DNA from: a virus | Lineage: Duplodnaviria > Heunggongvirae > Uroviricota > Caudoviricetes | Virus record (IMG/VR): IMGVR_UViG_3300019487_000021 | Strand: one strand, 5' to 3' | DNA length: 64,000 nt | Shown: piece after piece, positions 1 to 64,000 of the stretch | Layout of the letters: each line of letters begins with the position of its first letter | Position numbering within the stretch: the first letter of the stretch is position 1 | Program-made: the position numbers and the translations under genes | Notes under the pieces: generated by a model | The model's database searches: none | Told to the model about the DNA's origin: nothing | Seen by the model: only the letters and a program-made list of their open reading frames with translations

Positions 1-84
1 AAAAACAAGTAACGTCCGGTGCTTTCTGTTTGATGGGATACGGCTGGACTAAAAATGGAATGAATGTTTCGAGTAGACGATAAC

Positions 85-159
85 TGGACCGTAGCTCAGC
101 GGCAGAGCAGTGTGTTGATAACGCATTGGTCGGTGGTTCGATCCCACCCGGTCCAACCA
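85..159 (+). tRNA. tRNA-Ile (anticodon GAU, tentative)
   Basis: Manual cloverleaf: acceptor TGGACCG/CGGTCCA, D-arm GCTC..GAGC, anticodon loop TTGATAA, T-arm GGTGG-TTCGATC-CCACC, encoded ACCA. Confidence 0.8.
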
Positions 160-233
160 ATGTTGACAAAGCAGCAACAATCAGTGACGGTTAGAACCCA
201 GTGGTAAATAATCGCTTGGGTCAAAAGAAAACT

Positions 234-590
234 ATGTCAAGGTTACTTGCCGTGTTGCTGTTCTTTCCGGGCTTAGCATTTGCTGAGCAAATGACAGTAT
301 TCTACTGTCACAATGTTCTCATTCCTAAAGTTCAAATCACACACCACGCGCTAGCTGAGAAAATTCCTCGAACTGCGATTGTTGATCGAATTATTGATCG
401 ATTTTACAGTCACCGATTCTTTACGGATGCGCAAGCTACAGCAGTTAACGAAGCAATTGATCTTGCCATCAACATTGAAGTGTTAATTCCGTCGACTCTT
501 ACTTTGGAACAAGCAGACGCTTGGATCGATTCGTATATCCGATCCACGACTTGCACAACAGCAAAAGAAAGTCCGACGTATGGAGGATAA
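234..590 (+). CDS. secreted hypothetical protein (N-terminal signal peptide MSRLLAVLLFFPGLAFA)
   Basis: ORF with hydrophobic signal-like N-terminus; start chosen at first ATG inside the GTG-initiated ORF. Confidence 0.45.
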   Translation: MSRLLAVLLFFPGLAFAEQMTVFYCHNVLIPKVQITHHALAEKIPRTAIVDRIIDRFYSHRFFTDAQATAVNEAIDLAINIEVLIPSTLTLEQADAWIDSYIRSTTCTTAKESPTYGG

Positions 591-591
591 A

Positions 592-1008
592 ATGAAGAAA
601 CTCTTGTTTGCACTCACACTTGTATCTGGTCTGGCTCTTGGGCACGAAGGAACACCTCAGTCTGCTAATCCTGAAGAAGATCGAGCGATCATGTATTGCA
701 TGACTCACAGTGCTCGTGCGGCATGGGGAGCAAAAGCTCGCTTTTTTGGAGCTCCTGCAAAGTTCATCTATGTTCCGATGGAAAAAGTCAAAGCAATGAT
801 GCTTGGACAGACTGAAATCTTAAACGACGGGATCTACATCGCAGAAGAACTAACGCTCGACCAACGCAAAGACTACGAAGTCTCCGCATTCTTTGGCTGG
901 AAGCAAGCCGATCAGTGGGTTCAGAAAAACCTTAAACCGTTGGACAGTCATGAGCTGACTGCTAAGTTTTACCAGCACTGTCGTGAGCAAACCAAAAACG
1001 TAAAGTGA
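592..1008 (+). CDS. secreted hypothetical protein
   Basis: ATG preceded by GGAGGATAAA; signal-peptide-like MKKLLFALTLVSGLALG. Confidence 0.55.
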   Translation: MKKLLFALTLVSGLALGHEGTPQSANPEEDRAIMYCMTHSARAAWGAKARFFGAPAKFIYVPMEKVKAMMLGQTEILNDGIYIAEELTLDQRKDYEVSAFFGWKQADQWVQKNLKPLDSHELTAKFYQHCREQTKNVK

Positions 1009-1528
1009 GAACGGTATTTTAATCTTTCTAGACACAGAGTTCACTGATTTCATCGATTGTGAGCTGATCAGCATTGGAATGATCAGTTCAGGTGGGCATG
1101 AATTCTACTATGAACGAAACGACTTTGATGTTAGCAAGTGTAGTGAATTCGTGAAGGAAGGGATTCTACCGATGCTTTATAAGCAGCCAAATGTTGGAAG
1201 CAAACAAGACTGCGCCGATGCGGTAAGGGAATGGTTAAACGGTTTACCATACGAGCAAATCGTGTTTGTAATCGATTACTATGGTGACATTCAGCTGCTT
1301 GATGATCTGATGGATGGCGATTATGGGTCAAAAGTGAAAGATGGATATGCTGCACCCATTTCCTACATCCAAGTGATTGCTGCAGAAGTTGATGCTGAGC
1401 GCGAATGTGTGCTAGAATCCGAGATGTGGTATGAACGAAATAACGGTCAACGACATCATGCTCTTGACGATGCCAAGGCGAACAGAGCAGGTTGGATTGC
1501 TGTAATGCATAAGGCTGGAGTGTTTTAA
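1004..1528 (+). CDS. DEDDh 3'-5' exonuclease (DnaQ/DexA-like); start codon unresolved
   Basis: Motif III HHALDDAKA and motif II IVFVIDYYGDIQLLDDL lie in ORF 1079-1528. Exo I motif ILIFLDTEFTDF is in the same frame upstream (1022-1057), after a TAA at 1001, with no ATG/GTG/TTG available. Confidence 0.6.
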   Translation, partial: SENGILIFLDTEFTDFIDCELISIGMISSGGHEFYYERNDFDVSKCSEFVKEGILPMLYKQPNVGSKQDCADAVREWLNGLPYEQIVFVIDYYGDIQLLDDLMDGDYGSKVKDGYAAPISYIQVIAAEVDAERECVLESEMWYERNNGQRHHALDDAKANRAGWIAVMHKAGVF

Positions 1529-1639
1529 TGAAGCAGTGTGCAAAATGCACAGAAACGTCCGTTACCTCGCTTGCCGAATGCTTCAACACTAAATAATGTT
1601 GTATGTTTGAGTGTCACTGCCGAAGACATTCGAGCTTTT

Positions 1640-1710
1640 GCCCCTGCCATCGGATGGAGCCGGGACTTCTAATCTCAGCATTGCAGGTTCGAATCCTGCC
1701 AGGGGTACCA
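1640..1710 (+). ncRNA. tRNA-like RNA with canonical acceptor stem, T-arm and encoded CCA but no foldable anticodon arm
   Basis: Acceptor GCCCCTG/CAGGGGT, T-arm GCAGG-TTCGAAT-CCTGC, discriminator A plus CCA. The 36-nt middle segment forms only the mini-hairpin CCAT-CGG-ATGG and carries a loop-like UUCUAAU. Confidence 0.5.
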
Positions 1711-1728
1711 AATCGTTGTGGCACAAAG

Positions 1729-1760
1729 CAGACCCTAGTAAGGTCTGTTTTCCTTTTTGG
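1729..1760 (+). terminator. rho-independent terminator after the tRNA-like RNA
   Basis: CAGACC-ctagtaa-GGTCTG followed by a T-rich run. Confidence 0.55.
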
Positions 1761-1769
1761 GAGACAAAA

Positions 1770-2129
1770 ATGTCCAAAGCGTGGGGGTGGCATCTGATTC
1801 TTGACTGCGCACATTGCAACGACAATGTGAAGGACGCAGAAGCACTTCGTATGTTCGTCAAAGGTCTTGTTCTAGAAATCGACATGAAAGCGTATGGTGA
1901 ACCGGTTGTTGAACACTTTGCGACTCACGATCCAAACAAGGGCGGTTTTTCCTTAGTTCAACTGATTGAGACGAGTGCTATCACAGGCCACTTTGTCGAT
2001 CTGACAGGCGACGCATACCTTGATGTGTTCTCCTGCAAGGAGATTCCTGTCGAAAAGGCAGTTGCCTATGTCAACAAGTGGTGGAATCCTAAGTCGATTA
2101 AGGTCCATTTCTTGACGAGGCAAGCATGA
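1770..2129 (+). CDS. speD: S-adenosylmethionine decarboxylase proenzyme (small SpeH/SpeD class)
   Basis: GGFSLVQLIETSAITGHFVDLTGDAYLDVFSC matches the AdoMetDC self-processing region (ESH-SIHT-PE...DVFTC); RBS GGGAGA. Confidence 0.7.
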   Translation: MSKAWGWHLILDCAHCNDNVKDAEALRMFVKGLVLEIDMKAYGEPVVEHFATHDPNKGGFSLVQLIETSAITGHFVDLTGDAYLDVFSCKEIPVEKAVAYVNKWWNPKSIKVHFLTRQA

Positions 2130-2171
2130 AATTCATTTGTGTTACGAAGAACTCAAAAGGAAATATGGGTA

Positions 2172-2861
2172 ATGGCTCTAGCCTCTGTGACAATCACAGG
2201 AATTGATGAACGGACCGACTTGCAACAACTCCTGGAATTACAAGACAGGTATCCAAACATTGAATGGGGAGTGTTGTACAGTTTCAATCGACAAGGACAA
2301 CATCCACGCTACCCATCACAAGAGTGGATCAACAAATTACTTGTTCATATGAAGAACAAACGACTTCGTTGTGCCCTTCACATTTGTGGCTCAGCAGTTG
2401 GAGATTTCCTTGAAGGCAATGGCTACATTGTGATGCTTGCTGACAACTTCCCGCGAGTGCAGTTGAATTTCAATATAGGACGATTTGATATAAGCACGAT
2501 CCGGATAGGAATTCAACGCGCAAAAAATCGTCAAGTAATTACGCAGCACAATGAGAAGAACACGGAGCTGTGGAAAGATCTTACGATGTGCAACAATCAC
2601 GCTGTATTGTTTGACCAGTCAGGTGGCTATGGTATTGCACCACGAGAGTGGCCTAAACACTTGAAAGTGATCTCATGTGGTTATGCAGGTGGTCTTGGCC
2701 CCGACAATCTTGCTGAACAGTTGCCGATGATTGACAACGCTTCTGAAGGCAATCGGTATTGGGTTGATATGGAAACAAAAGTAAGGGACAATGACGACTA
2801 CCTTGACCTAAATAAGGTCAGGCAATGTCTACGACTCGTCGATGAGTTTGTAGGAAAGTAG
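2172..2861 (+). CDS. phosphoribosylanthranilate-isomerase (TrpF)-like TIM-barrel protein
   Basis: C-terminal LFDQSGGYGIAPREW...GYAGGLGPDNLAE resembles TrpF LLDS-GG-G-FDW...AGGL-P-NV; RBS AAGGAAA. Confidence 0.45.
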   Translation: MALASVTITGIDERTDLQQLLELQDRYPNIEWGVLYSFNRQGQHPRYPSQEWINKLLVHMKNKRLRCALHICGSAVGDFLEGNGYIVMLADNFPRVQLNFNIGRFDISTIRIGIQRAKNRQVITQHNEKNTELWKDLTMCNNHAVLFDQSGGYGIAPREWPKHLKVISCGYAGGLGPDNLAEQLPMIDNASEGNRYWVDMETKVRDNDDYLDLNKVRQCLRLVDEFVGK

Positions 2862-2873
2862 AGGAGCTTTGAA

Positions 2874-3073
2874 ATGAAATTCATTGTTGAAATCCACGCA
2901 GCAGAAGGTGGTGACGATAGCAAGTTGTTCGTCAAAGATCTCGCACAAGCATATCTCAAACTTTCAACTCGCAAGGGTTGAACAGCTCGCATTGTGCTAG
3001 ATGTGGCCGATGAGATCCGTGTTGAAGTGACGGGTCAAGACCTAGCACAATTGATGAATGAACCTGGCGGTCC
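2874..3073 (+). pseudogene. 5' fragment of a class-I release-factor paralogue (copy 1), with in-frame TGA at 2988-2990
   Basis: MKFIVEIHAAEGGDDSKLFVKDLAQAY aligns to the intact copy at 3618. Same GAGGAG RBS. Reading through the TGA continues as RF-like EVTGQDL...EPGG, then decays and is overlapped antisense by the HNH gene. Confidence 0.5.
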
Positions 3074-3547
3074 TTACTCACTGATCAGTTTCGATAGAGA
3101 TTCAACGAGCGTTCGCAGTTCTTGTAATGATGCATCGTGTTTGATCGCATTACAACGGTGGCAGCAAAGAACTACGTTGAAGGATGTATATCCTTCAGAA
3201 GGAATTAATCGATCGATGCTGGGTGAGCCGCGATGGTCTTTTCGTGTCCCATGCAAATTAAACGGATTGTGGCAATATACACAGCTGCTTTGTTGTTCAT
3301 GGAATTTTGATCGAATTTCTTCTCGTGTCAGTGTAAATGGGATGCTTCTTTTTGAAGAGCGTCGTGAAGCATCACCTACAGCAATAGTGAGCCATCGTTC
3401 CAGCGGTTCTTTGCCTTTGTAGCGACGCTGACTGTTTGAACTCTGACACCTTTTGCAGATGAAGTACAGTCCGTTGGCGTCGCGTCCTTTTGGGAAATCA
3501 GATGCGATTTTGGTGAGATTGCATTGTCTGCAAACTTTTGTAATCAT
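3074..3547 (-). CDS. HNH homing endonuclease
   Basis: CVYCHNPF...HGTRKDHRGSPSIDRLIPSEGYTSFNVVLCCHRCNAIKHD HNH motif; sits between two release-factor 5' copies. Confidence 0.8.
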   Translation of the reverse strand: MITKVCRQCNLTKIASDFPKGRDANGLYFICKRCQSSNSQRRYKGKEPLERWLTIAVGDASRRSSKRSIPFTLTREEIRSKFHEQQSSCVYCHNPFNLHGTRKDHRGSPSIDRLIPSEGYTSFNVVLCCHRCNAIKHDASLQELRTLVESLSKLISE

Positions 3548-3617
3548 GGTGAGTCTCCTCCTTGAGTGTTATTTATGGGGGACACCATTGAAGTTACTCC
3601 CACCGAGGAGAATGAAC

Positions 3618-4313
3618 ATGAAGAAAGTACACTTTGAAATTCACGCTGCCGCTGGCGGCGATGACGCGAAATTGTTTGTGGGCGAACTAGCAAAAGCATA
3701 CGAGCATATGTTCGTGCGTATGGCTTGGAAGTATCGCTGACTGCACACAGCACAATCGGCCGTGGGATACGCGTCGATTGTGTTTGAAGTGACGGGGAAT
3801 GTAGATATGTTGTTTAACGAATGCGGACTTGTCTCCTTGCAACGAGTTCCACCTACAGAGCGAAAAGGAAGAGTACACACATCGACCGTTACGGTTGCTG
3901 TGATTGATCTCGACAAGTATGTCAAACCAGACTACTCGTCAATCAGCACAAACGACCTGAAAGTTGAATGGTACTCCGGTAGTGGTGCCGGTGGGCAGCA
4001 TCGCAACAAGCATCAGAACAGTTGTCGCTTGACGCACCTTCCAAGTGGATGGACTGAGACGGCTCAGTGTCGCAGCCGAGATGCGTCATACAAGCAGGCA
4101 CTTGGACAGATGCAACGTGTGCTACAAAACAAAGGCAACTACCAAGTTGAACGTGCTCAATCCGTTGACCGGAAAGCACAAATGGGTTCTGGAATGCGTG
4201 GTGATAAGATTCGCACGTATCGTTTTCAAGACGATGTTGCAACTGACCACCGCACAGGAAGGAAAGTGAACTTGACAAAGGTAATGAACGGGAACTTCAA
4301 CCTGTTCTGGTAA
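3618..4313 (+). CDS. class-I peptide chain release factor lacking domain 1 (RF1/PrfH-like; PPT codon-recognition motif, GGQ); contains an in-frame TGA at 3738-3740
   Basis: AAGGDDAKLF...RVPPTERKGRVHTSTVTVAV...SGSGAGGQHRNKHQNSCRLTHLPSG aligns to RF1 domains 2-4. ORFs 3453-3740 and 3762-4313 are in the same frame, separated only by TGA, which sits at a normally coding position. RBS GAGGAG. Confidence 0.75.
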
Positions 4314-4317
4314 ACGT

Positions 4318-4923
4318 ATGTTGCAATACCCAAGTATACCAAGCTGGCGATACGTCGAACACGGACGACCATGCACAGCGTTTTACAAGTATGACGGATC
4401 GAATCTTCGATTCGAGTGGTCGTGGAAGCGTGGTTGGTACAAGTTCGGCACACGGACACAAATGATGGATGAAAACACACCGATTTATGGTGCGGCAATT
4501 CCTTTGTTCAAACAAACGATGGCTGAGTGGATCGCTCAGCGCTGTCAACATACTTTTGGTAAGAAGCTGGAACGCATCGTTGCGTTTGCAGAGTGGTTTG
4601 GACCATCAAGCTTTGCCGGTTGGCATGATGAGAATGAGAAGAAGCAACTCGTTCTCCTTGATGTGTCAATCTTCAAGAAAGGTGTTCTACCACCAGATCA
4701 GTTCTTGAAGTTCTTCGAGCGGGCAGATTTTTGCCCGAAAGTGATCTACAAGGGTGTGATGGATCAGCGGTTCATCGACAACGTTCGTGAGGGTCGGTAT
4801 CCAGTGTACGAAGGAGTTGTGTGCAAAGGAGTCGATTGGAACGCAAAAATCAAAACGGTCGAGTATCTCGACCGTTTGAAGAAGGAAAACACTGAAGCGT
4901 GGGAATTGATGAAGGACGAGTAA
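4318..4923 (+). CDS. small ATP-dependent RNA/DNA ligase (nucleotidyltransferase domain)
   Basis: Motif I FYKYDGSN (KxDG) and motif IV/V-like EGVVCKG. Confidence 0.55.
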   Translation: MLQYPSIPSWRYVEHGRPCTAFYKYDGSNLRFEWSWKRGWYKFGTRTQMMDENTPIYGAAIPLFKQTMAEWIAQRCQHTFGKKLERIVAFAEWFGPSSFAGWHDENEKKQLVLLDVSIFKKGVLPPDQFLKFFERADFCPKVIYKGVMDQRFIDNVREGRYPVYEGVVCKGVDWNAKIKTVEYLDRLKKENTEAWELMKDE

Positions 4924-5181
4924 TTACGCTTTGTCACCAATCTTTTCGAGATGGGCCTGAATCTTAGCAAGACCACGGCGAACACGAGAACGGTGCTTTT
5001 CACGCTCTTTCGGGTCCTTCAGCTTTTTAACAATCTGGAGGGCCCGTTTTGCTGCATCGAGCATTTTCTCGACATGCTCCTGACTTGCACCGGCCGGGAT
5101 CTCAACAGCTTCGTCAAGGATCGACAAATCGTCGTTTTTCTGGCCAAGTCCAGCAAGTTTTCTCATCTCGTTGATGTTCAT
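4924..5181 (-). CDS. hypothetical protein
   Basis: Minus-strand ORF with AGAGGA RBS; the overlapping plus ORF lacks signals. Confidence 0.5.
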   Translation of the reverse strand: MNINEMRKLAGLGQKNDDLSILDEAVEIPAGASQEHVEKMLDAAKRALQIVKKLKDPKEREKHRSRVRRGLAKIQAHLEKIGDKA

Positions 5182-5237
5182 TTCAGAATCCTCTAAGGTT
5201 GATGGGTATTTATGACCTATTGACTATTGGGACTAAA

Positions 5238-5630
5238 TACACAAAAGGAGGACATATGAAATACCTTCTGTTACTGTTGATTCTAGTTGTCACATCGAGC
5301 TTTGCCGGCGGCCCGTCAGAAGAATGTAGTATCTATGGCCGACTTGCTGGTGTAACAATGATGCACAAGAACAAAGCACGATGCCACGATTCTGAAGATG
5401 TGCAGAAATGTCAAGAACAATCTCGTCAGTATGTCACTTCATCCCTTCGAGAATTCCTGCAAGGAGAGCAACATTCAGAACAACTAATTACTAAGTTAGT
5501 TGAGTTTGTTGGAAGAGTGCACGACACGGAAGTTGATATGCTACCACGACACGCAGACGAGAAGTACTTTTTCGAGTGTTTTGATCGTTTTATTAAAGAA
5601 CGTGACCGAGAGCCAAACAAATCAAAGTGA
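5238..5630 (+). CDS. secreted hypothetical protein
   Basis: RBS AAAGGAGGAC; signal peptide MKYLLLLLILVVTSSFA. Confidence 0.5.
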   Translation, partial: YTKGGHMKYLLLLLILVVTSSFAGGPSEECSIYGRLAGVTMMHKNKARCHDSEDVQKCQEQSRQYVTSSLREFLQGEQHSEQLITKLVEFVGRVHDTEVDMLPRHADEKYFFECFDRFIKERDREPNKSK

Positions 5631-5690
5631 TCCTGGTAATTGGTCGGAATTTGGCAACAAACAACCCGGTAAGTTCTGTAGGAGATTTAC

Positions 5691-6182
5691 ATGAAAAGAT
5701 TACTCGTGCTATTGGTGTTTTCACCTACACTAGCTCTTGCTGATCATTGCCCAGTCCTAACAGGCACATACACGTGTCCAATGCAAGATCCCGACACAGG
5801 AGAAATCACGACGATTCTTGTGAAGATTACAACTGATGATCACAAATACACTGTCGTCCTTGGTGATGACCAGCCAGTTGAGTTTACGGACGGACATTCC
5901 GTTTCCGACATGGTGCCTGCTTCAGAAGGTGTGTACAGCTTGTATACTCGTTATTCCTGTACAGCTGACAAGAAGCTGGAAGTAAACTACCGCAATGCAT
6001 GGTACCACGATGGTCGGCCATACGAAGGTGAAGTTCCAACGTTTGAAGAGACGATGCAACAGTTTTATTCGCTTGACGAACAAGGCAATCTTGCTGAGTC
6101 CACGACACGGCAGCGCACTCAGCTTGGACGACAGGTCGGTCCACCGAAGTCAAAGTTTCGTATATGTGCTAAACAACAATAA
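5691..6182 (+). CDS. secreted hypothetical protein
   Basis: Signal peptide MKRLLVLLVFSPTLALA. Confidence 0.5.
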   Translation: MKRLLVLLVFSPTLALADHCPVLTGTYTCPMQDPDTGEITTILVKITTDDHKYTVVLGDDQPVEFTDGHSVSDMVPASEGVYSLYTRYSCTADKKLEVNYRNAWYHDGRPYEGEVPTFEETMQQFYSLDEQGNLAESTTRQRTQLGRQVGPPKSKFRICAKQQ

Positions 6183-6329
6183 CACTATATGATCAATGGT
6201 AGTCGGCGCTGGAGCGCGGCGGTGTCTTATAAACACTGGAGATCGGCTAGATTGGCTGGAACGGGAGGGATCGTAACCCTCGGCTACTACCAACGAATAT
6301 AGTGATAGAACCATATAATAAGGATATAA

Positions 6330-7400
6330 ATGATTTACCACAAGAACGTTGCGGTGATTGGTTACGGCCGAATCGGCCAAGCCATCAAACAATATCTCAA
6401 GCAAGAAGGCTTCAACGTAATGGCTTACGACGCGAAGCCAGTCGAAGGCGCAACGATTCTTGGTAAAGATGGCGACGGCCAGATCGACTATAAACCTGCT
6501 GTAAGCAACGCCGATTGTGTAATCGCTGCAACACCATTTTCTTCGAACATCTACATTGCTCACCAATGTCTTGAACATCAAAAAGCGTACTTTGATCTTA
6601 CTGAAGACGTGCTGATTGCACAGTTCATTCGTGACGACTCAATTCCGTATGTACGAGCAGGCAAGTTGGCTTGGATCTCTCCTCAGTGTGGACTTGCACC
6701 AGGAGCTGTTGGCATGGTTGCAAATCACTTAATTGATACATTTCAGGAAATTCGCGACGTTCGACTACGAGTCGGTGCTTTACCGCAGTTCGCCTCGAAC
6801 AAAATGAAGTACTACCTGACATGGTCAAGTGAAGGCCTTGTGAACGAATACTGCAACCCATGTCGAGTGTTGGTTGACGGAATCGAGTATGACGTTCCTG
6901 CATTGGACGGTTATGAACTGATTCAAATTGACGGTGATGAATACGAAGCATTTAACACCTCTGGTGGAATTGGATCACTAATTGAAACCGTTACGCGAAA
7001 TCATCCGAGTGTTCGAAATATCAACTACAAAACCCTTCGATATAAAGGCCACCGTGAGTTGCTAAGCTTCGCGCTTGACGATCTTGGTCTACGAAATAAC
7101 CAAAAGGTGCTTGTTGATCTATTCAATGCTAACGTTCCTCGGACAACGAGCGACTTTGTAGTAATCTACGTAGAAGTGACAGGCGTCAAGGACGGGTTGC
7201 TGAAAACCGAAACTTACAGCCGTAAGATTTACGGCGATGATAAGTTTACAGCAATCCAACGAACGACCGCTGCTGGTGTTTGCGCAATGGTTTATTATTG
7301 GGCCACGAGCAGTTATCCCCAACGAAACGGATACGTTCCTTGTGAAGATGTTGCAGTCACATCTCTCAACGGCAACCCGTTTTGGGACATCTTTCGTTGA
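6330..7400 (+). CDS. saccharopine-dehydrogenase-like NAD(P)-binding oxidoreductase (possible carboxy(nor)spermidine dehydrogenase or homospermidine synthase)
   Basis: N-terminal Rossmann VAVIGYGRIGQAI; the polyamine link is inferred only from the SpeD neighbour. Confidence 0.45.
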   Translation: MIYHKNVAVIGYGRIGQAIKQYLKQEGFNVMAYDAKPVEGATILGKDGDGQIDYKPAVSNADCVIAATPFSSNIYIAHQCLEHQKAYFDLTEDVLIAQFIRDDSIPYVRAGKLAWISPQCGLAPGAVGMVANHLIDTFQEIRDVRLRVGALPQFASNKMKYYLTWSSEGLVNEYCNPCRVLVDGIEYDVPALDGYELIQIDGDEYEAFNTSGGIGSLIETVTRNHPSVRNINYKTLRYKGHRELLSFALDDLGLRNNQKVLVDLFNANVPRTTSDFVVIYVEVTGVKDGLLKTETYSRKIYGDDKFTAIQRTTAAGVCAMVYYWATSSYPQRNGYVPCEDVAVTSLNGNPFWDIFR

Positions 7401-7459
7401 CCGATGATTAGGTATAGGGTACAATGTAGTTTCCTGTGACTCCTCTTTTAGGTGTAATC

Positions 7460-7927
7460 ATGTTTCGAGCTCTCATTCTCGCTCTACTGATCACGATTGC
7501 CGCTCCTGTGAATGCCGTTGATCTGACGGTTGATCTCGGAAAAGGTTGGATGCAACCTGACTCTGCGCGAATTGGCCTGTCATTTCCGGTCAAGTCATGG
7601 TTGAATCTCGAAACTGGCGTTCTCGGAACGAACGATGGTACTATCGTCGACGTAACGCCGATGCTTCACTATGGCAAGCGGTGGTATGTGGAAGGCGGGA
7701 TCGGTCTGTCACTCGCAACCGCCCGTGACCTTGGTGAGCTCGATCAGTCATCGTACTTGAACTTCCGAGATGTTCTTGGAGTTGGCTATCACTTCCCCAA
7801 CGGCAAATGGACGGCCGGCGTTCGATACGTTCATTACAGCAATGGTGGACGACTTAACCCGATTTTCGGAACGGACGATAATCACGGCTACGACTGGTTC
7901 GTCCTACACGTTCGTTACAAGTTCTGA
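7460..7927 (+). CDS. outer-membrane beta-barrel protein (PagL / acyloxyacyl-hydrolase-like)
   Basis: Signal peptide, alternating beta-strand pattern, HYSNG motif, terminal aromatic (YKF). Confidence 0.35.
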   Translation: MFRALILALLITIAAPVNAVDLTVDLGKGWMQPDSARIGLSFPVKSWLNLETGVLGTNDGTIVDVTPMLHYGKRWYVEGGIGLSLATARDLGELDQSSYLNFRDVLGVGYHFPNGKWTAGVRYVHYSNGGRLNPIFGTDDNHGYDWFVLHVRYKF

Positions 7928-7959
7928 GTTGTTTTACCCACATCAGCATTGTATACTGA

Positions 7960-7990
7960 GTGAACCCCCTTTATTGATAAAGGGGTTCAC
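7960..7990. repeat. near-perfect 14-bp inverted repeat (GTGAACCCCCTTTAT / ATAAAGGGGTTCAC)
   Basis: Read directly in the intergenic region between 7927 and 8006. Confidence 0.6.
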
Positions 7991-8005
7991 TGTTGGAGAA
8001 AAACA

Positions 8006-8644
8006 ATGCAACGTCTAATCCTTTTGGCACTTGCTGCCGTTCCGGTAATTGCAGGTGCTGTTAAAACCGATGCGTATGTTCTGGATCGTTTCGAAAATCT
8101 TGTTCGTGATAGCCAGAAACGCTGCATCCGAACTGGCACGTGGGCTCCCGAGAAAGCTTTACCAGAATGTGGTGATGTGGCCGCTCCTGCAGTTGAACCA
8201 ACGATGCAACCACTTCCTGGCGAAGTGAGTGCTCCAAAAATCGAAGAACCGGAAACAGCAACATCCGAGCCAAATGTAGAAATGAATGCAATGGCGTTGC
8301 CTTCTGAGAACGTGTTTTTTCATTTTGATAAAAGTGAGTTGACGCCAGACGCCAAAGTCGCCCTTGATGACTTAGCTGATCGAATCAACAAGGCAAATTA
8401 CAACATGGTTCTCATTAGTGGATATGCCGACATTATCGGAACAGCACCTTACAACGCTGTCCTTTCGCAAAAGCGGGCTTACAAAGTTGCTGAGTACCTC
8501 GATTCAAAGGGAGTCACGATCCCAATGGCCTACATCGGGCGGGGTGAATTGGCTCGCAATGAGGAAAACTGCACTGGTCTGGTTGGTGATACTCTTAAAC
8601 ACTGCTATCGCGGCGATCGACGCGCAACAATTGAGATTCAGTGA
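8006..8644 (+). CDS. OmpA/MotB-like peptidoglycan-binding protein
   Basis: FFHFDKSELTPDAK...ISGYADIIGTAPYNAVLSQKRAYKVAEYL...RRATIEI. Confidence 0.7.
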   Translation: MQRLILLALAAVPVIAGAVKTDAYVLDRFENLVRDSQKRCIRTGTWAPEKALPECGDVAAPAVEPTMQPLPGEVSAPKIEEPETATSEPNVEMNAMALPSENVFFHFDKSELTPDAKVALDDLADRINKANYNMVLISGYADIIGTAPYNAVLSQKRAYKVAEYLDSKGVTIPMAYIGRGELARNEENCTGLVGDTLKHCYRGDRRATIEIQ

Positions 8645-9024
8645 TGAATCTCTTTCAGCGTAAAGACTTTGTCCTCCATAGCGGAGGCGTTGCACACTAC
8701 AAAATAGAGTGCAATGCCTTAACCGACGAGGATCTCGAGACACTTGCTTGGATTGTAGCACAGAAAGGACCTTTCTGTGCTGTGTATGGTGTTCCAACAG
8801 GTGGAGTTCGTTTTGCTCAGGCGTTGGAAAAACATATCTCCAATCGCGGCGTGCGATTGATCGTTGATGATGTATTGACAACAGGAATGTCAATGGAGCA
8901 AGCAAAGGAACAACTCCTTTGGCACGATGCAGTCGGTGTTGTAATTTTCGCCCGAGGACCAGCACCTTCGTGGGTGAAGCCCTTGTTTCAAATGCACTGG
9001 ATCAACACAAAGGATACATTATGA
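8641..9024 (+). CDS. small phosphoribosyltransferase-domain protein
   Basis: PRPP-binding motif RLIVDDVLTTGMSM. Confidence 0.5.
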   Translation: MMNLFQRKDFVLHSGGVAHYKIECNALTDEDLETLAWIVAQKGPFCAVYGVPTGGVRFAQALEKHISNRGVRLIVDDVLTTGMSMEQAKEQLLWHDAVGVVIFARGPAPSWVKPLFQMHWINTKDTL

Positions 9025-9275
9025 AAATCTTTCAATACACGTACACGGAACCTGAGCTAGTTGAGTTCGCAAATCAAGTTCGTCGGTGTGTTGTTCGTGC
9101 GCTTCAGCACGAACAGGCATTAACGGCAGAACAAGCGACGAATTTTAACGACACGCATATTGTTGTTATAGCGGAACCGTGGCGATGGTTCCCTTGGTTC
9201 AAGAATCGTAAAAAAGGGGTGCGAATGACCGTTGTTAAGCTTCTTGAACGAATCAACGACGAACCGTACGAATGA
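9021..9275 (+). CDS. hypothetical protein
   Basis: ATG with AAGGA RBS; overlaps the previous stop. Confidence 0.4.
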   Translation: MKIFQYTYTEPELVEFANQVRRCVVRALQHEQALTAEQATNFNDTHIVVIAEPWRWFPWFKNRKKGVRMTVVKLLERINDEPYE

Positions 9276-9554
9276 TCACATACAGAATTGTTGCGCATGG
9301 AGTAGAATTACCCTCTATCATGCAAGAACTGTTGTCTTTGTAGAGAACTCTCATATATACTCTTCGAACTGTTGTTGCGTAGTTTTGGGTTACTTCATTT
9401 CCAGAAAACACCTAAAACGTCATTTGACTCAGCGGTCAGATTATAGAAGATTTGTGTGTTGCGTAGTCAAGGGTTACTTCATACTTGATATGGCGGCTCC
9501 CAATGCAGGGAGCCATTTCCCTCAACGAATAAACTCACACGATCGATATGGAAA

Positions 9555-9593
9555 AGCCCTGCTGACGTTTACGACGGCAGGGCTTTTTTTGTT
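9555..9593 (+). terminator. rho-independent terminator upstream of rsr
   Basis: AGCCCTGC...GGCAGGGCT followed by a run of seven T. Confidence 0.6.
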
Positions 9594-9637
9594 TGCAGTA
9601 CCATAATAACTTAACCCTCTCACAAGGAGATGCGAAA

Positions 9638-11370
9638 ATGTCAAAGCTCAACGCTCAGGGCAAGCGCCCAGTAAAGTCTACGTCTAACCATCGTTACGTA
9701 GCACCAGGAGTCCGTCACGTTCCTGTCGAAACTACTCTTGCTATTCCGGTAACGGAAACCGTCAGTGGAACAAAGAACCACTGCAGCACCTGTACGAACT
9801 TGCCGTGTCAACACTACTTGGTAAGGACACGTTCTACCGCACTAGCGACACACTTGTAAAGAATATGAAGACCAAGCTGAATGAAGCCGTTTCCATGGGT
9901 GCGTTTGACTTCGTTGCAAACGTTGCAATCCACGCTCGTGTGCAGATGGGCATCCGCTCACTGCCGATCATGTTGGTTGTCGAATTTGCAAAGATCCTCG
10001 CTGACTATCGTGCTCCGTACACGCAACAGCTGAACGACCTCCGTACACAACTCGCAAAGGCTCGCAGCGTAGCCAAAAAGCTTGAACTTGGTGACGAGAT
10101 TGCTCGTGTTCAGGCAATTGCGGAATCGTTCAACTACGAGAACATGCGCCGTTTGGTGTGTGATGTAATTCAGCGCGCCGACCAGATCACTGACCTCTAC
10201 GCTTATGCCCTTGAAGTGTTCGGTGGTAAGGGCAAGGTGCCGATGGCTGTGAAGCGTGGTGTAGCTGATGCTTTCAACAAGTTCAACGAATATCACTTCG
10301 GCAAGTACGACCGTGCTGGCTCGGTGAAATTCCGTGATGTACTGCGCATTGTTCATCCAACAGCTAAAAACGAGAAGCAAGGCGTGTTGTTTGAAAAGAT
10401 CATGAAGGAAACTCTAGCTACTCCGTACACTTGGGAAACCGAGCTTTCGAAGAATGGCCAGCTTCCGAAGGAAGAACGCCGTTCCGAGGCTCAAGTGTGG
10501 ACAGACTTGCTGGAGTCAGGCAAGCTTGGTTACATGGCTCTTCGTTCGAACGTTCGTAATATCATCAAGGCTGGTGTTGATGATGAAGTGATCGGTGTAT
10601 ACGTTGCAAGTGTGTTGGCTGATCCGAAGCGAGTTGTAGAAAGCAAGCAGTTCCCATTCAGCTTCATCCAGGCCCGCAATGCGATCCAGGAGGTTGGTGG
10701 TAACACGAAGATCCGTAACGCACTGGACAAGGCACTTGAGCTTTCATGCCGCAACATCCCAATGTTGGGCAAGAAGCTTGCTCTGATCATCGACAAGTCG
10801 GGATCGATGGTACAAGGCGTTTCAACGATGCCAGGCTTCACTCCGTTCGACCAGGCTGTAACACTAGCTGCAATGGTCGTAAAGGCACATGCAGATGCTG
10901 ATGACCTTGCCGTAATCGTGTTTGGTTCGGCCGCCGAAACACTAACAGACATCAACCCGAATGACAGCATCAACTCAATCGCGAACCGTATTCGCCAGTC
11001 AAAGGCTGGCGGTGGTACTCAATTCGATGTTGCGTTGCACGCGTTGAACCAGCTGGGATTCAAACCAGATGCCGTGCTTGTTATGACGGACGGTGAAATC
11101 AACAAGCTGTGGATCCAAGGCACGCGCCAGCTGGCTAGCATTCCATCGAGCACGTTGAAAGTTGTTGTCAACTTCCAGGCAGCAAACACAACTCCATTCC
11201 CAATCCGTGAAGGTTGGTATCCGATTGCAGGTTGGTCGGACAAGGTGTTCAAGTGGATTCCTGCGATCCACCAGAAAGTGACAGTTGTGGATGCGCTGTG
11301 TGCTCCATATGCGGGTGCAGAAGCAATGAAGGCTGCAATTCGCGCTGAAGCTGAAGAAACAGAAGAGTAA
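9638..11370 (+). CDS. rsr: Ro60/Rsr orthologue (TROVE plus vWA domains) with an apparent -1 frameshift near 9770-9800
   Basis: KFRDVLRIVHPTAKN matches the Ro60 motif SHKDLLRLSHLKPSS. vWA MIDAS LALIIDKSGSM...GGGTQ. RBS AAGGAG at ATG 9638 (frame 2); the body is in frame 1 from 9688 and has no ATG of its own. Confidence 0.7.
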
Positions 11371-11596
11371 AGCAAAGAAGAGTAAAGCAATGATCTACGT
11401 TGTGATAATTGGAATTTAAGACGTTCAAATTGAATGGTACATGAAAAATCAACGTTCAGAAGAGGCTTTCTTCGAGGTTCAAGAAGTTAACGAACTGTAG
11501 GGTCATCGTAAGCTGTTGACTTCATAAAGCTTTAATGTAAAGTGTTTTGTGTCACTTGCAAGTGGCAAATAACTAGAACTATATTAGGAGAAAGAC

Positions 11597-11794
11597 ATGT
11601 CCAAGCCTGCAAATTATGTCGGCAAATCGCTGACAATCAAAAAGGGTGCTTATGTTACGAGCGGCGGTAAGCTGACCCGTATCGTCAAGAACCCAACCAT
11701 CGTTACAATCCTTGCACAAGAGCCTGCCAAGAATGGAAAGACCCGTGTGTTCTGGAAGTCGATGGGTTACAAGGTTGCAACTCTGGTCAAGTAA
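11597..11794 (+). CDS. small hypothetical protein
   Basis: RBS AGGAGAAAG; TTGACT...TAAAGT promoter-like and CACTTGCAAGTG palindrome upstream. Confidence 0.5.
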   Translation: MSKPANYVGKSLTIKKGAYVTSGGKLTRIVKNPTIVTILAQEPAKNGKTRVFWKSMGYKVATLVK

Positions 11795-11822
11795 TTCTTG
11801 ACAGACCCTGCGCAGAAAAAGA

Positions 11823-11851
11823 AGAGGGAAGCAATTCCCTCTTTTTGTTTT
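11823..11851 (+). terminator. rho-independent terminator
   Basis: AGAGGGAA-gcaa-TTCCCTCT followed by TTTTTGTTTT. Confidence 0.6.
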
Positions 11852-12066
11852 ATGCTCCGAACCTGCACATCTAAGTATCATGAGGGCAATCGTCAAGTAT
11901 CCGTTACAGAATTCACTCGTGATAAAGAATCGTGACGGTCGTAGTTCGCCTCTTGCTGAAATCTTACAAGTTGCTGCTGTGGCGATTGCGTGTCTTGAAC
12001 GATATGGTTGTAACGGTTCGGCGGTTGCCACAAATGATCTGCCAGAATCTTCTCAGGTAGCCGCAA

Positions 12067-12543
12067 ATGGCCAAAGAGATTGAACGCAAATTCCTCGTCG
12101 ATAAAAAAGCTTGGAGACAAGCAAAAGACAACATCGTTCGTTCATATGTGATGACGCAGGGGTATCTTTCAAAGGCTCCGACCCATAATGTTCGTGTTCG
12201 TGTTTATCCTCACAAAGCCGAACTGACAATCAAAGGAAAGATGGTTGGCATTACACGTCCAGAATTCAATTACGAAATACCTGTCTCTGACGGTGATGAG
12301 CTATTAAAGATGTGTGATACAACCGTTAAAAAGACGCGACATTTTATCCAAATCGGTGATCATACGTGGACGGTCGACGAATTTTTTGGCGTGAATAAAG
12401 GTTTGCTTTTGGCTGAGATTGAACTGTCCGCAGAAAACGAGAAGTTTGAGCTGCCAGGGTGGATTAGTATGGAGGTAACCTACGATAGACGTTACACAAA
12501 CGCTTACTTAACCGCCCACAAAGTTGCTCATTCTCCGTCTTGA
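12067..12543 (+). CDS. CYTH-domain protein (class IV adenylyl cyclase / triphosphatase family)
   Basis: N-terminal EIERKFLV signature. Confidence 0.6.
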   Translation: MAKEIERKFLVDKKAWRQAKDNIVRSYVMTQGYLSKAPTHNVRVRVYPHKAELTIKGKMVGITRPEFNYEIPVSDGDELLKMCDTTVKKTRHFIQIGDHTWTVDEFFGVNKGLLLAEIELSAENEKFELPGWISMEVTYDRRYTNAYLTAHKVAHSPS

Positions 12544-12698
12544 ACCTCTTTGCGAAGTTTCTGTTTTTCTCTCGCACGGTCAAAATCTTTCTTCGACTTG
12601 TGTCCACCGGCTTTCTTAGCCACTAGCGCAGCATTCAGCGCAGCTGGAATTTGTGCAGGACGTTTCTTCTTACTCTCCAATAGTTGCGCAAGTTTCAT
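12528..12698 (-). CDS. small lysine-rich hypothetical protein (57 aa)
   Basis: Strong RBS GGAGGAAAAG before the minus-strand ATG; convergent overlap with the CYTH gene; absent from the ORF track because it is under 60 aa. Confidence 0.4.
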   Translation of the reverse strand: MKLAQLLESKKKRPAQIPAALNAALVAKKAGGHKSKKDFDRAREKQKLRKEVQDGE

Positions 12699-12797
12699 CT
12701 TTTCCTCCGGTGTTGATTTGACCCAACCTCCGACGTAGCCTTGTGAAGGATTCCTTAATCCGCTGGGGTAAAGGGGTATTTATAACTGGAGAAAGAC

Positions 12798-12989
12798 ATG
12801 CTAGCTTCTATCGGGGTGGTTGCGTTGCTATATCTGGCGATCGGCATTCTCGTTACGCTTGGCTTGCTCATTTTCGATCAGGATCTTCGACAAGAGTTCT
12901 CAGGCCACAAAACCTATGAAAACCTCGGTCTTGTAGCTGTGATCGTGATGGTGTGGCCATTGGCTGTGTACATATACGTGAAACAGTGA
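12798..12989 (+). CDS. small membrane protein
   Basis: Two hydrophobic helices. Confidence 0.45.
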   Translation: MLASIGVVALLYLAIGILVTLGLLIFDQDLRQEFSGHKTYENLGLVAVIVMVWPLAVYIYVKQ

Positions 12990-12990
12990 T

Positions 12991-13902
12991 ATGAAATTCC
13001 TAATGTGCCCACCTCATCACTACGGTGTTGAGTATGTGATTAACCCTTGGATGGAAGGGAACATTGGAAAAGTCGATCGCACACTTGCAACGAAGCAATG
13101 GGAAGATCTCTACAACGCTGTGTCGGAACACGCGACGGTTGAACTAATCGAACCACACCGTTCAATGCCAGATATGGTGTTCACAGCCAACGCTGGTGTT
13201 GTTATTCCGTGGCGAGATTTGTTCGTTGTCAGCTACATGTCAAAGCCTCAACGTCAACAAGAGCAACACTTATTTGGCGCTTGGTTCGAGCGGCGAGGTT
13301 ATTACGTGCGCTACCTCGACAACGAACTCAACATCAACAACTTTTTCGAAGGTGAGGGCGACTGTCTAATCGGTGAGCGAGGTGGGACACACTACAGCTA
13401 TAAAACGTGGGCTCACTTTGGTTACAAGAAGCGTTCGACATATGCTGGCACAAGAGAAGCATATGGAGCAATGTTCGATAACCCGCTTCATTTTTACTCA
13501 GTACCACATTCGTGTATTGATGATCAGCTTTCTCTTCCGATGTTGTCATACGAACTACAAACTGATCAGTTCTACCATCTCGACACATGTTTGGCAGTCC
13601 TAAAAGAGAAAAGAGTGCTGTATGACGCGGCGCTTTTTGCGACGTCTGCGCAATCTACCATTCCAATTGCTTTTAGCATTTTCGACGAAGAAGCGGACCT
13701 GCATGTTAGCGAAGAAGATGCAAATCAATTTGCGTGCAACATGATTGTCGTTGGTCGTCAGATTATCATGCCGGTCAGCTCGCCAGAATTAAAAGCCCAG
13801 CTTAAATCGTTGGGATATCAAGTCACTCAGCTCGACATGAGTGAGTTCATCAAAGCAGGCGGCGCCTGCAAGTGTCTGGTTCTAACGTTGGGAGGAGATT
13901 AA
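12991..13902 (+). CDS. pentein-fold amidinotransferase-superfamily enzyme (arginine/agmatine deiminase or DDAH-like)
   Basis: FTANAGVV, FYHLDTCL, C-terminal catalytic-Cys motif GGACKCL. Confidence 0.55.
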   Translation: MKFLMCPPHHYGVEYVINPWMEGNIGKVDRTLATKQWEDLYNAVSEHATVELIEPHRSMPDMVFTANAGVVIPWRDLFVVSYMSKPQRQQEQHLFGAWFERRGYYVRYLDNELNINNFFEGEGDCLIGERGGTHYSYKTWAHFGYKKRSTYAGTREAYGAMFDNPLHFYSVPHSCIDDQLSLPMLSYELQTDQFYHLDTCLAVLKEKRVLYDAALFATSAQSTIPIAFSIFDEEADLHVSEEDANQFACNMIVVGRQIIMPVSSPELKAQLKSLGYQVTQLDMSEFIKAGGACKCLVLTLGGD

Positions 13903-13905
13903 AAA

Positions 13906-14339
13906 TGCCTGTCTCAAAACATTTTTGGCTCGCTATAATGGTTGTGATTCTGCTTTGTTGGTTGTTGGGATGTGCTTCATCTCACGCAGCCGGGTTTGAT
14001 CCAAAAGATTGGGATGAAATTGCGTCTAACGATCAAGGACAATCATTTGCTCTTTCCAAGAAGGTACCAATCGAGTATGACAAGGATCACAACATAATTC
14101 GTGCATTCATTCTTACCGCTGATCGAACAGACCGTGAAACACCATTTACCATTCGAGAAAACATGGTGTACTGTTCGCAAAAACAGTTCATCATCATAAG
14201 CGAAGAATCATTTGGACCATACGGTACCTTTGTTCAAAAGATTACGAATCGTAAACGTCCTAGTGACTTCGCAAAAGGATCACTTCTCGATAATCTTTGC
14301 ATTGGCGTTCGTAGCACTGTCACACGGAAACTGATTTAG
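13906..14339 (+). CDS. lipoprotein
   Basis: RBS GGAGGAG; lipobox LLGC. Confidence 0.55.
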
Positions 14340-14423
14340 TGTTGTCTTGACCCTAGCAAAACGAGTACTTTGTACTCGCCTTCATCATTTTGATGGGGTC
14401 TTTCTTTTCGAAAAGGAAAATTC

Positions 14424-15290
14424 ATGAATTACAAACTCTCTTTTGTAGCAATCGTTGCAGCGTTTGCCACAACTGCTGTTTCTGCCGCTGACATCAATTG
14501 TAACGGTGGCTTCAGTGCAAACTGCAACAACAGCAACTTTGGTACAACTAACCAAGGCGGTCAAGGCGGTCAAGGCGGTCAAGGCGGTCAAGGCGGTCAA
14601 GGCGGTGTTGGAGTTGGGGTCGGGATTGGCAAGGGCGGTAACGTCGACAACAATATCGGAAACGGTATTGGCAACTTTTCGTCTTCTGCAAAGATCGAGC
14701 GTGGTGCAGTCGATGTTGACGTCGACAACACCAACGTCAACGTAAATGCCAACACAAACAAGCAAAAGCAAGGTCAGCTGCAAGGTCAGATTCAAGGTCA
14801 AGGACAGAAGCAAAAAGCTGAAGCTAACAACGAAGGCAACACTCAGGAAGTGAACCAGAACTACGAAGCACAAGCTCGTAACCCTGTGGCAACTGCCTAC
14901 GCTGCCCCGCTTGTTGCATCACCTGACACTTGTATGGGTTCAACCAGCGTTGGTGGTCAAGGGATTACGTTTGGTCTGTCAGTCGCTACTACATGGACGG
15001 ACGACAATTGCGTACGCCTGAAAAACAGCCGTGAGCTGCGTGCTTCGAACAAGCATGTTGCTGCTGATGCCCTGCTGTGCATGAACAGCGACGTTCGTGA
15101 AGCCATGAAGGTTGCTGGTACACCGTGCCCACAAGACACTGCTCCGAAGGCTGCAACTGGTCCTGCTCCTGTCAAGACCGTGTCTGATGACACCGTCCGA
15201 GCTGGTGGAACGATCAAGGCTCTGCCGCAAACTGCTCCGGTGAAGAGCCCTGCATTTCAGCCAGCTCTGAGCCGTCCAGGCCGTTCGTAA
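14424..15290 (+). CDS. secreted low-complexity Gly/Gln/Asn-rich protein
   Basis: Signal peptide; QGG repeats. Confidence 0.55.
   Translation: MNYKLSFVAIVAAFATTAVSAADINCNGGFSANCNNSNFGTTNQGGQGGQGGQGGQGGQGGVGVGVGIGKGGNVDNNIGNGIGNFSSSAKIERGAVDVDVDNTNVNVNANTNKQKQGQLQGQIQGQGQKQKAEANNEGNTQEVNQNYEAQARNPVATAYAAPLVASPDTCMGSTSVGGQGITFGLSVATTWTDDNCVRLKNSRELRASNKHVAADALLCMNSDVREAMKVAGTPCPQDTAPKAATGPAPVKTVSDDTVRAGGTIKALPQTAPVKSPAFQPALSRPGRS
14553..14606 (+). repeat. tandem repeat (CAAGGCGGT)x6 encoding QGG repeats
   Basis: Read directly. Confidence 0.85.
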
Positions 15291-15322
15291 CTCTTACGGT
15301 CGAACTAGTCGGAAAAGTAAAA

Positions 15323-15353
15323 GAGGCGTCTAAGGACGCCTCTTTTTGTTTGT
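15323..15353 (+). terminator. rho-independent terminator
   Basis: AGAGGCGTC-taag-GACGCCTCT followed by TTTTTGTTT. Confidence 0.6.
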
Positions 15354-15403
15354 GGAATCGTTTAACCCTACTATACTAAATACGCCGAGAAGAGGAGTAG
15401 CTG

Positions 15404-15880
15404 ATGGACGCATTGTATAAGTGGTGGTTCATTTTCTGTTCATGTTTAGTTGGTTCAATGTTTGTCCAAGGATTCGGTCTTTGGACCGCTCTTTGGCACG
15501 CAGACGCAACGAAAATTTCATTCGCGGTGATTGCTCTCTTCCTTGGCGTCACTTGTTACATTGGATACCAAATCAAACAAGTCAAAAAGTCTGCTTTTAA
15601 CATTCCTAAAGTCAACCTAGAATTGCCAGGCTTGTGGAACGCAACGGAGCAAATGAATGCACTTGGCATGATTGGAACGCTCGGCGGCTTCTTGATTATG
15701 TTGAATTTAGCATTCGGAGGCGACATTAACGTCAGTGATTCTGATGCAGCTCGTAAGTTAATCGCTTCGGCTGCTTTAGGTCTATCAACGTCTGCTTGTG
15801 CAACACTTGTCGGTCTGGTTTGTGCAACGCTCACAAAGCTTCAACTTGTAATTCTCGAGAAGTTCATCAATGAACAATAA
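15404..15880 (+). CDS. MotA/TolQ/ExbB-like small membrane protein
   Basis: LGMIGTLGGFLIMLNLAFGG resembles the ExbB/MotA channel motif; 3-4 TM helices. Confidence 0.45.
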   Translation: MDALYKWWFIFCSCLVGSMFVQGFGLWTALWHADATKISFAVIALFLGVTCYIGYQIKQVKKSAFNIPKVNLELPGLWNATEQMNALGMIGTLGGFLIMLNLAFGGDINVSDSDAARKLIASAALGLSTSACATLVGLVCATLTKLQLVILEKFINEQ

Positions 15881-16550
15881 CGACAATCCGAAGTACAAGC
15901 AGCAGATTGCTTGGATTGACCTCGTTTTCAATATGATGATGGCTTTCGCGTTCCTGTTTGTTTTGTCGTTTGTTCAAATTGCTGTTGCGAAAAAAGACGC
16001 ACAAAAGATCGACCCAAAAGCTGAAATGATGATTCAGATGACGTGGCCGGATAATGCAGTAGAAGACATCGATTTGTGGTTGCGATTGCCTGATGGAACG
16101 ATCGTTAGCTTCAAAAACAAAAGCGGCGGTCTTGCAAACCTTGAAAGAGATGATCGTGGCACGTATGGCGACCAAGTTGAAACACCAACTGGACCAGTAC
16201 ACAACCCCATCAACAAGGAAGTGATCATGATTCGTGGCCTTGTCCCTGGCACGTATACAGTCAACGTGATCTTCTATTCAGACATGAAAAATTACCCACA
16301 CATCGTTATGGGGCACATCATACCAGACGAGCCAAATCTACCAAAGCCTCCTTACAAGGTGAAGGTTGAGCTAAGTAAACTCAACCCTTCTTATAAAGAG
16401 ATCGCAATGAATGAAGTGGTAATATCGACGCCAAACGAAGAACGCACAGCGTTCTCGTTTACGATCACAGAAACGGGTGCGGTTGTTGACATCAACAAAT
16501 TTGATCGGCCATTTGGAGCAGCATCAAGCCTGCAAGACGGAGCGTACTAA
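15870..16550 (+). CDS. membrane-anchored hypothetical protein
   Basis: N-terminal TM helix; overlaps the upstream gene. Confidence 0.4.
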   Translation: MNNNDNPKYKQQIAWIDLVFNMMMAFAFLFVLSFVQIAVAKKDAQKIDPKAEMMIQMTWPDNAVEDIDLWLRLPDGTIVSFKNKSGGLANLERDDRGTYGDQVETPTGPVHNPINKEVIMIRGLVPGTYTVNVIFYSDMKNYPHIVMGHIIPDEPNLPKPPYKVKVELSKLNPSYKEIAMNEVVISTPNEERTAFSFTITETGAVVDINKFDRPFGAASSLQDGAY

Positions 16551-17023
16551 TGGATTTCGCTTTGTTCAAGTTGATGAGTCCGCTGCTGATTTTATTCAGC
16601 ACTGTTGTTGCTTTTTACACTTACTTGCTGATTAAAGTTCCGAACCGATACATTTTCAAGTGGGTTGGTATTCCTCTATTGCTGCTCGGTAGTTACTTCT
16701 CGTACATCGAATATGGAAAATCACTTGGTTATCCTCTTCCAATTGTTCCCGAAGGACGGTTCGTTTATCTTGCACACCATACAACTGGAAACGACATCAT
16801 CGAGCTATGGGTTCTTCAAGCTAACGGCCGATCACGTCTTTTTCTGATTCCTCGAACAGCACTGCTTGAAGGTTATTTGGAAGATGCTCGAGGACGTAAC
16901 GCGAAAGGGATCATCCAGTTTGGTCAACTAAAACGACGCAGCAACGGTAATGGCGAATGGGATTGGGATGAATCAACATTTGACAGCGTGCCAATCGAAC
17001 AGATGTATCCAAAAAAGCCGTAA
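16550..17023 (+). CDS. membrane hypothetical protein
   Basis: Two N-terminal TM helices; ATGA overlap. Confidence 0.4.
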   Translation: MDFALFKLMSPLLILFSTVVAFYTYLLIKVPNRYIFKWVGIPLLLLGSYFSYIEYGKSLGYPLPIVPEGRFVYLAHHTTGNDIIELWVLQANGRSRLFLIPRTALLEGYLEDARGRNAKGIIQFGQLKRRSNGNGEWDWDESTFDSVPIEQMYPKKP

Positions 17024-17326
17024 TTTGTTGATCTTCTTTTGACCCGCGGGTACGCTGATTGTCTTGTTAAAAGATTCAATCATGATTCGTAACCTATTCG
17101 CTACACTTATCCTGTTGTTCAGCACATCTGTGTTAGCTTAACAGGTTGTTCCATCGAGAGGCGTGACTGCATCATTCGATACCGTTGACAATGGGTTCAA
17201 AAATGATGACAATGGATTCAGTGGTAGCAACGACAATGGATTTAGCAGTTCCGACGACAACCGACTATAAGCAATATTAAGTGCGTGCCACTGTAATGTG
17301 CCACGCACTCCATTTGGAGACAAGTA

Positions 17327-17614
17327 ATGAGCACTTTCGCAGTCAAAGCTACTCGCATTCGTTCTATCGAGCCGATCGAAGGCGCCGACATGATTGAACT
17401 TGCTGTTGTCGGTGATTACCGTTCTGTGGTTCGGAAAGGTGATTACAAATCCGGTCAACTTGCTGTCTACATCCCTGAAGGGGCTGTACTACCTGAGTGG
17501 CTTATTGAGCGAATGGGCCTTACTGGCAAACTCGCAGGCAAACAAAAGAATCGTGTCAAGGCTGTTCGTCTTCGTGGTTGCTTGTCACAAGGTCTACTGT
17601 ATCCAGTCGATTGA
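17327..17614 (+). CDS. RNA-ligase N-terminal OB-like domain protein (Rnl5/DraRnl-family N-domain)
   Basis: 95-aa ORF whose stop overlaps the downstream ATG by one base (TGATG). Confidence 0.5.
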   Translation: MSTFAVKATRIRSIEPIEGADMIELAVVGDYRSVVRKGDYKSGQLAVYIPEGAVLPEWLIERMGLTGKLAGKQKNRVKAVRLRGCLSQGLLYPVD

Positions 17615-18492
17615 TGGCAGGACAAACGGCACATGACTATGAAGTTCCAACGGTTGCAACTCTCGACAATCGGGTTCTTGCAACGGAGGACAAAGACGTC
17701 GCCGAAGCTCTCGGCATTATCAAGTACGAGCCACCGATTCCTGCTTACATGAGCGGTGAAGTATATGCTGCTGGTCTCGATGTCACTGTCAAATATGACA
17801 TTGACAACTTCAAGGCTTTCCCGGACGTACTTGTCGATGGGGAACAAGTATCGTTTACGGAAAAACTTCATGGTACATTCTGCGGCATTGGCATTCTGCC
17901 GACTAGCCACTGGGATGACAAACACGTTCGTCGGAAGTTCGTTGTGTTCAGCAAAGGTCTTGGTGGTCAAGGGCATTGTTTCAAAGACACTGAACGTAAC
18001 TGGGGCAACGTATACTTTCGTGCGCTTACGGCTTCTGGCGTTTTCGAAAGACTCGAGACTCTAGTTGATCCTGCAGAAGAGTTCGACGATAAATTCTGGA
18101 ATACGCCAGTGTTTATTCTTGGCGAAGTCTACGGTAAGGGCATTCAGGATCTGGCCTACGGGATGAACGACATCAAGTTTCGAGTGTTTGACATCGCTTA
18201 CGGATATCGGAGTGAACTGAAATATGTCTGCCCGAAGTACATGCGTTTTGTTTGTGAGAATTTTGGCCTTGATTCTGTTCCAGTTCTTTACGAAGGCCCC
18301 TTCAGCAAGGAAGTCATGCTGCAGCATACAAAGGGGTGGGAGACTGTGTCAGGTGGGTCGGCGAATATTCGTGAAGGGATCGTTATTCGACCCACCCAGG
18401 AACGGTACGATCCAACTCTTGGTCGAGTGATCCTGAAAAGTGTAAGCGATGATTACTTGCTGCGCAAGGGCGAGATTACGGAGTACCAATGA
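17614..18492 (+). CDS. ATP-dependent RNA ligase nucleotidyltransferase domain (Rnl2/Rnl5-like)
   Basis: Motif I FTEKLHGT (KxHG). Confidence 0.6.
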   Translation: MAGQTAHDYEVPTVATLDNRVLATEDKDVAEALGIIKYEPPIPAYMSGEVYAAGLDVTVKYDIDNFKAFPDVLVDGEQVSFTEKLHGTFCGIGILPTSHWDDKHVRRKFVVFSKGLGGQGHCFKDTERNWGNVYFRALTASGVFERLETLVDPAEEFDDKFWNTPVFILGEVYGKGIQDLAYGMNDIKFRVFDIAYGYRSELKYVCPKYMRFVCENFGLDSVPVLYEGPFSKEVMLQHTKGWETVSGGSANIREGIVIRPTQERYDPTLGRVILKSVSDDYLLRKGEITEYQ

Positions 18493-18806
18493 AGATCAAT
18501 CGCACGCATCTTCTTATCGCAACTGTAGCCGGATTGGTAGGAGTGCTGATCCCGATGCTGCCAGTTCCTTTCTCGAACGTGAGATCAGCCCAGTCGTGTG
18601 CCATAGAACGTCAAATGACCGAGCTTTCTCGCTATGGATACGTCAAAGTTCACTACAACTCAATGTTCGATTCCGATTGGACAGCTAAATTTAGTAAAGT
18701 GGACGATGGTGTTTACTTGACCGTATCCGTCGTTAAAGACAGTCTGTGTGACGCAGTTGACGAGCTGTATTACAAAGTGTTGGAGCACCCTTTGTCACCA
18801 AACTAG
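18489..18806 (+). CDS. secreted hypothetical protein
   Basis: Signal peptide; ATGA overlap. Confidence 0.45.
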   Translation: MKINRTHLLIATVAGLVGVLIPMLPVPFSNVRSAQSCAIERQMTELSRYGYVKVHYNSMFDSDWTAKFSKVDDGVYLTVSVVKDSLCDAVDELYYKVLEHPLSPN

Positions 18807-18818
18807 GAGGTTAATGTA

Positions 18819-18950
18819 TGGATTCGAGCACGTACCAAACGCTGATTTTTCTATTCAGCATTGCATTCCAACATTACCTCGGCTACGGAATGGAACCTTT
18901 GTCTGAAGGCTGGATCGTTTCGACTTCAAAAGGAGTTTCTCGGGAATGAA
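18819..18950 (+). CDS. small hypothetical protein (43 aa)
   Basis: Strong RBS TAGGAGGTTAATGT. Confidence 0.4.
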
Positions 18951-19316
18951 CGCATATTACAAATGCGGTGACTGCACCGCGATCTCCAAAAAAAGGCTGG
19001 ATGTCTCAACGCTGAATGTCATCTATTCGGGTGGTATAGCTTTGGAGCGGGAGAAACTGTTGTCTACCTGTCTGACATGTTTGAACCAACTGATCTCTTC
19101 ACTGATCCGTACGCTCAAAGCGTGTATATCCACGAAGCAACGCATTACCTTCAAGACAAGTTCGGCGCGTTGAGAGAGACGTGTCCAGAGCAATGGGAAA
19201 TAGAACGAAACGCCTACAACACGCAGTTCAAATATCTTGCAATGAAACATTATGCAAACAAGATCGTGTTGCCTACTGCTGCCCAGGTGTGTGGTCCAGA
19301 AGACGAGAAACGATGA
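18946..19316 (+). CDS. Zn-metalloprotease-like protein (HExxH) interrupted by a frame change at an A7 run (18988-18994)
   Basis: ATG 18946 in frame 1 encodes MNAYYKCGDCTAISKK. Frame 0 continues as ...LFGWYSFGAGETVVYLSDMFEPTDLF...IHEATHYLQ with no internal start of its own. Confidence 0.45.
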
Positions 19317-19377
19317 TAATTGACATTAAGTGAATTTGGGGTACAGTCACCAAACTTCATAACTGTCGGAGATTCAA

Positions 19378-19653
19378 ATGCTGCTTTGCAAAACCTTGCG
19401 TCAAGCCCAAATGGGCTACGTCCAATTCGACCCAACCGACCGTAACCATTTGGTGGCGTTCCAAACACTGTGTTTGGGCATCGACGAAGGGAACGGCGTG
19501 ACGAATCGTCAACACTCCACATTGCGTTTTGAACTCGAGGAAGGATTCGCTGACATTCGGACGATGATGTTCCACAAAGTCGGTCAACAGTACCTCAACC
19601 TCGTCGAGCCGCGACTGGAACCGATGCCGATCGAAGCTCTGCTGAACAGCTGA
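19378..19653 (+). CDS. hypothetical protein
   Basis: RBS GGAGA; followed by hairpin GGGAGGC-tggt-GCCTCCC. Confidence 0.4.
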   Translation: MLLCKTLRQAQMGYVQFDPTDRNHLVAFQTLCLGIDEGNGVTNRQHSTLRFELEEGFADIRTMMFHKVGQQYLNLVEPRLEPMPIEALLNS

Positions 19654-19693
19654 CAACTTCTATGGAGGGAGGCTGGTGCCTCCCTAGTTGGAA

Positions 19694-19993
19694 ATGTACG
19701 ACCCGTCTGATACATGTTGCGTTTGTTCCCGTCCACTCGGTGAGCTTCTGATCGAAGAACACCACCTGATTCCTCGAACATTCAAAGGGAAGGTCAAGGT
19801 GCCGGTTCACAAAATGTGCCATCAGAAGTTGCACGCCACATTCACTGAACGTGAGATGGCAAACTGGTATCACACACCTGAACGGATGTTGGAACATAAG
19901 CAAATTCAGAAGTATGTCACTTGGATTCAAAAGCGGCCGCTAGACTTCTATGACAAAAACAAAGATACTAAGGAACGGAAGCGTCGACGCTGA
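19694..19993 (+). CDS. small HNH endonuclease
   Basis: CCVC...EEHHLIPRTF...HKMCHQKLH. Confidence 0.7.
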   Translation: MYDPSDTCCVCSRPLGELLIEEHHLIPRTFKGKVKVPVHKMCHQKLHATFTEREMANWYHTPERMLEHKQIQKYVTWIQKRPLDFYDKNKDTKERKRRR

Positions 19994-20213
19994 CCCTTTT
20001 TGCCAGTATAAATACGTGATGTCAGAAGAAAAACAACTTCAAAAACAAATAGATGACCTCGCAGCACAAGTGAGAGGCGTTCAACGAGCCCTGCAGGTGC
20101 TGCAGAATGCAGTTCAGCAACTCAAGCAAGAAAATCGTCACTTGAAAGCGCGCGTTGAAGCACAGAACCACACGATAACAAACGTGGCAAGAATGCTGCG
20201 AAAGGATACGTAA

Positions 20214-20726
20214 ATGAAAGCGAATTTGAGATATCTCCGACCGTCGCAGCGTCCTGCGAAGCAGCGCGGCTTTCTCCCCGTGGGCCTGCTCGCCGGAGGC
20301 GCCATGAAGCTGCTCCCGTATCTCGCTGTTCTGCTGATCGTTCTTGGTGGTTGGTTATACTACAAACACCTCGTGAACACGATCGAACGCCAAAAGACCG
20401 AAATCGTTCAACTTGAAGCTCGTGTGAAAGAACTCGAAACTCAATTGAGTGATTGTCATCAAGCAAACGAGAAGTATCAAGCTGCAATACAAGAAATCAA
20501 TGCCACCGTTGATCGATTGATCACTGTTTCCGAGCAACAGCAACGAACAATGGCCATTCTCAAAGGTCAAATCACAAAGGAACGTGCTGACAAGCAGAAG
20601 CTTGTTGGCGAATTGGAAGATCTCAAATCACGACCACTTGCTGAAACATGCGAGGCGGCAATCGAAGAACTTGTAAACGCTCCTAAGGATTTCACATCAT
20701 TAACTCCAACTGAGTCGCCACAATGA
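20214..20726 (+). CDS. i-spanin (Rz-like: N-terminal TM plus coiled coil)
   Basis: RBS GAAAGGA; TM segment LLPYLAVLLIVLGGWLYY; coiled-coil remainder; overlaps the next gene. Confidence 0.55.
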   Translation: MKANLRYLRPSQRPAKQRGFLPVGLLAGGAMKLLPYLAVLLIVLGGWLYYKHLVNTIERQKTEIVQLEARVKELETQLSDCHQANEKYQAAIQEINATVDRLITVSEQQQRTMAILKGQITKERADKQKLVGELEDLKSRPLAETCEAAIEELVNAPKDFTSLTPTESPQ

Positions 20727-21133
20727 AAAAAATTCTGGCTATCGGAATTGCACTTCTTCTGACGGGATGTGCTGCACAACAAAAATACATCGTGAAGCCA
20801 GAAATCGTTACGGTTAAGTATCCAGTCCCGTACTGTCCAGCGATCACAGAAATTGTACCATTTCCACCAATTGAACTAGAAACCCTCAAGCTAACACCTC
20901 AGGACGCGAAAGATCCAGGCAAAGTTGCACGAGCGTATCACATCGATATGATCAACCTGACACAACGGTTGAGTGAACTGCAGCGAATTGAAGCCCAGCG
21001 CGCTAAAGATGCAGACGTCATAAAAGGAAAGCTAGAAGAGTACCAAGCTGAGGTACAACGCGTTCATGATGAAAACATGCAGAAGGTCCAAGAACACGTG
21101 CTTCGCAAACAACAAGAGCTGAACAAGAAGTGA
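20723..21133 (+). CDS. o-spanin (Rz1-like outer-membrane lipoprotein)
   Basis: Lipobox LLTGC; proline-rich then coiled coil. Confidence 0.55.
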   Translation: MKKILAIGIALLLTGCAAQQKYIVKPEIVTVKYPVPYCPAITEIVPFPPIELETLKLTPQDAKDPGKVARAYHIDMINLTQRLSELQRIEAQRAKDADVIKGKLEEYQAEVQRVHDENMQKVQEHVLRKQQELNKK

Positions 21134-21165
21134 TATAAATACTCCCTGCAAACAGGGAGATTGCT

Positions 21166-21540
21166 GTGAAAACAACAGTTTGGCAAGGGATTCTGCTCGG
21201 AAAACCTCACAGAGCAACCATCGAAAAGCAAGATGGCCACTATCGTCTTGTTCTTGAAGAGATTATCGAAGAAGGGTCTCTCACAGATCTCGTTAAAGGC
21301 GGAGTAAGCTTTGCCAAAGCAAATCCGGTTCTGACAGGATTCATGACTTCTTGGGCAAGTCAAGCACTTACTCAATACACAAAGAACAAGAAGGAAACGA
21401 TGCGTTTGTACGCACCGACGCCTGCAGACCGTTCGAAGTATCTCAAATTAGTTCAGGAACTAAAGCGGATTGGGTGGACTGTTGTTCGTTCCCGCTACTT
21501 GAGTGGATCAGGATATGAATGGGAGCTGAAACAACGATGA
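21166..21540 (+). CDS. hypothetical protein
   Basis: ORF only. Confidence 0.4.
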   Translation: MKTTVWQGILLGKPHRATIEKQDGHYRLVLEEIIEEGSLTDLVKGGVSFAKANPVLTGFMTSWASQALTQYTKNKKETMRLYAPTPADRSKYLKLVQELKRIGWTVVRSRYLSGSGYEWELKQR

Positions 21541-21820
21541 TGTCATTCAAGGAATATCTACTCACAGAAGGTCGGGTTAACTTTGAAAGCTTAATAGCGA
21601 ACAAGATTCCCCTCGAACCGGAAGAACGTGAACGAGCAATGAAGGCAGGAGCTGTTTGGCATCCGGCTAACCATGATAAACCAACATGCGCGATTTGGAA
21701 ATCCAAAAAAGCAAACGGCAAGATTGTATATGGATGCCATACTCATCGAGTCTTTCAAGTTGCGGACACACTAGCAGGTGCAATCAAGAAGTTTCATAAG
21801 GTTGTCAAGGATACGGCATA

Positions 21821-22732
21821 ATGAATCACCTTGAAGAATTCTATCCAGCAAAACCAAACGATTTCGCGAAGGGTGCACCGGAGGTGAAGATCCCTTTGCA
21901 GATGGATCCAAAATATCGTGATATCGGAGCGAGGACAAAGATCGTGAAGCGACGGGCTACAATCAAAAGCACAAATACGACTGGTCCGGTAAAGTACTAC
22001 ACTTTTCGTGCATTCATGACTAAAGAGAATTTAGAACCTGAAGCACCAAAATCTCCTCTGAAGAACATTCAAGCAATTTTGGAGACAGACGACTTCTCTG
22101 AATGGCCGCAAGAGATTCTAGATGAAATCAGAAAGATGATGCGCAAGGGTGTTAATCCTGGTAAGAAGGAACTTGAACAGTACCAGCAGATGCACGGTAC
22201 TGCTGAGATGCCAAAGTGGAAGAACGCTCTCGAATTACTTGATACCGCACTTCACGTGCTCGGTCTTAAATCACCAGATGTTGGAACAAAGTCGTGGAAA
22301 CAGTACACAGACATGATTCCTTACGCAGTTTCACTACTGTCGAAGAAGTATGGCCTTGGTGGACCGGATGCTCATTGGCGTGTAACACATCCACTTGTTG
22401 TTGAACGAATCGATCGAGATAGCCTGCTTTCGCAGCTTATGCCGTTTGAGAAAAATCCCAAACAACAGCAACCTAAAGATGAGTTGAAACCACCTCCTGG
22501 CTATGAACCATCTCATATTGGCAACAAGCGATTTTTCGTTCAGATTCCAGGTGCAGGTGAGATTGAGATTGATGCAAAGAACATCGATGAGGTTATCGAA
22601 AGCCTTGCCAACAAGATGCGTCGTCATGGCGTAAAAGTCCGCATCGAAACCAGAACGAAAGAGGCAGCAGTTTTGACATTCTGGTATCAGGACGTCAAGC
22701 GAGAGAAGATCACTATTCGTCAGGTGGGATAA
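21821..22732 (+). CDS. hypothetical protein
   Basis: ORF, ATGA overlap with the upstream gene. Confidence 0.45.
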   Translation: MNHLEEFYPAKPNDFAKGAPEVKIPLQMDPKYRDIGARTKIVKRRATIKSTNTTGPVKYYTFRAFMTKENLEPEAPKSPLKNIQAILETDDFSEWPQEILDEIRKMMRKGVNPGKKELEQYQQMHGTAEMPKWKNALELLDTALHVLGLKSPDVGTKSWKQYTDMIPYAVSLLSKKYGLGGPDAHWRVTHPLVVERIDRDSLLSQLMPFEKNPKQQQPKDELKPPPGYEPSHIGNKRFFVQIPGAGEIEIDAKNIDEVIESLANKMRRHGVKVRIETRTKEAAVLTFWYQDVKREKITIRQVG

Positions 22733-22996
22733 TGAAACTTGACAGAGAAGCAGATCCAGATTCTCGGGCGACTGCGGCCGCCCAATGTTTGGGACAATGT
22801 CAGCAAAAAAAGTGGCATACGATCACGAAGCACTTGCAATGTGGTTTAACTATGCTAAGTAAGCTCAGCTGTCGCAAGCAATTCGTGAAGTGAATAACAT
22901 CGCATTACTTCTTGGACGGAACATCAATTCCAGCTCAGTCGTTGACAATCGACTCCATTTGCAGTACTGTTCCCCTACACAAGAAGGATAATAACA

Positions 22997-23283
22997 TGTG
23001 GAAACTCTTGAAGTGGGTGGCGTCTTTTCTTTACCTAATTGCCACCCTTCTGATGTTCAGTCCAAAAATCGCAGCGACATCAACGATCCCGTGGACAGCG
23101 TACCTGCTTGCAAACCTTGTTTGGACTGCTGATAGTTATCACACCAAGAACTGGGCGTGGGTTGTCATTGCAATCGTGTTCGTTCTGTTGGATGCAACCT
23201 TGATTTGGGCGAGACTGGTTGGTTTCGACATTACACCATACATTCAACCTTTAATAACCTTCATGGAGTCATTCTATGAATAA
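22997..23283 (+). CDS. small membrane protein
   Basis: RBS AAGGATAAT; three hydrophobic helices. Confidence 0.45.
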
Positions 23284-24094
23284 GAATTTTGCCGTTGAAG
23301 ATGATCCAGAATTCTGCATCATCACCCCAACTGCTTACCTCGAATACGCTACTCAATCGTCCAAACACCTTGTTTTAGCTCATCTGGTTGCAACTGACGA
23401 GGAGTACGCAAACTTCTACCGCACTCGGTCAGAAGCTGGGGACGGAATCATCATGGACAACGGTGCGTTTGAACTTGGACGCAGTTACGAGCCGGAAAAG
23501 CTTCTTATGATCGCGAAGAAATGTGCCGCCGATGTGATCGTTCTTCCTGACTACCCATTCCAAAGAGCTCAAGAGACAATTGACGCAGCGGAAAAGTTCG
23601 CTCCAATATTCAAAGCCGAAGGATTCAAGACGATGTTTGTTCCGCAATCAGAAGTTGGTGATTTCGATGACTTCATCAATGCATACATGTGGGCAGCAGA
23701 TAATGTTGTGATTGACGTCATCGGAATGTCAATCCTCAACATTCCAAATGCAATGCCGCATATTCCGGCTGCTTATGCTCGAGTTGTGATGAGTGAGATT
23801 CTTACCGACCGAGGCGTGTTTGCAGATTGGAAGTACCATCACTATCTTGGTTTGAATGCAGGACCAGCGCTTGAAATTCCAGCACTGATCAAAACAAAGG
23901 TGTTGAACTCGTGTGACAGTTCTGGTCCAGTATGGGCTGGTATTCTTGGTCATGAATACACTCTTAATGCCGACAGCTACTTGGCAACCAAGAAGGTGAA
24001 GGCACACGTTGAGTTTCACTATCCATACGTAAGCGATCCAGAGACGCACAGACGGATTCAACATAATTTAGACCTGACATTAGACCTTTTTTAG
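23276..24094 (+). CDS. hypothetical protein, weakly TGT/DpdA-like (tRNA-guanine-transglycosylase fold)
   Basis: IITPTAY resembles the TGT ETPVFMPVGT region, and GIIMDNGAFELG resembles DSGGFQ; weak motif-level similarity only. Confidence 0.3.
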   Translation: MNKNFAVEDDPEFCIITPTAYLEYATQSSKHLVLAHLVATDEEYANFYRTRSEAGDGIIMDNGAFELGRSYEPEKLLMIAKKCAADVIVLPDYPFQRAQETIDAAEKFAPIFKAEGFKTMFVPQSEVGDFDDFINAYMWAADNVVIDVIGMSILNIPNAMPHIPAAYARVVMSEILTDRGVFADWKYHHYLGLNAGPALEIPALIKTKVLNSCDSSGPVWAGILGHEYTLNADSYLATKKVKAHVEFHYPYVSDPETHRRIQHNLDLTLDLF

Positions 24095-24124
24095 ACGAGA
24101 AATTAGACGCGAAGGTAAGGCTTC

Positions 24125-24862
24125 ATGGCATGTAGCAATGAAGAGTTCCTTAGGAATACATCAATGACACAAGAACAAGAACTGACACAACGTCAGCAAG
24201 CAAGAGCGAAATTTGAGGCAACGATTATCGAATTGGAATCGTACCACGTTTTGACCCGGGAGATGCTCCGCCACTATCGTACGTATCTAGCGGAAAACGA
24301 GAAATATGGTGAGACGGACACATCGAAGATGCAATGGGATCCATTGTACAATCATCGTGCTAAAGCCGGTGATCAATCTGCAATTGAAGGCACGCGCAAT
24401 GAAATGATCGTCAGTGCAGTCTTAGGAGTGTTGCACGATGCTCCGGTCCACATCGAGACTGACAAAACGATGCAAATGTACGGGCGCGACCTTATCCAAG
24501 GAAAGCGTTCATACTCGGTCAAGCATCGTGAACATGAAGCACTGGCTCCAGGCGGATTCCTACTTCGTCTCGAAAAGAGTGACTTCAAGCCAGGCCAATT
24601 CCGAGTAACGAAAATCGTTTATGTTGACGATTCGTGGATCACGTTCATTAACTATCGACCATTGGCAAGATTTTGCACGACGATCGTGAACAACATTCCT
24701 GTCGAAGTAAACAAATCAAGCCTGTACACAAAAGAGTTCGAAACGAAGTTTCCGAGCGACATCGCAATATTCTCTCTGCAAAATGTGTGGGAAGCGTGGT
24801 CTGAAGTTTGGAATCATGAACACGGACTAATCAGGGATTTGATCTATGACAAGAATCATTGA
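24125..24862 (+). CDS. hypothetical protein
   Basis: ORF; TTAGAC repeats upstream. Confidence 0.4.
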   Translation: MACSNEEFLRNTSMTQEQELTQRQQARAKFEATIIELESYHVLTREMLRHYRTYLAENEKYGETDTSKMQWDPLYNHRAKAGDQSAIEGTRNEMIVSAVLGVLHDAPVHIETDKTMQMYGRDLIQGKRSYSVKHREHEALAPGGFLLRLEKSDFKPGQFRVTKIVYVDDSWITFINYRPLARFCTTIVNNIPVEVNKSSLYTKEFETKFPSDIAIFSLQNVWEAWSEVWNHEHGLIRDLIYDKNH

Positions 24863-25949
24863 AGATGTGAAGTTCGACTTCCAGGACGTTCTGCTGATGC
24901 CGAAACGTTCTGGATTGTCGAGCCGTTCCGAAGTGAACCTGTTTCGTGATTACAAGTTCAAGCACTCGAAGACAGAATACCACGGCATTCCGATCATAGT
25001 TGCTAACATGGATCACACAGGCACGATGAAGATGCACGATGCTGTAGCACCGCATGGGTTGAGTGTCGCTCTCCACAAGTTTTACGAACCGACGAACCTG
25101 ATTGACTTCTTCAGTTTCTCCCAAGGCGCAATCTACACAATGGGTGTGACTGATGAGGATTATACAAAGTTCAAAGAAGTATGGTTCGGTTTGACGGAAA
25201 CGTATCGTCCGAAGGTGGTGTGTATTGATGTTGCAAATGGATATTCACATAACCTCGCACGAATGGTTGGTCGAATGCGAGAACAGTACCACAATCTTGT
25301 CATCATGGCTGGTAATGTTGTAACAGGGGATATGGTATATGATCTTCTCGAAAAGGGGGCGAACATTGTCAAAGTGGGGATTGGTCCTGGCTCTCTGTGT
25401 ACTACCAGGCGGGTTACCGGTGTTGGTTATCCTCAACTGTCGGCGATTATGGAATGCGCTGATGCGGCACATGGGCGAGAAAAAGGCCTCATCTGCGCGG
25501 ACGGAGGAATAACTTGTCCAGGCGACATCGCAAAAGCATTTGCAGCAGGTGCTGATTTTGTAATGTGTGGTGCACTGTTCGCAGGCCACCAGGAATGTGA
25601 AGGTGAGATTCTTTACAAGAGTTTTCCAGAGATGCCTGCAATTCGATTACCGGAAAAGCTTCTGCCAAAAATAGAAGCAGTTGACATTCCATATGCCATG
25701 AAGTTTCATGGAATGTCATCACGAGAGGCAATGTTGCAACACTATGGAGAACAAGCGGGGTATCGTGCAGCGGAAGGAAAAGAAGTTGAAGTGCCATACA
25801 AGGGTCCGGTTGAGAACACTGTTCGTGAAATTCTTGGTGGATTGCGTTCTGCTTGTACGTATGTTGGTGCTACGCAACTTAAACATCTTCCAAAATGTGC
25901 GACATTTGTAAAAGTAAACCGACAATTAAATGAAAGTCTAGGAAAATGA
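24846..25949 (+). CDS. guaC: GMP reductase (IMPDH/GuaC family without CBS domains)
   Basis: FDFQDVLLMP, catalytic loop GIGPGSLCTTR, 367 aa. Confidence 0.75.
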   Translation: MTRIIEDVKFDFQDVLLMPKRSGLSSRSEVNLFRDYKFKHSKTEYHGIPIIVANMDHTGTMKMHDAVAPHGLSVALHKFYEPTNLIDFFSFSQGAIYTMGVTDEDYTKFKEVWFGLTETYRPKVVCIDVANGYSHNLARMVGRMREQYHNLVIMAGNVVTGDMVYDLLEKGANIVKVGIGPGSLCTTRRVTGVGYPQLSAIMECADAAHGREKGLICADGGITCPGDIAKAFAAGADFVMCGALFAGHQECEGEILYKSFPEMPAIRLPEKLLPKIEAVDIPYAMKFHGMSSREAMLQHYGEQAGYRAAEGKEVEVPYKGPVENTVREILGGLRSACTYVGATQLKHLPKCATFVKVNRQLNESLGK

Positions 25950-26383
25950 ACATACTAGATCAATTGTATGAAGCAGGTTCAACAGGTCTTGATCTATCAC
26001 CTGGAGATCCCCTTTGCCTCGAAGCAGCGAAGGAAATTGAACGGCTGCTTGATGTTTTAACATTTTACGCTGATCCCGAAATATACTTTGCAATTGGATT
26101 CTTTCCTGATCGACCCTGCGGAGATTTCATAAACGACTTTGACGAGACCCATCTTGGCTACAAACCTGGTAAAAAAGCTCGAGACGCGTTAGAGGAAAGC
26201 GGTGAAGTTAAAAGAACACAAACATGGAATGAGGTGAATACACTTTTAGCACTGTTGCGAGACTTCAACACCATCGACTTGATCGACAATCATTTTCAGC
26301 GATTTGACAATCCGGCACCAGCAACGTTGTTAGCTGATCAAATAGATCGTGTTCAACATCTTCTTGATAAGGACTCTCTTTGA
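25946..26383 (+). CDS. hypothetical protein
   Basis: ORF, overlap with guaC stop. Confidence 0.4.
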   Translation: MNILDQLYEAGSTGLDLSPGDPLCLEAAKEIERLLDVLTFYADPEIYFAIGFFPDRPCGDFINDFDETHLGYKPGKKARDALEESGEVKRTQTWNEVNTLLALLRDFNTIDLIDNHFQRFDNPAPATLLADQIDRVQHLLDKDSL

Positions 26384-26518
26384 TGGATCGTGAAGATTTC
26401 AATTGGAGACATCAAAGGTTCGCTACCATTATTCAATAGATGGTACAGAGGGCACTTACCCTTCAATTAAGAGTATCATTCACATGTTCGAAGAACACAA
26501 AAATAAGGAGAACAACAA

Positions 26519-26670
26519 TGGAAATAGCACCGATTGACCAAACATGGGATCAATGGTATCTCGTTGGTGGCGTCAAAGTCAATCCTGCCGACATGGATGC
26601 GATGAGGAAGATTGCTGCCGTTGCTGTACGTTGTATGGAGACTTATGGACCACTTCGCCGCAAGGTATAG
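26519..26670 (+). CDS. small hypothetical protein sharing its first 12 codons and RBS with the dCMP deaminase
   Basis: Start region duplicated (see repeat 26500/26895). Confidence 0.4.
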
Positions 26671-26673
26671 TCA

Positions 26674-26928
26674 ATGCCCAAACGTATCCCAATCAAAGCA
26701 GCAAAAGATGTAGCAAAACAATACGATTTATTACAGGTAATACTGCTAGCTTGGGATGGAGAGCAGACGCACGTTGTAACATACGGTACAACGTTGAAGG
26801 ATTGTGGACAGGCTGCTATTGGTGGCAATAAAATAAAACGCTGGATGAACTGGCCAGAGGAACTGTGTCAGACAAAACCAGCAAGAATAAGAAAAAAGGA
26901 GAACAACAATGGAAATAGCACCGATTGA
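26674..26928 (+). CDS. hypothetical protein
   Basis: ORF with AAGGTA RBS. Confidence 0.35.
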   Translation: MPKRIPIKAAKDVAKQYDLLQVILLAWDGEQTHVVTYGTTLKDCGQAAIGGNKIKRWMNWPEELCQTKPARIRKKENNNGNSTD

Positions 26929-27370
26929 CCAAATATGGGATCAATGGTATCTTGGTCTCGCAAAATATGTCTCAACAAAGTCAAAAGATCCATCAACAAA
27001 AACAGGAGCAGTGATCGTCCGTCCTGATAAGAGTTTGTGTTCAGTTGGCTTCAACGGTTTCCCTCAGAAGATGCCTGATCTTCCTGAGCTGTATGCTAAT
27101 AGAGAAGAGAAATATTCGAGGATCATCCATTGTGAGATGAACGCTTTGCTGTTTTCAAGAGATCAAACACTTGAAGATTACACACTTTACACATATCCTT
27201 TTATGAGTTGCGATCGTTGCTTCGAGCACATGGTTCAGAAGGGGATTATACGGTTCGTATATCCAAAGGCAACACCAGACCAACTGACACGATGGGGAGA
27301 CACTTTCGAACGCGTCCTCAGGTATGCTGAAGAGACTGGTGTTGAGATGGTTGAGTTAGAGATGGAGTAA
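26909..27370 (+). CDS. dCMP deaminase (zinc-dependent cytidine/deoxycytidylate deaminase)
   Basis: HCEMNAL and SCDRC zinc ligands; RBS AAGGAG. Confidence 0.8.
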   Translation: MEIAPIDQIWDQWYLGLAKYVSTKSKDPSTKTGAVIVRPDKSLCSVGFNGFPQKMPDLPELYANREEKYSRIIHCEMNALLFSRDQTLEDYTLYTYPFMSCDRCFEHMVQKGIIRFVYPKATPDQLTRWGDTFERVLRYAEETGVEMVELEME

Positions 27371-27868
27371 TGCGGTTATTGCAGTGCAGCTGAGAGGATT
27401 GTGAATACAATGCTCATCTAACCATTGTTGAATGAACACTTCTCCTCTTGATCGTTTGCACTTTGAGCAACCCGTTCCGTGCACATGATTGTTCGCTGTC
27501 ATTTCGAAAGACCCGTGTAACGGACACACTATAGTAACGCGCTTCATTTGTCCCAAATATTCAGTATTGCTACAATCGTAAAAATCACCGTGTCGCTTCC
27601 GTGCTTTTTCAATAAACTGATCTTTAGTGTGTCTATTTTTTGAATATTGCACTTGTTCTCGCTGTTCACGTGCACATTGGGGACAGCCGCTGCCGGTCAC
27701 ATGTGTACGCGCTTTCTGTTTGAAGATGCCGTGCTTTGAGCACCCAATATCAATCCAATCTTTGTAGGTAAAGGACAACGGTAGACCATTGTAATCATAC
27801 CTTTTAGTGTGAATTTCTGTTGCCCGTTTCAGAAATATTGCTCTATAATTGCTCATAAGCTTCTCCAT
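27356..27868 (-). CDS. Cys-rich zinc-finger protein, possibly homing-endonuclease-related
   Basis: Duplicated HG...GCPQC / HG..GCSKC modules; free-standing on the opposite strand between nucleotide-metabolism genes. Confidence 0.4.
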   Translation of the reverse strand: MEKLMSNYRAIFLKRATEIHTKRYDYNGLPLSFTYKDWIDIGCSKHGIFKQKARTHVTGSGCPQCAREQREQVQYSKNRHTKDQFIEKARKRHGDFYDCSNTEYLGQMKRVTIVCPLHGSFEMTANNHVHGTGCSKCKRSRGEVFIQQWLDEHCIHNPLSCTAITALLHL

Positions 27869-27921
27869 TGCAAGTAAAGACAGCTGCAATAGGTCTATAT
27901 AACAACAAGAAAGGTACACAC

Positions 27922-28641
27922 ATGTTTATTTCGCCGCTCGAAGCAATTCAACAAGGATGGATTACACACCCTCAATGTAAAACTATAGACGAATGGAAAC
28001 ACAGAAAGCTCGTAAGCCCAAACGCCATTGATTTTACACTAGATCGAGTATATGAAATCGGCAATAATTTGGCTCGTATTACTGAAACGCAGAAGAATAT
28101 GCGTCGAATGGAATCGTTGCCTCTCTTGACTTCCTTGCCAAATCCGTTCTGGAAACTTGAAGGACAGAAAGTTTATGATGGAACGAGTGATGTATACGTT
28201 GAAGTTCCAGAAGATGTTGCAGCCGTTCTCTGGACTCGTTCAACATTCGCTCGCAACGGCGTGTTTATCATGAGTGGCTTGTACGATACGGGATTCAAAG
28301 GCAATATCGGATTCACAATCTACACAATTGGTGGTCAGATTGAAATCGAGCCTGGAACACGTATTGGTCAGATTGGCTTCATTGCTGCCGCGAGCGCAGG
28401 GCTTTATGCTGGCGAATACAACCACAAGGAAGGCACGCATTGGAACTCTTCACTTGTCAACAAACAAGGTCCAACGAATCTGATTATCGAACAAGCTCCT
28501 CCTACCCCACAAATTGACGGGCAAGTCGATCCCTTGGTCGGAGCATCTGCAAAATCAACCCTTGCACAAGACTTACAAACAACATCCAAGTGGGATAGCG
28601 ATCAATCGAGTCCTCCTGCTGGTACAAAGACATTTATCTAA
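27922..28641 (+). CDS. dCTP deaminase / dUTPase-superfamily protein
   Basis: GLYDTGFKGNIGFTIYTIGGQIEIEPGTRIGQI resembles the dCTP deaminase beta-barrel motifs. Confidence 0.6.
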   Translation: MFISPLEAIQQGWITHPQCKTIDEWKHRKLVSPNAIDFTLDRVYEIGNNLARITETQKNMRRMESLPLLTSLPNPFWKLEGQKVYDGTSDVYVEVPEDVAAVLWTRSTFARNGVFIMSGLYDTGFKGNIGFTIYTIGGQIEIEPGTRIGQIGFIAAASAGLYAGEYNHKEGTHWNSSLVNKQGPTNLIIEQAPPTPQIDGQVDPLVGASAKSTLAQDLQTTSKWDSDQSSPPAGTKTFI

Positions 28642-28650
28642 GGAGATATC

Positions 28651-28944
28651 ATGGAGGAAGTAAAAGTAGATGCACGGCGTGTTTTTGGCCGCCAACTTCA
28701 GGCTTATCAAGATGGTACTCTGCGACCTGATCTGTCAATGCTTAACGGAACAGTTAAAGACTTCTTCGGTGAACTATTTGTTGAAGGCGATCGAGTTCTC
28801 GTTATGGAGGTCTATGACCTTGCCAACGTTCTCCATCGCCTTCTGTTCAATATGAAGTCGGAAGAGAAATTGTGGAAGCACATGGAATTCATTGAGATGT
28901 TTGGCAACACGCCACGGTTCAAAGTTCTTGTTGACCCCAAATAG
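28651..28944 (+). CDS. hypothetical protein
   Basis: ORF. Confidence 0.4.
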   Translation: MEEVKVDARRVFGRQLQAYQDGTLRPDLSMLNGTVKDFFGELFVEGDRVLVMEVYDLANVLHRLLFNMKSEEKLWKHMEFIEMFGNTPRFKVLVDPK

Positions 28945-29074
28945 TAAACGGTAGCTCTCCTCACGAGCAAAAACCTTGTATGACAAATACCGCACAGCTG
29001 ATTGGCGAAAGATCGTTGCTGTTATCAACGGGAAAGAATACGACCTGAAATCATACTAAGAAGGAGAACAGGTA

Positions 29075-29566
29075 ATGACTGACAAGTTTCACGAGAGCTG
29101 GTTGAAACCAGAGTACAACGAAATTCACAACGCATGTTATGAGGCTGCTGAGCTAATGAAGGTTTTTGCTTGGCGGTTTGATCGAATCATCGCTATCCAA
29201 CGTGGTGGGATGCTTCCAGCGCTAATTCTTTCTCACCTGTTGAACGACATTCCTGTTACGGTGATCTCATATTCGTCAAAACATGGACAGGGCGATGACA
29301 AACAACACACAAACGAACTTCCTAAAGTGTTCTCCGAGGAGCGAGTGTTGATCGTTGATGATATTTGTGACAGTGGGAATACGTTGTATGAGGTCAAGTC
29401 ACACTGTGAATCAAATGGCCAATTTGCGTATGTTTTTGCTTTGTACTACAAACGCCGTGCAACACCGATTATCATTCCAGACTTCAAATGGCGCGTGATT
29501 CCAGAAGATGCTGGTTGGGTGAACTTTCCTTATGAACGTAACGAACGATTAAGTCACAATGTATAA
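29075..29566 (+). CDS. purine phosphoribosyltransferase-like (type I PRTase)
   Basis: PRPP motif VLIVDDICDSGNTL. Confidence 0.6.
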   Translation: MTDKFHESWLKPEYNEIHNACYEAAELMKVFAWRFDRIIAIQRGGMLPALILSHLLNDIPVTVISYSSKHGQGDDKQHTNELPKVFSEERVLIVDDICDSGNTLYEVKSHCESNGQFAYVFALYYKRRATPIIIPDFKWRVIPEDAGWVNFPYERNERLSHNV

Positions 29567-29762
29567 CTGGTGGCAAGCGCTCAAGGACTGGATTACAGGT
29601 GACCTCAAATGTGTAACGGAACAGGTTGCCGCCTCCCGTTTGGACATTTGTAAGAAGTGTGAAGCGTTTGATCCTCAGCTAAACATTTGTACAGTATGTG
29701 CATGTTACATGCCGATCAAAGTTAAGCTCGAGAAGGCTGAATGCCCAATGGAGAAATGGTAG
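29559..29762 (+). CDS. small Cys-rich protein
   Basis: CxxC...CxxC pattern. Confidence 0.4.
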   Translation: MYNWWQALKDWITGDLKCVTEQVAASRLDICKKCEAFDPQLNICTVCACYMPIKVKLEKAECPMEKW

Positions 29763-29828
29763 GTTGACCCTATTAGAATGTTGATGTAATATTCGTGTCC
29801 AGTGATTCCCGAAAAAGGAGATATCAAC

Positions 29829-30041
29829 ATGAGCAACGTCAATCTACCGCCGCACATTGTTGAAGAGATCGAAGAAGTGTTCGGTCCAGCAGGTGTGCAA
29901 GAAGCTGTTGAGAAGCTTAACGATTCGGTTTATGCATTGAGGGGACTCGAAGACGATGTTCTTCAGTATTTCAGTCTCCATCCGAGGGCGCCGATGGCAC
30001 TGTATGCACCACTGTACAATACCTCCGTGGCGATACACTGA
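29829..30041 (+). CDS. hypothetical protein
   Basis: RBS AAAGGAG. Confidence 0.4.
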   Translation: MSNVNLPPHIVEEIEEVFGPAGVQEAVEKLNDSVYALRGLEDDVLQYFSLHPRAPMALYAPLYNTSVAIH

Positions 30042-30448
30042 TGGCTAATATCTACCTTCCTCTCATCGAAGTCGTCCATGTTGATGGCTTCAACATTCCG
30101 CCTGTATGTTTCAATCTCACGCTTCGGTATGGTCTGATGAGCGTGTGGGCGAAAGACGATCCGGCTGGTTCGGAAGTCAGTTTTGCTCGGATTCCTAATG
30201 GCGATATCGTTGGTTGGTGCCTCATTGTTGAAAACGGTCCGCCAGTTTACAATATCGCTGTATACACTCGGGAAGATTACCGCCAGTGTGGGGTTGGAAG
30301 ACTTGTTCTTCGACACAATCTTTACCATTTGGCACAAAGAGCTCCTTGTGCTCAAGTATGGTACGGATCAACTCACTGCTATCCGTTCAATCCAGTGTTT
30401 GATCAAGAAATCAAATCTGTGGGTTTGGTCCCTGAACATCGATATTAG
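30041..30448 (+). CDS. GNAT-family acetyltransferase
   Basis: Motif A QCGVGRLVL. Confidence 0.55.
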   Translation: MANIYLPLIEVVHVDGFNIPPVCFNLTLRYGLMSVWAKDDPAGSEVSFARIPNGDIVGWCLIVENGPPVYNIAVYTREDYRQCGVGRLVLRHNLYHLAQRAPCAQVWYGSTHCYPFNPVFDQEIKSVGLVPEHRY

Positions 30449-30550
30449 GGTCCAACCAAAATGGATTCGGAGGGTAAGTTGACCTCTTTCGGCTTCTTAC
30501 GTAACCTAAGCTCAACTAACCTTTGTGGTTAGGGTAACTGGAGACATCTA

Positions 30551-31114
30551 ATGTCAAAGCACACAACTCTTTCATGGGCGCAGCGATTTGCTCTGATCGA
30601 AAAGTACAGTCCCACAGACGAGCAGATTTGCAACGTCTTTGGCCTGTCAAACGATGAGCTGAGCACCGCTCGTAGCCTGCATACAGCTGGTCGGTTTGGG
30701 AGCGATACGCAGTTCGATGCCGCTTCCTACGTCAATCCATTCAACGCAACAGCTTCTGCTAGTGCAGCGCCTGCGCAGAAGAAAGCTCGTAATAGCAAGG
30801 CGACTGTTCACACGAAGCCTGCTACAACTGATGGTACTCCGGAAACGGCAACCAGGCGCTCGAAGGTTCCTCAGAAGCGTGGCCGCAAAGGTGACAAGAT
30901 TCAACGCGCGCTGCTTGCTGTTCCAACTACTCCGATTTCTGTCGATCAGTTCTGTCAGGACCACAGCGTGTCAATCGCAGTTCTCCGTCAGTCTCGTCGC
31001 TTCATCAAGAAGATGGACAAAGTTGTTCGTGACCAGATCGGCGAGGTAAAAGTTCGTCAGGACAAGACCAGCAAACAGCTGATGATCTGGCGTGAGGTTG
31101 GTACAATCAACTAA
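30551..31114 (+). CDS. hypothetical protein
   Basis: ORF with Ala-rich linker. Confidence 0.45.
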   Translation: MSKHTTLSWAQRFALIEKYSPTDEQICNVFGLSNDELSTARSLHTAGRFGSDTQFDAASYVNPFNATASASAAPAQKKARNSKATVHTKPATTDGTPETATRRSKVPQKRGRKGDKIQRALLAVPTTPISVDQFCQDHSVSIAVLRQSRRFIKKMDKVVRDQIGEVKVRQDKTSKQLMIWREVGTIN

Positions 31115-31138
31115 AGTGGTAAGAACAAGGAGATTCAC

Positions 31139-31417
31139 ATGCTAGTACTTCAACTAATTGAATATGTGGCGATTGTGCTGTTTCTGGTTGTATTGGTTGT
31201 CGAGGTGATCTGGCCACTGTTTAACGATCGTCCTATCTTCCCGCACTTTACTAAGCAGCGCAAAATCGAAAATCAGATTTCTGCCACAAAGCAGGAACTG
31301 ATCTCTGCCGACATGGAAGTGGAACTTCGCGATCGACAGAACGAACTTGTTGCTCGTCGTGCAGAACTAACCCCACAAGCAGACCCGAAACCAACTCAAG
31401 GAGAACCAAATGCTTAA
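31139..31417 (+). CDS. small membrane protein (possible NfeD-like partner of the SPFH protein)
   Basis: N-terminal TM helix; overlaps the SPFH gene. Confidence 0.4.
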   Translation: MLVLQLIEYVAIVLFLVVLVVEVIWPLFNDRPIFPHFTKQRKIENQISATKQELISADMEVELRDRQNELVARRAELTPQADPKPTQGEPNA

Positions 31418-32633
31418 CTTGAATAAATTCGGCATCGTATCAATTGCGATTGCCACTCTCTCAGCTCTCTCGGCAATTATTTTGATTCCGAACTGCTGGG
31501 AAAACCTCGATGCCCATGAATTGATGGTCATCCAAAGTCCTGTTAGCGGTGAACTAACTGTTCACACCGATCCAGGTTGGAAGTGGCAAGGATTCGGTAA
31601 GGTCACCAAGTACCCACGTCGAGCACTATACGCTTTCATGGCTGTTGATGTTGCCAATCCTGGCACATCGAAGCGCTTGCGTTTCAACGATGGTGGACAC
31701 GCAAATCTGTCTGGCTCTGTATCGTGGGAAATGCCGCTCGATCCAGGCAGCATTGTTAACATTCACAAAACGTTCGGTAATGCAGAAGGTGTGGAGCAAC
31801 AAGCTGTAGCGAAGATGATCGACAGTGCCGTGTATCTCGCAGGTCCGCTGATGAGCTCAACCGAATCGTCTGGCGAACGTCGTTCTGAACTGGTTCAGTT
31901 CATCAACGATCAAGCAGAAAATGGCGTGTACGTGACACAAGTCCGTGAGAAGGAAGTCATCGATCCAATTACCAGCTCAAAGAAGACGGTTGCTGTGACT
32001 GAAATCGTCAAAGATGCTAACAGTGGATTGCCACGGCGTCAACAAGGCTCAATTTTGGCTGAGTTTAAAATCAAGTTGCTTCCAATGAGCATCACTGAAC
32101 TGAAGTATGACGAAGTTGTCGAAGGTCAGATCAAACAACGTCAAGAAGCTACCACACAGGTTCAGATCGCTCAGGCAAATGCCAAGCGAGCTGAGCAAGA
32201 TGCTATCACGATCGCGAAGCAGGGTGAAGCAGCAGCTGCGAAGACGAAGTGGGAACAGGAAGCTATCAAGGCCCAAAAGGTTACAGAAGCCCAACAGAAA
32301 CTGGAAGTTGCAACACTTGCTGCAAAGGAAGCTGAAATGTACAAGCGTGAACAGATTCTGCGTGGTGAAGGTGATGCAGAACGTAAGCGTCTTGTCATGA
32401 ATGCTGACGGTGCTTTGGAACCGAAGTTACAAGCTATGATCCAAATGAACAAGGATCAGTGGGCAGCTATCGCTACATACGGTGGTCAATGGGTTCCATC
32501 AGTTGTGATGGGCCAGAATGGCCCTAGCACAAATGGTGCTCAAACACTAGTTGATCTTCTGACGACGAAAACGGCTCGTGATCTTGGTCTTGACCTGACA
32601 GTCGGTGGCAAGGCAAACACAGCCAAGAAGTGA
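31410..32633 (+). CDS. SPFH/band-7 (stomatin/prohibitin/HflK-C-like) membrane protein
   Basis: N-terminal TM, SPFH core, long Ala/Glu/Lys coiled coil. Confidence 0.65.
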   Translation: MLNLNKFGIVSIAIATLSALSAIILIPNCWENLDAHELMVIQSPVSGELTVHTDPGWKWQGFGKVTKYPRRALYAFMAVDVANPGTSKRLRFNDGGHANLSGSVSWEMPLDPGSIVNIHKTFGNAEGVEQQAVAKMIDSAVYLAGPLMSSTESSGERRSELVQFINDQAENGVYVTQVREKEVIDPITSSKKTVAVTEIVKDANSGLPRRQQGSILAEFKIKLLPMSITELKYDEVVEGQIKQRQEATTQVQIAQANAKRAEQDAITIAKQGEAAAAKTKWEQEAIKAQKVTEAQQKLEVATLAAKEAEMYKREQILRGEGDAERKRLVMNADGALEPKLQAMIQMNKDQWAAIATYGGQWVPSVVMGQNGPSTNGAQTLVDLLTTKTARDLGLDLTVGGKANTAKK

Positions 32634-32691
32634 ACCACGCCTAGAGATTTGCTCTGACGGCGCCTACAACCAGCAACTCCGAACGTGCAGA

Positions 32692-32722
32692 AAGGGTGAG
32701 ACAAGCTCACCCTTTCTTTTGG
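32692..32722 (+). terminator. rho-independent terminator
   Basis: AAGGGTGAG-acaag-CTCACCCTT followed by TCTTTT. Confidence 0.6.
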
Positions 32723-33352
32723 GAGATTGTTTGGTTCTATCAATAAATGAAAGGAGCTAAAGGTGAAAAAACAAGGATGTGGTAAAAAGTACGGAGCAAT
32801 CAAAGAAGTCGATCAATACATCGTAAACAATTACGCTGCGTCACGCACAGTGAATGCAGCAAAACGATACGAAGTGCAAACAAAGACAGGAACAGTTAAG
32901 CGTTTCACTAAGCCCGAACTTTTGTGATTAGCAATATGTCAAAAGTTGTAACTATTGACCCTGCTCCTGCACCAGCGACTATAGTTGCTCACGGTCGAGC
33001 TTATACTCTACGAAAGTAAGGGCTTCGTTCAGTCCTTATGTGCGGTTCTCGCAAACAACAGTGAATGCTAACCCTGAAGGTCGGTTCGCTGCAACAGTAC
33101 GGTTGCACTACCCTTCTTTCCGAGCAAAACCCAATCTTCTGCAAATCCAGTTGAACTTGTAAAAACTAGTGCTACTGCAACAAGTAGTTTCTTCATTGTA
33201 CTCTCCTATTCGTTCCTATTTACAAGATGGTTGAGCAACGATAGGCATGAATGTATAATTTCAATATTGAACCAAGAAGGGGACTCTAATGCAGCGATAT
33301 TCAATGTCACAGTTGTTGGGACCAGCACACCTGTAACTAATCGAGGATATCT

Positions 33353-34168
33353 GTGGATCTCATCAACCCTGTAGAGTACGACGCCGTCGTAAACAAGTTA
33401 CGCACATTCTTTCGTGAGCGTTCATTCCTCGAAGTTCCTGTCCAGCACCGATTGAGTATCCTTGCGGCCTGTGAAGATCCACGAACCATCGGCACGTTCA
33501 GCTACGCAGGTGCGATGTGGCCGCTTCCACAGACTGGTCAGATGTGGTTAGAGTATGAACTACTTCACAATCCGTCCGCTAAAGGTTTTTACTGCATCAG
33601 CACCAGTTACCGCAATGAGCCAAATCCAATTCCTGGACGGCACGATTTGATCTTTCCGATGTTTGAATTCGAGACGCGAGGACAGCTAGAGGATCTCGAG
33701 CAACTTGAAATCGAACTGATCGCATATCTTGGTATTGCAAGACCCAGCGCCGTGCAGCGACTTGAGTATGCAAGAATTGCGGAATATTACAACACACAGA
33801 TTCTAACTGCTGAGCACGAGATCGAGATGCAGAGGGACTTTGGCCCTGCGATCTTACTCAAGAACTTCCCGCAGTACACGTCACCTTTCTGGAACATGCG
33901 AAAGGTCGGTGACAAAGCCAATAAGATTGACGTTCTACTGTACGGAATGGAAACAATCGGCTCTGCGGAGCGTAGTACCGACCCCGACGAGATGCGACAC
34001 TTGTTCCACACAATCTCCGATGGCATGTACGCAGACATTCTGTATTCACAGTTTGGCAAGGCACGGGTTGAGAAGGAACTCGAGGAATTTCTCTCGTTCG
34101 ACTTCTTCCCTAGATTCGGCGGTGGAATAGGTGTAACACGAATGATTCGTGCAATGAGGGCTGCTTGA
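33353..34168 (+). CDS. class II aminoacyl-tRNA-synthetase catalytic-core paralogue (EpmA/PoxA- or AsnA-like)
   Basis: Motif 2 YRNEPNPIPGRHDLIFPMFEFE; motif 3 FGGGIGVTRMIRAM; 271 aa with no anticodon-binding domain. Confidence 0.5.
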   Translation: MDLINPVEYDAVVNKLRTFFRERSFLEVPVQHRLSILAACEDPRTIGTFSYAGAMWPLPQTGQMWLEYELLHNPSAKGFYCISTSYRNEPNPIPGRHDLIFPMFEFETRGQLEDLEQLEIELIAYLGIARPSAVQRLEYARIAEYYNTQILTAEHEIEMQRDFGPAILLKNFPQYTSPFWNMRKVGDKANKIDVLLYGMETIGSAERSTDPDEMRHLFHTISDGMYADILYSQFGKARVEKELEEFLSFDFFPRFGGGIGVTRMIRAMRAA

Positions 34169-34330
34169 AATGGGCGCTGCTCGTGAAGGGTTTGATCTAT
34201 TCAACAAAAATGGACGACGAACATTTTGGAGCCATTTGAAGCGCGGTCGTTTCAACTCTTACGTATGGGGTGATACATTTAGTCAGCTGTGGTGTTGTAG
34301 GACACAATGTATACAATGCTGGTATAGCAG

Positions 34331-34558
34331 GTGAAAATGAACCCGGTGTGGTTGTTCGGACAGGTACTGGTACGTACACAACTCGAACAATTGCCGCATG
34401 TCGGCGCTGTCATCACTTCCTACTCAGACGTTGAACTTGGAGATTGTCCCATGTGTGCAGGCTACGGAGACGTAGCTGGCGGTCGCCGTAAATGCTATGA
34501 CTGTGATGGTACAGGGGAAGTTCAAGGTAAACAGTTCGAGTTGAACTTCCCTAAATAG
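34331..34558 (+). CDS. small DnaJ-type zinc-finger protein
   Basis: CPMCAGYG...CYDCDGTG. Confidence 0.45.
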   Translation: MKMNPVWLFGQVLVRTQLEQLPHVGAVITSYSDVELGDCPMCAGYGDVAGGRRKCYDCDGTGEVQGKQFELNFPK

Positions 34559-34644
34559 TGCTCTATGATTCAGCACTTGATGATTACGGAAGCAAGCTTC
34601 CCAGCTGAATAACCCCACTGATCATCCAACTATAGGAGCTAACT

Positions 34645-36153
34645 ATGTTTGGAATGAATTCCATAGTGGGTAAGAAATACTTCAAAGACGCACCGAAGGA
34701 TAGTCTGTTAGTCACATCTCGTTTTTTCACAATTCAAGGCGAGGGAATTTACCGCGGAATGCCGAGCTACTTCGTACGTTTAGCGAAATGCAATCTCGCA
34801 TGTTCATTCTGTTTTGTTGGCAACACAGAAATAGCAATGTCAAATAAACCACGCAAGAAAATCAAAGATGTCGTCGTTGGAGATGTTGTTGTCGCATATG
34901 ACGAAACAACTGGAACATTCGAGCCAGGAACCGTGTCACGTTTGTACCAATCTCAAACAGACGAACTCGTGTATATTCGCACAGCAACGGATCGAATCTA
35001 CTGCACGCCTGAACATCCGTTTTACGTTCGTGGTAAGGGTTGGATTAAAGCAATTGATTTACAACCGAGCGATGTTCTTCTACAAGCAGAATTTATTCAT
35101 AACGGTGAAATGGTCCATACCGTTGAGCGAATAGTGAAAGGCTCGGCTGCTTGGGTGCAACTTGCAGGATCAAAAGATGCTGCCTGTACAGTTTATAATT
35201 TTGAAGTTGATAAGTACCACAGCTATGTAGCGAACGGAAAGGTTGTACACAACTGCGACACGTACTTCGACTCTGGTGAGTATCAAACATACGACCAGAT
35301 CTTTGCCGACTGTGACAAAGAGATCGAAGCCTTCTATGCAAGGCGTAACATGAAAGTTCCAGCGTGGGCAAAGCATTGTGACGGATATTGGGAACCTACA
35401 GGAATAGATAATGCAATTGGCACTCCTCCAGAGGAATGGGTCGCTGAATCGAAACGTAAGGTTGTCCTAGTAATCACAGGCGGTGAACCAACACTTCAAA
35501 CGAACCTCACCGAATTCCTCGAACGAGCAAATAAGATTTTCTTTCACACACAAATCGAGAGTAACGGAACAGATCCTTTAACGTTACCAGATGCAACCAC
35601 GCTTGTGTGTTCACCAAAGTGTCTCGAGAAGAAGCAAGGCATGCAGAAAATCCCCGTGACGGCCTACTTCAGCGGCAACGATGAGCGTGGAGAAGGGATG
35701 TCAGGCCGGCCCTCATACGTTACGTACCACGAAGAGCCACGATACGTTGCCGTTCGATATCTTGAACCAAAGAAAGAGATGCTTGAACGTGCTGACTGTT
35801 TGAAGTTTGTTATGTGTGCTCCTGACGATGACCAAAGCCAGTTCACGCCATACAGTGAAGTTCCTCAGTGGGCACATGACTGGGCTGCAAACACTGGCAA
35901 GCCTGTGTTCGTATCGCCGATGAACATCTACCTGCAAGAGCCACAAAAGGCTAAGAACCTTCGTGCGCAAAAGCAGAGTGGTGAAATCACAATCGAAGAA
36001 CGGTCGACGGTCGACGAAGTCATTTCGTGGTGGGAAAACGATCTCCTTGATATGAAAAAGAATCACCGCAATCATGAATACGCAGCTGAATACTGCATGA
36101 GGCATGGATTTATCTTTCAAGTTCAACTACATTTGTTTGCGAGTCTTGCCTAA
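34645..36153 (+). CDS. queE: 7-carboxy-7-deazaguanine synthase QueE (radical SAM) interrupted by a mini-intein
   Basis: FTIQGEG, CNLACSF[intein]CDTYF, VLVITGGEPTL. Splicing would restore CNLACSFC (CxxxCxxC). Confidence 0.8.
   Translation: MFGMNSIVGKKYFKDAPKDSLLVTSRFFTIQGEGIYRGMPSYFVRLAKCNLACSFCFVGNTEIAMSNKPRKKIKDVVVGDVVVAYDETTGTFEPGTVSRLYQSQTDELVYIRTATDRIYCTPEHPFYVRGKGWIKAIDLQPSDVLLQAEFIHNGEMVHTVERIVKGSAAWVQLAGSKDAACTVYNFEVDKYHSYVANGKVVHNCDTYFDSGEYQTYDQIFADCDKEIEAFYARRNMKVPAWAKHCDGYWEPTGIDNAIGTPPEEWVAESKRKVVLVITGGEPTLQTNLTEFLERANKIFFHTQIESNGTDPLTLPDATTLVCSPKCLEKKQGMQKIPVTAYFSGNDERGEGMSGRPSYVTYHEEPRYVAVRYLEPKKEMLERADCLKFVMCAPDDDQSQFTPYSEVPQWAHDWAANTGKPVFVSPMNIYLQEPQKAKNLRAQKQSGEITIEERSTVDEVISWWENDLLDMKKNHRNHEYAAEYCMRHGFIFQVQLHLFASLA
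34810..35253 (+). mobile_element. mini-intein (148 aa, no endonuclease domain) in QueE
   Basis: Begins with Cys, block B TPEHPF, ends VVHN followed by a +1 Cys. Confidence 0.75.
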
Positions 36154-36155
36154 CA

Positions 36156-36682
36156 TGAAAATTGTTGCCAAGGCGCGAAACCGACGACTCGCCCGAGATG
36201 AGCGTAACTGGTATGAGTTTCTTAATGAGAACACGCTCCCGAGCGATTGTCAACTTGTGTCGGCAGTTAATGCTCATTACTATTTGACAGGAAAGAAAAT
36301 CAGACCGCTGTTCCCGCAGACCGAGGCGATGGAGCAGTACAACGAACTTGCTAAATTGGCAGGGTGCGAAGCAGGACCGGCAGTTTCGATTGAGAAAGTC
36401 TATGATAAACTTGGTTTGGTTGTGGTTCAAGCAGAACGACACATGTCATTTTGCGATTTGCCAGATGAACGACCCGTCGAGGCGACCATTTATCATCAGC
36501 GGTATGGTGCGCACTCCGTGCTGATTATCGACAAAGAACCGAAAACGGAAGCGGTGCAGGTTTTGAACTTCAAGTACGGAACAACAACGATGGGTTGGAT
36601 CTTTATGGAAGAATTCAGCATCTTTGCTCACCATCACGCATTGGCAATGTGGAAAGTATTTGATCTTCGTCGGACGCGTTAA
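36156..36682 (+). CDS. hypothetical protein
   Basis: ORF. Confidence 0.4.
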
Positions 36683-36712
36683 CTTCTGTACGGTGTGTAT
36701 TTGACTGCAAGT

Positions 36713-37102
36713 TTAACGTGACATCGACGTAGCGAGAAGTAAAGAAGTCACTCTTTCGTGATGTTGGCAAAAGAACAAGATCTGGACTGCCAGGCACTGG
36801 TTCACCACGGATCTTCTCTGGATCGACATCCCGATTACCTTCTTCTGCATCGGATCAACGACACCGATGAGTTTGACTTTAGATGTATCATGAACGAACC
36901 ATTGGTAGTTAGAGCCGCCAGGCATTGATTTCAAAAGCCCAAGTTGGGAAGCCTTTGCGTAGGCATTACTTAACTCTTGGCGCTGTTCTGCGTACAGTTC
37001 AGTCTTTGGAACAAAGTTCACTCTACTCAGTGCGGAGTACAGACTGTTAAAGTCTCCTGAATATGCGGTGGAGGATAGAGAGTTCATTTCTTTGAGTTTC
37101 AT
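36713..37102 (-). CDS. hypothetical protein
   Basis: Minus ORF, ATGA-coupled to the next gene. Confidence 0.4.
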   Translation of the reverse strand: MKLKEMNSLSSTAYSGDFNSLYSALSRVNFVPKTELYAEQRQELSNAYAKASQLGLLKSMPGGSNYQWFVHDTSKVKLIGVVDPMQKKVIGMSIQRRSVVNQCLAVQILFFCQHHERVTSLLLATSMSR

Positions 37103-37464
37103 CTATCACCTCGCGCCTCGGCAACAGTTCGATTTATTCGTTCTGTTACGTCTCTTAGTTGTCTTATCTTGGAGAAGTTCTCATACACATAGAAGTTACT
37201 CATCTTCACCAATTTGTCGTGTATGGATCTTGCACTGGCCTCTGGATTGCCATATGTATTCACTACCATCAACTTGATTTGTGGTGAAACACGGTCAACA
37301 TTGCCCCACGGAATACCTGTCGTATCCAAATACTCTTGTGTCATGGCGTTGTGGAGTTCATTAAACATAGTGTAAAGATGCTCAATCCGATGACACAACG
37401 CCCTACGTCGCTGTTCGGATCCATACTTGATAGCACTTTTCGGGTTGAGTAGCGTTCTATTCAT
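37099..37464 (-). CDS. hypothetical protein
   Basis: Minus ORF. Confidence 0.4.
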   Translation of the reverse strand: MNRTLLNPKSAIKYGSEQRRRALCHRIEHLYTMFNELHNAMTQEYLDTTGIPWGNVDRVSPQIKLMVVNTYGNPEASARSIHDKLVKMSNFYVYENFSKIRQLRDVTERINRTVAEARGDR

Positions 37465-37530
37465 GCGAATATTTACGCGTTGAAGAACCCTTTCAACAAA
37501 ATATATACTTCTACTATAAGGAGAAATTTA

Positions 37531-37626
37531 GTGGGACAGCAAAAGAAGCTAGTTTATCGTGCAGGACTGATTCCGTACGTTGTCGAAGGAGGCAATGTTC
37601 GGATGATGTTTATGCGTCCGTCGAAC
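37531..37626 (+). pseudogene. 5' fragment of a NUDIX gene (VGQQKKLVYRAGLIPYVVEGGNVRMMFMRPS)
   Basis: About 70% identical to the N-terminus of the NUDIX gene at 38452; lies on the other side of the GIY-YIG gene. Confidence 0.5.
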
Positions 37627-38423
37627 TAGATCGCTAAATACTTCCACACAAATCCGCCTGCAGTTTTAGAACGTCCTTTGCAACACTCTAAAAGAGTGTT
37701 TGGATGCTTATTAACACTTTTTGCTGCTTGCACCATCGATGGAAATGTTGCAACATAGACACCGTCTTTGGTGTATTGCAGCACCGGTCGAAAATTTTTA
37801 CCTTTGTGTGGATTTGTCCATGTTTTCTTCGTTGGATTCCAACTGTGCAGGGATACATCTTTCCATGTCCATCGAAATCCACTAACGGAGCGAATTTTAT
37901 TGTTGACACATCTAGAAAGAGAACCTGTGTCGATACCTTTAATTGTGTCTCGTACTTGTTGGAGAGTACTGAAGGAACACACATATTGTCCACTAAGAGT
38001 ATATTGGTCATATCCTCTCGAATGATTGATCTGTCGTCGTCGGCTTTGTTCTCGCCATTGTTCAGAACGAATGTGACCAGAAACTCCCTCACCCCCATCA
38101 GTCATGTTACATAGTATTCCTGTTTTGTTATCTCTTCGTCCATATCGTCTTATTAAAGCCTTTTCAATGTCAAAGGCTTGTTGTTCACTACGACACACGT
38201 AACGTTGTATGTGAACTTTGCCCGCAGTTCGAAGCACCTTTCTGATTTTATTCTTTAACAGTTGATTATTATGAGTTGTCGTTTCATATAGCCTATCATG
38301 ATACCAAACGTGTTGATACATTCGATCGCCTGTTCCCTTACCAACATAAAATGGTTGATTCATAGTTGGATCGATGAGTTTGTACACATAGAAGCGACGA
38401 GTTGAGGGTAACACAATATTCAT
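37626..38423 (-). CDS. GIY-YIG homing endonuclease with C-terminal NUMOD-like repeats
   Basis: YVYKLIDPTMNQPFYVGKGTGDR...R..Y...NMTDGGEG; GFRW and GFVWKY repeats. Confidence 0.8.
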   Translation of the reverse strand: MNIVLPSTRRFYVYKLIDPTMNQPFYVGKGTGDRMYQHVWYHDRLYETTTHNNQLLKNKIRKVLRTAGKVHIQRYVCRSEQQAFDIEKALIRRYGRRDNKTGILCNMTDGGEGVSGHIRSEQWREQSRRRQINHSRGYDQYTLSGQYVCSFSTLQQVRDTIKGIDTGSLSRCVNNKIRSVSGFRWTWKDVSLHSWNPTKKTWTNPHKGKNFRPVLQYTKDGVYVATFPSMVQAAKSVNKHPNTLLECCKGRSKTAGGFVWKYLAI

Positions 38424-38451
38424 ATATACTCCAGCTCGGAGGTATCTATTT

Positions 38452-38878
38452 ATGCAGAAAAAGTTAGTATATCGTGCTGGCTTAATTCCTTACTATGTGG
38501 AGTCAGATGGCACAATAATGATGATGTTCATGAAACCAAGCAACCCTCTTTATGGAGGTTTTTTTTTTAATTCAGCTAGCGAAAGGTAAGGTGGAAGAAG
38601 GTGAGACCAATCTTTCTGCAGCGTTACGCGAAGCGCAAGAAGAAATTGGCCTCTTCCGAGGCAATGTATTGCGAACGGAAGAGGTTGGGACATTCATGGG
38701 AAGAACAACCGTGTTTGTGTCGAAGATTCGAGACAAAGGTATGTTTGGAGAACCGAGTTTCGAAACTGCCGGAACCTGTTGGCTTTCTGCTGAAGAGTTT
38801 GATCAGATTGGTCGAGATTTGCACAGACCCGTCGTCAGGGCCGCCTACAAGAAAATAGTCGAGCTAGAAGATGAGTGA
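38452..38878 (+). CDS. NUDIX hydrolase interrupted by a +1 frame change in a T10 run (38558-38567)
   Basis: MQKKLVYRAGLIPYY..NPLYGGFFF in frame 1, then LAKGKVEEGETNLSAALREAQEEIGL (Nudix box) in frame 2. Confidence 0.55.
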
Positions 38879-39287
38879 GAACTTTCAGTTGTGTTTACCT
38901 GCAGAGGAACTGGAGTTCTACTTTCGTTTACGAATTCAACAAGTACTCATCGATGTGCGTGACGCACATCGTGACATAGCACAATCTCATCTACTACCAG
39001 TGTTTGCGAGCACTGTTGAAAACTTCGTTTCTCAAGCTATAAGCAACGGTGTAATTTCAGAAGGCCGGGTTGGCACGTTCCAGCTCGAACAAAAGAGATA
39101 TCATTACAGCAAGTTCACTTTTGATAATGGCTTCCACGTGTATAGTGGAAGCCATCAACACATGAGCGATGATTGGTCAACGAACGAGCCTCACAACTAC
39201 TTACAGGTTAAATACCGTATCCGAGAACATTTCCCGGAAGGTGAAATCACTTCAATACAGGATGGGAGTGGAATTACTAATGAGTGA
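38871..39287 (+). CDS. hypothetical protein
   Basis: ORF. Confidence 0.4.
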   Translation: MSENFQLCLPAEELEFYFRLRIQQVLIDVRDAHRDIAQSHLLPVFASTVENFVSQAISNGVISEGRVGTFQLEQKRYHYSKFTFDNGFHVYSGSHQHMSDDWSTNEPHNYLQVKYRIREHFPEGEITSIQDGSGITNE

Positions 39288-39711
39288 AAACAAACTAGCG
39301 GGATTGATTCCGTATCGAGTGAAGGAAAACGGTACCATCAAGATGCTATTCATGCGCCCTGAAGAGCCAAATCCAAACTACAATCGTGGTGACAAATACG
39401 AGATCGCGAAAGGTAGTGTTGAGGAGGGTGAAAGTCTGGAACAAGCTGCAATTCGTGAAGCAACCGAAGAGCTTGGATTGTTCAAGGGCAACATCATCAA
39501 AATCGAGGAGCTTGGACAGTTTCCAATCAACCTGACTGTGTTCATTGCCAAAATCAAGGACAAAGACTTGTTCGGCGACTACGACGAAGATGAGGTTGAC
39601 AAAACGAAGTGGATGACAGCAGAAGATTTCGAGACGAAAGGAATCGTGTTGCAACGAACTATTGTTCTGGCCGCTCAACGGAAGATTCGGAAGCTGGAAG
39701 ATTTGACTTAG
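39286..39711 (+). CDS. NUDIX hydrolase (intact paralogue)
   Basis: Nudix box GSVEEGESLEQAAIREATEELGL. Confidence 0.75.
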   Translation, partial: ENKLAGLIPYRVKENGTIKMLFMRPEEPNPNYNRGDKYEIAKGSVEEGESLEQAAIREATEELGLFKGNIIKIEELGQFPINLTVFIAKIKDKDLFGDYDEDEVDKTKWMTAEDFETKGIVLQRTIVLAAQRKIRKLEDLT

Positions 39712-39953
39712 TTCGAATACGAAACAGTCTGTCCCGCACCTCTGAGCGTTTTGCGAAAGGAGTCGTATTTTTCTGATGGCATAACATTGACCCAATAGCC
39801 AGCTGAATCGGCCTTTGATACCAAGTGTGACCGTAACAGTAGAATAGATTTTACAAGCAGGCGCATTTCTGCTCGTAGTTCCTCAAGTCGAATCACGTCA
39901 GGATGATCTAGAGGCGGATTTGGTGCTGTTTCGATGACTTGAGTGAGTTTCAT
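39708..39953 (-). CDS. hypothetical protein
   Basis: Minus ORF convergent with the NUDIX gene. Confidence 0.35.
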   Translation of the reverse strand: MKLTQVIETAPNPPLDHPDVIRLEELRAEMRLLVKSILLLRSHLVSKADSAGYWVNVMPSEKYDSFRKTLRGAGQTVSYSN

Positions 39954-40007
39954 AGGACTATTTACCTCGCGAATCGATAAATAGCTCCAACGATTAAGGA
40001 GTTACCT

Positions 40008-40643
40008 ATGAACATCGATCTGTGGCGCAAACTAGCTGGTATCACCGAACGTGTCAATGACGACGATGACGAAGACATGTCTTCCGCTGAACGTGCATTG
40101 GCACAGAAAGCAGACACAGATCTTAGGAAGCGTGGTATCAACGTTGAGAAGGATCTAGCTGCTGCAGAGAAGAAAGAAGAAGCAAAGAAAAAGAAGGTTG
40201 CAGCAGCAAAACCAGCTGCAAAGCAGGAACCTAAAGAGGAATCTAAAGAGGAACCGAAGCAAAAAGGTTCTGCTAAGAAGCGTCCTCAAGCACTCGCTTG
40301 GCTCAAAAGTCATCCAAGTGCAACGCGTGGTGAGTTCATGAAAGCTGCTGAGGGTTGGGGCATGTCACGCGCCTATGCCGGTTCTCATTACTACCTACTT
40401 CGTAAACGCGCTCGTGGTTCAGATGTAAAAGAAGCATGGATGTTGTTCCATCCTTCAGTTCCTCGTTTCGCTCTTGCAGAAAACCGTCAGTTCAATCGCT
40501 ACCAATGGATCAGTTTGGAAGATGGTAAGGGTTTGGAACCTTTGTGTTTCTTCAACGAACAGGAAGCACTTGACGTTGCAAAGTACATGAGTGAATATCA
40601 AAGCCAAGTTGCTGTTGTCGAGAGATTAGACGCCGACGTATAA
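40008..40643 (+). CDS. hypothetical Lys/Glu-rich protein
   Basis: ORF, RBS AGGAG. Confidence 0.45.
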   Translation: MNIDLWRKLAGITERVNDDDDEDMSSAERALAQKADTDLRKRGINVEKDLAAAEKKEEAKKKKVAAAKPAAKQEPKEESKEEPKQKGSAKKRPQALAWLKSHPSATRGEFMKAAEGWGMSRAYAGSHYYLLRKRARGSDVKEAWMLFHPSVPRFALAENRQFNRYQWISLEDGKGLEPLCFFNEQEALDVAKYMSEYQSQVAVVERLDADV

Positions 40644-40711
40644 TTCTCTTGATGTGGCCTAGGCTCGCCCCACAATAAAACTCCGCGCCCCCAACGACAA
40701 GGAGAATAATA

Positions 40712-41179
40712 ATGGGCAAGAAATTCGTTTCCACAAAAACTTACAAAGAGATTGCACCAGTTGCTTATCGTCAATGGCGCGACGATGGAAACTGTCAATG
40801 GGTTCATGGTTACGCTCTATCGTTTCACTTTGAATTTGAATGTGATGACCTTGACGCTCGCAACTGGTGCGTCGATTTCGGTGGTTTGCGTCCTCTGAAA
40901 GACTTACTCGAGGAGTGGTTCGATCACAAACTTCTCGTCGCTCAAGATGATCCTCATCGTGAGGCATTACTCAACCTAGACAAGCTAGGAATTGCCCAAG
41001 TAACGGAAGTTGAAAAGACTGGTTGCGAGGGTCTATCTGAGTTCTTGTACAACTACGTCAATGATTGTTTCCTAAAAGATTATGGCTGGAGCAATCGTGT
41101 GTGGTGTTGCAAGGTTGAAGTTCGTGAAAACGAAAAGAACAGTGCAATGCGCGTTGGACATCGTCCAGAGGCAGAATAA
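40712..41179 (+). CDS. queD: 6-carboxy-5,6,7,8-tetrahydropterin synthase (QueD/PTPS family)
   Basis: CQWVHGYALSFHFEFE (Cx3HGH-type zinc and catalytic site). Confidence 0.7.
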   Translation: MGKKFVSTKTYKEIAPVAYRQWRDDGNCQWVHGYALSFHFEFECDDLDARNWCVDFGGLRPLKDLLEEWFDHKLLVAQDDPHREALLNLDKLGIAQVTEVEKTGCEGLSEFLYNYVNDCFLKDYGWSNRVWCCKVEVRENEKNSAMRVGHRPEAE

Positions 41180-41511
41180 ATGGAACTTCACTCTTCCCTC
41201 ATGCAACGTACAATCGGTGTGAATGGTGTGGAACTCGTCGAGACGGTCTACTATTCGAACAAATTCATACAACACCACCCGAAGGTGACAACATGTTATG
41301 ATCTCAAAACAATGCGGTGCAACAATGGGACATTATGAATGGGTTTGTCGGCACTGTTTTGCTGTGTTGGCAAATCCAGCGTTTGATCATAGCCAAGAGA
41401 TCATCAACTCGTGTAAGGATAAAAAGTGTCCGCACATAAGTCAGAAGACAGTGAAGACTCGGCAGCAAGCTTGGAAAGGTATAAATACTCCTAAATCATA
41501 GGAGATTACCC

Positions 41512-42852
41512 ATGAGTTTCGGTCTGATTGCAAAAGCGATCTTCCTGACGGAAGTTGCTGATCAAGAAAAAGCGCGCATTCTTCAGAAAGTGCAACACAA
41601 GTTGATGCATCAGTACAGCATCGATGCTTCTCTCCGCGCCCTTTATGACTTTTTTGTCGGCATGGATCCATATGCCGGCTCCGCTTCTTCCCGTCTGCCT
41701 GTCGAAGATGAACGCGAGTTCCTCCAAGACATGGTTGCTCATGGTTATGATCTTCATGGTGGCTATGCGGAGAATACAAAGTTCTGGAATGGTGTTCTGA
41801 CGCCACAGGAGTATTCTATCATCACAAGCCACCCTGCTCGCTCAGAAGAAAATGAAGAAGAAGCTGATGGGTGGCGAACGAACATCCGTCACCGTGCTCA
41901 CGATCTTGTTACGCAACGATTCCAACGAGACCAAGAAGGTGAAGAGTACGAAGAAGATACAGAAGCATTCGAACCAGAAAGTCATCCACTATATCCTGAC
42001 CTCGACAAGACCAAAGACCTTCCACCAGAAATACGTCGAGACGACCCAAAGTTCAATGAAGTCCCATATGCTTCTCTGGAGCAAGAAGAACAAGCTGTCA
42101 CCCCTCATGACTATCAAAAGTGGATGCGTGTAATGCATGAAGAAGGGGCTGCACGTGGCATTAACATCAACAACAAACGCAGCTTCGAAGACCTAGCATT
42201 TGAAATGCTTGACAATGACCCTAAGATGGATTCAATCGGTTCAGATGAGCGAACAAAGTCGAACATTGTCAACATCCTTTGGCAGCAGCATCGTGCAATG
42301 ATTGCCCAACAAAAAGCTCAACAATCATTCAAGAGCATGATGCGTCCGGAAGAGAATGAAGAATACGAAGAGGTTAGTGGTGCCTTCCAACAAGCACAAG
42401 ACGCGTGTCTCGATCACTGGCGTGGTACGGTTAAGGGCACTCCAAAAAATCCATATGCAAAAGGAACGAAGCGTCATGCAGACTGGGAGAAGGGATGGGA
42501 AGCAGCTGAACACGGCGTTTGGGACAAGCGACATGTCTCAGCATCAGAAGATGAGGAAAGTGAGTTTGGTCAACACTTCCGAATGAGCCAAGGCTTGCCA
42601 CCAAGCTATGAGAACGAAGAAGCGATCAGCCCACTGGTGAAGCTTAAGCCTGTTCAGCGAATGTTCAAGCTGATTTGGAAGAACGGTCGAGAAGAAACGA
42701 TCTCTGGTAATGATATTGCAGATGCGTTTTCAAAGGCTGGTTATGGTGCACGAGCAATTGCTTCACTAGATCACTATCAAGAAGTTTACAATCAGACAGG
42801 GAAGGTACAACGACCTGCACCCCTAGGGCGAAACGTTGACACAATGGCATAA
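41512..42852 (+). CDS. acidic hypothetical protein (446 aa)
   Basis: Long ORF. Confidence 0.45.
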   Translation: MSFGLIAKAIFLTEVADQEKARILQKVQHKLMHQYSIDASLRALYDFFVGMDPYAGSASSRLPVEDEREFLQDMVAHGYDLHGGYAENTKFWNGVLTPQEYSIITSHPARSEENEEEADGWRTNIRHRAHDLVTQRFQRDQEGEEYEEDTEAFEPESHPLYPDLDKTKDLPPEIRRDDPKFNEVPYASLEQEEQAVTPHDYQKWMRVMHEEGAARGININNKRSFEDLAFEMLDNDPKMDSIGSDERTKSNIVNILWQQHRAMIAQQKAQQSFKSMMRPEENEEYEEVSGAFQQAQDACLDHWRGTVKGTPKNPYAKGTKRHADWEKGWEAAEHGVWDKRHVSASEDEESEFGQHFRMSQGLPPSYENEEAISPLVKLKPVQRMFKLIWKNGREETISGNDIADAFSKAGYGARAIASLDHYQEVYNQTGKVQRPAPLGRNVDTMA

Positions 42853-43118
42853 AGGGAAGGACGATGTCTACTAGTAAACATTGGCAGGTGGATAATGAAA
42901 ACCAATGGAGAGCAGCTAGTTAATGACATCTCGCTCTACATCGCCAAGGGTGCAATCCCTCACCCAGTCGTTTACTTTGAGTTTTTGACCCAGCTCAATG
43001 AAATGGCAAAGAGGGAGAGAGCGTCTATGGTACCTCTTGCAATGCTTGAATACTTCACGTTGCGTGTGAATCGAAAGATACAAGTAACGATTCAACGAAA
43101 GATGAAGAAGGCGGCTTA

Positions 43119-43481
43119 ATGGAACGACAACTGGAAGTTCAGGACGTCATCAACAAAGTCGGCCGTCTCACAATGAATGGAGACGCGTACTACGACCATC
43201 TTGAGAATGGAACAGTTGAAGAGTATTACCTTGAAATGTTGATGACGATTGTCACGGAAATGACGGTGTTGCCTGTAGAGCGAGGATTTGCAGGGCTTGA
43301 ACCGATTGACGATCCGAAAGAGATTTCCAAAGCGTTTCAAGAGATGACGGCGATGGTCGCCACGCTGTTTGGCAAGCAGCAGCGGCACGTCGAAGAGGAT
43401 CTGATTCGCGTGATGCATGACTATCCTGTTGACGAAGTAAGGTTTGCCCAATATCTCCGTCATAAGAACAGGTTAATGTAA
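43119..43481 (+). CDS. hypothetical protein
   Basis: ORF. Confidence 0.4.
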   Translation: MERQLEVQDVINKVGRLTMNGDAYYDHLENGTVEEYYLEMLMTIVTEMTVLPVERGFAGLEPIDDPKEISKAFQEMTAMVATLFGKQQRHVEEDLIRVMHDYPVDEVRFAQYLRHKNRLM

Positions 43482-44076
43482 CGGAAACCCAAATGAAACT
43501 CAACCACCAACTCGATTTGTTTCTACCAAACCCGACCGAAGAAGACCTTGCTCACTTCAAAGGCAAGATCATTAAGCCTGGCGTTGAGCTATTGAACGCG
43601 CCGTGGTGGAATGCAAAAGAAGGCCGTTGGGAAGGACTGGCCAATGTTGGTGGTGCTTTGTGCATCGTCGAACTCTCTATTAAAACTCTTTGTTGACCCT
43701 ATTTGATTCTGTGTGATGATGAACCACAATTCTACCTGGCTCTTGAACTAGCTCATCAACTTCATGACGAGCTTTCCCAAATCCTGTCCGACCCTGCCCA
43801 AGACGACTAAATATCTCGTGTTCTATCGGAGATATTGATGCGGCTTGACGAGATCGTTGAATCGACCAAAAAACCCACAAGAATCAGCGGGGCGGATAAA
43901 TACCGTCAAACGTTGATCGACGGCGTAAACGATATCGTTAACTATCGTGACGCTCAGTACGTTCCTATGCCAAAGAAGCGCAAAAAGCGTAATCGGACGA
44001 CCGATGTGGCACAGAACTCGATCATTAACACACTTTGGCACTACCAAAGTGCAGACGCTTCGTAAGGGAGAGACAC

Positions 44077-44400
44077 ATGCCAGCGGTAAGCAAAGCTCAA
44101 CAACATATGTTCGGAATGGTTCATGCTTTGAAGAAGGGTACGCTAAAGCTAGCAAAGCTTCCAGCCAGCTTGCGTAAGAAGATTCAAAAAGCAGCTGCTC
44201 ATGTTTCCGCCAAAGTCGCAAAAAAGTTCGCAAAGACTAAGACGAAAAATCTTCCAAAACATGTCAAAGAAGGAACAGAGAAGAACTCGTTAGTTCTTCC
44301 TGACATGACGTTCAAAGAGTATCTCATATTTGAACACGTGCTGTTGCAAGAGATGACGGAAGAGGAAGCGCTCGTCGTTGAGAAACTTCTCAAGGAGTAG
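44077..44400 (+). CDS. basic hypothetical protein
   Basis: RBS AAGGGAGAGA. Confidence 0.4.
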   Translation: MPAVSKAQQHMFGMVHALKKGTLKLAKLPASLRKKIQKAAAHVSAKVAKKFAKTKTKNLPKHVKEGTEKNSLVLPDMTFKEYLIFEHVLLQEMTEEEALVVEKLLKE

Positions 44401-44403
44401 TGA

Positions 44404-45156
44404 GTGAAGCTTGATCAAATTGTTACAGAAGGTCCTTTGGACTTTATGCGCGGGGCTGCGGGTGAAGTTGGTCGGATGGTTGCTCGTTCAGCACCCGTTC
44501 GAGCAGCACGTAACATCATCGGCGCTGGACAAGCCGCTTCTCATGCTGCCGACTATCGTCGTTCGTTGAATGATCTTGTTGCTCGTTTTGTTCAAATTCA
44601 TAGCCAGCTTGTCAAGCTCACTGGCCAGTTTCCAACACCTCCAAAACCACCTGTTGCTCAAACGCGAGTAACGGCAAGACCAGCTCCAAAACCACAACAA
44701 CCACCGTCACCAATTCCTGATGCATTCCGCACTGCAACTCCAGCAAAGATGACTCCCGGCCAGTATGGTCCAATGTACCAGTTTTCAGATTTCTTGAAAG
44801 ACTATGACGGTCTGATGTTGCAGGAAGCACCAATCGACTTTGCTCGTGGCGTCGCTCGTCATGGTGTCGATGCGCTTGGAAGATATGTTAAAGATCGTCT
44901 TCCAATGATGTCAAAATTCCAGCAGGCGTTCGATGTAGGAATGGTTGCTTCACGTACCGCAGATGAACGTCGTGCAAAGATTATGAGAGTTAAGCTTCGT
45001 CAAGAACTTGCAACGGTTGTTGAACAGCTTCGTCAAATCACAACGAACAATCCTGCTGTGTGGCAACAGATTCGACAGCTCCTTCGTCAAATGACGAAAG
45101 ACCCGCGTACTGTTGAGCACGCAATGCGCCAATCAGTCATGAGGACACCAGTATGA
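44404..45156 (+). CDS. hypothetical protein
   Basis: ORF. Confidence 0.4.
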   Translation: MKLDQIVTEGPLDFMRGAAGEVGRMVARSAPVRAARNIIGAGQAASHAADYRRSLNDLVARFVQIHSQLVKLTGQFPTPPKPPVAQTRVTARPAPKPQQPPSPIPDAFRTATPAKMTPGQYGPMYQFSDFLKDYDGLMLQEAPIDFARGVARHGVDALGRYVKDRLPMMSKFQQAFDVGMVASRTADERRAKIMRVKLRQELATVVEQLRQITTNNPAVWQQIRQLLRQMTKDPRTVEHAMRQSVMRTPV

Positions 45157-46052
45157 CAATTTTGCAAGAACTAATGCAGCTTACAGAAGCTAAGAAGAAA
45201 AAGGTATCGAAAAAGATGGCTCGTCGTGTGTACCATCGTGATTACGAGAAGACAAAAAACAAGCCATACCGTAAGTACGATCCAAAGAAAAGTGAACATC
45301 GAGCGTTGTCTGAAATGGAACATCCAATGATGACGGCGGACGAAATGTCAAAGCTATCCACATTTATGACTCGCAGCGCACGTGACGACAAAGCCCGTCA
45401 ACTTCGATTTGACTTACACTTGCTACGCATGATTAGTCACGAAACACAGCCAAACGAAACGGAAGTTGCAACAGAGAATGGTCAGAAGGTTGTTCGTTTC
45501 TTCTATCCGTTGCGCAAATCACCATCTGAAATCTTCGCGAAATACAAAGAGATGTTTGGTCCGCCTATCAATCGATCTCATGATGTAAATGAAGTAATGG
45601 CTCGTTTCAAAGATAAGCTAACGGGGTCGGTCGTTACATTACGTTACAGTCCTACTTCGAAGTATTTTGTGGCTGAATATCCTCTTCACGCAACAGGCGT
45701 TTCAGAAGGAACAATCAATCACAAGGATGTGTTCCTAATGTTGGTTGAGACGCCTGGGATTGGTGCGCCCTATGGTGGAGCAGCCGGCGCTGATCGAAAT
45801 AACGGAACAGCTGACCTTCGGAAGGACGTTTCAGGCATGACAGACCAAGTTCTGTTCCTTCGCGGTGCTCTTGGGAAACATCTCAAGGCTGATCATCACG
45901 ATTGGACCTACTTTGAGAATGCTGCCTCTGTCGAGGATGCTGCTAACCGCCTCGTCCAAATCATGCGTAAGCTGCCCGAAGCGGTTGGTGCTTCGCCAGA
46001 TGCTGTTCGCGAAACAGCTGAACAAGTAGCTCGCGTCTACTGGGGACAGTAA
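45153..46052 (+). CDS. hypothetical protein
   Basis: ORF. Confidence 0.4.
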   Translation: MTILQELMQLTEAKKKKVSKKMARRVYHRDYEKTKNKPYRKYDPKKSEHRALSEMEHPMMTADEMSKLSTFMTRSARDDKARQLRFDLHLLRMISHETQPNETEVATENGQKVVRFFYPLRKSPSEIFAKYKEMFGPPINRSHDVNEVMARFKDKLTGSVVTLRYSPTSKYFVAEYPLHATGVSEGTINHKDVFLMLVETPGIGAPYGGAAGADRNNGTADLRKDVSGMTDQVLFLRGALGKHLKADHHDWTYFENAASVEDAANRLVQIMRKLPEAVGASPDAVRETAEQVARVYWGQ

Positions 46053-46111
46053 CCTCTTGTTGTCTTTTTGACCCTTCTAGTTGATCATGTATCAACTTTC
46101 AGGAGGGTTAA

Positions 46112-46372
46112 ATGAAATTGTTCAAAGTTTCCAAAGATGTTCCGGGTCGTTTGATCAATTCACAAGACAAAACGGAAAGGCCGTTTCTTACCCGACGCGA
46201 GTTCATCTTTGGACGCGAGGATATTGCCCTCGATCCTGTGACTGTGTACAATCAATCTCGTACGGTGATTCATGAGTACGGGTTTGTTTACGGCACTCCT
46301 GAACAACGTGAAAAGTATGTGCTGATCATTCCAGCACAGTTCGTTGAGATGATCCTTCCCGAGGACGACTGA
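46112..46372 (+). CDS. hypothetical protein
   Basis: ORF, ATGA overlap with cca. Confidence 0.4.
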
Positions 46373-47412
46373 TGAAAGTTTATCAAGTTGGTGGTTGCGT
46401 CCGAGACCGATTGCTCGGCCGAACACCCAAAGACATCGACTACGTTGTGGTCGGCTCCACACCTGAAGAAATGCTCGCATTGGGGTTTCAACAGGTCGGT
46501 GCATCATTCCCAGTCTTTCTAAAAGATGGCAGTGAATACGCACTAGCTCGTACCGAACGCAAAACTGGTGTTGGTTACACTGGTTTCACAACAAGTCACG
46601 ATCCTTCCGTTACGTTGGAGGAAGACCTCCGCCGTCGCGACTTGACAATTAACTCCATGGCGTGGGACGAAGAGACGAACGCGTTGATTGATCCGTTCTT
46701 GGGCCAAGTAGACCTAGAGATGAAGGTGCTGCGTCATACGAGCAAAGCGTTTGCCGAAGATCCAGTTCGCGTGTTGCGTACAGCACGATTTGCTGCACGA
46801 TACAATTTCCAAATCTTTGCAGACACGCAGGAAATGATGGCTGCAGTTGCGCATGAACTCGATTACGTTCCTCAAGAACGGATTTGGGCTGAAATTGAAA
46901 AGGGTCTAATGGAGCGTTATCCGGACAATATGTTCCTGTGGCTCAAACACTGTAAGGTGTTCGATAAGTGTGGCGCACTTAAGCCATATGCTTCATTCGA
47001 TTGCGTACGACTAGCAAATGCTGTTGATGCTGATCTCGTTACACGATTCGTATTCGTTTCTGTTAATTTTACCGCGGACGATTACGCGATTTGTCGTGTG
47101 CCGACTGAACCGGCGGAAGTCGCACAAATGTTCCACAGCAACTTCAGTAGCTTTGAAAAGTACTTGTCGTTCAACACATCAAAGTGTTTGGATCTGTTGT
47201 ACAAGATGCGTGCATTCAGTGGCGGCAGCAAGACGTTTCTCAAGTGTATGGAAGTTTTGAGTCATTATCCGGAGCTTGAGATGCAACGCTCAATGCTTCT
47301 TGCAGATTACAACAACGCAAAGAACATTGACACAGCTGCAATCGCCGCGAAACACACTAGCGGTACTCAGATCAAGGAAGCGATCTATTTTGCACGATTG
47401 GCTGAACTTTAG
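46372..47412 (+). CDS. cca: tRNA nucleotidyltransferase (CCA-adding enzyme, head domain)
   Basis: [21 protein letters not shown] (GGxVRD...DxD) plus downstream RRDLTIN. Confidence 0.75.
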
Positions 47413-47761
47413 GAGGAACTATGCAGCTGATAAAGAAAGGTGATGCAATCATCGTTACGATCGATTATGGTGTTATCAACGTTGTTGATGGAATGTTCGC
47501 TTCGTACGATGTGTCTGAGGAAGATATGCGTTGTCCAAACGCAATTATGAACACCAAGCACGCAAACAACAAGTTCGCGTGGGCGTTGACGCCAAACGAT
47601 CTGTTTCTTCGTCGGATCAAAGACGACGATTTTGACAATTTGCCCGAGTTTGGTCCCTTCGTCAAGGTGATGTTGAGAGCTCTAAAAGACGGATACTGTT
47701 GGGAATTGAAGTGCAAGATCGTTCGTCCACGTCGTTTAAGGTAAGGTAACTAGCAGTACAA

Positions 47762-47790
47762 AGAGCCCGCAAGCGGGCTCTTTCCCTTTC
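47762..47790 (+). terminator. rho-independent terminator
   Basis: AGAGCCCGC-aag-GCGGGCTCT followed by TTCCCTTTCC. Confidence 0.55.
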
Positions 47791-47836
47791 CAAACCCTGT
47801 AAATACACTACACTTTCCTGTAAAAAGGAGACGGTA

Positions 47837-49159
47837 GTGTTTGAAGCAAGAGCGATGTACATAGCAGTAGCTATGGGTAAGAAAATCGCCAAGGCCATTG
47901 AGCGTGACAGAACAGTCCCGAAATCGTTTAAGAGAAAGGACTACATCCTAGCGAACAATGAAATCGATCTTGCGACCGTTCTTACATTTCTAGACCGCTT
48001 AAAGCAAGCAGACCCAACACCAAACCACCAATACCTACAATGGATCGCAAAACGGTATTGTGAAAATGACTTCTTGTTAGAAGACTTGAGAAGAGTCAAC
48101 AACGAACTTCAATCGTTCGAAAAATACAAACCTCGCCTTCGTCGTGACGGTAAACCAACCGACATCAACCAATATACAACCACCGCACAAGTATTCGCTG
48201 TAATCAACGAATACAAAACCGGTAACGTTGCACCATCACAAAAAGAAGCTGCCCGTCGCGAAGAGGATGAGATGATTCTCACAGGCAGAGCGTACTGGTG
48301 GTTTCAAGGCGATCGGATTAAAGTCGTTGTTCCAACGACGATGGAAGCGGCGATTCATTTTGGTAAAGGCACGCGTTGGTGTACGGCAGCAACATCATCG
48401 ACAAACTACTTTCAAAACTATGCACGTCAAGGTCCGTTGTACATTATTATGACGCCTTCAGGCAAGTATCAGTTTCATTTTGAATCGCACCAGTTCATGA
48501 CTGCTCTCGATCAGCCATGCTCTGTTGTTGCTCTAATAAAGGAATATCCTGAGCTGAAACAAGCGTTCGATTCCGTAGCACAGGCAATTGGATTTATCCC
48601 GTTGATGGTTACTGTAACGACTGAGGGATTTTACAATGCTCTCAAGGCATCAATGGGTGCTCGTCACGAACAGTATGATGATTCTCAGTATGTGTCTGTT
48701 GCTGACCTATTGGAAAGCGTTGATAGGAGCGTGCAGGACGAAAAGATTGCGCTTTTGATCATTCAGCACAACCCGAGCTTAGCGGTTCGTCTGATTCGAC
48801 CCGACCTTCAGCAGTTGCCTTCTTTTGAACGGGCAATGATTGAACGCCGGCCTGAGCTGTTGCAGGCAGCAGACCCCAAAGTTCAAACGCTTGAACTTGT
48901 TACAGCCGTTCTCCGTCGTGCACCAACCATGCTACAATATGTCAGGCACGACTTGATGCAGAAAGGACTATTGCTTGAAGTCATTCAGCGAACACCGCAA
49001 GTTCTCGGGCAAGTACCACCCGAGAAACAGGACCTTGATATCATTAAGTGTGCGCTCAAAGCTACAGACAATAAGATGACGAAAAGGAATCTCGTAAATA
49101 TGGTTCATAACAAGGAACTCAAAAAGTACCTCCAGGAGGCGTTGAAGCAAGCATCATGA
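47837..49159 (+). CDS. hypothetical protein (440 aa)
   Basis: GTG start with RBS AAAAGGAG. Confidence 0.45.
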   Translation: MFEARAMYIAVAMGKKIAKAIERDRTVPKSFKRKDYILANNEIDLATVLTFLDRLKQADPTPNHQYLQWIAKRYCENDFLLEDLRRVNNELQSFEKYKPRLRRDGKPTDINQYTTTAQVFAVINEYKTGNVAPSQKEAARREEDEMILTGRAYWWFQGDRIKVVVPTTMEAAIHFGKGTRWCTAATSSTNYFQNYARQGPLYIIMTPSGKYQFHFESHQFMTALDQPCSVVALIKEYPELKQAFDSVAQAIGFIPLMVTVTTEGFYNALKASMGARHEQYDDSQYVSVADLLESVDRSVQDEKIALLIIQHNPSLAVRLIRPDLQQLPSFERAMIERRPELLQAADPKVQTLELVTAVLRRAPTMLQYVRHDLMQKGLLLEVIQRTPQVLGQVPPEKQDLDIIKCALKATDNKMTKRNLVNMVHNKELKKYLQEALKQAS

Positions 49160-49470
49160 TCAATCTTACTTCCGCAGCAGAAACACACATTCGAAAAGCC
49201 TTATTAAAACAAGGAGCTATTGGAATCCGGTTTGGTGTAAAGCAAGTCGGCTGTTCCGGGTATGCATACACAACTGAATACATCACCGAACCAATTAGTG
49301 CCGTAGAGCAACAGTTTGCGGGCTTTTCGGTGTTCATCAAAGAAGAAGACCGAAAGTACTTGACCGGACTCACCGTTGACTTCGTGCGTAAGGGTTTCCA
49401 AGAAAGCTTCCAGTTCATCAATCCGAACGAGAAAGCCCGTTGCGGTTGTGGCGAGTCTTTTGCAGTGTGA
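49156..49470 (+). CDS. IscA/HesB-type iron-sulfur cluster insertion protein
   Basis: C-terminal CGCGESF and conserved VKQVGCSGY. Confidence 0.65.
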   Translation: MINLTSAAETHIRKALLKQGAIGIRFGVKQVGCSGYAYTTEYITEPISAVEQQFAGFSVFIKEEDRKYLTGLTVDFVRKGFQESFQFINPNEKARCGCGESFAV

Positions 49471-49645
49471 ATAAGAGATTCCATTACTGGCAAGGCTGGT
49501 GGGCGTTTCATCAATTGGACGCTATTGAAGATTGTCCGTATGTGCTCGAGTATCAATTTGAAGAACGTAGGGATTGGCGAGCTGGTTGGATTGACGCCGC
49601 TCGAGAGGTCGAGAGTGCATAAATAGGCAGATCTAGGAGAAAAAC

Positions 49646-50422
49646 ATGGTAGCCACCGTTGGAACACCTGATTATTTCGTCGTCACGGGCACGGTCGCAG
49701 CAATTGCAACATTCAATGCTGCGGTTGAGGCACAAATCCTGCTCGGATATGCTCCGGTTGGCATTCCGTACACTGATGGAACAGACATTGAACAAGTGAT
49801 GTTCAAAGGCAACACAAGTTCATTTGTTGCTGAATACCCAATTATTGCTGTCTCGTTGGCAGCAACAGCTGGGTTCCACATTGCTAACGTTGGTGGAGCA
49901 GTAGTTGGTGCAACAGCGACGGGTCTTGCAAACGATGCAACTGTGTACACCGCATCGGTGATTGTTGATGGCGGTAATCCTCAACAGCTTTCTGTCGTTG
50001 GAAGTGCTGCACAAACATACACAACATTGCTCGCCGAACTCAATACAGATACAGATGGTGCGACGTGGGCTTTGAGCGGTGGCAACGTTCGATGCATTTC
50101 AGACATGACAGGACTTGATTCGGGTGTTATGATTACAGATGGAACATTGTTCGATGCGCTAACACTATTCACAGCATTCTTCTCGCCTGTTCTTGGAGTT
50201 AAGAACACTGTAACGGTTGATCTTGACTATGTGGATGATTTCCAAGCTGGATATCGCTTCACGATTACTGGTTCAACCGGCAATGATGGTCTTTATACCG
50301 TTGCTCCAGGCGGTTCGGTACTTACTACTGGTGATACAGTTATCTCCACTGTTGAAACGCTGCCTAGTGCAGTGGCAGACGGTTTTGTAGTTGCGTACGG
50401 CCCATCGGCTAACCAAGGATAA
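49646..50422 (+). CDS. Thr/Gly/Val-rich hypothetical protein (possibly structural)
   Basis: Composition only. Confidence 0.35.
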   Translation: MVATVGTPDYFVVTGTVAAIATFNAAVEAQILLGYAPVGIPYTDGTDIEQVMFKGNTSSFVAEYPIIAVSLAATAGFHIANVGGAVVGATATGLANDATVYTASVIVDGGNPQQLSVVGSAAQTYTTLLAELNTDTDGATWALSGGNVRCISDMTGLDSGVMITDGTLFDALTLFTAFFSPVLGVKNTVTVDLDYVDDFQAGYRFTITGSTGNDGLYTVAPGGSVLTTGDTVISTVETLPSAVADGFVVAYGPSANQG

Positions 50423-51232
50423 GGAGTAAACATGGCAACAGCAACGTACGATTTCGAGCCTGGTCAATCAGTTTGGTGTATCACAAGCCAACCACCATAT
50501 GTTCTCCAGGCTGTCGTCAAGAAAGTAACGATTACAGCGGTTCTTCCAACAGTTGCCCCGACAACCCAGTACGAAGTTCAGTATACAGGCTCTCCAATCT
50601 CTGGCAGCGATGTCATTCCTGAAGGAAATATCTTCGGTGATGTTGACACAGCATTGACAGAATATCGTGCAAGAATTACGAATCCACAAGGACAATAAAT
50701 GAAACGTTTTCTATTGGTCGTGTTACTTGGTGTCGTTGGTTACGTAGCAACAAGTTGGCTTGCGGTACAAGCGGCTCCTTTTCATCAACCCGTGTGTGAA
50801 CACGAAGTAATTGCCCAATATCGTCACGTGGAAAAGTCCTCTTGGATCGAAATTGTTGACGTCGCCGAATCAATTGGTCAAATTACGAAGGAACATGCTC
50901 AGTCACTTCGTGCGATCATTGAAGAAGCGTATCTAATCGATCGAAACGATCGTACTGGTTTGACAGAATGGGTCGTAAGGAACTGCGGAGTCAAGAGTGA
51001 GACTTGATGAGCTTATTCAACAGCCGAACCCAAAGGATCTTTTGGCTCAGGCGGTGATTAAGCGTTTGTCAGCCGAAGATTTGAACTACACTACTGATGA
51101 TGCTCTGCATAGTCGCATTGAAGCACTTATGTCCGAGCTCGCCCCTTACTATGGACAATCATCCGGACCATCGCTTGATGATGTGTATCATCAAGTAATG
51201 CAATGGTACGTATCTCAAAAACCATTTTAATC

Positions 51233-51781
51233 ATGAAACTATCCGAATTCCTTTACGAAGACACTCCAACATTTGTTGTGTATAAGGTGTCATCGCCAAA
51301 CACCGACAAGGTGTACTATGGCTACAGCCAAGACGAAGACGTTAAGAAGAATTTCTTCTCGCATGCCGACGAGGGCGACCCAGATCGCGGCGATGTTAGA
51401 ATGATCTACGCAGCAGGCGGTAAAGAGAATCTTGAATTCTCAGTCGTTGACGTGGCAATGGATGAACAGGAGGCGTTTGAAAAACGCAACACAGAACGTG
51501 ATCACGACGCTATGTCAATTACGCCATCATCACAATTCCCAGGTCGTTTGTATCGTCGTACACAAGAAACAAACCCAGCTTTGATTGCACAGTGGAAGAG
51601 TCTTGCTCAACTGAAGAAGATGACGGGCCGTCAAGCAATGTCTCATCCTGATTCAGGATACAAGCACGCCGACCTTCAGAAGCTTGTTGCTACAGATCCA
51701 TTAAAGCGAGCTAGCATGATGCAGGATCTCGACGCGCTTTCTCATTCAGCATTCAAAGCGAAATACTTCGGACAAGCATGA
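51233..51781 (+). CDS. hypothetical protein
   Basis: ORF. Confidence 0.4.
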   Translation: MKLSEFLYEDTPTFVVYKVSSPNTDKVYYGYSQDEDVKKNFFSHADEGDPDRGDVRMIYAAGGKENLEFSVVDVAMDEQEAFEKRNTERDHDAMSITPSSQFPGRLYRRTQETNPALIAQWKSLAQLKKMTGRQAMSHPDSGYKHADLQKLVATDPLKRASMMQDLDALSHSAFKAKYFGQA

Positions 51782-52244
51782 TGGAGATGTTACGCATTTT
51801 TGAAGCAAGCATGTTTGTCAAGGGCACAAACTGTGCAAATTGTAAGTACGGTGACACAGATCGATCTAAGCCTCTTGCGAAGGAAGAACAGAACGGTCAA
51901 GGCGGTTTAGATCCCACTGGAAAAGATCTTACTCTAGCTGAGAAAGGTGACTTGATTACGCTTCCTGGCAAATCAACAGCTACAAAGAAATTCCCATGCA
52001 CACACTCTGAGATCAAACAGGACGTCACAGAACGTATGTGTTGTGCTTATTGGGATGCTGACGGGTCCATTAGAGCATGGAAGTAAGCAAATAAAACACT
52101 TTCTAGTGGCTGTTAAGACGGTTTTTCGTGTACAACGTCCCTTTTACTGACCGTTAAACAATTCTGTTGATTTTCGAAATGAAACCATATATAGTGTACA
52201 AGTTGTTTTTGAAATCGTGGTTCGATTCCAAGAAACGACACGAT

Positions 52245-52323
52245 GCGATTGTAGCTCAGCGCCAGAGCGCCCCGCCTTCGCCGGAGGGGAGGCCGTGTGG
52301 TTTAAGTCCCGCCAATCGCTCCA
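52245..52323 (+). ncRNA. tRNA-like RNA: perfect tRNA 5' half and acceptor 3' strand plus CCA, but no canonical T-arm
   Basis: GCGATTG-TA-GCTC-AGCGCCA-GAGC, then CCCCGCC-TTCG-CCGGAGGGG helix, then CAATCGC-T-CCA. Upstream at 52214-52232 is a T-loop-like GGTTCGATTCC. Confidence 0.45.
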
Positions 52324-52328
52324 ATTTT

Positions 52329-52378
52329 GCTGCTTCGGTTTCGAAGCAGCCTACGGTGGAACAGGTGCGCCTGTTCCC
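52329..52378 (+). promoter_or_regulatory. two perfect hairpins immediately 3' of the tRNA-like RNA
   Basis: GCTGCTTCG-gtt-CGAAGCAGC and GGAACAGG-tgcg-CCTGTTCC. Confidence 0.6.
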
Positions 52379-52396
52379 TACTCAAAGGAGATAAAG

Positions 52397-52468
52397 ATGT
52401 TTGCAGTCATTACGATCAATGCGACAACCAATGCGGTGAAAAATCCGCAGGGGGGACTTGCGTCGTAG
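52397..52468 (+). CDS. 23-codon micro-ORF (MFAVITINATTNAVKNPQGGLAS)
   Basis: RBS AAGGAG seven nt upstream; followed by a terminator. Confidence 0.35.
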   Translation: MFAVITINATTNAVKNPQGGLAS

Positions 52469-52489
52469 GCTAACAAAGGTAAACGACAA

Positions 52490-52526
52490 AAGCTCTCCTG
52501 GGAAACCTTGAGAGCTTTTTTCTTTT
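52490..52526 (+). terminator. rho-independent terminator
   Basis: AAGCTCTC...GAGAGCTT followed by TTTTTCTTTT. Confidence 0.6.
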
Positions 52527-52555
52527 CCGGGTTCCAAAACGTGAATGGAGAAGAT

Positions 52556-52975
52556 ATGGGACGACGAGCACTACCACCAGAAGAGAGACGAAAACGGATT
52601 GTAGCCTACACAAATAAGTGGGCAAAGAACAATCCCGAGAAAGTCAAGAAGCATCGACAAAGTCCGATGCGAGCTCGCATCGGTGGTATACGAAGTCGTG
52701 CAAAGCGTAAAGGATTAGAGTTTGATTTAACGGAGAAATTTTTAATTGAGTTGTCGGAACGAACATTGATATGTCCCCTAACAGACATTCCTCTTCGGTA
52801 CGACAATCAAAATCGTCTTGCAGATGATCACGCTGAATTGGATCGAAAAGATAACACGAAAGGCTACATCAAGGATAATGTGTGGTTCATAAGCAAGCGT
52901 GCTAATCGGATCAAAACAGACTCGACACCTGACGAGATGATTCAAGTAGCACAACGATTGAAGCAACTTTTATAA
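52556..52975 (+). CDS. HNH-family endonuclease-like protein
   Basis: RBS GGAGAAG; ICPLTDIPL...HAELDRKDNTKGYIKDNVWFISKRANRIK. Confidence 0.5.
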   Translation: MGRRALPPEERRKRIVAYTNKWAKNNPEKVKKHRQSPMRARIGGIRSRAKRKGLEFDLTEKFLIELSERTLICPLTDIPLRYDNQNRLADDHAELDRKDNTKGYIKDNVWFISKRANRIKTDSTPDEMIQVAQRLKQLL

Positions 52976-53069
52976 TACGTGTGATGAGAAACGAGGTCTC
53001 ACTGGACACGTAAACTCCAGTTTAACGGGCGGCACTAGGGATGAATTGGTTCAGTAAAATCTAGTCATT

Positions 53070-53141
53070 GGGTTCATGATGTAACGGCTAGCATAGGAGG
53101 CTTTTACCCTCTCTGTCAGAGTTCGAATCTCTGTGAACCTA
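53070..53141 (+). tRNA. tRNA-Lys (anticodon UUU)
   Basis: Acceptor GGGTTCA/TGAACCT, D-arm ATGT..GCAT, anticodon arm GGAGG-CTTTTAC-CCTCT, T-arm CAGAG-TTCGAAT-CTCTG. Confidence 0.8.
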
Positions 53142-53487
53142 CTTAGGATTTTACAGAATGACAAGTTTACTTGGTTCCACGACTAACCAAACATTAAACT
53201 GTCTTAGCCTTAGCAACCAAGTCACATGCGGCACAGCCGCCCCCCAGAAGGTCAAGTTACTTGGTGGACCAAATCGATGTTGTAATCGATGTATTATTAC
53301 CTTGTGCATAGTCGGTGACGTAATAGAAGCGCCATATTGACCACCCAAGTGACCACCCAAGGTATGATGGTCGAGCGGAAGGTGAAGATAATCAGCGAGA
53401 TCTGCTGCGAAGTCACCGAGACTATCCAAATCACCTAGGTCGTTTGTAATTTCGAAAAGTTTCATGTAGTTATTTAGTGTTCTTTGT

Positions 53488-53550
53488 TCCGGGAGAGGCG
53501 TCGTGGTGACAGCCGCGATGACGGTGGTTCAAATCCAGCCGCCAGGACCA
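53488..53550 (+). pseudogene. degenerate tRNA paralogue (cannot form an acceptor stem)
   Basis: Shares GGGAGAGGCG with the adjacent tRNA-Asn and has the T-loop-like GGTGGTTCAAATCCAGCC, but no complementary 3' acceptor strand. Confidence 0.45.
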
Positions 53551-53552
53551 AT

Positions 53553-53630
53553 TGTGGGAGAGGCGCCAGGGTGGCAACCGCTCCGCTGTTAACGGAGACT
53601 AGACAGGTTCGATTCCTGTTCCCACAGCCA
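53553..53630 (+). tRNA. tRNA-Asn (anticodon GUU), irregular D region
   Basis: Acceptor TGTGGGA/TCCCACA, anticodon arm CTCCG-CTGTTAA-CGGAG, T-arm ACAGG-TTCGATT-CCTGT, G plus CCA. Confidence 0.65.
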
Positions 53631-53812
53631 TATTTTATGGCTCCTAATTTCAATAGGAGCCATATTGGAGTACGAAGACAGGTCGAAAACGAAAGTATCA
53701 TGGGAATATTTATAAGAGCCTATGCTCGCGGCCCATTGATACTTCGCGTTGTGGTTGCCGACTGCAGGTTTGTTCACATTCATGAGTGGCTCCTTGAAGA
53801 ACGCACCTTACC

Positions 53813-54052
53813 CTAGTTATCTTGATTTGGCAACTTGAATGAGATATCGTATGATGCAAACGAAGCACGAATCCGCTCCAGCGCCTCGGAGGGCCAGTCT
53901 TTTGTTGCTTGTTCCAAAGCGATGGCTAGCCGGGCTAACTTAAGCCCACTGCACCTTGCTTTCTCTATCTCGTTTTGAATGCAATTCGGATGGTTGCACT
54001 CACGGATATTGTTGACGGCAGTAGCGATCAGCACGTCGAACCATCTTTCCAT
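53813..54052 (-). CDS. small hypothetical protein
   Basis: Minus-strand ATG preceded by GGGAGGTGTCG. Confidence 0.45.
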   Translation of the reverse strand: MERWFDVLIATAVNNIRECNHPNCIQNEIEKARCSGLKLARLAIALEQATKDWPSEALERIRASFASYDISFKLPNQDN

Positions 54053-54087
54053 CGACACCTCCCGCGGAAACCCACGAGAGGTATTTA

Positions 54088-54180
54088 GGGTTATTCTTCG
54101 GAATCGCGATAAAGAGCATCGAACGTTTTGTCGTCGAACGTTTAATCAGGTTGATCAGGGTTCGAGTCCCTGGCGACCCA
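54088..54180 (+). ncRNA. tRNA-like remnant (T-arm plus acceptor-like 3' end; 5' part does not fold)
   Basis: CAGGG-TTCGAGT-CCCTG then GCGACCC-A. Candidate 5' strand GGGTTAT lies 93 nt upstream. Internal direct repeats CGAACGTTT x2 and ATCAGG x2. Confidence 0.3.
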
Positions 54181-54279
54181 CAACTCGAGGAGATGCAATA
54201 AATAATGATATGATACTCCAAGAAATTTTCCAACAAATCAGTGATGTGTGGGCTAATTGGAAACGTAAGTGTCCGTTTT

Positions 54280-54351
54280 GCTCCAACGGCGCAGAGGAAG
54301 CGCACTCGCTTGGTAAGCGAGCGGTCCTAAGTTCGAGTCTTAGTTGGAGCA
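54280..54351 (+). tRNA. tRNA-Thr (anticodon GGU)
   Basis: GCTCCAA/TTGGAGC, D GCGC..GCGC, CTCGC-TTGGTAA-GCGAG, CTAAG-TTCGAGT-CTTAG. Confidence 0.75.
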
Positions 54352-54445
54352 CATACAATGCTTGGATAGTTCAGTCTGCTTTACTGCCCCCTGGGTTTGG
54401 TTGGATTGATACGTTTTTCACCTCACCCGCGGAGCAAAGATTTAT

Positions 54446-54522
54446 CCTAGAGTAGTTCAGCCTGGCAGAACGCTCGCCCGATTAGCGAGATGTCGGTGGT
54501 TCAAATCCATCCTCTAGGACCA
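54446..54522 (+). tRNA. tRNA with anticodon loop CCGAUUA (GAU/Ile if canonical positions; C33 unusual)
   Basis: CCTAGAG/CTCTAGG, D GTTC..GAAC, CTCGC-CCGATTA-GCGAG, GGTGG-TTCAAAT-CCATC, A plus CCA. Confidence 0.6.
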
Positions 54523-54531
54523 AGATTCAAT

Positions 54532-54604
54532 TGTTCCGTATTTTAATTGGCAGACTGCATGCTTGATAGGCGTGTCGGTGTAGGTTCGAGTCCTACCGGA
54601 ACAA
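54532..54604 (+). tRNA. tRNA, anticodon loop UUGAUAG (GAU/Ile?), irregular D-arm
   Basis: TGTTCCG/CGGAACA, CATGC-TTGATAG-GCGTG, GTAGG-TTCGAGT-CCTAC. Confidence 0.5.
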
Positions 54605-54722
54605 CATAAATACAAGTTTATGGTAGTGAAAATTTTGTAAAGGAAATTCTCAAGATGTTTGGATGGACACTACAGGTGGTCCGAGATCACGAAGCTCGGC
54701 ATCGGCAAGAACATCCACCAAC

Positions 54723-54796
54723 GGACCGCAAGCATTAAGGTGATGCAGTAGGCTCTTAACCTACAGAACACGGGCCAGTACCGTGGCGGTCTACCA
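54723..54796 (+). tRNA. tRNA-Lys (anticodon CUU) with a non-canonical T-loop GCCAGUA
   Basis: GGACCGC/GCGGTCT, D GCAT..ATGC, GTAGG-CTCTTAA-CCTAC, CACGG-GCCAGTA-CCGTG, A plus CCA. Confidence 0.6.
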
Positions 54797-54804
54797 AAAT
54801 TCTT

Positions 54805-54879
54805 GCTTCGTAAACTTTGACGGTGAAGCCCACTCCTGTAAAGTGGCGGAAGTAGGTTCGAATCCTACACGGAGCTCCA
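54805..54879 (+). tRNA. tRNA-Thr (anticodon UGU; C33)
   Basis: GCTTCGT/ACGGAGC, CCACT-CCTGTAA-AGTGG, GTAGG-TTCGAAT-CCTAC, T plus CCA. Confidence 0.6.
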
Positions 54880-54979
54880 AGTTGTTGCGAAGGACACTAC
54901 GGTTACTTCATTCACTTTGCGTAATGGCTGGAGGCGGAAGCCTCCGTTTCCGTATCCGACTTTTAACTCAACTTTGATT

Positions 54980-55057
54980 GGGGCATTAGCTCAGCTTTGG
55001 GAGAGCGCTACGTTTGCACCGTAGAGGTCGTCGGTTCGATCCCGACATGCTCCACCA
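54980..55057 (+). tRNA. tRNA-Ala (anticodon UGC)
   Basis: GGGGCAT/ATGCTCC, D GCTC..GAGC, CTACG-TTTGCAC-CGTAG, GTCGG-TTCGATC-CCGAC, A plus CCA. Confidence 0.8.
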
Positions 55058-55572
55058 ATCTAAACAAGGAGACGACCATGCTTAAGGAAGGAGTTTGCAG
55101 CAATTTGTGACTAACACAGATGAATCTGGTCGTTTCATGTGATGTTGGACGAAGTAACTATGTGTGGGATAATGTTTCATTTTGGAGAATGAACCATGTA
55201 TAACCAATGTGTATCATTGCTTTTGTGCTTGTTCGGTTCATCAGTAGCACGCTATTGCTGTGTCACTGGATGACAGAGAAAGGATGGCTTAAACCATCGT
55301 AACATCTCAACGAACTGGTCGTAGATAGTCGTAGATACTCGTAGATACTCAATTCGTAAAAGTGAAGCCTGGATCTTTCTCGACAAGAAAGACACGGGCT
55401 ACATCTTTTGTGACGAGACGGACAACTTCCCACGAGCGCTTGTGGTTGATCTTGCCCACACTCTGTTTCACATGATACGAAAGGATAATCGTTTCAATGA
55501 ACCTGATGATGTTTTGAGAGCACTTGCTCGTGCTCGTTTGCAAGATCAAGCTGTAAACATCATCGACAATTT

Positions 55573-55646
55573 GCTCCCATAGTTCAGTGGTAGAATGCGA
55601 TCTTGGTAGGATTGAGACACAGGTTTGATTCCTGTTAGGAGCACCA
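55573..55646 (+). tRNA. tRNA-Thr (anticodon GGU), second copy
   Basis: GCTCCCA/TAGGAGC (one mismatch), CGATC-TTGGTAG-GATTG, ACAGG-TTTGATT-CCTGT, A plus CCA. Confidence 0.6.
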
Positions 55647-55810
55647 TGAAAGTAATCGAGCCAGGCCACGTGTATGAACTCCAACACCTTGAGAGTGAAG
55701 GCGTTGAACGTTTGACGTTTATCAAACGATCGTCAGGTGCAGTTGACTATGGCGATCAAGAAGTGAATACGAAATTGAACTTCTTCCGACTGGTCGGGAC
55801 GGACATGTGA
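55646..55810 (+). CDS. small hypothetical protein (54 aa)
   Basis: ATG overlaps the tRNA CCA end; RBS AGGAG lies inside the tRNA 3' end. Confidence 0.35.
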   Translation: MKVIEPGHVYELQHLESEGVERLTFIKRSSGAVDYGDQEVNTKLNFFRLVGTDM

Positions 55811-55814
55811 TTGT

Positions 55815-56030
55815 ATGACACTCAAAGAAAAGATTGCAATGTACGAGGGGCTGCTTCACGACATCCAAATGTATCGTGAGGTTACGCTTGACGGCGAGAA
55901 AGTGAAACAGCTGCTCGATAACATTGGCGCTTGGAGTTACGCGCATCGTGTTGGCAATGGAATGCTAACAGATCGCCAACAGAAGCGGTTGATTACTGCT
56001 AAGTTCAAAAAGTTGCGAGAAGTGACCTAA
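55815..56030 (+). CDS. hypothetical protein
   Basis: ORF. Confidence 0.4.
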   Translation: MTLKEKIAMYEGLLHDIQMYREVTLDGEKVKQLLDNIGAWSYAHRVGNGMLTDRQQKRLITAKFKKLREVT

Positions 56031-56059
56031 GTGATTTTTCCACGATAGAGGTATCGAAA

Positions 56060-56410
56060 ATGGCAAAGTTTAACCGCAGTAAGATTCAGGTGTATCAGTA
56101 TGATCATCTTTCAACATCAGATTTTGAGAGCATCTCTCTGGATGATATGATCGCAAAGTTGCAGAAGCTTCGCGATAGGCATGGCGGCGAAGGTAGGTTC
56201 AATCTTGAGATTGAGTATTACGACAACACCGACGTCAAAATTGAGGTGTCATCCTATCGAGAAGAAACAGACGAGGAACTCTTGCATCGCGTGACGGTGC
56301 ACAAGGCTTTAGAAAAGCACAAGCGTGATGATGCGAAGGCGCGTAAGGCCTTCCGTGAGGAACACGATCGTAAGGAATTTGAGCGTCTTTCGAAGAAGTT
56401 CGGAAAATAA
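56060..56410 (+). CDS. hypothetical protein
   Basis: RBS GAGGTATCGAAA. Confidence 0.45.
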   Translation: MAKFNRSKIQVYQYDHLSTSDFESISLDDMIAKLQKLRDRHGGEGRFNLEIEYYDNTDVKIEVSSYREETDEELLHRVTVHKALEKHKRDDAKARKAFREEHDRKEFERLSKKFGK

Positions 56411-56415
56411 TTAAC

Positions 56416-56489
56416 GGGTCTGTGATGTAATGGTAGCCTGCGGCTCTTACAAGGCTGATGCGACAGTTCGATTCTGTCCGGACCTACCA
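56416..56489 (+). tRNA. tRNA-Val (anticodon UAC), irregular D-arm
   Basis: GGGTCTG/CGGACCT (two GU pairs), CGGCT-CTTACAA-GGCTG, GACAG-TTCGATT-CTGTC, A plus CCA. Confidence 0.5.
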
Positions 56490-56499
56490 TGGAGGTTGT

Positions 56500-56652
56500 A
56501 TGCGCGATGACCGAGACTTTCCTTTGCTACTCACTTGCTGGGATCTGAATCAGCAGCGCGAAGTAGATTACGTGCCGTACATACGGTGGTGTTCCCACAT
56601 CATTCTCTTTGTCGGCAACCAGTGGTACCGTCTGGACAAATCTGCTCTGTAG
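56500..56652 (+). CDS. small hypothetical protein
   Basis: RBS GGAGG. Confidence 0.35.
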   Translation: MRDDRDFPLLLTCWDLNQQREVDYVPYIRWCSHIILFVGNQWYRLDKSAL

Positions 56653-56653
56653 T

Positions 56654-56727
56654 GCCCCTTTAGTTTAGTGGTAGAACACAACTCTCGTAAAGTTGGGACG
56701 TCAGTTCGATTCTGACATGGGGCTCCA
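56654..56727 (+). tRNA. tRNA-Thr (anticodon CGU)
   Basis: GCCCCTT/ATGGGGC (one mismatch), GTTT..GAAC, CAACT-CTCGTAA-AGTTG, GTCAG-TTCGATT-CTGAC, T plus CCA. Confidence 0.65.
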
Positions 56728-56829
56728 ACTTGTATGCACAATACACCACTTCAATTAAAGCGTCAATATCTGTTGCCCCTAAAGAAAGAATATAAGACAA
56801 TGCTCTCTTTCGTATGAAAGGAGATAACA

Positions 56830-57099
56830 ATGCCACAAATCAAACAAGAATGTGAACATTGCGGTGGTACTGGACTTTACAGCGGCTTTGCTGAACCGAG
56901 GGGAACGGCGGTCGTTTGTTTAGGATGTACAGGTCGTGGTTGGAACATTCTCACATACAAAGAGTTTACGCACCGGAAGCACAAAAAGGGAATCAAAACG
57001 ATTTCGATTTCCCGTGGTGGATTTTTGGCATCAGGTGTTGGAGCTGTTCCCAAAACAGAAATGACGTACGAAGAGTTTGAAAAGAAATATCCGAGTTGA
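56830..57099 (+). CDS. hypothetical Cys-containing protein
   Basis: RBS AAAGGAGATAACA; CEHCGGTG...CLGCTGRG. Confidence 0.45.
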   Translation: MPQIKQECEHCGGTGLYSGFAEPRGTAVVCLGCTGRGWNILTYKEFTHRKHKKGIKTISISRGGFLASGVGAVPKTEMTYEEFEKKYPS

Positions 57100-57187
57100 C
57101 TTTCTGACCCTTTTGTTAGAAGGTGTTGGTTGACCACGATGAGGTCGCCCAGTGGGCTATCAGTGATGAGTAGCGTGTCAGGACAAT

Positions 57188-57442
57188 ATGCCCGTGCCTG
57201 ACTATAAAATTCTGTTTGAAGTGACGGGGAATGTAGATATGTTTGAAGTGGCCAAGAAAGCGAAACTTGAATTATTGCTCGAGGATTTGCGTGATCTTCG
57301 AAAAGAGTGGCTCGATGCCACCCACGGAGCCTATTACGGCGAAAGTGCCGAAGAAGCTTCACAGGAAGAAGGCCGAATCAGTGGTAAGATTTCATGTGCT
57401 GATGATCACGATTATTTAATCGAGAAGTATGGCACGAAGTAA
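57188..57442 (+). CDS. hypothetical protein whose 5' end contains a 31-nt exact copy of the release-factor gene
   Basis: tgtttgaagtgacggggaatgtagatatgtt at 57213-57243 is identical to 3779-3809. Confidence 0.35.
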   Translation: MPVPDYKILFEVTGNVDMFEVAKKAKLELLLEDLRDLRKEWLDATHGAYYGESAEEASQEEGRISGKISCADDHDYLIEKYGTK

Positions 57443-57761
57443 CACGAGAGCAGCAACTGGCACTCGAGCCGATCGATACTGCTTGATGCATCAGGTAAGT
57501 CGGTCGGAGAACTTGGAGGTAAGCTCAGCCGCTCAGGGTGACCCGAAAAGGGTGGAGCCGTGACAACAGAGCCGACGCAGCACGGCAGCGTTAGACGTCT
57601 TGGAATAGCATTGGCTTCTGAGAACGTGACGGATTTGATCCCTGCTAGTGCTTTAAGGGCGTACCCAGTACCGCGAGAAGAGTACAGGCATAGAGACCCG
57701 GCTATGACACTTAAATGCAAGGCCTCGGTCGTCCGGTCGACCGAGTTCCAAAAAGGAACAC

Positions 57762-57995
57762 ATGATTTACGTGATTTACTGGACTGAAACCACAGATGGA
57801 CAGTCCGTTCCATGTTCCGAAGGAACAGACGATCTTACGGAAGCACTCAAGATCGCGGAACAGCAACGCAAGATTCAATATGCTGGGGGTAACGTTTCGC
57901 ACGTCACACTCACCAGCGAAAATCCAAACAGTGTTGGAAAATCCGGTGTTGATGTAGTAGGATTTGACTACAACTGGAAAAAGAGACGACCGTGA
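57762..57995 (+). CDS. hypothetical protein
   Basis: RBS AAAGGAACAC. Confidence 0.4.
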   Translation: MIYVIYWTETTDGQSVPCSEGTDDLTEALKIAEQQRKIQYAGGNVSHVTLTSENPNSVGKSGVDVVGFDYNWKKRRP

Positions 57996-58744
57996 ACATA
58001 ACGTACGCTTTACAGCCTCTACCAAAGTCAATCTTCTTGGCAGGTCCGACGCCGAGAAGTGAAGATATTACTTCATGGCGTCCTATAATCTTCATCTTCG
58101 GCGGCGTTGCCAACGCAGGTGTCGAGGGAACGTCGTACTTCAAATGTTAGAGCGAGACGGGGCTAAAAATGAAAGAGATGTGGCTAAATGAAAGAGATGT
58201 GGGAAATCTTAGTGCCGACGCTTCACGCAAACGGGAAGCCGATTAAGACCCGCTATCACAAAGTGTGGGATAAGAAAGTGATTGAGATCACTGGCGGTCT
58301 CACTGTGTTAACAGTTGAGGAGCCTGACCTGTGAAGCGTGTGACATTTGCAAAGAACGGCCCAGGAGTAGTCTTTCATGTATGGGAAGTGGATAATGAAA
58401 GACCAACTGTCTGGCGAGATGGTGATCGGTACCACTTCAACTCAGAATTGATAGGCGTGTACAACTTTACTCATAGAGACCTTGCCGGCTTGTTACAAGG
58501 GGTTAAATGATCGTTCCCGAACGAGCACTTGTTCAAGTGGTCAGCAGCATTCATCAGTAGCTCGGCAGTAGAGCAGGAACTTAATTTATGACGAATCGTG
58601 AACGGATTATAATTTCATGTACTATGTTGTGGTCTTTTCACAACAGCATTGGTATAAAAACATGAAGTTCGTATCGATTCAGATCATTCAACGTCGGTCT
58701 GCTAAGCCTCCTGATGTGCCGGTTGAAATCATCAAGGGGTGATA

Positions 58745-59541
58745 ATGCAGAACGTTGCCGATACACTTACCTCCAAGTACACTTGGAACAAGTTTACTTT
58801 TGATGCCACTCCAGGAACGCCGTTGTGGCGGTTCCGGTATCTGATCTCATGCATCATCGTGGGAGGTAACAATGAAGCTGACACTCTTCGGTGTGATAAA
58901 GAACTGTTTACGCGCTATCCGACTGTGGAGGCGCTTGCCGCAGCAAAATTTCGAGACCTCGCTGACCTCCTTGAAAAGTACGATCTCCAATATGCGGGAA
59001 ATAAAGCCAAGCATATTATTGACACCAGCAGCAAGATCGCTGTACTGGGCGATGTTCCGGACAACCGCGATGCTTTGGAGTGTCTTCCCGGTGTTGTCGT
59101 CACGTTGCTTCTGTCATTCTGGCTACTTGTTTCGGCCAAGACGAGTTTGCTGTGGATATTCACGTCCGTCGCATTGCTAAGCGGATTGGCCTCGTTGACG
59201 AGGATGCTACTGATCGCGCGATTGAAAAAGCAGTGCGCGCAGCTGTACAACCAGATCAATACGGACATTTCAGTAGGTCGTTCGTCGACTTCGGACAAAC
59301 GATCTGTGGCTTCCGCCCCAAATGCGGATCATGTTCGTTGACCCAAACTTGCAAATCGGTGACAGTGTCAACTCGTGACCGATTTGCGCTAACAACTGAC
59401 GCTAAGGCTGGCGCCTATTCGATAGGACAGTACATGATCACCGTTGCAGATGGTTATGCCAAATGCAATTGTATGGCAGGCAAACATGGTCGCAACTGCC
59501 GCCATGTGAAACAAATCGTAACAGGAGAACAGACATGCTGA
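58745..59541 (+). CDS. nth: endonuclease III (HhH-GPD DNA glycosylase with 4Fe-4S cluster) with an apparent -1 frameshift near 59095
   Basis: Frame 2 gives ...DVPDNRDALECLPGV. Frame 1 continues CRHVASVILATCFGQDEFAVDIHVRRIAKRIGL...CGFRPKCGSCSLTQTC. Confidence 0.6.
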
Positions 59542-59720
59542 AATGGATTGCACTGACGGAAGACGAACTGAAACTCGTCACAGACCATATGGGCTACAAC
59601 GAGGAAAGTCTCGTTGACATGCTCCATTATTCTCACAACAACACCGCTCGCGAGAATGCTGCATACCGGGATGAACTCACGCTGACTCGTGGTGTGAAAA
59701 ACAAGTTGGAGAGCGCGTGA
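59536..59720 (+). CDS. small hypothetical protein
   Basis: ATG overlapping the nth stop. Confidence 0.35.
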
Positions 59721-59769
59721 TGCTCTACATCATCCGAGATAAAGTCACTGATCAAACACCAAGCCAACT

Positions 59770-60879
59770 ATGAACATACGTCAAAAACAGCTGTGGGACA
59801 ACCTGTTAGCCCTAACGAAGGCTAACGAGGTGTTCTACCATCAGGAATTCACCCTTGATGGCAAACGGTATTGGATTTTCAACTATCGCTTGGCTTCCTA
59901 TACCGACTTCCTTCAACCCGACGCGTTGGAGTGTCGTGGGCATATGTTCGAAGTTGATCAAAATGATCAACCGGTCCGCCTGGCGGCCTGGCCATGTGAA
60001 AAGTTCTTCAACTTGAACGAAAATCCTTTGACGATTGGCCTTGATCTTACAAAGGTTGTTCGCATCGAGGACAAAGTTGATGGATCGTTGATGTCTACGT
60101 ACATCCACGATGGTGTGCTTCGTCTCAAGTCGCGCGGTTCGTTGTTCTCCGACCAGGCGCTTGCAGCAATGCGCTTTTTGGAAACTGATCGACTTTTGTG
60201 GGAAATGTTGTATAATATCACCGACAAAGGCTATACGGTTAACCTCGAGTGGTGTGCACCCGAACATCGGATTGTAATTGGTTATCCACAAGCTCACTTA
60301 CGTGTGTTGAATGTTCGTTCGACAGCAGATGGCACGTATCAAGATCTGTCACAAGTACCACAGATGAAGAATTACTGGGTACCTATACATGATGTTGTTG
60401 ATCCTGTTGTATTTGTTGCTTCGATCAAGGATATGACTGGTGTCGAGGGTTATGTTGTAACTCTTGAGGGCGGTCTGCGCGTAAAAATCAAGTGCGAATG
60501 GTACATGTCTCTTCATCACACAAAGGATTCAATCAACAATCCACGTCGATTGTTTGAGTCAATCTTAGATGAAGCGATCGACGACCTACGCGCGATGTTC
60601 TACGACGACGTTGTTGCAATGCAAATGATCGACGAGATGGAAAAGAAAGTCGATCAGGTGTATAATGGTATGGTCAACATGGTCGAAGGCTACTACGCTG
60701 AGAACAAGCACTTGTCTCGCAAAGACTATGCTATCAAGGCGCAAACGCATTTCAAGGACACGTTGTATTTTGGACTTGCAATGGGAAAGTACATAGGCCG
60801 CGCTTTCTCGTATAAAACATTCCTTAAATCCAAATGGCGTGATCTGGGTTTGAAGGACACCTCTCTGGAGGAATTATAA
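59770..60879 (+). CDS. T4 Rnl1-like ATP-dependent RNA ligase (tRNA-repair type)
   Basis: Motif I RIEDKVDGSL (KxDGS); 369 aa like T4 Rnl1. Confidence 0.6.
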   Translation: MNIRQKQLWDNLLALTKANEVFYHQEFTLDGKRYWIFNYRLASYTDFLQPDALECRGHMFEVDQNDQPVRLAAWPCEKFFNLNENPLTIGLDLTKVVRIEDKVDGSLMSTYIHDGVLRLKSRGSLFSDQALAAMRFLETDRLLWEMLYNITDKGYTVNLEWCAPEHRIVIGYPQAHLRVLNVRSTADGTYQDLSQVPQMKNYWVPIHDVVDPVVFVASIKDMTGVEGYVVTLEGGLRVKIKCEWYMSLHHTKDSINNPRRLFESILDEAIDDLRAMFYDDVVAMQMIDEMEKKVDQVYNGMVNMVEGYYAENKHLSRKDYAIKAQTHFKDTLYFGLAMGKYIGRAFSYKTFLKSKWRDLGLKDTSLEEL

Positions 60880-61127
60880 TGTTACAACTGCTCACTTTGG
60901 CTGCCTGCATCTACGTATGTAGAAAGTATCTACGCACATGGTCAGCGGCTATTCTTGGCTTTGTTGGACTGATCGTTTTCCTCGTGTGGGCGTTTAGCTA
61001 CTTGACGGGAGACTTGTCCGATGCGGTTGCGTTTGCCAGTATCGTTGCAGTTGTTGCTGTTGTCGTTACAGTAGTGGCAACTGTAGTCATCGTGCTTTTC
61101 CGAACTATCAAGATGAGGCTTTACTGA
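60879..61127 (+). CDS. small membrane protein
   Basis: Two TM helices. Confidence 0.4.
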   Translation: MLQLLTLAACIYVCRKYLRTWSAAILGFVGLIVFLVWAFSYLTGDLSDAVAFASIVAVVAVVVTVVATVVIVLFRTIKMRLY

Positions 61128-61634
61128 AATGCATCCAATGCTCCTTGTCGCATTCAATCGAGATGCTACTCCTGAGCAGAAACTGGAGGCATATCGCGAC
61201 TCAAAAGGCATGTTTGTTCGTGCCTTGATCATCTATGCGATCGTGGCAGTTGCATGCGGCATTTGGTATGCTGTCGATACGTGGCTGGTGTAGTGACATA
61301 TGCGAATGATGATCTTCTGCATTCTTGCTGGTGTGCTTCTTGCATGGGGCATCTCAAAGTACTTCGCCCTGAACGATCCTGACGAGCGTTACAAAGCGTA
61401 CAACACTCCGTACAAGCCGTACAAATAACTGTTGACCCTAATATAGGGTTGATGGATCATCTTCAAACTTTCAACGGAGATGGCCATGAACACTTGGAAT
61501 CAACAACCGACTCCTGAAGAGGAAGAAGACACTCGCGCTGTGTGGGATCAACAAGCGCAAGAAGAGTACGCTCAGTGGTTAAACGAACGCGATCGTGAGC
61601 GGTTCAATGAACTGATGAAACAAGCGGAGGAAGT

Positions 61635-62057
61635 ATGACCAAGATTCTTTCTTTGGGTTGTCTCGTTGCTAGTGTCTGTATCGTTGCTATCAACATGCAC
61701 AACTACGAAGATGGTCAGACGTACGATCTCATGGAAGTGATCCAACCGGAAGTCGTATACGCTCCCACTGGCACGTGTCCGTCACTCACCGCCGGCAGCA
61801 GCGCATGCATTCCTCACTCGCAATTTGATCGCGTGTTTAATCTCGCGAAAGAGAGACTGACACGTGAGACGGAAAAATCCGTTCGCCTGCAAGACGCACT
61901 CATGCGTTTGCAGGCATGTGAAATCATGCTCGATCGTGTTGGCGAGGCAAGTCAAGAAACTCACAAACATGAGGATGTCGGTGTAATTATCGACATCCAG
62001 CAAAACAGTCCAAATGAGCAGATCGAAGCTGTTGACACTGAGGGTCAAAACATCTAA
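61635..62057 (+). CDS. lipoprotein
   Basis: Lipobox LSLGC. Confidence 0.45.
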   Translation: MTKILSLGCLVASVCIVAINMHNYEDGQTYDLMEVIQPEVVYAPTGTCPSLTAGSSACIPHSQFDRVFNLAKERLTRETEKSVRLQDALMRLQACEIMLDRVGEASQETHKHEDVGVIIDIQQNSPNEQIEAVDTEGQNI

Positions 62058-62092
62058 AGTATCGGTTCGATTCAACCACAGCCACCATCACA

Positions 62093-63256
62093 ATGACACA
62101 CCAAAAGACACAAATTGCAGGAGAGATTGAGACAATCTTCACCGAACAGGAACAGGACACCGTCGAGATGTTTGGCGACAAGCTTGTTCGTTGGTACCAG
62201 ATTGCTGCTCGTCATGCCGTTGAACAACACTTGCTTGAAGATCCCTGTGGGCGTATTCTCGTCGTTCTTCCGACGGGCGCGGGAAAGACTCTCACGTCGG
62301 GTTTGATTTTCTCGAGTGGGTTGGTCCGCAAGGCGCTCGGTGTTCACAATCGCAAACTTCGTCTTTTGTTTATCGCACACAAACATCGTTTGCTTACTCA
62401 AGCTGAGCGTGAGTACGCCGATGCGGAAGGTGTTGAGTTCATTCCTCATTCCGCTTTCCAAGACCTGCCTCCCGAACTGTTGAAGGACGGTTGGGACATT
62501 ACGTGCATCGACGAAGCACATCATGAAGCCATGTCAACGATCCAGTACCACTTGGAGAAGCTCGGCGATCACCCGATTATCGGCCTCACTGCAACTCCCA
62601 ATCGTGCAGACGGCTGCCTGATCAAATTCGACCGAATTGTCAATCCTATCAGTCGTGAACAAGCGGTCGCGGAAGGCCACCTGGCTCCGACACACATCCA
62701 CACGTTTGTTGATGTTCCGTCAAAGGAAAAGGTCGACGTGTTGAGCGACATCTTCGAGAACTACTCTCACCAAATGGGCCAAACGATGGTGTTCGTCAAG
62801 ACAAAGAAAGAAGTGCGTGCGATTGTCACCGTCCTGATGAATCTTGGATACGTTGCGGTTGGTATACTTGAACAAAGCGAAGCCGAGCTGAACGGCATTC
62901 TCGACAAGTTCTCGGTTGGTGAGATCCAATTTGTTGTCAACTGCAACAAGATCAACGAAGGTGTCGACGTAAAAGGTTGCACCGATGTGATTCTTGGTCG
63001 CCAGTTTGGCTCGTATCCACAACTCAACCAAGTGATCGGACGTGCTTCGCGACCTGATAGCGATTGTAACGTGTGGGAGTTGATCAATCCGCTTAATGGT
63101 CGGAACCTCGACACAACGGTTGTAGTCGGTACACCGGAATCGCATCGTTTGGTCTCGAAGGAAGGTGGTCGGTGGATTGAACGTCAATTTGACTATGTCA
63201 CGCACCGCACGAATAAGCAGATCGGCGTGGCGAGTGGTATTCGGATTCGTCATTAA
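62093..63256 (+). CDS. SF2 DEAH-box helicase
   Basis: Motif I LPTGAGKT, II DEAH, III LTATP, VI GRASR. Confidence 0.7.
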   Translation: MTHQKTQIAGEIETIFTEQEQDTVEMFGDKLVRWYQIAARHAVEQHLLEDPCGRILVVLPTGAGKTLTSGLIFSSGLVRKALGVHNRKLRLLFIAHKHRLLTQAEREYADAEGVEFIPHSAFQDLPPELLKDGWDITCIDEAHHEAMSTIQYHLEKLGDHPIIGLTATPNRADGCLIKFDRIVNPISREQAVAEGHLAPTHIHTFVDVPSKEKVDVLSDIFENYSHQMGQTMVFVKTKKEVRAIVTVLMNLGYVAVGILEQSEAELNGILDKFSVGEIQFVVNCNKINEGVDVKGCTDVILGRQFGSYPQLNQVIGRASRPDSDCNVWELINPLNGRNLDTTVVVGTPESHRLVSKEGGRWIERQFDYVTHRTNKQIGVASGIRIRH

Positions 63257-63264
63257 GGAGATGT

Positions 63265-63591
63265 GTGATGGGTGCTAAGTGGCAAGTAGTTCACGCAACT
63301 GACAAAGTTGTCGCTCTCGAAGATCGCAGTTTCGAAGCTCGCGGTCACGATGGTAATATGAGCGTGACAAACGACGCCGAACGAGTAATCGGAGCTCTTC
63401 ACCGTTCGTTGCCTGGTGGGTTGAAAGAACGGATTGTGATCTACAAAGACACGATGGGCATGTGGGACGAACTTTGCCACGACGGTCAAGGAAACTTCAC
63501 TGGCTTCAAACCTGTACGCGCTACTACACTCAACGGTGCGTTGATGACGCTTGATCTACCACTGATTTTGACTGGGACTGTCTTCCAATGA
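63265..63591 (+). CDS. hypothetical protein
   Basis: ORF. Confidence 0.4.
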   Translation: MMGAKWQVVHATDKVVALEDRSFEARGHDGNMSVTNDAERVIGALHRSLPGGLKERIVIYKDTMGMWDELCHDGQGNFTGFKPVRATTLNGALMTLDLPLILTGTVFQ

Positions 63592-63755
63592 AGCGCTTGT
63601 TGTGCATACAAGAGCACAACGCAACGCGCGTTGGTGAGCTCGTTCAAACGTGGGACAAGCATACGTTACATGGAGCAAAATAATGTTGCTCACTAACAGA
63701 CTTTTCGTTTAGACTATAAGAATTGAAACTTCGCACAAAGTTTACGGAGTGAAAA

Positions 63756-63992
63756 ATGACCACCATGACCGAGCAAGAACTGCGGCAGGTCGCTTTTCGT
63801 GTTCATCGCGAGGGGGAAGACTTCCTCTTTGACGAGCCACAGCTATTCGAAAGACTGCTCTCTCATTTCTCAAAGGAAATTCCGTATGGTATTGCCACAG
63901 CGAAAACTGGTGATCCGTACATTTGGATCGGTACGAGACTGTTGCTCGAATATAGTCCAGCAGAATTTCGACGACTCGTCCCGACGAATTGA
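63756..63992 (+). CDS. hypothetical protein
   Basis: RBS GGAGTGAAAA. Confidence 0.4.
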   Translation: MTTMTEQELRQVAFRVHREGEDFLFDEPQLFERLLSHFSKEIPYGIATAKTGDPYIWIGTRLLLEYSPAEFRRLVPTN

Positions 63993-64000
63993 TCATTCTC

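Follow-up and report, generated by a model that had tools for sequence, protein, structure and literature searches.

The window, meaning the whole stretch of 64,000 nucleotides analysed here (IMG/VR virus record IMGVR_UViG_3300019487_000021, Caudoviricetes), is dense, mostly one-stranded and phage-like, with 46% G+C. The identical DNA is present on a 100-kb JGI contig, and identical copies of an exoribonuclease-like protein encoded in the window were found on contigs of up to 352 kb. An exact-protein look-up recovered only this same phage, with 100% identical DNA. The source is a jumbo phage of roughly 350 kb. We detected a tRNA-like element at positions 1640-1710 on the plus strand, between a gene for the exoribonuclease-like protein and one for an AdoMet decarboxylase. 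The window also encodes an RNA-ligase-like protein, and the other genes considered below are these:

1079-1528: DEDD exoribonuclease/RNase H-like protein, upstream of the tRNA
1770-2129: AdoMet decarboxylase, downstream of the tRNA
2874-4313: PCRF/RF-1 open reading frames (RF1-like)
9805-11370: TROVE/Ro60 plus vWA gene, 8.1 kb downstream of the element

The element at 1640-1710 (+) reads GCCCCUG CCAUCGGAUGG AG CCGGGA CUUCUAA UCUCAG CAUU GCAGG UUCGAAU CCUGC CAGGGGU A CCA, and its parts, with a hairpin that follows it, are:

1640-1646 (+): acceptor stem, 5' strand, GCCCCTG; 7/7 positions paired with 1700-1706, and all seven pairs covary in the family described below
1647-1657 (+): compact D hairpin, CCAT-CGG-ATGG, placed by the MFE fold and by family covariation
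1658-1659 (+): AG linker of 2 nt from the D hairpin to the anticodon stem; AG is conserved in most family members (alignments A2/A3), a conservation partly imposed by the search pattern
1660-1665 (+): anticodon stem, 5' strand, CCGGGA, six positions including the 26:44-equivalent pair; pairs with 1673-1678
1666-1672 (+): anticodon loop CTTCTAA, with anticodon TCT at 1668-1670, U33 and A37, placed by the Rfam tRNA alignment, the family model alignment and the orthologues
1673-1678 (+): anticodon stem, 3' strand, TCTCAG; pairs with 1660-1665
1679-1682 (+): variable loop CATT, placed by family alignments A2/A3
1683-1699 (+): T-arm GCAGG-TTCGAAT-CCTGC, with 5/5 pairs and a canonical T-loop; 97.8% of family cells are paired
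1700-1706 (+): acceptor stem, 3' strand, CAGGGGT; pairs with 1640-1646
1707-1710 (+): discriminator A73 (1707) and encoded CCA (1708-1710), read from the sequence
1725-1758 (+): terminator-like hairpin (1725-1751) and T-run, a possible transcription-unit end, from a consensus scan

An earlier reading made from the letters and open reading frames (the sequence-only reading) had described a perfect 7-bp acceptor stem, a canonical T-arm, a discriminator A and an encoded CCA. All of these are present, with the qualification that the acceptor stem comprises six Watson-Crick pairs and a G1.U72 wobble and is not strictly perfect. The 36 nt that it counted between the acceptor 5' strand and the T-stem is exact (1647-1682). 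It had further held that this space cannot form a D-arm plus an anticodon arm; both arms form in the MFE structure and in the Rfam alignment, and the D-arm is the part that is reduced. In the D hairpin, 1647-1650 pairs with 1654-1657 (3-4 bp, CCAU/AUGG), and the hairpin abuts the acceptor stem with zero linker and contains GGA, the equivalents of G18 G19 A20. The anticodon stem pairs are, from outer to inner, C-G, a C.A mismatch, G-C, G-U, G-C and A-U. A terminator had also been claimed downstream. A hairpin with a T-run does lie there, but the consensus scan found this one site where 0.9 per region is expected from shuffled sequences, which is weak alone; the hairpin is not conserved in the orthologous loci L019 and L022 and is thus only weakly tied to the tRNA.

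A sensitive Rfam scan of 1500-1900 gave the tRNA model 25.2 bits (E 0.0043, calculated for this small region) against a threshold of 29, and no other family scored under E 0.2 on the element. The tRNA model (RF00005) aligns the anticodon loop as CUUCUAA, giving the anticodon UCU. Likewise, the ViennaRNA MFE structure of the 73-mer is a cloverleaf made of the acceptor stem, the CCAU/AUGG hairpin, a UCU anticodon hairpin and the T-arm. The sequence-only reading had taken the loop to be UUCUAAU, with an anticodon that would read UAG. This heptamer exists at 1667-1673, but the loop that fits lies one base to the left: in the UCU register four of the five stem pairs form together with a sixth pair, compared with two of five in the CUA register.

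The element has an acceptor stem with discriminator and CCA, a T-arm and a 7-nt anticodon loop with U33 and a purine at position 37, as expected of a tRNA. The canonical D-arm is not there: connectors are reduced to zero, C occupies positions 8 and 9, and A14 is absent, while G18G19(A20) is retained. ARAGORN called 11 tRNAs in the window and Rfam at gathering thresholds listed 10, and the element at 1640-1710 was in neither set. No other tRNA-Arg was detected in the window by ARAGORN or Rfam, and the codons AGA and AGG are used in the window ORFs at 5.7 and 3.5 per 1000, respectively.

Homologues of the exoribonuclease-like protein were found in L019/L020/L021 (355 kb, 54% identity) and in L022 (48% identity), and in both L019 and L022 the same compact tRNA lies directly 3' of the homologous gene. 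The L019 copy reads GCCUCCG CCAGUGGAUUCUGG AG CAGAAG CUUCUAA CUUCAG CUUUU GUGGG UUCGAUU CCUAC CGGAGGU G CCA, and the L022 copy reads ACCCUCG CCGAUGGACGG AG ACAGGA UUUCUAC UCCAGU UUAU GCAGG UUCGAAU CCUGC CGAGGGU G CCA. Both keep the UCU anticodon, the GGA of the small loop, the AG linker and CCA, whereas their acceptor, D-hairpin and anticodon stems carry compensatory substitutions relative to the window, for example GGGA/UCUC to GAAG/CUUC in the anticodon stem and CCAU/AUGG to CCAG/CUGG or CCG/CGG in the D hairpin. A normal tRNA at this site in relatives had been named as the sign of a decayed copy; L019 and L022 instead hold the same unusual form at the syntenic site, so the element is not a decayed copy of that kind. 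A further sequence, L068, differs from the window only in two double-compensatory acceptor pairs and in ACAA for the encoded ACCA. Other routes to relatives gave nothing at this locus. The 1.6-kb neighbourhood had no blastn match among 50,697 cultured phage genomes, and exact 32-nt and 38-nt patterns of the element DNA had zero matches in IMG/VR. The AdoMet decarboxylase led to 14 IMG/VR loci (50-60% identity) that are non-syntenic and have no tRNA upstream of that gene, and a separate search of IMG/VR with the upstream gene found no relatives.

A degenerate pattern derived from three orthologues, with CC, GGA, GGAG, YTTCTAM and GGTTCGA fixed, matched 5 IMG/VR contigs, 41 metagenome contigs and a single contig in 185,579 reference genomes (596 Gb). 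The one reference-genome match is on a MAG contig of 31 kb and has a primase-helicase as its neighbour. The class is thus found mainly on viral and metagenomic contigs and is near-absent from cellular reference genomes. L069 has a primase-helicase neighbour, and PHROG scans of the ORFs adjoining the soil-type array L053 gave no matches. In an IMG/VR scan with the anticodon left free, every match with a paired acceptor stem was an Arg tRNA (UCU, ACG or CCU), and the remaining matches were non-tRNA chance matches. We then scanned all fetched loci with a grammar that demanded a T-loop anchor, a fully paired acceptor stem (7/7) and no more than 17 nt ahead of the anticodon stem. Arg anticodons were found in 57 distinct sequences (34 UCU, 8 CCU, 5 CCG, 5 ACG, 3 GCG and 2 UCG), all 57 with the zero-linker hairpin, and such a hairpin was seen in only five non-Arg sequences (3 Asp GUC, 1 CAU and 1 CGU).

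In the architecture shared by this family, a 7-bp acceptor stem leads with zero connector nucleotides into a D hairpin of 3-4 bp, whose small loop retains G18 G19 A20, and 2 nt (AG) link this hairpin to the anticodon arm. The anticodon stem has 6 bp, an internal one of which is often mismatched, and its loop has 7 nt with U33 and A37; a variable loop of 4-5 nt and a canonical T-arm follow. The acceptor stem has N1-U72 as its end pair, the discriminator is a purine, and CCA is encoded in most members. Because many members were retrieved with the fixed-letter pattern, part of the conservation of those letters was built in by the search. Evidence free of this selection comes from the pairings, from the orthologues at the syntenic site and from non-UCU members resident on the same contigs. 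GGA is retained in 17 of the 18 members selected by no pattern that contains it, which are the non-UCU members from the grammar scan apart from the ACG and CCU matches of the scan with a free anticodon.

Covariation was assessed in a MAFFT alignment of 45 sequences. In the proposed structure 92% of cells are standard pairs, compared with 65-67% in shuffles (0/500 reach the observed value), and the covariation score is 0.75 compared with 0.22. Changes on both sides were found at 22/22 pairs, and when the 3' partner was slid by 1-3 columns pairing fell to 33-47%. The acceptor stem, the T-stem and three D-hairpin pairs were filter requirements; zero candidates with an Arg anticodon failed the hairpin filter, and an earlier scan had 2/30 sequences with 6 rather than 7 acceptor pairs. 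The D-hairpin pairs 8-21, 9-20 and 10-19 covary (CG/UA/GC at the first two and GC/AU/UA/CG at the third). The sixth anticodon-stem pair, equivalent to 26:44 and unused in the filters, is Watson-Crick in 39/45 sequences (15 CG, 12 GC, 6 AU and 6 UA). De novo prediction with RNAalifold, on the alignment without the window sequence, gave the same architecture.

A covariance model, R1, was built from 38 family sequences, leaving out the window element and the near-identical L068. With R1 the element scored 76.9 bits (E 3e-18 for the window as a whole; model positions 1-72), and the next-best R1 scores in the window were ordinary tRNAs at 36 bits or less. The element has the full compact-core set, namely the zero-linker D hairpin, the GGA loop, the AG linker, the 6-bp anticodon stem and an Arg anticodon. 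The sequence-only reading was right that this is a tRNA-like RNA gene with a non-canonical core.

Family members are found in tRNA arrays. In L028, ARAGORN finds an array of 21 tRNAs with no tRNA-Arg among its calls; this array has two gaps of about 160 nt, and these are occupied by four compact tRNA-Arg (UCU, CCU, ACG and CCG). In six other loci, the Rfam tRNA model at its gathering score found 0 compact Arg tRNAs. Some members are recognised by ARAGORN, which reports them as tRNA-Arg and puts the anticodon at position 29-31 (L025, L045, L048, L051, L064, L065, L070 and L084). Phage tRNA arrays such as that of L028 can therefore seem devoid of tRNA-Arg because annotation tools miss the compact class. 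L025 and L070 carry a canonical tRNA-Arg(UCU) alongside the compact one, and the compact form is thus not always the sole supply. When the element and three family members were compared by blastn with cultured phages, the matches were mostly canonical tRNA-Arg or covered the T-arm only, and two queries matched nothing. The compact form appeared among these matches only in the cultured Microcystis phage Mwe-JY26 (PP438418.1), where one member is annotated as tRNA-Arg (CCG, 813-884) and a second (UCU, ~994-1066) lies unannotated between this tRNA-Arg (CCG) and a tRNA-Tyr. The full-text literature searched yielded no account of phage tRNAs whose D-arm is reduced; its coverage is partial, and novelty of the compact-core class is not proven by this.

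The nearest cultured-phage sequences to the element are canonical tRNA-Arg(UCU). Canonical tRNAs of this kind (E. coli argU; Shigella phage Sf11, L085) share with it the anticodon loop CUUCUAA, a GGAU.GAGC-like segment of the D-region with A20, a purine discriminator, CCA and presumed decoding of AGA/AGG, and the T-arm of the Sf11 tRNA-Arg(TCT), GCAGG-UUCGAAU-CCUGC, is identical. They have, in addition, U8-N9 connectors, a 4-bp D-stem (GCUC/GAGC), a D-loop of 7-9 nt and a single nucleotide 26. The spacing from the acceptor to the anticodon stem is 19 nt in canonical tRNA-Arg and 13 nt, before a 6-bp anticodon stem, in the element, which is without connector, U8 or A14.

Mammalian mitochondrial tRNA-Ser(UCN) and tRNA-Pyl are likewise cloverleaves in which the acceptor-D connector is short, the D-loop small and the anticodon stem extended to 6 bp. 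They have one connector nucleotide and a 3-nt variable loop, and tRNA-Pyl is without G18G19 or the T-loop consensus. The compact family differs from both in its zero connector, AG linker, conserved GGA, canonical TTCGA T-loop, Arg anticodons and location on phage contigs. The likeness is one of shape, with no evidence of common descent. A third comparison is with the allo-tRNAs with 8/4 or 9/3 acceptor branches, which came from metagenome mining and in some cases lie in phage tRNA clusters (Mukai et al., PMC5389517). They too are structurally deviant and limited to particular amino-acid identities, but they have an altered acceptor/T-stem partition, long D-stems and V-arms (PMC5389517), whereas the compact family keeps the canonical 7/5 branch and has a reduced D-arm and core.

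Taken as a whole, we consider it probable, at roughly 0.8, that 1640-1710 (+) is a genuine, functional compact-core tRNA-Arg(UCU) gene of this jumbo phage, a judgement drawn from sequence comparison and folding. The bacterial tRNA-Arg identity set consists of A20, C35, U/G36 and A/G73 (PMC9976931), and the window element carries it as A20 (in the GGA of the D loop), the anticodon UCU and A73. Counted against a functional tRNA are the absence of U8, A14 and the acceptor-D connector, the C.A mismatch in the anticodon stem, the sub-threshold Rfam score and the ARAGORN miss.

The last three of these points, with a length about 5 nt short of a canonical tRNA, could also describe a decayed pseudogene, that is, a tRNA-Arg(UCU) whose D-arm has shrunk by about 5 nt and which no longer functions. 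We regard such decay as very improbable, because the compact form is kept syntenically in diverged relatives whose flanking protein is 48-54% identical, each helix, the mini D-hairpin among them, shows compensatory substitutions, the architecture recurs in 57 distinct sequences, and CCA, U33, A37 and GGA are all kept. It is also possible to imagine a functional RNA whose primary role is other than decoding, either as a nuclease-resistant or decoy tRNA-Arg directed at host defence or at the phage's own degradation of host tRNAs, or as a substrate for non-ribosomal arginyl transfer, with the compact D-arm being adaptive. Such a role would suit the skewed distribution of the architecture (1 match in the 596 Gb of reference genomes and 46 elsewhere), its near-total restriction to Arg isoacceptors among the sequences found, the canonical tRNA-Arg(UCU) kept beside the compact one on some contigs, and the many genes for RNA repair and translation in the window (RNA ligase-like, Ro60, exoribonuclease-like and RF1-like). 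Phage tRNAs have also been reported to be able to evade anticodon nucleases (PMC12409363). However, in its anticodon loop and identity elements the tRNA looks fully canonical for decoding, and no nuclease or partner was found in this analysis. In addition, the near-complete L028 array has no Arg tRNAs apart from the compact forms, which favours ordinary decoding, and we judge a primary role outside decoding to be improbable.

The two proposals of the sequence-only reading for what the element does were built on neighbouring genes that are where it placed them, with Ro60 about 8 kb and the release-factor ORFs about 1 kb away. An amber suppressor tRNA (CUA) tied to these release-factor genes would draw on the UUCUAAU heptamer and on the RF1-like genes, which lie 1-2 kb from the element and carry in-frame stop codons. 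These stops are TGA rather than TAG, TAG serves as a stop in the window ORFs, and the ORF statistics of the window give no clear signal that TGA or TAG is recoded genome-wide. The anticodon is UCU (Arg) rather than one that reads UAG: apart from the weaker pairing of the CUA register, the UCU register is maintained in all relatives by compensatory change, and the sister members have only other Arg anticodons. Covariation and relatives together contradict a CUA suppressor, and we give it almost no credence. The other proposal was a YrlA-like bacterial Y RNA partnering the phage Ro60/Rsr. YrlA RNAs contain a tRNA-like module, the element shares with them a tRNA-like fold with a T-arm, and the phage genome encodes a Ro60 orthologue, the TROVE plus vWA gene 8 kb downstream. 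In YrlA, however, the tRNA-like module replaces the anticodon stem, and the two ends of the RNA pair into a long helix that binds Ro. The ends of the element form instead a 7-bp acceptor stem with ACCA, and it has an anticodon arm with a conserved Arg anticodon. It is also not adjacent to Ro60 (rsr), being syntenic in relatives with the exoribonuclease-like gene, and other family members are located in tRNA arrays. The tRNA model was the sole Rfam match on the element under E 0.2, and around Ro60 a sensitive Rfam scan found no Y-RNA-like element, only chance-level matches. With the acceptor end, the anticodon arm and the distance from Ro60 all contradicting it, a Y RNA identity is hardly credible.

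If the element is the compact-core tRNA-Arg(UCU) gene that we favour, it would be transcribed together with the neighbouring genes, RNase P would process the 5' end, and exonucleases would shorten the 3' end as far as the encoded CCA. The host ArgRS would then charge the compact tRNA via A20, C35, U36 and A/G73, and the charged tRNA would decode AGA, and probably AGG, in phage mRNAs. The mini-hairpin that presents GGA may stay chargeable, since ArgRS reads A20 in the D-loop. Candidate reasons for the compact core are escape from host nucleases or modification enzymes that target tRNAs, or neutral drift tolerated by ArgRS. We tentatively raise, as a rather unlikely extension, that a distinct class of phage tRNA-Arg, marked by the missing acceptor-D connector, a mini D-hairpin presenting A20 and a 6-bp anticodon stem, has spread over all Arg isoacceptors because its core evades a host or phage-encoded nuclease or modification enzyme targeting tRNA-Arg and the host ArgRS still charges it. 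If this escape reading is true, standard annotation would overlook part of the tRNA-Arg repertoire of phages, and the class would be the sign of an arms race centred on tRNA.

The class is missed by the Rfam tRNA model and often by ARAGORN, and analyses of codon supply in phages are biased as a result. A connector-less cloverleaf without U8 or A14 and with a Watson-Crick 26:44 pair is apparently tolerated by bacterial RNase P, ArgRS, EF-Tu and the ribosome. Such tolerance has so far been illustrated mainly by mitochondrial tRNAs and tRNA-Pyl, and its range would be widened. The near-restriction to Arg anticodons points to the unusual reliance of ArgRS on A20 of the D-loop, and the Microcystis phage Mwe-JY26 provides an experimental handle on the class.

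The compact tRNA-Arg(UCU) gene of the window lies among genes related to RNA processing and translation; the features concerned, with a counterpart in a related phage, are:

Window 1079-1528: DEDD 3'-5' exoribonuclease/RNase H-like gene, directly upstream of the compact tRNA
Window 1605-1639: 11-bp hairpin followed by TTTT, abutting the 5' end of the compact tRNA
Window 2874-2981: RF1-like gene, copy 1, in-frame TGA at 2979-2981
Window 3612-4313: RF1-like gene, copy 2, in-frame TGA at 3738-3740
L019 (contig of a related jumbo phage) 11431-12108: RF1-like gene with in-frame TGA

In three phages, the compact tRNA is adjoined by the exoribonuclease-like gene, whose product has distant homologues in which PF16473 was found. 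This gene, an RNA-ligase-like gene, the RF1-like genes and Ro60 make up an island of RNA-processing and translation functions (1079-1528, 4318-4923 and 9805-11370). The hairpin between the exoribonuclease-like gene and the tRNA may act as terminator of the former or as a processing signal.

All three RF1-like genes lack domain 1. They carry the GGQ motif, have PPT as their PxT tripeptide and contain the in-frame TGA at about codon 36-43. This TGA falls at the conserved RF1 Trp ("...ERKGW") when L019 and window copy 1 are aligned with RF1; window copy 2 has it four codons past this residue. RF similarity of copy 1 ends after ~70 codons, and the two copies are separated by a reverse-strand ORF (3074-3547) without a family hit. 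The in-frame TGA could reflect programmed UGA read-through/autoregulation, local recoding or decay; ORF statistics of the window gave no clear signal of genome-wide TGA recoding. Elsewhere in the window, an ORF with Hint/intein splicing domains and a radical-SAM domain (34645-36153) is probably a radical-SAM enzyme interrupted by an intein.

The cultured Microcystis phage Mwe-JY26 (PP438418.1) also encodes a compact-core tRNA-Arg(UCU), at about 994-1066, which is unannotated and flanked by annotated tRNA-Arg(CCG) and tRNA-Tyr genes, the former being a compact form too. The compact core is not strictly confined to arginine, because tRNA-Asp(GUC) genes called by ARAGORN, with the anticodon at position 29, share the zero-linker mini D-hairpin (CACC-UGG-GGUG, then GAA or GAG). 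This hairpin is present in tRNA-Asp(GUC) of a further locus (L044) and in:

L028 3865-3936 (-): compact tRNA-Asp(GUC)
L070 6803-6874 (+): compact tRNA-Asp(GUC)

Other tRNAs of the window and other phages are irregular in different ways:

L019 7355-7426; L026 4714-4789 and 5055-5129: "tRNA-???" (ARAGORN), 8-nt or 6-nt anticodon loop
Window 54805-54879: tRNA with anticodon UGU (Thr), Rfam, 35 bits
Window 6198-6292; L022 (related jumbo phage) 6025-6122: "tRNA-Ile(UAU)" (ARAGORN), 95-98 nt

ARAGORN gave the anticodons of the "tRNA-???" calls as cgat, aaga and ct, and tRNAs with such 8-nt or 6-nt loops occur in arrays of both related and unrelated phages. The UGU tRNA, for which ARAGORN made no call, has the loop CCUGUAA, with C replacing the near-universal U33. 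The "tRNA-Ile(UAU)" called by ARAGORN combines an odd T-loop with a long extra arm and is kept in both phages; the L022 copy scores 55 bits with the Rfam tRNA model. It would be unusual for a class-II-like tRNA to carry an anticodon that reads AUA.

Follow-up and report, generated by a model that had tools for sequence, protein, structure and literature searches.

A mosaic release-factor gene with a probably displaced native 5′ end beside a PacI-like HNH endonuclease gene in a jumbo phage

How does a phage release-factor (RF) gene come to have two 5′ ends, with an endonuclease gene on the opposite strand between them? The question is raised by a 64,000-nucleotide stretch of DNA (the window) that belongs to a ~352-kb jumbo-phage genome with many tRNA genes. 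An earlier note on this DNA had placed an HNH gene between two RF 5′ regions, each with its own GAGGAG ribosome-binding site (RBS), and had read the layout as a homing event with flank duplication or co-conversion. The layout was confirmed, including both RBSs, and the features are as follows.

2861–2866, + strand: GAGGAG RBS of copy 1, from reading of the sequence; the ATG at 2874 follows after 7 nt
2874–3073, + strand: copy 1, the displaced native RF 5′ end, 66 codons (MKFIVEIHAAEGGDDSKLF...NEPGG), from PCRF and the identity to relatives
2979–2981, + strand: in-frame TGA, copy 1 codon 36, at the family-typical conserved Trp position
3074–3547, − strand: PacI-like HNH endonuclease gene, 157 aa, from PHROG, the PacI profile and the predicted fold
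3548–3617, no strand: divergent intergenic spacer with both RBSs inside
3555–3563, − strand: HNH RBS (AAGGAGGAG), 7 nt 5′ of the HNH ATG
3605–3610, + strand: GAGGAG RBS of the copy 2 RF gene; ATG at 3618
3618–4313, + strand: copy 2, the functional RF gene, encoding a complete PCRF plus RF-1 protein
3618–3836, + strand: foreign 5′ part, copy 2 codons 1–73, from the N/C identity gap and another sub-clade ranking first
3738–3740, + strand: in-frame TGA, copy 2 codon 41, 4 codons 3′ of the family position; next base C
3777–3811, + strand: 35-nt patch in the foreign part, recurring at 57209–57243
3837–4313, + strand: native RF 3′ part (LQRVPPTE...), with PPT at 3849–3857, GGQ at 3990–3998 and stop codon TAA
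4318–4923, + strand: RNA-ligase-like gene with a KYDGS motif (phrog_548, E 6e-9), the right-hand syntenic anchor

The locus is a mosaic in which a native 5′ relic and the HNH gene precede a functional RF chimera whose 5′ third is foreign and whose 3′ two-thirds are native. The spacer at 3548–3617 held no convincing sigma-70-type promoter, promoter and terminator scans gave hits at chance level only, and the base composition of the insert was not distinctive. The two occurrences of the 35-nt patch are identical at 34 of 35 positions and share an exact 31-mer, with none expected by chance. Positions 2100–5200 had zero nucleotide matches to GenBank phages, and the protein search there returned only matches of <37% identity, mainly to bacterial-type RFs. 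IMG/VR scans with a single RF or HNH protein likewise found nothing; alignment queries were needed to obtain matches.

Mosaic structure of the release-factor gene

The 66 residues encoded by copy 1 belong to RF domain 2 (PCRF in Pfam, 35 bits, E 1.6e-8; tblastn E 6e-6). Between the two RF 5′ parts, identity is 47.7% at the protein level (31/65), in agreement with an earlier estimate of ~50%, and 64.6% at the DNA level. Copy 1 loses its homology to relatives, as RF and as DNA, at a sharp boundary at 3072/3073, directly against the stop codon of the HNH gene (3074–3076, TTA when read on the + strand), and the open frame that continues from copy 1 to 3422 is the antisense of the HNH gene. The ‘decayed tail’ of copy 1, which the HNH gene had been described as overlapping, is therefore not RF sequence. 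Rather than a copy in decay, copy 1 is a native relic that is still intact.

Comparison with HNH-free relatives, proposed earlier as a means of defining the insertion site, did so. Each of 82 phage loci, including the closest (L001–L005), has one uninterrupted RF gene with no HNH gene against it, and copy 1 aligns with these relatives through NEPGG, directly 5′ of the HRLQRVPPT recognition loop. The nearest of them are ~70% identical, and the junctions are thus placed to the codon, not to the base.

The phylogenetic discordance between RF segments that the earlier note had suggested looking for was found. The N-part of copy 1 is 67–71% identical to the N-parts of L001–L004 and L083, and the C-part of copy 2 is 62–70% identical to L001, L002, L004 and L005, its top-ranked loci; L001, L002 and L004, at 65–70% for the C-part, rank first for both. 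By contrast, the N-part of copy 2 is only 45–48% identical to this clade (clade A) and ranks first with another sub-clade (L091, L089, L026 and L061; 41–53% identity), with which it has a 5-residue insertion and an FVGELA motif in common. The C-part of copy 2 is only 50% identical to L083, a locus with a divergent C-part of its own. In the family as a whole, the identity of the N-part and that of the C-part differ by a mean of 0.4, with a per-sequence SD of 4.1. Joining copy 1 to the C-part of copy 2 gives an N-minus-C gap of −2.4, that of one ordinary orthologue, whereas the gap within copy 2 reaches −17.7 points, more extreme than that of every one of the 70 family members. In a sliding identity profile, copy 2 meets the clade profile again exactly at LQRVPPTE. 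A search of 5.8 billion proteins returned no closer homologue of the foreign 5′ part; the best match is only 49–53% identical and the donor lineage is unsampled, so divergence in place, though less probable, could also account for this part.

The endonuclease and the proposed history of the locus

The HNH gene, earlier called well formed, is an intact 157-aa open reading frame with four CxxC pairs (C6xxC9, C31xxC34, C89xxC92 and C129xxC132) that are invariant in three homologues. The motif SPSIDRLxPSEGYTxxNVVLCCHRCNAIK is conserved in homologues, and the conserved N124 and C-terminal C129HRCNAIK are present. The protein matches PHROG endonuclease families (phrog_1035, phrog_3322 and phrog_3118; E 7e-28 to 2e-13) and, by sequence profile, the restriction endonuclease PacI (E 3.6e-6). 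An AlphaFold2 model of moderate confidence (pLDDT 77), built from only three sequences, has PacI (3ldy) as its best Foldseek match in the PDB (E 1.3e-4; TM 0.42–0.46), followed by Gme HNH, Cas9 HNH, McrA, Cap5 and T4 endonuclease VII. The canonical D-H general-base His is missing; S-I-D-R stands in its place, DR is found family-wide, and PacI, a proven nuclease, aligns V-D-R at the same position. Judged from profile and predicted fold, the protein is a PacI variant of the HNH (beta-beta-alpha-metal) fold, not the canonical motif.

This lineage is rare, with three proteins of at least 50% identity in 5.8 billion, and in all 4 of the 4 members with a readable context the gene abuts an RF gene, in three arrangements. 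A tblastn survey of L001–L085 and the window found an HNH gene against the RF gene only in the window and in L083–L085, where it is placed tail to tail, with the RF gene on one side and the ligase-like gene on the other; L081 has a single weak, distant match 4 kb off. The remaining case, L170, came from a later HNH-based search and has the gene directly upstream of the RF gene on the same strand. At L083, ~60 RF residues at the 3′ end, beside the HNH gene, are abnormally divergent (14–49% identity versus 75–89% within the clade). The two HNH-bearing mosaics differ in breakpoint, at about residue 70 in the window and about residue 150 in L083. At the junction, copy 2 reads ECGLVS and L083 reads EPGCHK, versus a near-invariant EPGGHR, changes that are compatible with, and at most suggestive of, cleavage resistance of the HNH-bearing allele.

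Our preferred reading is that the native RF 5′ end was probably swapped for a foreign one, and thereby displaced, by HNH-associated one-sided recombination. A native domain-1-less RF1-type gene would have been broken near codon 66, just 5′ of the PxT stop-codon-recognition loop, by the HNH enzyme or a donor-borne copy of it. The break would then have been repaired from a divergent donor with a PacI-like HNH gene beside its RF gene, through homology on the right side, where the stretch coding for LQRVPPTERKGRVHTS is highly conserved, and through an illegitimate join, flush with the HNH stop codon, on the left. Such a repair would leave, in a row, the relic (2874–3073), the HNH gene (3074–3547, −) and the foreign (3618–3836) and native (3837–4313) parts of copy 2, the foreign 5′ end having preserved a UGA gate at a shifted codon. 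The HNH gene has the hallmarks of a free-standing homing endonuclease, namely sporadic presence, recurrent RF association and a mosaic flank, and we infer an HNH-mediated break, that is, homing; it could also be a passenger of recombination made by another agent. Of the event first suggested for this locus, homing and the mosaic flank beside the HNH gene are kept, but flank duplication is not, as a foreign 5′ end probably replaced the native one and the genome’s own sequence would not have been duplicated.

Two alternatives derive both RF 5′ parts from the phage’s own lineage. A tandem duplication of its RF 5′ region, with the HNH gene inserted between and the downstream copy diverging afterwards, would fit the identical GAGGAG RBS at both 5′ parts and the sampled donors, all of which are ≤53% identical. 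It would, however, leave the functional copy at 48% identity while a useless relic stayed at 70%, intact and in frame, and the 5′ insertion and FVGELA of copy 2 belong with another sub-clade; at the DNA level, the copies share no repeat other than a 13-mer. We regard such a duplication as unlikely. Similarly improbable is an ancestor with two complete tandem RF paralogues, the upstream one mostly deleted on HNH insertion. The layout by itself fits, and RF fragments do accumulate in a bacterial locus, Pararhizobium L094, with three orphan RF 3′ fragments and, by Pfam, no recognisable nuclease among the genes between them. Yet among ~165 related loci altogether, two RF 5′ parts at one locus were found in 0/82 phage loci and 0/80 genome loci. 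The observation that had been named as counting against homing, two RF 5′ copies in an endonuclease-free relative, was accordingly not made, with L094 as a caveat. Moreover, copy 1 and the C-part of copy 2 behave as one orthologue, and the N/C discordance inside copy 2 needs recombination in any case.

The other two alternatives concern how the locus is read. Phage genes can be split by HNH insertion, as in Aeh1 nrdA and mobE, and copy 1, which retains its RBS, ATG and family-typical TGA, might be exon 1 of a gene with a self-splicing intron or a separate N-terminal piece of a split gene. This is very improbable: the HNH gene runs in the opposite direction, a complete 5′ domain, RBS and start are present in the downstream gene itself, and Rfam at E up to 1 over 2700–4400 returned only a chance sRNA match and no intron family. 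A clean exon junction is also absent, since LQRV lacks the preceding HR codons, which argues against an intron. The source is metagenomic, and an assembly chimera or collapsed population variants would be conceivable on that ground, but these are the least probable explanations of all. The arrangement is present on four contigs from JGI and ENA assemblies; on one of these, the 100-kb contig L087 from another sample (JGI sample 3300019458), 6.5 kb containing it are 100% identical, and the assembly therefore did not create it. The other three have mostly the same neighbouring proteins.

Release-factor type and an early in-frame UGA

The product of copy 2 matches Pfam PCRF (76.6 bits) and RF-1 (63.2 bits), contains GGQ, and carries a PxT tripeptide (QRVPPTERKGRVHTS), not the RF2-type SPF. 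NCBIfam models score 183.6 bits for prfA versus 96.3 for RF2, 36.9 for prfH and 15.6 for ArfB, and a PDB search gives 120 bits for RF1 versus 72 for RF2. The N-terminal domain 1 is absent, the match beginning at prfA model position 104–112 (RF1 residue 88 at the earliest), and the prfA score lies below the cutoff of 400 for the full-length equivalog. The product is predicted to work as an RF1-like core and is not a prfA equivalog. A rescue factor of the PrfH or ArfB type was rejected on these scores and on the presence of PxT. The same score contrast (prfH 37 versus prfA 184 bits) fails the RF side of an analogy between the RF–RNA-ligase pair and PrfH plus RtcB; by tblastn synteny, the ligase-like gene adjoins the RF gene in L002, L005 and L083, and this adjacency is confined to the closest relatives.

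Both RF copies in the window contain an in-frame TGA, a feature that the earlier note did not mention. A single TGA is present in each of the 82 phage relatives, always at the position of a conserved Trp codon; among 76 unique genes there is one TGA each, and the remaining 158 Trp codons are all TGG. This site aligns with W in proteins called with code 4. Copy 2 has TGG at the family site, and its PCRF match crosses the shifted TGA at codon 41 in frame. The sequence upstream of the TGA has a pN/pS of 0.27, a Shine-Dalgarno sequence is present in 67/70, and synonymous constraint was detected directly 3′ of the TGA. Bacterial homologues have a prfB-like +1 frameshift site at about the same position in 37/80 cases, with a cassette in which GGAGG or GGGAG, resembling an SD, is followed after 3 nt by CTT TGA C. 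The in-frame TGA at the conserved Trp is found in phages and Alphaproteobacteria; Myxococcota and some Betaproteobacteria have the CUU UGA C type, at most one or two residues away. Hosts of the family are jumbo phages and bacterial mobile elements, and the genes often lie in or beside tRNA-gene arrays.

Several explanations of the TGA were considered. A prfB-type +1 frameshift in the phages was rejected, since the window and the 82 phage loci all carry the TGA in frame. Genome-wide recoding of TGA (code 4) was also rejected: 36/102 open reading frames in the 64-kb window end in TGA, with several ATGA overlaps, and of the extensions beyond TGA there, only 1/11 looks coding. A search of the window and 30 related loci for a UGA-suppressor tRNA found none; tRNA-Trp(CCA) is present in several loci, sometimes directly beside the RF gene. 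Around the TGA, RNAalifold did not detect a conserved RNA structure. Termination at UGA appears to act as a gate on the family, a feature for which we found no description in the literature. Full-length RF of either type would require bypass of the early in-frame UGA, most probably through Trp-inserting readthrough in competition with host RF2. On balance, we favour the view that these genes form a large, apparently undescribed family of domain-1-less RF1-type factors whose synthesis would almost always be UGA-gated, by readthrough or by +1 frameshifting, and that the HNH-borne 5′ end kept the gate with its TGA four codons on. An RF1-type protein so controlled may be a sensor of UGA-termination (RF2) capacity or may have an unexpected UGA specificity.

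Comparison with known systems and significance

The mob and seg genes of T-even phages are free-standing HNH and GIY-YIG homing endonuclease genes that spread with co-conversion of flanking markers, in classically two-sided events that leave no duplicate. The window resembles them in its sporadic, intergenic endonuclease gene beside a conserved gene with a divergent mosaic flank. It differs in that one side is an illegitimate join and in its PacI-like (DR) enzyme, whose activity is predicted. A closer analogy of anatomy is offered by the mORF hybrids of fungal mitochondria, described for Allomyces macrogynus atp6 and for Glomus atp6, atp9, cox2 and nad3, in which an endonuclease open reading frame was inserted together with a foreign gene end that is now functional, the native end persists as a relic, and the native relic is nearer to relatives than the inserted functional part (PMC3630166). 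The window has the same anatomy and the same diagnostic, but it swaps the 5′ end whereas mORF hybrids swap the 3′ end, and its endonuclease, a PacI-like HNH, is encoded on the opposite strand and not as an in-frame GIY-YIG or LAGLIDADG open reading frame. Its host is a jumbo phage and its target a translation factor.

For the early UGA, the nearest parallel is the autoregulatory +1 frameshift of prfB, which encodes RF2, at CUU UGA C (PMC12421855). Both have an early UGA in an RF gene, and bacterial homologues of the family carry the full cassette. However, the UGA of the phage loci is in frame, so readthrough and not frameshifting is needed, and the site falls within domain 2, domain 1 being absent. 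The family also has the RF1-type PxT, unlike RF2, and by this motif reading of UGA is not expected. Expression of an eRF1-like gene of Megavirus and Mimivirus is reported to need stop-codon bypass (PMC3521657), and plant eRF1 is reported to be autoregulated by readthrough (PMC5397192); RF expression by stop bypass is alike there, in an unrelated protein family and other hosts. Phage- or element-borne RF1 genes beside tRNA genes, as in the window, occur in the TGA-recoded Jade phages, whose RF1 in a ‘code-change module’ was reported in the standard code (bioRxiv 10.1101/2021.08.26.457843), and in mycobacterial tRNA arrays, where RF-1 genes stand alongside HNH genes (PMC5966550). Jade differs from the window, where TGA is a normal stop elsewhere and, as in the 30 loci, the search for a UGA-suppressor tRNA was negative.

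The locus provides a clean, datable phage case of endonuclease-associated rebuilding of an essential-type gene, with a foreign end brought in and the native end left behind, an anatomy documented so far mainly in fungal mitochondria. It indicates a PacI-like HNH lineage specialised on RF genes. It also draws attention to a widespread RF family whose early UGA matches the catalytic motifs in strictness of conservation and interconverts with prfB-style frameshifting. Gene callers split, truncate or rescue genes of this family with code 4, leading to systematic mis-annotation. The family opens tests of whether mobile elements sense or manipulate host termination, and of how readthrough and +1 frameshifting replace each other in evolution.

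The release-factor locus and its mosaic ancestry

The earlier note described an HNH homing endonuclease gene between two copies of a release-factor (RF) 5' region, and sequence reading and domain searches confirmed that layout in place.

Features of the RF locus
Ends at 2861: gene of unknown function, 240 aa, upstream of copy 1
2874-3073, plus: copy 1, GAGGAG followed by ATG at 2874; 66 RF codons; Pfam PCRF, 35 bits
3074-3547, minus: intact HNH ORF, 157 aa, with its own RBS AAGGAGGAG
Between HNH ORF and copy 2: 70-nt spacer
3618-4313, plus: copy 2, RF gene of 231 codons, GAGGAG followed by ATG at 3618; Pfam PCRF and RF-1
4318-4923: RNA-ligase-like gene, directly downstream of copy 2

Between the two RF 5' parts, identity is 47.7% at the protein level and 64.6% at the DNA level. 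Copy 2 scores 183.6 bits against NCBIfam prfA, versus 96.3 for prfB and 36.9 for prfH, and in a PDB search 120 bits for RF1 versus 72 for RF2. It carries GGQ and a PxT-type tripeptide (PPT), lacks the ~100-residue domain 1 and falls under the prfA cutoff; these features point to an RF1-like release factor.

An alignment-based scan of IMG/VR yielded 420 viral contigs encoding RF relatives, of which 80 were kept, plus 2 loci from protein look-up. In all 80 + 2 loci the RF segment is single and no HNH gene adjoins it; relatives with both copies and no endonuclease, which the earlier note took as a sign of plain duplication and decay, were not found among them. The copy 1 N-part (equivalent to the 5' third of the RF gene) is 67-71% identical to the closest phage RF loci (L001, L002, L004 and L083). 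For the copy 2 C-part (remaining two-thirds), identity to L001, L002 and L004 is 65-70%; the N-part of copy 2 reaches only 45-48% against these relatives. Among 70 unique family members, N-part minus C-part identity has a mean of 0.4 and a per-sequence SD of 4.1. A chimera of copy 1 and the copy 2 C-part is ordinary on this measure (-2.4), whereas copy 2 on its own (-17.7) lies outside all 70. In sliding windows, copy 2 runs 25-35 points under the clade up to the column where LQRVPPTE starts and is clade-like thereafter. The segments are also phylogenetically discordant: L001, L002 and L004 rank top for both the copy 1 N-part and the copy 2 C-part, whereas the copy 2 N-part ranks highest with L091, L089, L026 and L061. 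These belong to another sub-clade, and the copy 2 N-part has a 5-residue insertion and an FVGELA motif in common with it. At the DNA level, copy 1 matches its relatives until GGCGGTC at 3072/3073, immediately followed by three bases complementary to the HNH stop codon; the decayed tail once ascribed to copy 1 does not exist.

The identity, discordance and junction data argue that the native RF gene is copy 1 plus 3837-4313, and that 3074-3836, comprising the HNH gene, the spacer and a foreign 5' third of RF, was inserted into it. A homing-type event is thus supported, in sharper form than flank duplication: the gene's own 5' end appears to have been replaced by a foreign one and displaced. Duplication of the RF 5' region in place, followed by divergence, accounts for the data less well, as the functional copy would have to diverge while the relic remained conserved. 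Two ancestral RF paralogues are also a weaker reading, as two RF 5' parts occur in none of the relatives compared. An HNH-bearing intron is likewise weaker than insertion: Rfam found none at the locus, the HNH gene lies on the opposite strand and a clean exon junction is missing. The locus is not an assembly artefact: another sample yielded a contig that carries the entire arrangement at 100% identity, and the arrangement is present on several independent contigs. The RF C-part occurs on a 351,809-bp contig, which indicates a jumbo phage.

The window has 11 tRNA genes. Two tRNA calls in the 53-57 kb cluster (54805-54876 and 53553-53630) differ between Rfam and ARAGORN. At 6198-6292 the window encodes an unusual tRNA (90-95 nt, anticodon UAU, long variable arm) that recurs near RF in relatives (L002 10005-10099, L004 8883-8973, L019 2392-2483, L058 6067-6156); it is called by ARAGORN, not by the Rfam tRNA model at gathering score. 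Polyamine-type auxiliary genes flank the region (1611-2129 and 6330-7400), namely S-adenosylmethionine decarboxylase (phrog_3125) and a saccharopine-dehydrogenase-like NAD(P) enzyme. In this phage group RF is also accompanied by RNA- and translation-care genes: the directly downstream RNA-ligase-like gene (window 4318-4923), a PTH2 peptidyl-tRNA hydrolase (L083 3077-3451) and a Ro60/TROVE-VWA protein (L002 11076-12188). The 363-kb relative L064 has a tmRNA gene (5660-6173) overlapping the end of its RF gene region, and 3.5 kb from there a tRNA with anticodon CUA (9139-9215; called 'Pyl', amber-suppressor type).

The HNH endonuclease and a proposed route of insertion

The minus-strand ORF is predicted to encode a PacI-like HNH endonuclease because it matches PHROG endonuclease families, its profile hits restriction enzyme PacI (E 3.6e-6), and an AlphaFold2 model (pLDDT 77, from only three input sequences) ranks PacI top, with other HNH nucleases next. 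Its motif SIDRLxPSEGYTxxNVVLCCHRCNAIK aligns to PacI VDRSDSFEGYSPQNARLACFICNRIK and has DR where the canonical motif has DH. The close lineage is rare, with only three proteins of at least 50% identity among 5.8 billion, within a large wider family. Every lineage member with readable context adjoins an RF gene, in three different arrangements.

Arrangements of the HNH lineage
Window: RF relic forward, HNH reverse, then RF forward
L083-85, phage RF loci: RF forward, HNH reverse, then ligase-like gene forward; 40-nt overlap between the 3' ends of HNH and RF
L170, found by HNH-based search: HNH then RF, same strand; HNH end overlaps RF start

We infer that the HNH endonuclease was responsible for the RF mosaic. 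In L083 the RF N-part is ~88% identical to L002, and the last ~60 RF residues, beside the HNH gene, show 14-49% identity versus 75-89% for the clade. Window and L083 thus each appear to have a localized foreign-looking RF segment on the HNH-facing side, as would be expected from co-conversion during homing. The near-invariant junction codons EPGGHR read ECGLVS in the window and EPGCHK in L083, changes in both HNH-bearing genes that would fit target-site immunity. Under the proposed route, a double-strand break would fall near codon 66 of the recipient RF gene, and the right end would invade a divergent donor of L170-like layout, with HNH directly upstream of the donor RF. Copying back would run through the donor RF 5' part and then the HNH gene, and the left end would join without homology, with the native 5' end staying where it was. 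In fungal mitochondrial mORF hybrid genes, relatives resemble the native fragment more closely than they do the functional end that was inserted (PMC3630166). Anatomy and diagnostic are the same in the window, but here the event replaces a 5' end and the host is a phage.

A 35-nt patch in the foreign RF 5' part (3777-3811, coding IVFEVTGNVDML) recurs 54 kb away at 57209-57243, inside an unrelated 84-aa ORF (57188-57442), with 34/35 identity and an exact 31-mer. The similarity is confined to the patch, and chance would not be expected to produce such a repeat; gene conversion, a template switch or a nuclease target common to both sites could account for it. Directly downstream of this ORF and the tRNA cluster, 57440-57760 is G+C-rich and apparently structured; it has no convincing ORF, and Rfam gave no match with the E limit raised to 1.

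An in-frame TGA across the phage RF family

Both copies contain an in-frame TGA (codon 36 of copy 1, codon 41 of copy 2). TGA is an ordinary stop in the window: it ends 36/102 ORFs, several with ATGA overlaps, and only 1/11 TGA-terminated genes has a coding-like extension. Apart from RF, the one TGA-terminated ORF in the window with an in-frame extension that scores as coding and is clear of other genes is 43493-43696 with the next 37 codons (0.278 per codon), a possible second readthrough site.

Exactly one in-frame TGA occurs in 82/82 phage RF loci, at codon 36 except in two (37 or 40), and the site aligns with a conserved Trp. The remaining Trp codons in 76 unique RF genes are TGG (158/158); W at the site in 'full-length' database proteins is a product of code-4 gene calls. 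The 35 upstream codons are under purifying selection (pN/pS 0.27), and 67/70 RF genes have a Shine-Dalgarno sequence. TGA is followed by A in 59 genes, by G in 14 and by C in 3, and never by T. Across L001-L082, synonymous change is suppressed at codons 37-46 (consensus TGA ACT ACC CGC CTG ATA), with R39 as CGC in 54/62, L40 as CTG in 44/58 and I41 as ATA in 53/55; same-codon identity at upstream Leu codons is only ~0.2. The rare codon ATA is nearly fixed five codons past TGA. No conserved hairpin was found around the TGA in phage RF genes, and no UGA-suppressor tRNA in the window or the related loci searched. In copy 2 the family site reads TGG and a TGA-C follows four codons on, an exception that supports the rule, the insertion having kept a TGA at a shifted position.

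Cellular homologues and a proposed UGA gate

Bacterial and archaeal genomes provided 80 loci with homologues 29-60% identical.

Interruption classes in cellular loci
CTT TGA +1 frameshift, GGAGG or GGGAG lying three nt before it: 37
TGA in frame, either at the Trp site or ~10 codons further on: 17
Split or other: 15
Incomplete at a contig edge: 7
No interruption: 4

The in-frame TGA lies at the Trp site in isolates of Jiella, Pararhizobium, Thalassospira and Gemmobacter, and at the later site in Variovorax and a Cupriavidus plasmid. Nannocystis and other Myxococcota fall in the frameshift class, and a frameshift was confirmed by eye in Thiobacillus denitrificans, scripted as 'split or other'. 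The frameshift cassette, within one or two residues of the Trp site, is the one known from prfB (PMC12421855). Several cellular RF loci, like the phage ones, lie inside tRNA arrays, as previously noted for RF-1 genes (PMC5966550). A tRNA-Trp(CCA) gene lies immediately or closely upstream of the UGA-gated RF gene in several elements (among them L106 4766-4841, L170 749-822, L099 1536-1611). In Pararhizobium sp. BT-229 (L094 5001-8640), three orphan RF C-terminal fragments (6134-6454, 6792-7109 and 8356-8640) lie downstream of a UGA-interrupted RF, alternating with an HTH gene and small minus-strand genes whose function is unknown. The genes between the fragments yielded no nuclease domain, and the pattern looks like repeated displacement of 3' ends.

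We infer that the whole RF family is gated by UGA termination. The phage type would bypass it by near-cognate tRNA-Trp readthrough and the other type by +1 slippage, so that RF output would rise when RF2 activity is low. No description of such a gate in this family was found in the searchable literature; the nearest precedents are prfB itself, the recoded eRF1 gene of a giant virus and plant eRF1, which is under readthrough control. Of the two aspects of the locus, the proposed UGA gate, conserved across the RF family that the insertion hit, is more novel than the mosaic; the insertion appears to have retained it at a shifted position.

Follow-up and report, generated by a model that had tools for sequence, protein, structure and literature searches.

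Whether a phage gene for a class I release factor can be expressed when a stop codon interrupts one of its essential domains is the question raised by positions 3618–4313 of the window, the whole 64,000-nucleotide stretch of Caudoviricetes DNA analysed here, which covers 64 kb of a genome of about 350 kb. The reading frame opens with an ATG at 3618, contains a TGA at codon 41 (AAG TAT CGC TGA CTG), and continues in frame 0 to a TAA at 4311–4313. Two layouts of the interruption are distinguished among related genes: in type A, that of the main lineage, TGA occupies the codon of a Trp conserved in RF1; in type B, this codon is TGG and the TGA follows after three further codons. The features of the complete gene are as follows:

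3605–3610, plus strand: GAGGAG ribosome-binding site, read directly from the sequence
3618–4313, plus strand: domain-1-less RF1-type release factor gene of 231 codons plus stop, with one in-frame TGA; a chimera of a type B 5′ part and a native 3′ part
3726–3728, plus strand: TGG at the conserved Trp37 codon
3738–3740, plus strand: putative type B recoding site, the in-frame TGA of codon 41, context CGC TGA C
3849–3857, plus strand: PPT tripeptide, aligned to the PxT 'anticodon' of RF1-type factors
3990–3998, plus strand: GGQ peptidyl-tRNA hydrolysis motif (residues 125–127), aligned to GGQ in RF1 structures
4311–4313, plus strand: TAA, the true terminator

The initial annotation of this locus had reported the in-frame TGA with the same frame on either side, its TGA-C context, and a GAGGAG element before both this gene and a second copy upstream, and on all of these points it was correct. 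It had further described an RF1/PrfH-like factor with GGQ and PPT motifs and no domain 1, of which everything stood except the likeness to PrfH. The Pfam domains PCRF (2.6e-21) and RF-1 (2.8e-17) were matched, and the top NCBIfam match was RF1 (NF001859), which scored 183.6 bits where the cut-off is 400. Since this match is confined to model positions 104–332 of 347, domain 1 is missing, and a four-domain RF1 architecture scoring above the equivalog cut-off was not found. PrfH (TIGR03072; 36.6 bits, cut-off 166.65) and ArfB (15.6 bits, cut-off 100) were rejected as assignments; the window gene resembles these shortened GGQ proteins in lacking the N-terminal domain, but it keeps the codon-recognition domain with PxT. 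The codon-recognition region, LQRVPPTERKGRVHTST, agrees with the RF1 pattern ..QRVPxTE..GR.HTS.., and on this basis RF1 specificity is predicted; the VPPTE variant also occurs in full-length, presumably housekeeping, RF1 genes of Patescibacteria genomes.

RF1 chains in the PDB match the complete gene at E of about 1e-34, with the alignment running through the TGA, which lies four codons past Trp37 in a column occupied by I, V, or L in RF1. A +1 or -1 frameshift at 3738–3740 was ruled out, as the RF1 homology stays in frame 0 and none is present in +1. Because an independent contig from another sample (L095), 99.993% identical over 14.3 kb, has the same interruption, the TGA is real, contrary to the base-call error that had been considered as a possible refutation. 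Altogether, four contigs encode an identical product. Where the family has a near-invariant GGHR, this product has GLVS: GGHR, GVHR, or GIHR is present in 132 of 135 unique sequences, and L096, with GTSV, is the sole relative that also deviates. Given GLVS, the chimeric copy could be impaired.

RF-like stretches were found at only two places in the whole window, the second of which lies upstream of the complete gene, next to an endonuclease gene:

2861–2866, plus strand: GAGGAG ribosome-binding site of the remnant, read directly, 7 nt before the ATG at 2874
2874–about 3083, plus strand: remnant comprising approximately the first 70 codons of the native (type A) 5′ part (MKFIVEIHAAEGGDD...NEPGGPYSL), with a Pfam PCRF match
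2979–2981, plus strand: putative type A recoding site, TGA replacing the conserved RF1 Trp codon in the remnant (..RKG*T..)
3074–3547, minus strand: HNH/endonuclease VII-like gene (157 aa), putative homing endonuclease of the cassette
3084–3839, no strand assigned: putative inserted cassette consisting of the HNH gene and the 5′ segment, foreign and of type B, from an RF1-like gene, boundaries approximate and inferred

The stretch at 2874 had been taken for a paralogous copy with a TGA at 2988–2990, in the same alignment column as that of the complete gene. Its release factor homology was upheld, but it is no complete paralogue, since only the first 66–70 codons are present; tblastn homology covers 2874–3071 and is lost beyond, where the minus-strand HNH gene adjoins. 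The TGA is actually at 2979–2981, in the Trp column, and the two stop codons are therefore four codons apart rather than aligned, the complete gene keeping TGG at the Trp position.

The HNH gene matches the PHROG endonuclease VII (E=7e-28), several HNH PHROGs and, weakly, Pfam HNH_5. It is missing from every related locus but the identical contig L095, no homologues were found in IMG/VR, and in the relatives L001–L003 the release factor gene is uninterrupted by an endonuclease. An endonuclease ORF adjoining a conserved gene and absent from close relatives fits a homing endonuclease cassette with putative homing activity. The remnant is 68% identical to the closest intact relative, L001, and the complete gene about 44% in its N-terminal part and 70% in its C-terminal part, values consistent with donor co-conversion. 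It seems that an HNH cassette, together with a 5′ segment of type B, was inserted into a type A gene, with the right junction to the native 3′ part approximately at codons 71–74, and that the original 5′ part, now at 2874 to about 3083, was left as a dead remnant. Locus L195 displays a parallel architecture, and remnant, endonuclease, and type B layout are kept intact in L195–197. Like free-standing homing endonucleases of large phages, the putative cassette has an HNH gene in a highly conserved stretch, seems to have brought a donor flank along, and is absent from close relatives; unlike in usual intronless homing, a partial duplication would have arisen, with the native 5′ remnant kept and a foreign 5′ segment fused in frame. 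A search of the protein database with the N-terminal 81 residues of the complete gene returned no candidates, and the 40-residue N-terminal ORF, searched against the representative library, recovered type B relatives. The ORF of 302–347 aa accompanying the type B genes in L098 and L195 could not be usefully annotated with Pfam or PHROG.

Inspection of relatives for the same in-frame TGA, which the initial annotation had proposed, was fruitful. The conserved Trp codon was TGA in 80 of 80 IMG/VR loci and in all 114 unique complete homologues, genes with protein identities of about 45–70% and compositions from AT-rich to GC-rich, while their remaining Trp codons were TGG without exception (245/245) and their terminator was TAA in 107 cases. 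Being present in every one of these 114 genes, the interruption is beyond chance. For the 33 codons before the TGA, a median dN/dS of 0.19 was calculated, versus 1.1–1.4 in shifted frames; the codons flanking the TGA vary synonymously, and RF1 homology extends on both sides of it in one frame. This pattern indicates purifying selection on both sides of the TGA and marks the interruption, located near codons 36–41 across the family, as apparently deliberate. The type B layout was found in four lineages (the complete gene of the window, L098, L195–197, and L198–199), and two in-frame TGAs are present in L158, a distant relative whose contig measures 482 kb. Carriers of the family are large phages, in which the gene often lies inside tRNA gene arrays, and a few bacterial genomes. 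A megablast search of positions 2000–6000 against GenBank phages produced no match, and the tblastn matches, mostly in unannotated records and a few in annotated prfA/prfB genes, were all below 37% identity, so that no cultured phage carries the family. The complete gene of the window is adjoined by an RNA-ligase-like ORF (PHROG; 4318–4923), an arrangement shared only by L002 and L003; a pairing of the PrfH/RtcB kind was rejected on account of this restricted synteny, and the neighbour is not RtcB.

The base after the recoded TGA was T in none of 69 cases, compared with 10 of 26 genuine TGA terminators (p=5e-7); according to PMC5289835, a U at position +4 lowers termination read-through in E. 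coli and yeast. No conserved RNA structure was detected after the TGA, as RNAalifold predicted no pairs for 22 diverse contexts and the mean fold z-score was -1.2. Since no stimulatory structure was found, readthrough, and with it the output, may be very low. The absence of a SECIS-like hairpin 3′ of the UGA in the same 22 contexts speaks against a selenoprotein gene. For a relative (P0009), the read-through product was modelled with AF2 at a pLDDT of 88.8; compared with ribosome-bound RF1, the model gave TM values of 0.87–0.90, with Foldseek values normalised by target length of about 0.55 for full-length RF1 chains. In this model a strand (residues 2–9) and a helix (14–34) precede Trp36, and both appear integral to domain 2.

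Some sister lineages combine the same gene with a different signal. In seven loci with about five distinct sequences (L134, L144/145, L148/150, L153, and L154), a CGGAGG-N3-CTT-(TGA/TAG/TAA) element was found and the release factor ORF resumes in +1 at the Trp position, suggesting prfB-like +1 frameshifting; the geometry is that of the prfB motif in PMC12421855. Locus L178 has CTT-TAG-C five codons past the Trp. An IMG/VR scan with a frameshift-type protein revealed no more members of that lineage. The prfB-type combination of SD-like element, 3-nt spacer, CTT-T, stop, and +1 ORF is not found at the window site. A 2025 survey covering more than 12,000 bacterial genomes detected neither a programmed frameshift in prfA nor a prfB motif with TAG; unlike the surveyed motifs, two frameshift-type loci of the present family have TAG as the stop. 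It seems rather probable that recoding at one site is the rule in phage and mobile-element homologues of RF1, mostly by UGA readthrough at the Trp codon or four codons past it, and in the sisters by +1 frameshifting at CTT-UAG/UAA/UGA.

We propose, with a probability of roughly 0.7, that programmed UGA readthrough, probably by tRNA-Trp, gates the synthesis of the phage RF1-type factor. The full-length protein would require the UGA to be read as sense or, in some relatives, a +1 slip past the stop. The idea, already advanced for this locus, of a release factor gene expressible only by decoding UGA, similar to prfB but without a frame change, has strong comparative support in the invariant TGA, the purifying selection, and the frameshift-type sisters. 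We infer that the likeliest decoder would be the near-cognate tRNA-Trp(CCA) in competition with RF2. Decoding by it would restore the conserved Trp in type A genes; in type B, insertion of Trp at an I/V/L position is not obviously neutral. The RF1-type product, predicted to recognise UAA and UAG, would be unable to terminate at its own UGA, so that external factors, the activity of RF2 and the supply of tRNA-Trp, would determine its output. Instead of closing an autoregulatory loop, the UGA could then act as a throttle, or as a sensor of how much termination capacity the infected cell has. A regulatory purpose as sensor or timer of host UGA termination is hypothetical, and its adaptive logic is conjectural, since an RF1-type product has no obvious feedback on UGA.

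One could hypothesise instead that the phage, perhaps late, reassigns UGA to Trp by means of its own tRNA(UCA), the RF1-type factor belonging to a code-change module and the TGA making its gene a late one. Phage code-change modules with RF1 have indeed been described (Borges et al. preprint); an RF1 that does not read UGA would be compatible with such a switch, as would the location of the gene in tRNA arrays and the two in-frame TGAs of L158, and in the partly covered genomes a suppressor tRNA could be encoded elsewhere in the ~350 kb. The window, however, uses the standard code, with TGA as an ordinary terminator: greedy ORFs (n=118) end with TAA in 53, TGA in 46 (about 39%), and TAG in 19 cases, ATGA overlaps are present, and coding density is 89% under code 11. 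The combination typical of code 4, many in-frame TGAs together with avoidance of TGA as a terminator, was not observed, and a coding-potential screen for TGA-split genes, a weak one that missed the release factor gene itself, returned a single candidate, an adjacent same-frame gene pair. None of the 577 tRNA genes in the window and 174 related loci (1.1 Mb of flanks) has a UCA anticodon, even in arrays of 22–24 tRNA genes with Trp(CCA); tRNA-Trp(CCA) accounts for 14 of the 577, and the two tRNA-like elements of the window, at 1640–1707 (UCU) and 54805–54876 (UGU), are no suppressors. The other Trp codons of the family, all TGG, likewise speak against reassignment. In the TGA-recoded 'Jade' phages, RF1 lies beside tRNA genes and is proposed to bias termination to UAA/UAG, its gene uses the standard code, and in-frame TGA is found in many late genes, alongside a suppressor tRNA (Borges et al. 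preprint), whereas in the window TGA terminates normally and interrupts the release factor gene only. A change of code is thus unlikely, and the partial stop-codon reassignment considered in the initial annotation finds no support in the terminator usage, the TGG codons, or the 577 tRNA genes.

It is also improbable that the HNH insertion left a dead or dying chimera with a junction scar, its TGA being inherited baggage and no functional protein being made in this phage. The departure from nearly invariant positions, GLVS in place of GGHR, would fit such a scar, but L096, the nearest full-length relative, also lacks HR, so that it may be the sub-lineage itself that deviates here; moreover, the 231-codon ORF shows no other damage and retains PPT, GGQ, and every invariant residue of the C-terminal part, the parallel arrangement has stayed intact in L195–197, and the product is identical on four contigs. 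Still less probable is that the UGA terminates translation and a peptide of 35–40 residues and a separately started C-terminal protein assemble or act alone. Gene callers do propose downstream ORFs of 168–191 aa with assorted start codons, but the called starts (ATG, GTG, or TTG) vary in position among relatives, neither a start codon nor a ribosome-binding site is conserved downstream of the TGA, the strand and helix encoded before it belong to domain 2 in the model, and the frameshift-type relatives fuse both parts into a single chain. An ordinary pseudogene, of which an in-frame stop is the usual hallmark, a sequencing error, or a selenocysteine codon, as UGA can be, is hardly credible: the TGA is invariant in 114 unique genes with an upstream dN/dS of 0.19, which also counters the simple pseudogene named at the outset as a possible refutation, the independent assembly has the same sequence, and a column that is Trp in RF1 is followed by no conserved hairpin.

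Programmed readthrough of the UGA, the favoured explanation, can be compared with known cases of recoding. In phage Qbeta, tRNA-Trp occasionally decodes a leaky UGA, which yields the needed, longer A1 protein; the coat protein functions without this event and is lengthened by it at the C-terminus. Unlike in Qbeta, the stop of the window gene lies inside an essential domain, and only the read-through product could function. With prfB the gene shares the early stop, usually UGA, in a class I release factor gene, and an output tied to slow reading of that stop; the sister lineages L134, L144, L148, L153, and L154 also share the SD-like GGAGG, the 3-nt spacing, and CTT-T plus stop. Unlike prfB, the window gene and most of the family involve no frame change, SD-like element, or CTT, the site lies at a Trp codon in domain 2 instead of codon 26 in domain 1, and the RF1-type product, blind to UGA, would leave the loop open. 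The eRF1 gene of Mimiviridae, which needs readthrough and frameshifting (Atkins et al. 2016 review, PMC5009743), is likewise a viral release factor gene whose expression requires stop-codon recoding, but it is of eukaryotic type, from amoeba viruses, and presumably unrelated in family and signals.

No description of UGA-readthrough control for an RF1-type factor was found in the literature that could be searched, and according to the 2016 recoding review (PMC5009743) a readthrough-type release factor gene is unknown in bacteria. If true, the present case would be without precedent among bacterial-type release factors in being gated by readthrough, and the sisters among RF1-type genes in having an autoregulatory frameshift at stop codons that their own product recognises; large phages would then monitor the termination capacity of the cells they infect and adjust it. 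To our knowledge, tuning of release factor levels by recoding is known for RF2 (prfB) only. If the proposed working holds, the synthesis of a viral RF1 would report the competition of RF2 with tRNA-Trp, readthrough and +1 frameshifting would have been repeatedly exchanged at one codon, and the family would provide natural contexts for leaky UGA decoding without RNA structure.

Gene callers cut the genes of this family to 168–191 aa or silently adopt genetic code 4 on short contigs; therefore, many mis-translated entries already exist in databases. Copies of the gene are carried by three cultured Alphaproteobacteria, Pararhizobium sp. BT-229, Thalassospira xianhensis, and Rhodovibrio sodomensis, the first two with uninformative flanks encoding hypothetical proteins, and the question of how the UGA is decoded is thereby open to experiment.

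The in-frame TGA that the initial annotation described in a domain-1-less release factor gene proved real, and the region is organised as follows.

2874 to about 3083, + strand: remnant, the first 66–70 codons of an RF1-like gene, adjoining the HNH gene
2979–2981, + strand: TGA of the remnant, replacing the conserved RF1 Trp (RKG-W)
3074–3547, − strand: HNH / endonuclease VII-like gene, adjoining the remnant
3605–3610, + strand: GAGGAG ahead of the ATG of the complete gene (sequence)
3618 (ATG) to 4311–4313 (TAA), + strand: complete RF1-like gene (direct reading of the sequence)
3726–3728, + strand: TGG encoding the conserved RF1 Trp (alignment to RF1)
3738–3740, + strand: in-frame TGA after 40 codons, the same frame continuing to the TAA
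3849–3857, + strand: PPT, the PxT tripeptide (alignments to solved RF1 structures)
3990–3998, + strand: GGQ (same alignments)

The read-through product of the complete gene, 231 residues long, matches the Pfam families PCRF (2.6e-21) and RF-1 (2.8e-17). Its top NCBIfam match is RF1, and since only model positions 104–332 are matched, the product lacks domain 1 and its score of 183.6 bits falls far under the equivalog cut-off of 400; the RF2, PrfH and ArfB models scored much lower. Solved RF1 structures align straight across the TGA (E about 1e-34), in a column that holds I, V or L in RF1. The product looks RF1-type; VPPTE is also found in full-length RF1 genes of Patescibacteria genomes, presumably their housekeeping RF1. 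Elsewhere in the gene Trp is encoded three times, always by TGG.

The second paralogous copy proposed at 2874 is indeed an RF1-like 5' stretch, but comprises only the first 66–70 codons; its TGA, placed at 2988–2990 in the initial annotation, lies at 2979–2981, and the two TGAs do not share an aligned position, the one in the remnant falling in the Trp column and the one in the complete gene four codons downstream. These arrangements are hereafter called type A and type B, respectively.

The search of relatives for the same in-frame TGA revealed a large type A family. The Trp column holds TGA in 80/80 IMG/VR loci retrieved with the protein, and in all 114 unique complete genes when IMG/VR, metagenome and GTDB loci are pooled, while every other Trp codon in these 114 genes is TGG (245/245) and 107 of the genes truly end at TAA. 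The family ranges from AT-rich to GC-rich, with protein identity down to about 45–50%, and codons beside the TGA vary synonymously (e.g., the preceding one is GGC, GGT or GGA). For the 33 codons 5' of the TGA, the median pairwise dN/dS was 0.19, versus 1.1–1.4 in the two shifted frames. The AlphaFold2 model of the read-through product of P0009, a database entry of the family (pLDDT 88.8), has a strand (2–9) and a helix (14–34) upstream of Trp36 and superposes on ribosome-bound RF1 with a TM of 0.87–0.90, which indicates that the pre-stop part, as modelled, belongs integrally to domain 2. Three bacterial genomes also carry TGA-containing type A copies: Pararhizobium sp. BT-229, Thalassospira xianhensis MCCC 1A02616 and Rhodovibrio sodomensis DSM 9895. 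In the first of these, the interrupted gene is followed after about 430 nt by a second RF-1-domain ORF (L176, 4119–4439) of 106 aa, similar in size to ArfB. No member was found in cultured GenBank phages by megablast of window positions 2000–6000 or by tblastn.

Readings of the TGA as a sequencing error, a mark of a pseudogene, a Sec codon or a code-4 codon are contradicted. A base-call error is countered by L095, a contig from a different sample with the identical arrangement and 99.993% identity over 14.3 kb; the downstream product is encoded, without any difference, on four contigs altogether. The use of TGA as a terminator and the TGG Trp codons of the family speak against partial stop-codon reassignment, also raised initially, and against genome-wide TGA recoding: under the standard code the window is densely coding (118 greedy ORFs, 89% coverage), and 46 of these ORFs end in TGA, several as ATGA overlaps. 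TGA-recoded Jade phages have an RF1 that is written in the standard code (Borges et al.). The 222–227 aa "full-length" database proteins with W at the site are code-4 translations of short contigs whose DNA has TGA (P0009, P0017, P0056 and many others are such seemingly intact calls), and close relatives on long contigs were called as 168–191 aa proteins with inconsistent start codons; both are a systematic annotation artefact.

The type B layout of the window (TGG Trp, TGA four codons on) recurs in three further diverged lineages, in which continuation to GGQ was scored only for the contigs reaching that far (L195–197 and L198–199); asterisks denote the TGA.

L098: ..NWKCG*LEE.., in frame through PPTE
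L195–197: ..SWKST*INQ.., in frame through PPTE and GGQ
L198–199: ..GWKYI*LIK.., in frame through PPTE and GGQ

Two other loci (L119, L126) have Phe in place of Trp, and their in-frame TGA comes some 37 codons later (..AYS*LAEEAGGHR..). In seven metagenome loci with domain-1-less RF1-type genes (L134, L144/145, L148/150, L153, L154), the Trp position is taken by the cassette CGGAGG-(TGC/TGT/TCT)-CTT plus a stop (TGA, TAG or TAA), with the remaining protein, including VPPTE and GGQ, in the +1 frame; the prfB motif has the same geometry, its SD-like element standing 3 nt ahead of CTT-T-stop (PMC12421855). In a Hahella MAG (L178), CTT-TAG-C with a +1 continuation lies five codons after the TGG Trp. 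That different recoding devices recur at a single site favours selection for expression that depends on a stop, and speaks against decay. Uninterrupted relatives also exist (L084/L110, L103, L116, L117, L140, L143, L149, L151, L156). In L158, which lies on a 482 kb contig, two in-frame TGAs stand at positions different from all of these.

According to a 2016 recoding review, RF2 genes were not found to carry an early in-frame UGA after which the same frame goes on, an RF1/UAG counterpart was unknown, and the only viral case was a giant-virus release-factor gene (PMC5009743). In a 2025 survey of >12,000 genomes, prfA gave no sign of programmed frameshifting, and no prfB motif contained TAG (PMC12421855). 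No description of the present RF1-like family was found in the literature searched, which covered a minority of subscription-journal papers; an earlier one may exist.

A UCA-anticodon tRNA, for which the initial annotation proposed to look, is absent from the 577 tRNA genes of the window and 174 related loci (1.1 Mb). Of these genes, 14 encode tRNA-Trp(CCA), and several of the 14 belong to arrays next to the release factor gene. No conserved RNA structure was found 3' of the TGA. Among 69 diverse contexts, the base after the recoded TGA was A in 60, C in 5, G in 4 and never T, versus T after 10 of 26 genuine TGA terminators of the window (p=5e-7), a comparison confounded by the amino-acid constraint on the next codon; termination read-through is reported to fall with a U at +4 in both E. 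coli and yeast (PMC5289835). The type A UGA falls exactly where RF1 needs Trp. Among the recoding mechanisms, programmed UGA readthrough is the best supported by these sequences, the family also using +1 frameshifting. In bacteria, UGA is naturally read as a near-cognate codon by tRNA-Trp. Given the lack of a UCA tRNA in the loci scanned and of conserved RNA structure, the avoidance of T and the Trp site, we infer that tRNA-Trp, competing with RF2, would decode the UGA as a near-cognate and so yield functional protein; the efficiency and purpose of readthrough are inferences of the same kind. Since an RF1-type product should not act at its own UGA, output would be set by RF2 activity and tRNA-Trp supply, and the UGA would be a throttle or a sensor. 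Where the frameshift lineages use TAG or TAA, self-repression by the product, known from RF2, could occur, and TAG, being RF1-cognate, would permit true RF1-type autoregulation.

Phage tRNA-Trp(CCA) genes lie near the release factor gene in L012, L027, L034, L040, L046 and L059. With positions assigned by eye and without statistics, five of these six have a U11-A24 Watson-Crick pair, as in the Hirsh UGA-suppressor. The L046 tRNA has a 27:43 mismatch (also by eye) leaving a 4-bp anticodon stem, a feature reported in a 2026 NAR paper to raise UGA readthrough. A tRNA with the CUA (amber suppressor) anticodon lies near the gene in L050 (8139–8215) and L079 (8040–8114), and in L050 a called tmRNA gene (4660–5173) begins inside its last few bases.

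Compared with L001, the closest intact relative, identity is 68% for the remnant (N-terminal part) and 70% for the C-terminal part of the complete gene, but about 44% for the N-terminal part of the latter, which is of the type B lineage. Among the other related loci, only L095 has the HNH gene. The simplest reading is that a cassette comprising the HNH gene and a 5' segment of type B was inserted around codon 70 of a type A gene, which would have left the native type A 5' part stranded. The complete gene has GLVS where GGHR, GVHR or GIHR stands in 132 of 135 relatives; this may be either a junction scar or a lineage trait, as the nearest full-length relative, L096, has GTSV. A parallel outcome with another accompanying ORF is seen in L195–197, where a type A remnant resembling L016 and ending ..QRVPP precedes a 347-aa ORF, which is a homologue of the one upstream of L098, and the type B gene comes last. 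This arrangement was seen at 1685–3700 in L195–L197 and at 77–1279 in L098. The inserted ORF, shared by L098 and L195 (302–347 aa), ends ..YEIKSSYT..VILVL.G..I.Q. Pfam and PHROG gave it no usable annotation, and it may represent a homing endonuclease not described before.

The window seems to come from a large phage with a genome of about 350 kb, since its IMG/VR relatives are 350–520 kb long and the protein entry P0001 lies on a 351,809-nt contig. Genes with RNA and translation functions are numerous in it, among them speD and 12 tRNA or tRNA-like genes; of the features listed below, those in the first three lines make up an RNA-repair and translation toolkit.

4318–4923, 17578–18492 and 59770–60879: three RNA-ligase-like genes, one T4 Rnl1-like
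9805–11370: Ro protein (TROVE plus VWA)
46372–47412: CCA-adding / poly(A) polymerase-family enzyme
34645–36153, + strand: intein-containing QueE-like radical SAM protein (Pfam: Intein_splicing and PT-HINT at about residues 56–203, Radical_SAM at 268–311)
1640–1707, + strand: tRNA-like element, anticodon UCU (Arg), Rfam 25.2 bits against a gathering score of 29
6198–6292, + strand: long 'tRNA-Ile (UAU)' called by ARAGORN, not recognised by Rfam
54805–54876, + strand: weak tRNA, anticodon UGU, Rfam 35 bits, missed by ARAGORN

The element at 1640–1707, just upstream of speD, has a reduced D-arm and no ARAGORN call; a tRNA-Arg(UCU) precedes the release factor gene in L001–L003 and L018. The tRNA at 54805–54876 has C, not U, at position 33. 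ARAGORN calls of an 89–95 nt 'tRNA-Ile (UAU)' lacking an Rfam match were also obtained in L002, L013, L040, L044 and L046, and this element is recurrent in the tRNA sets of these phages.
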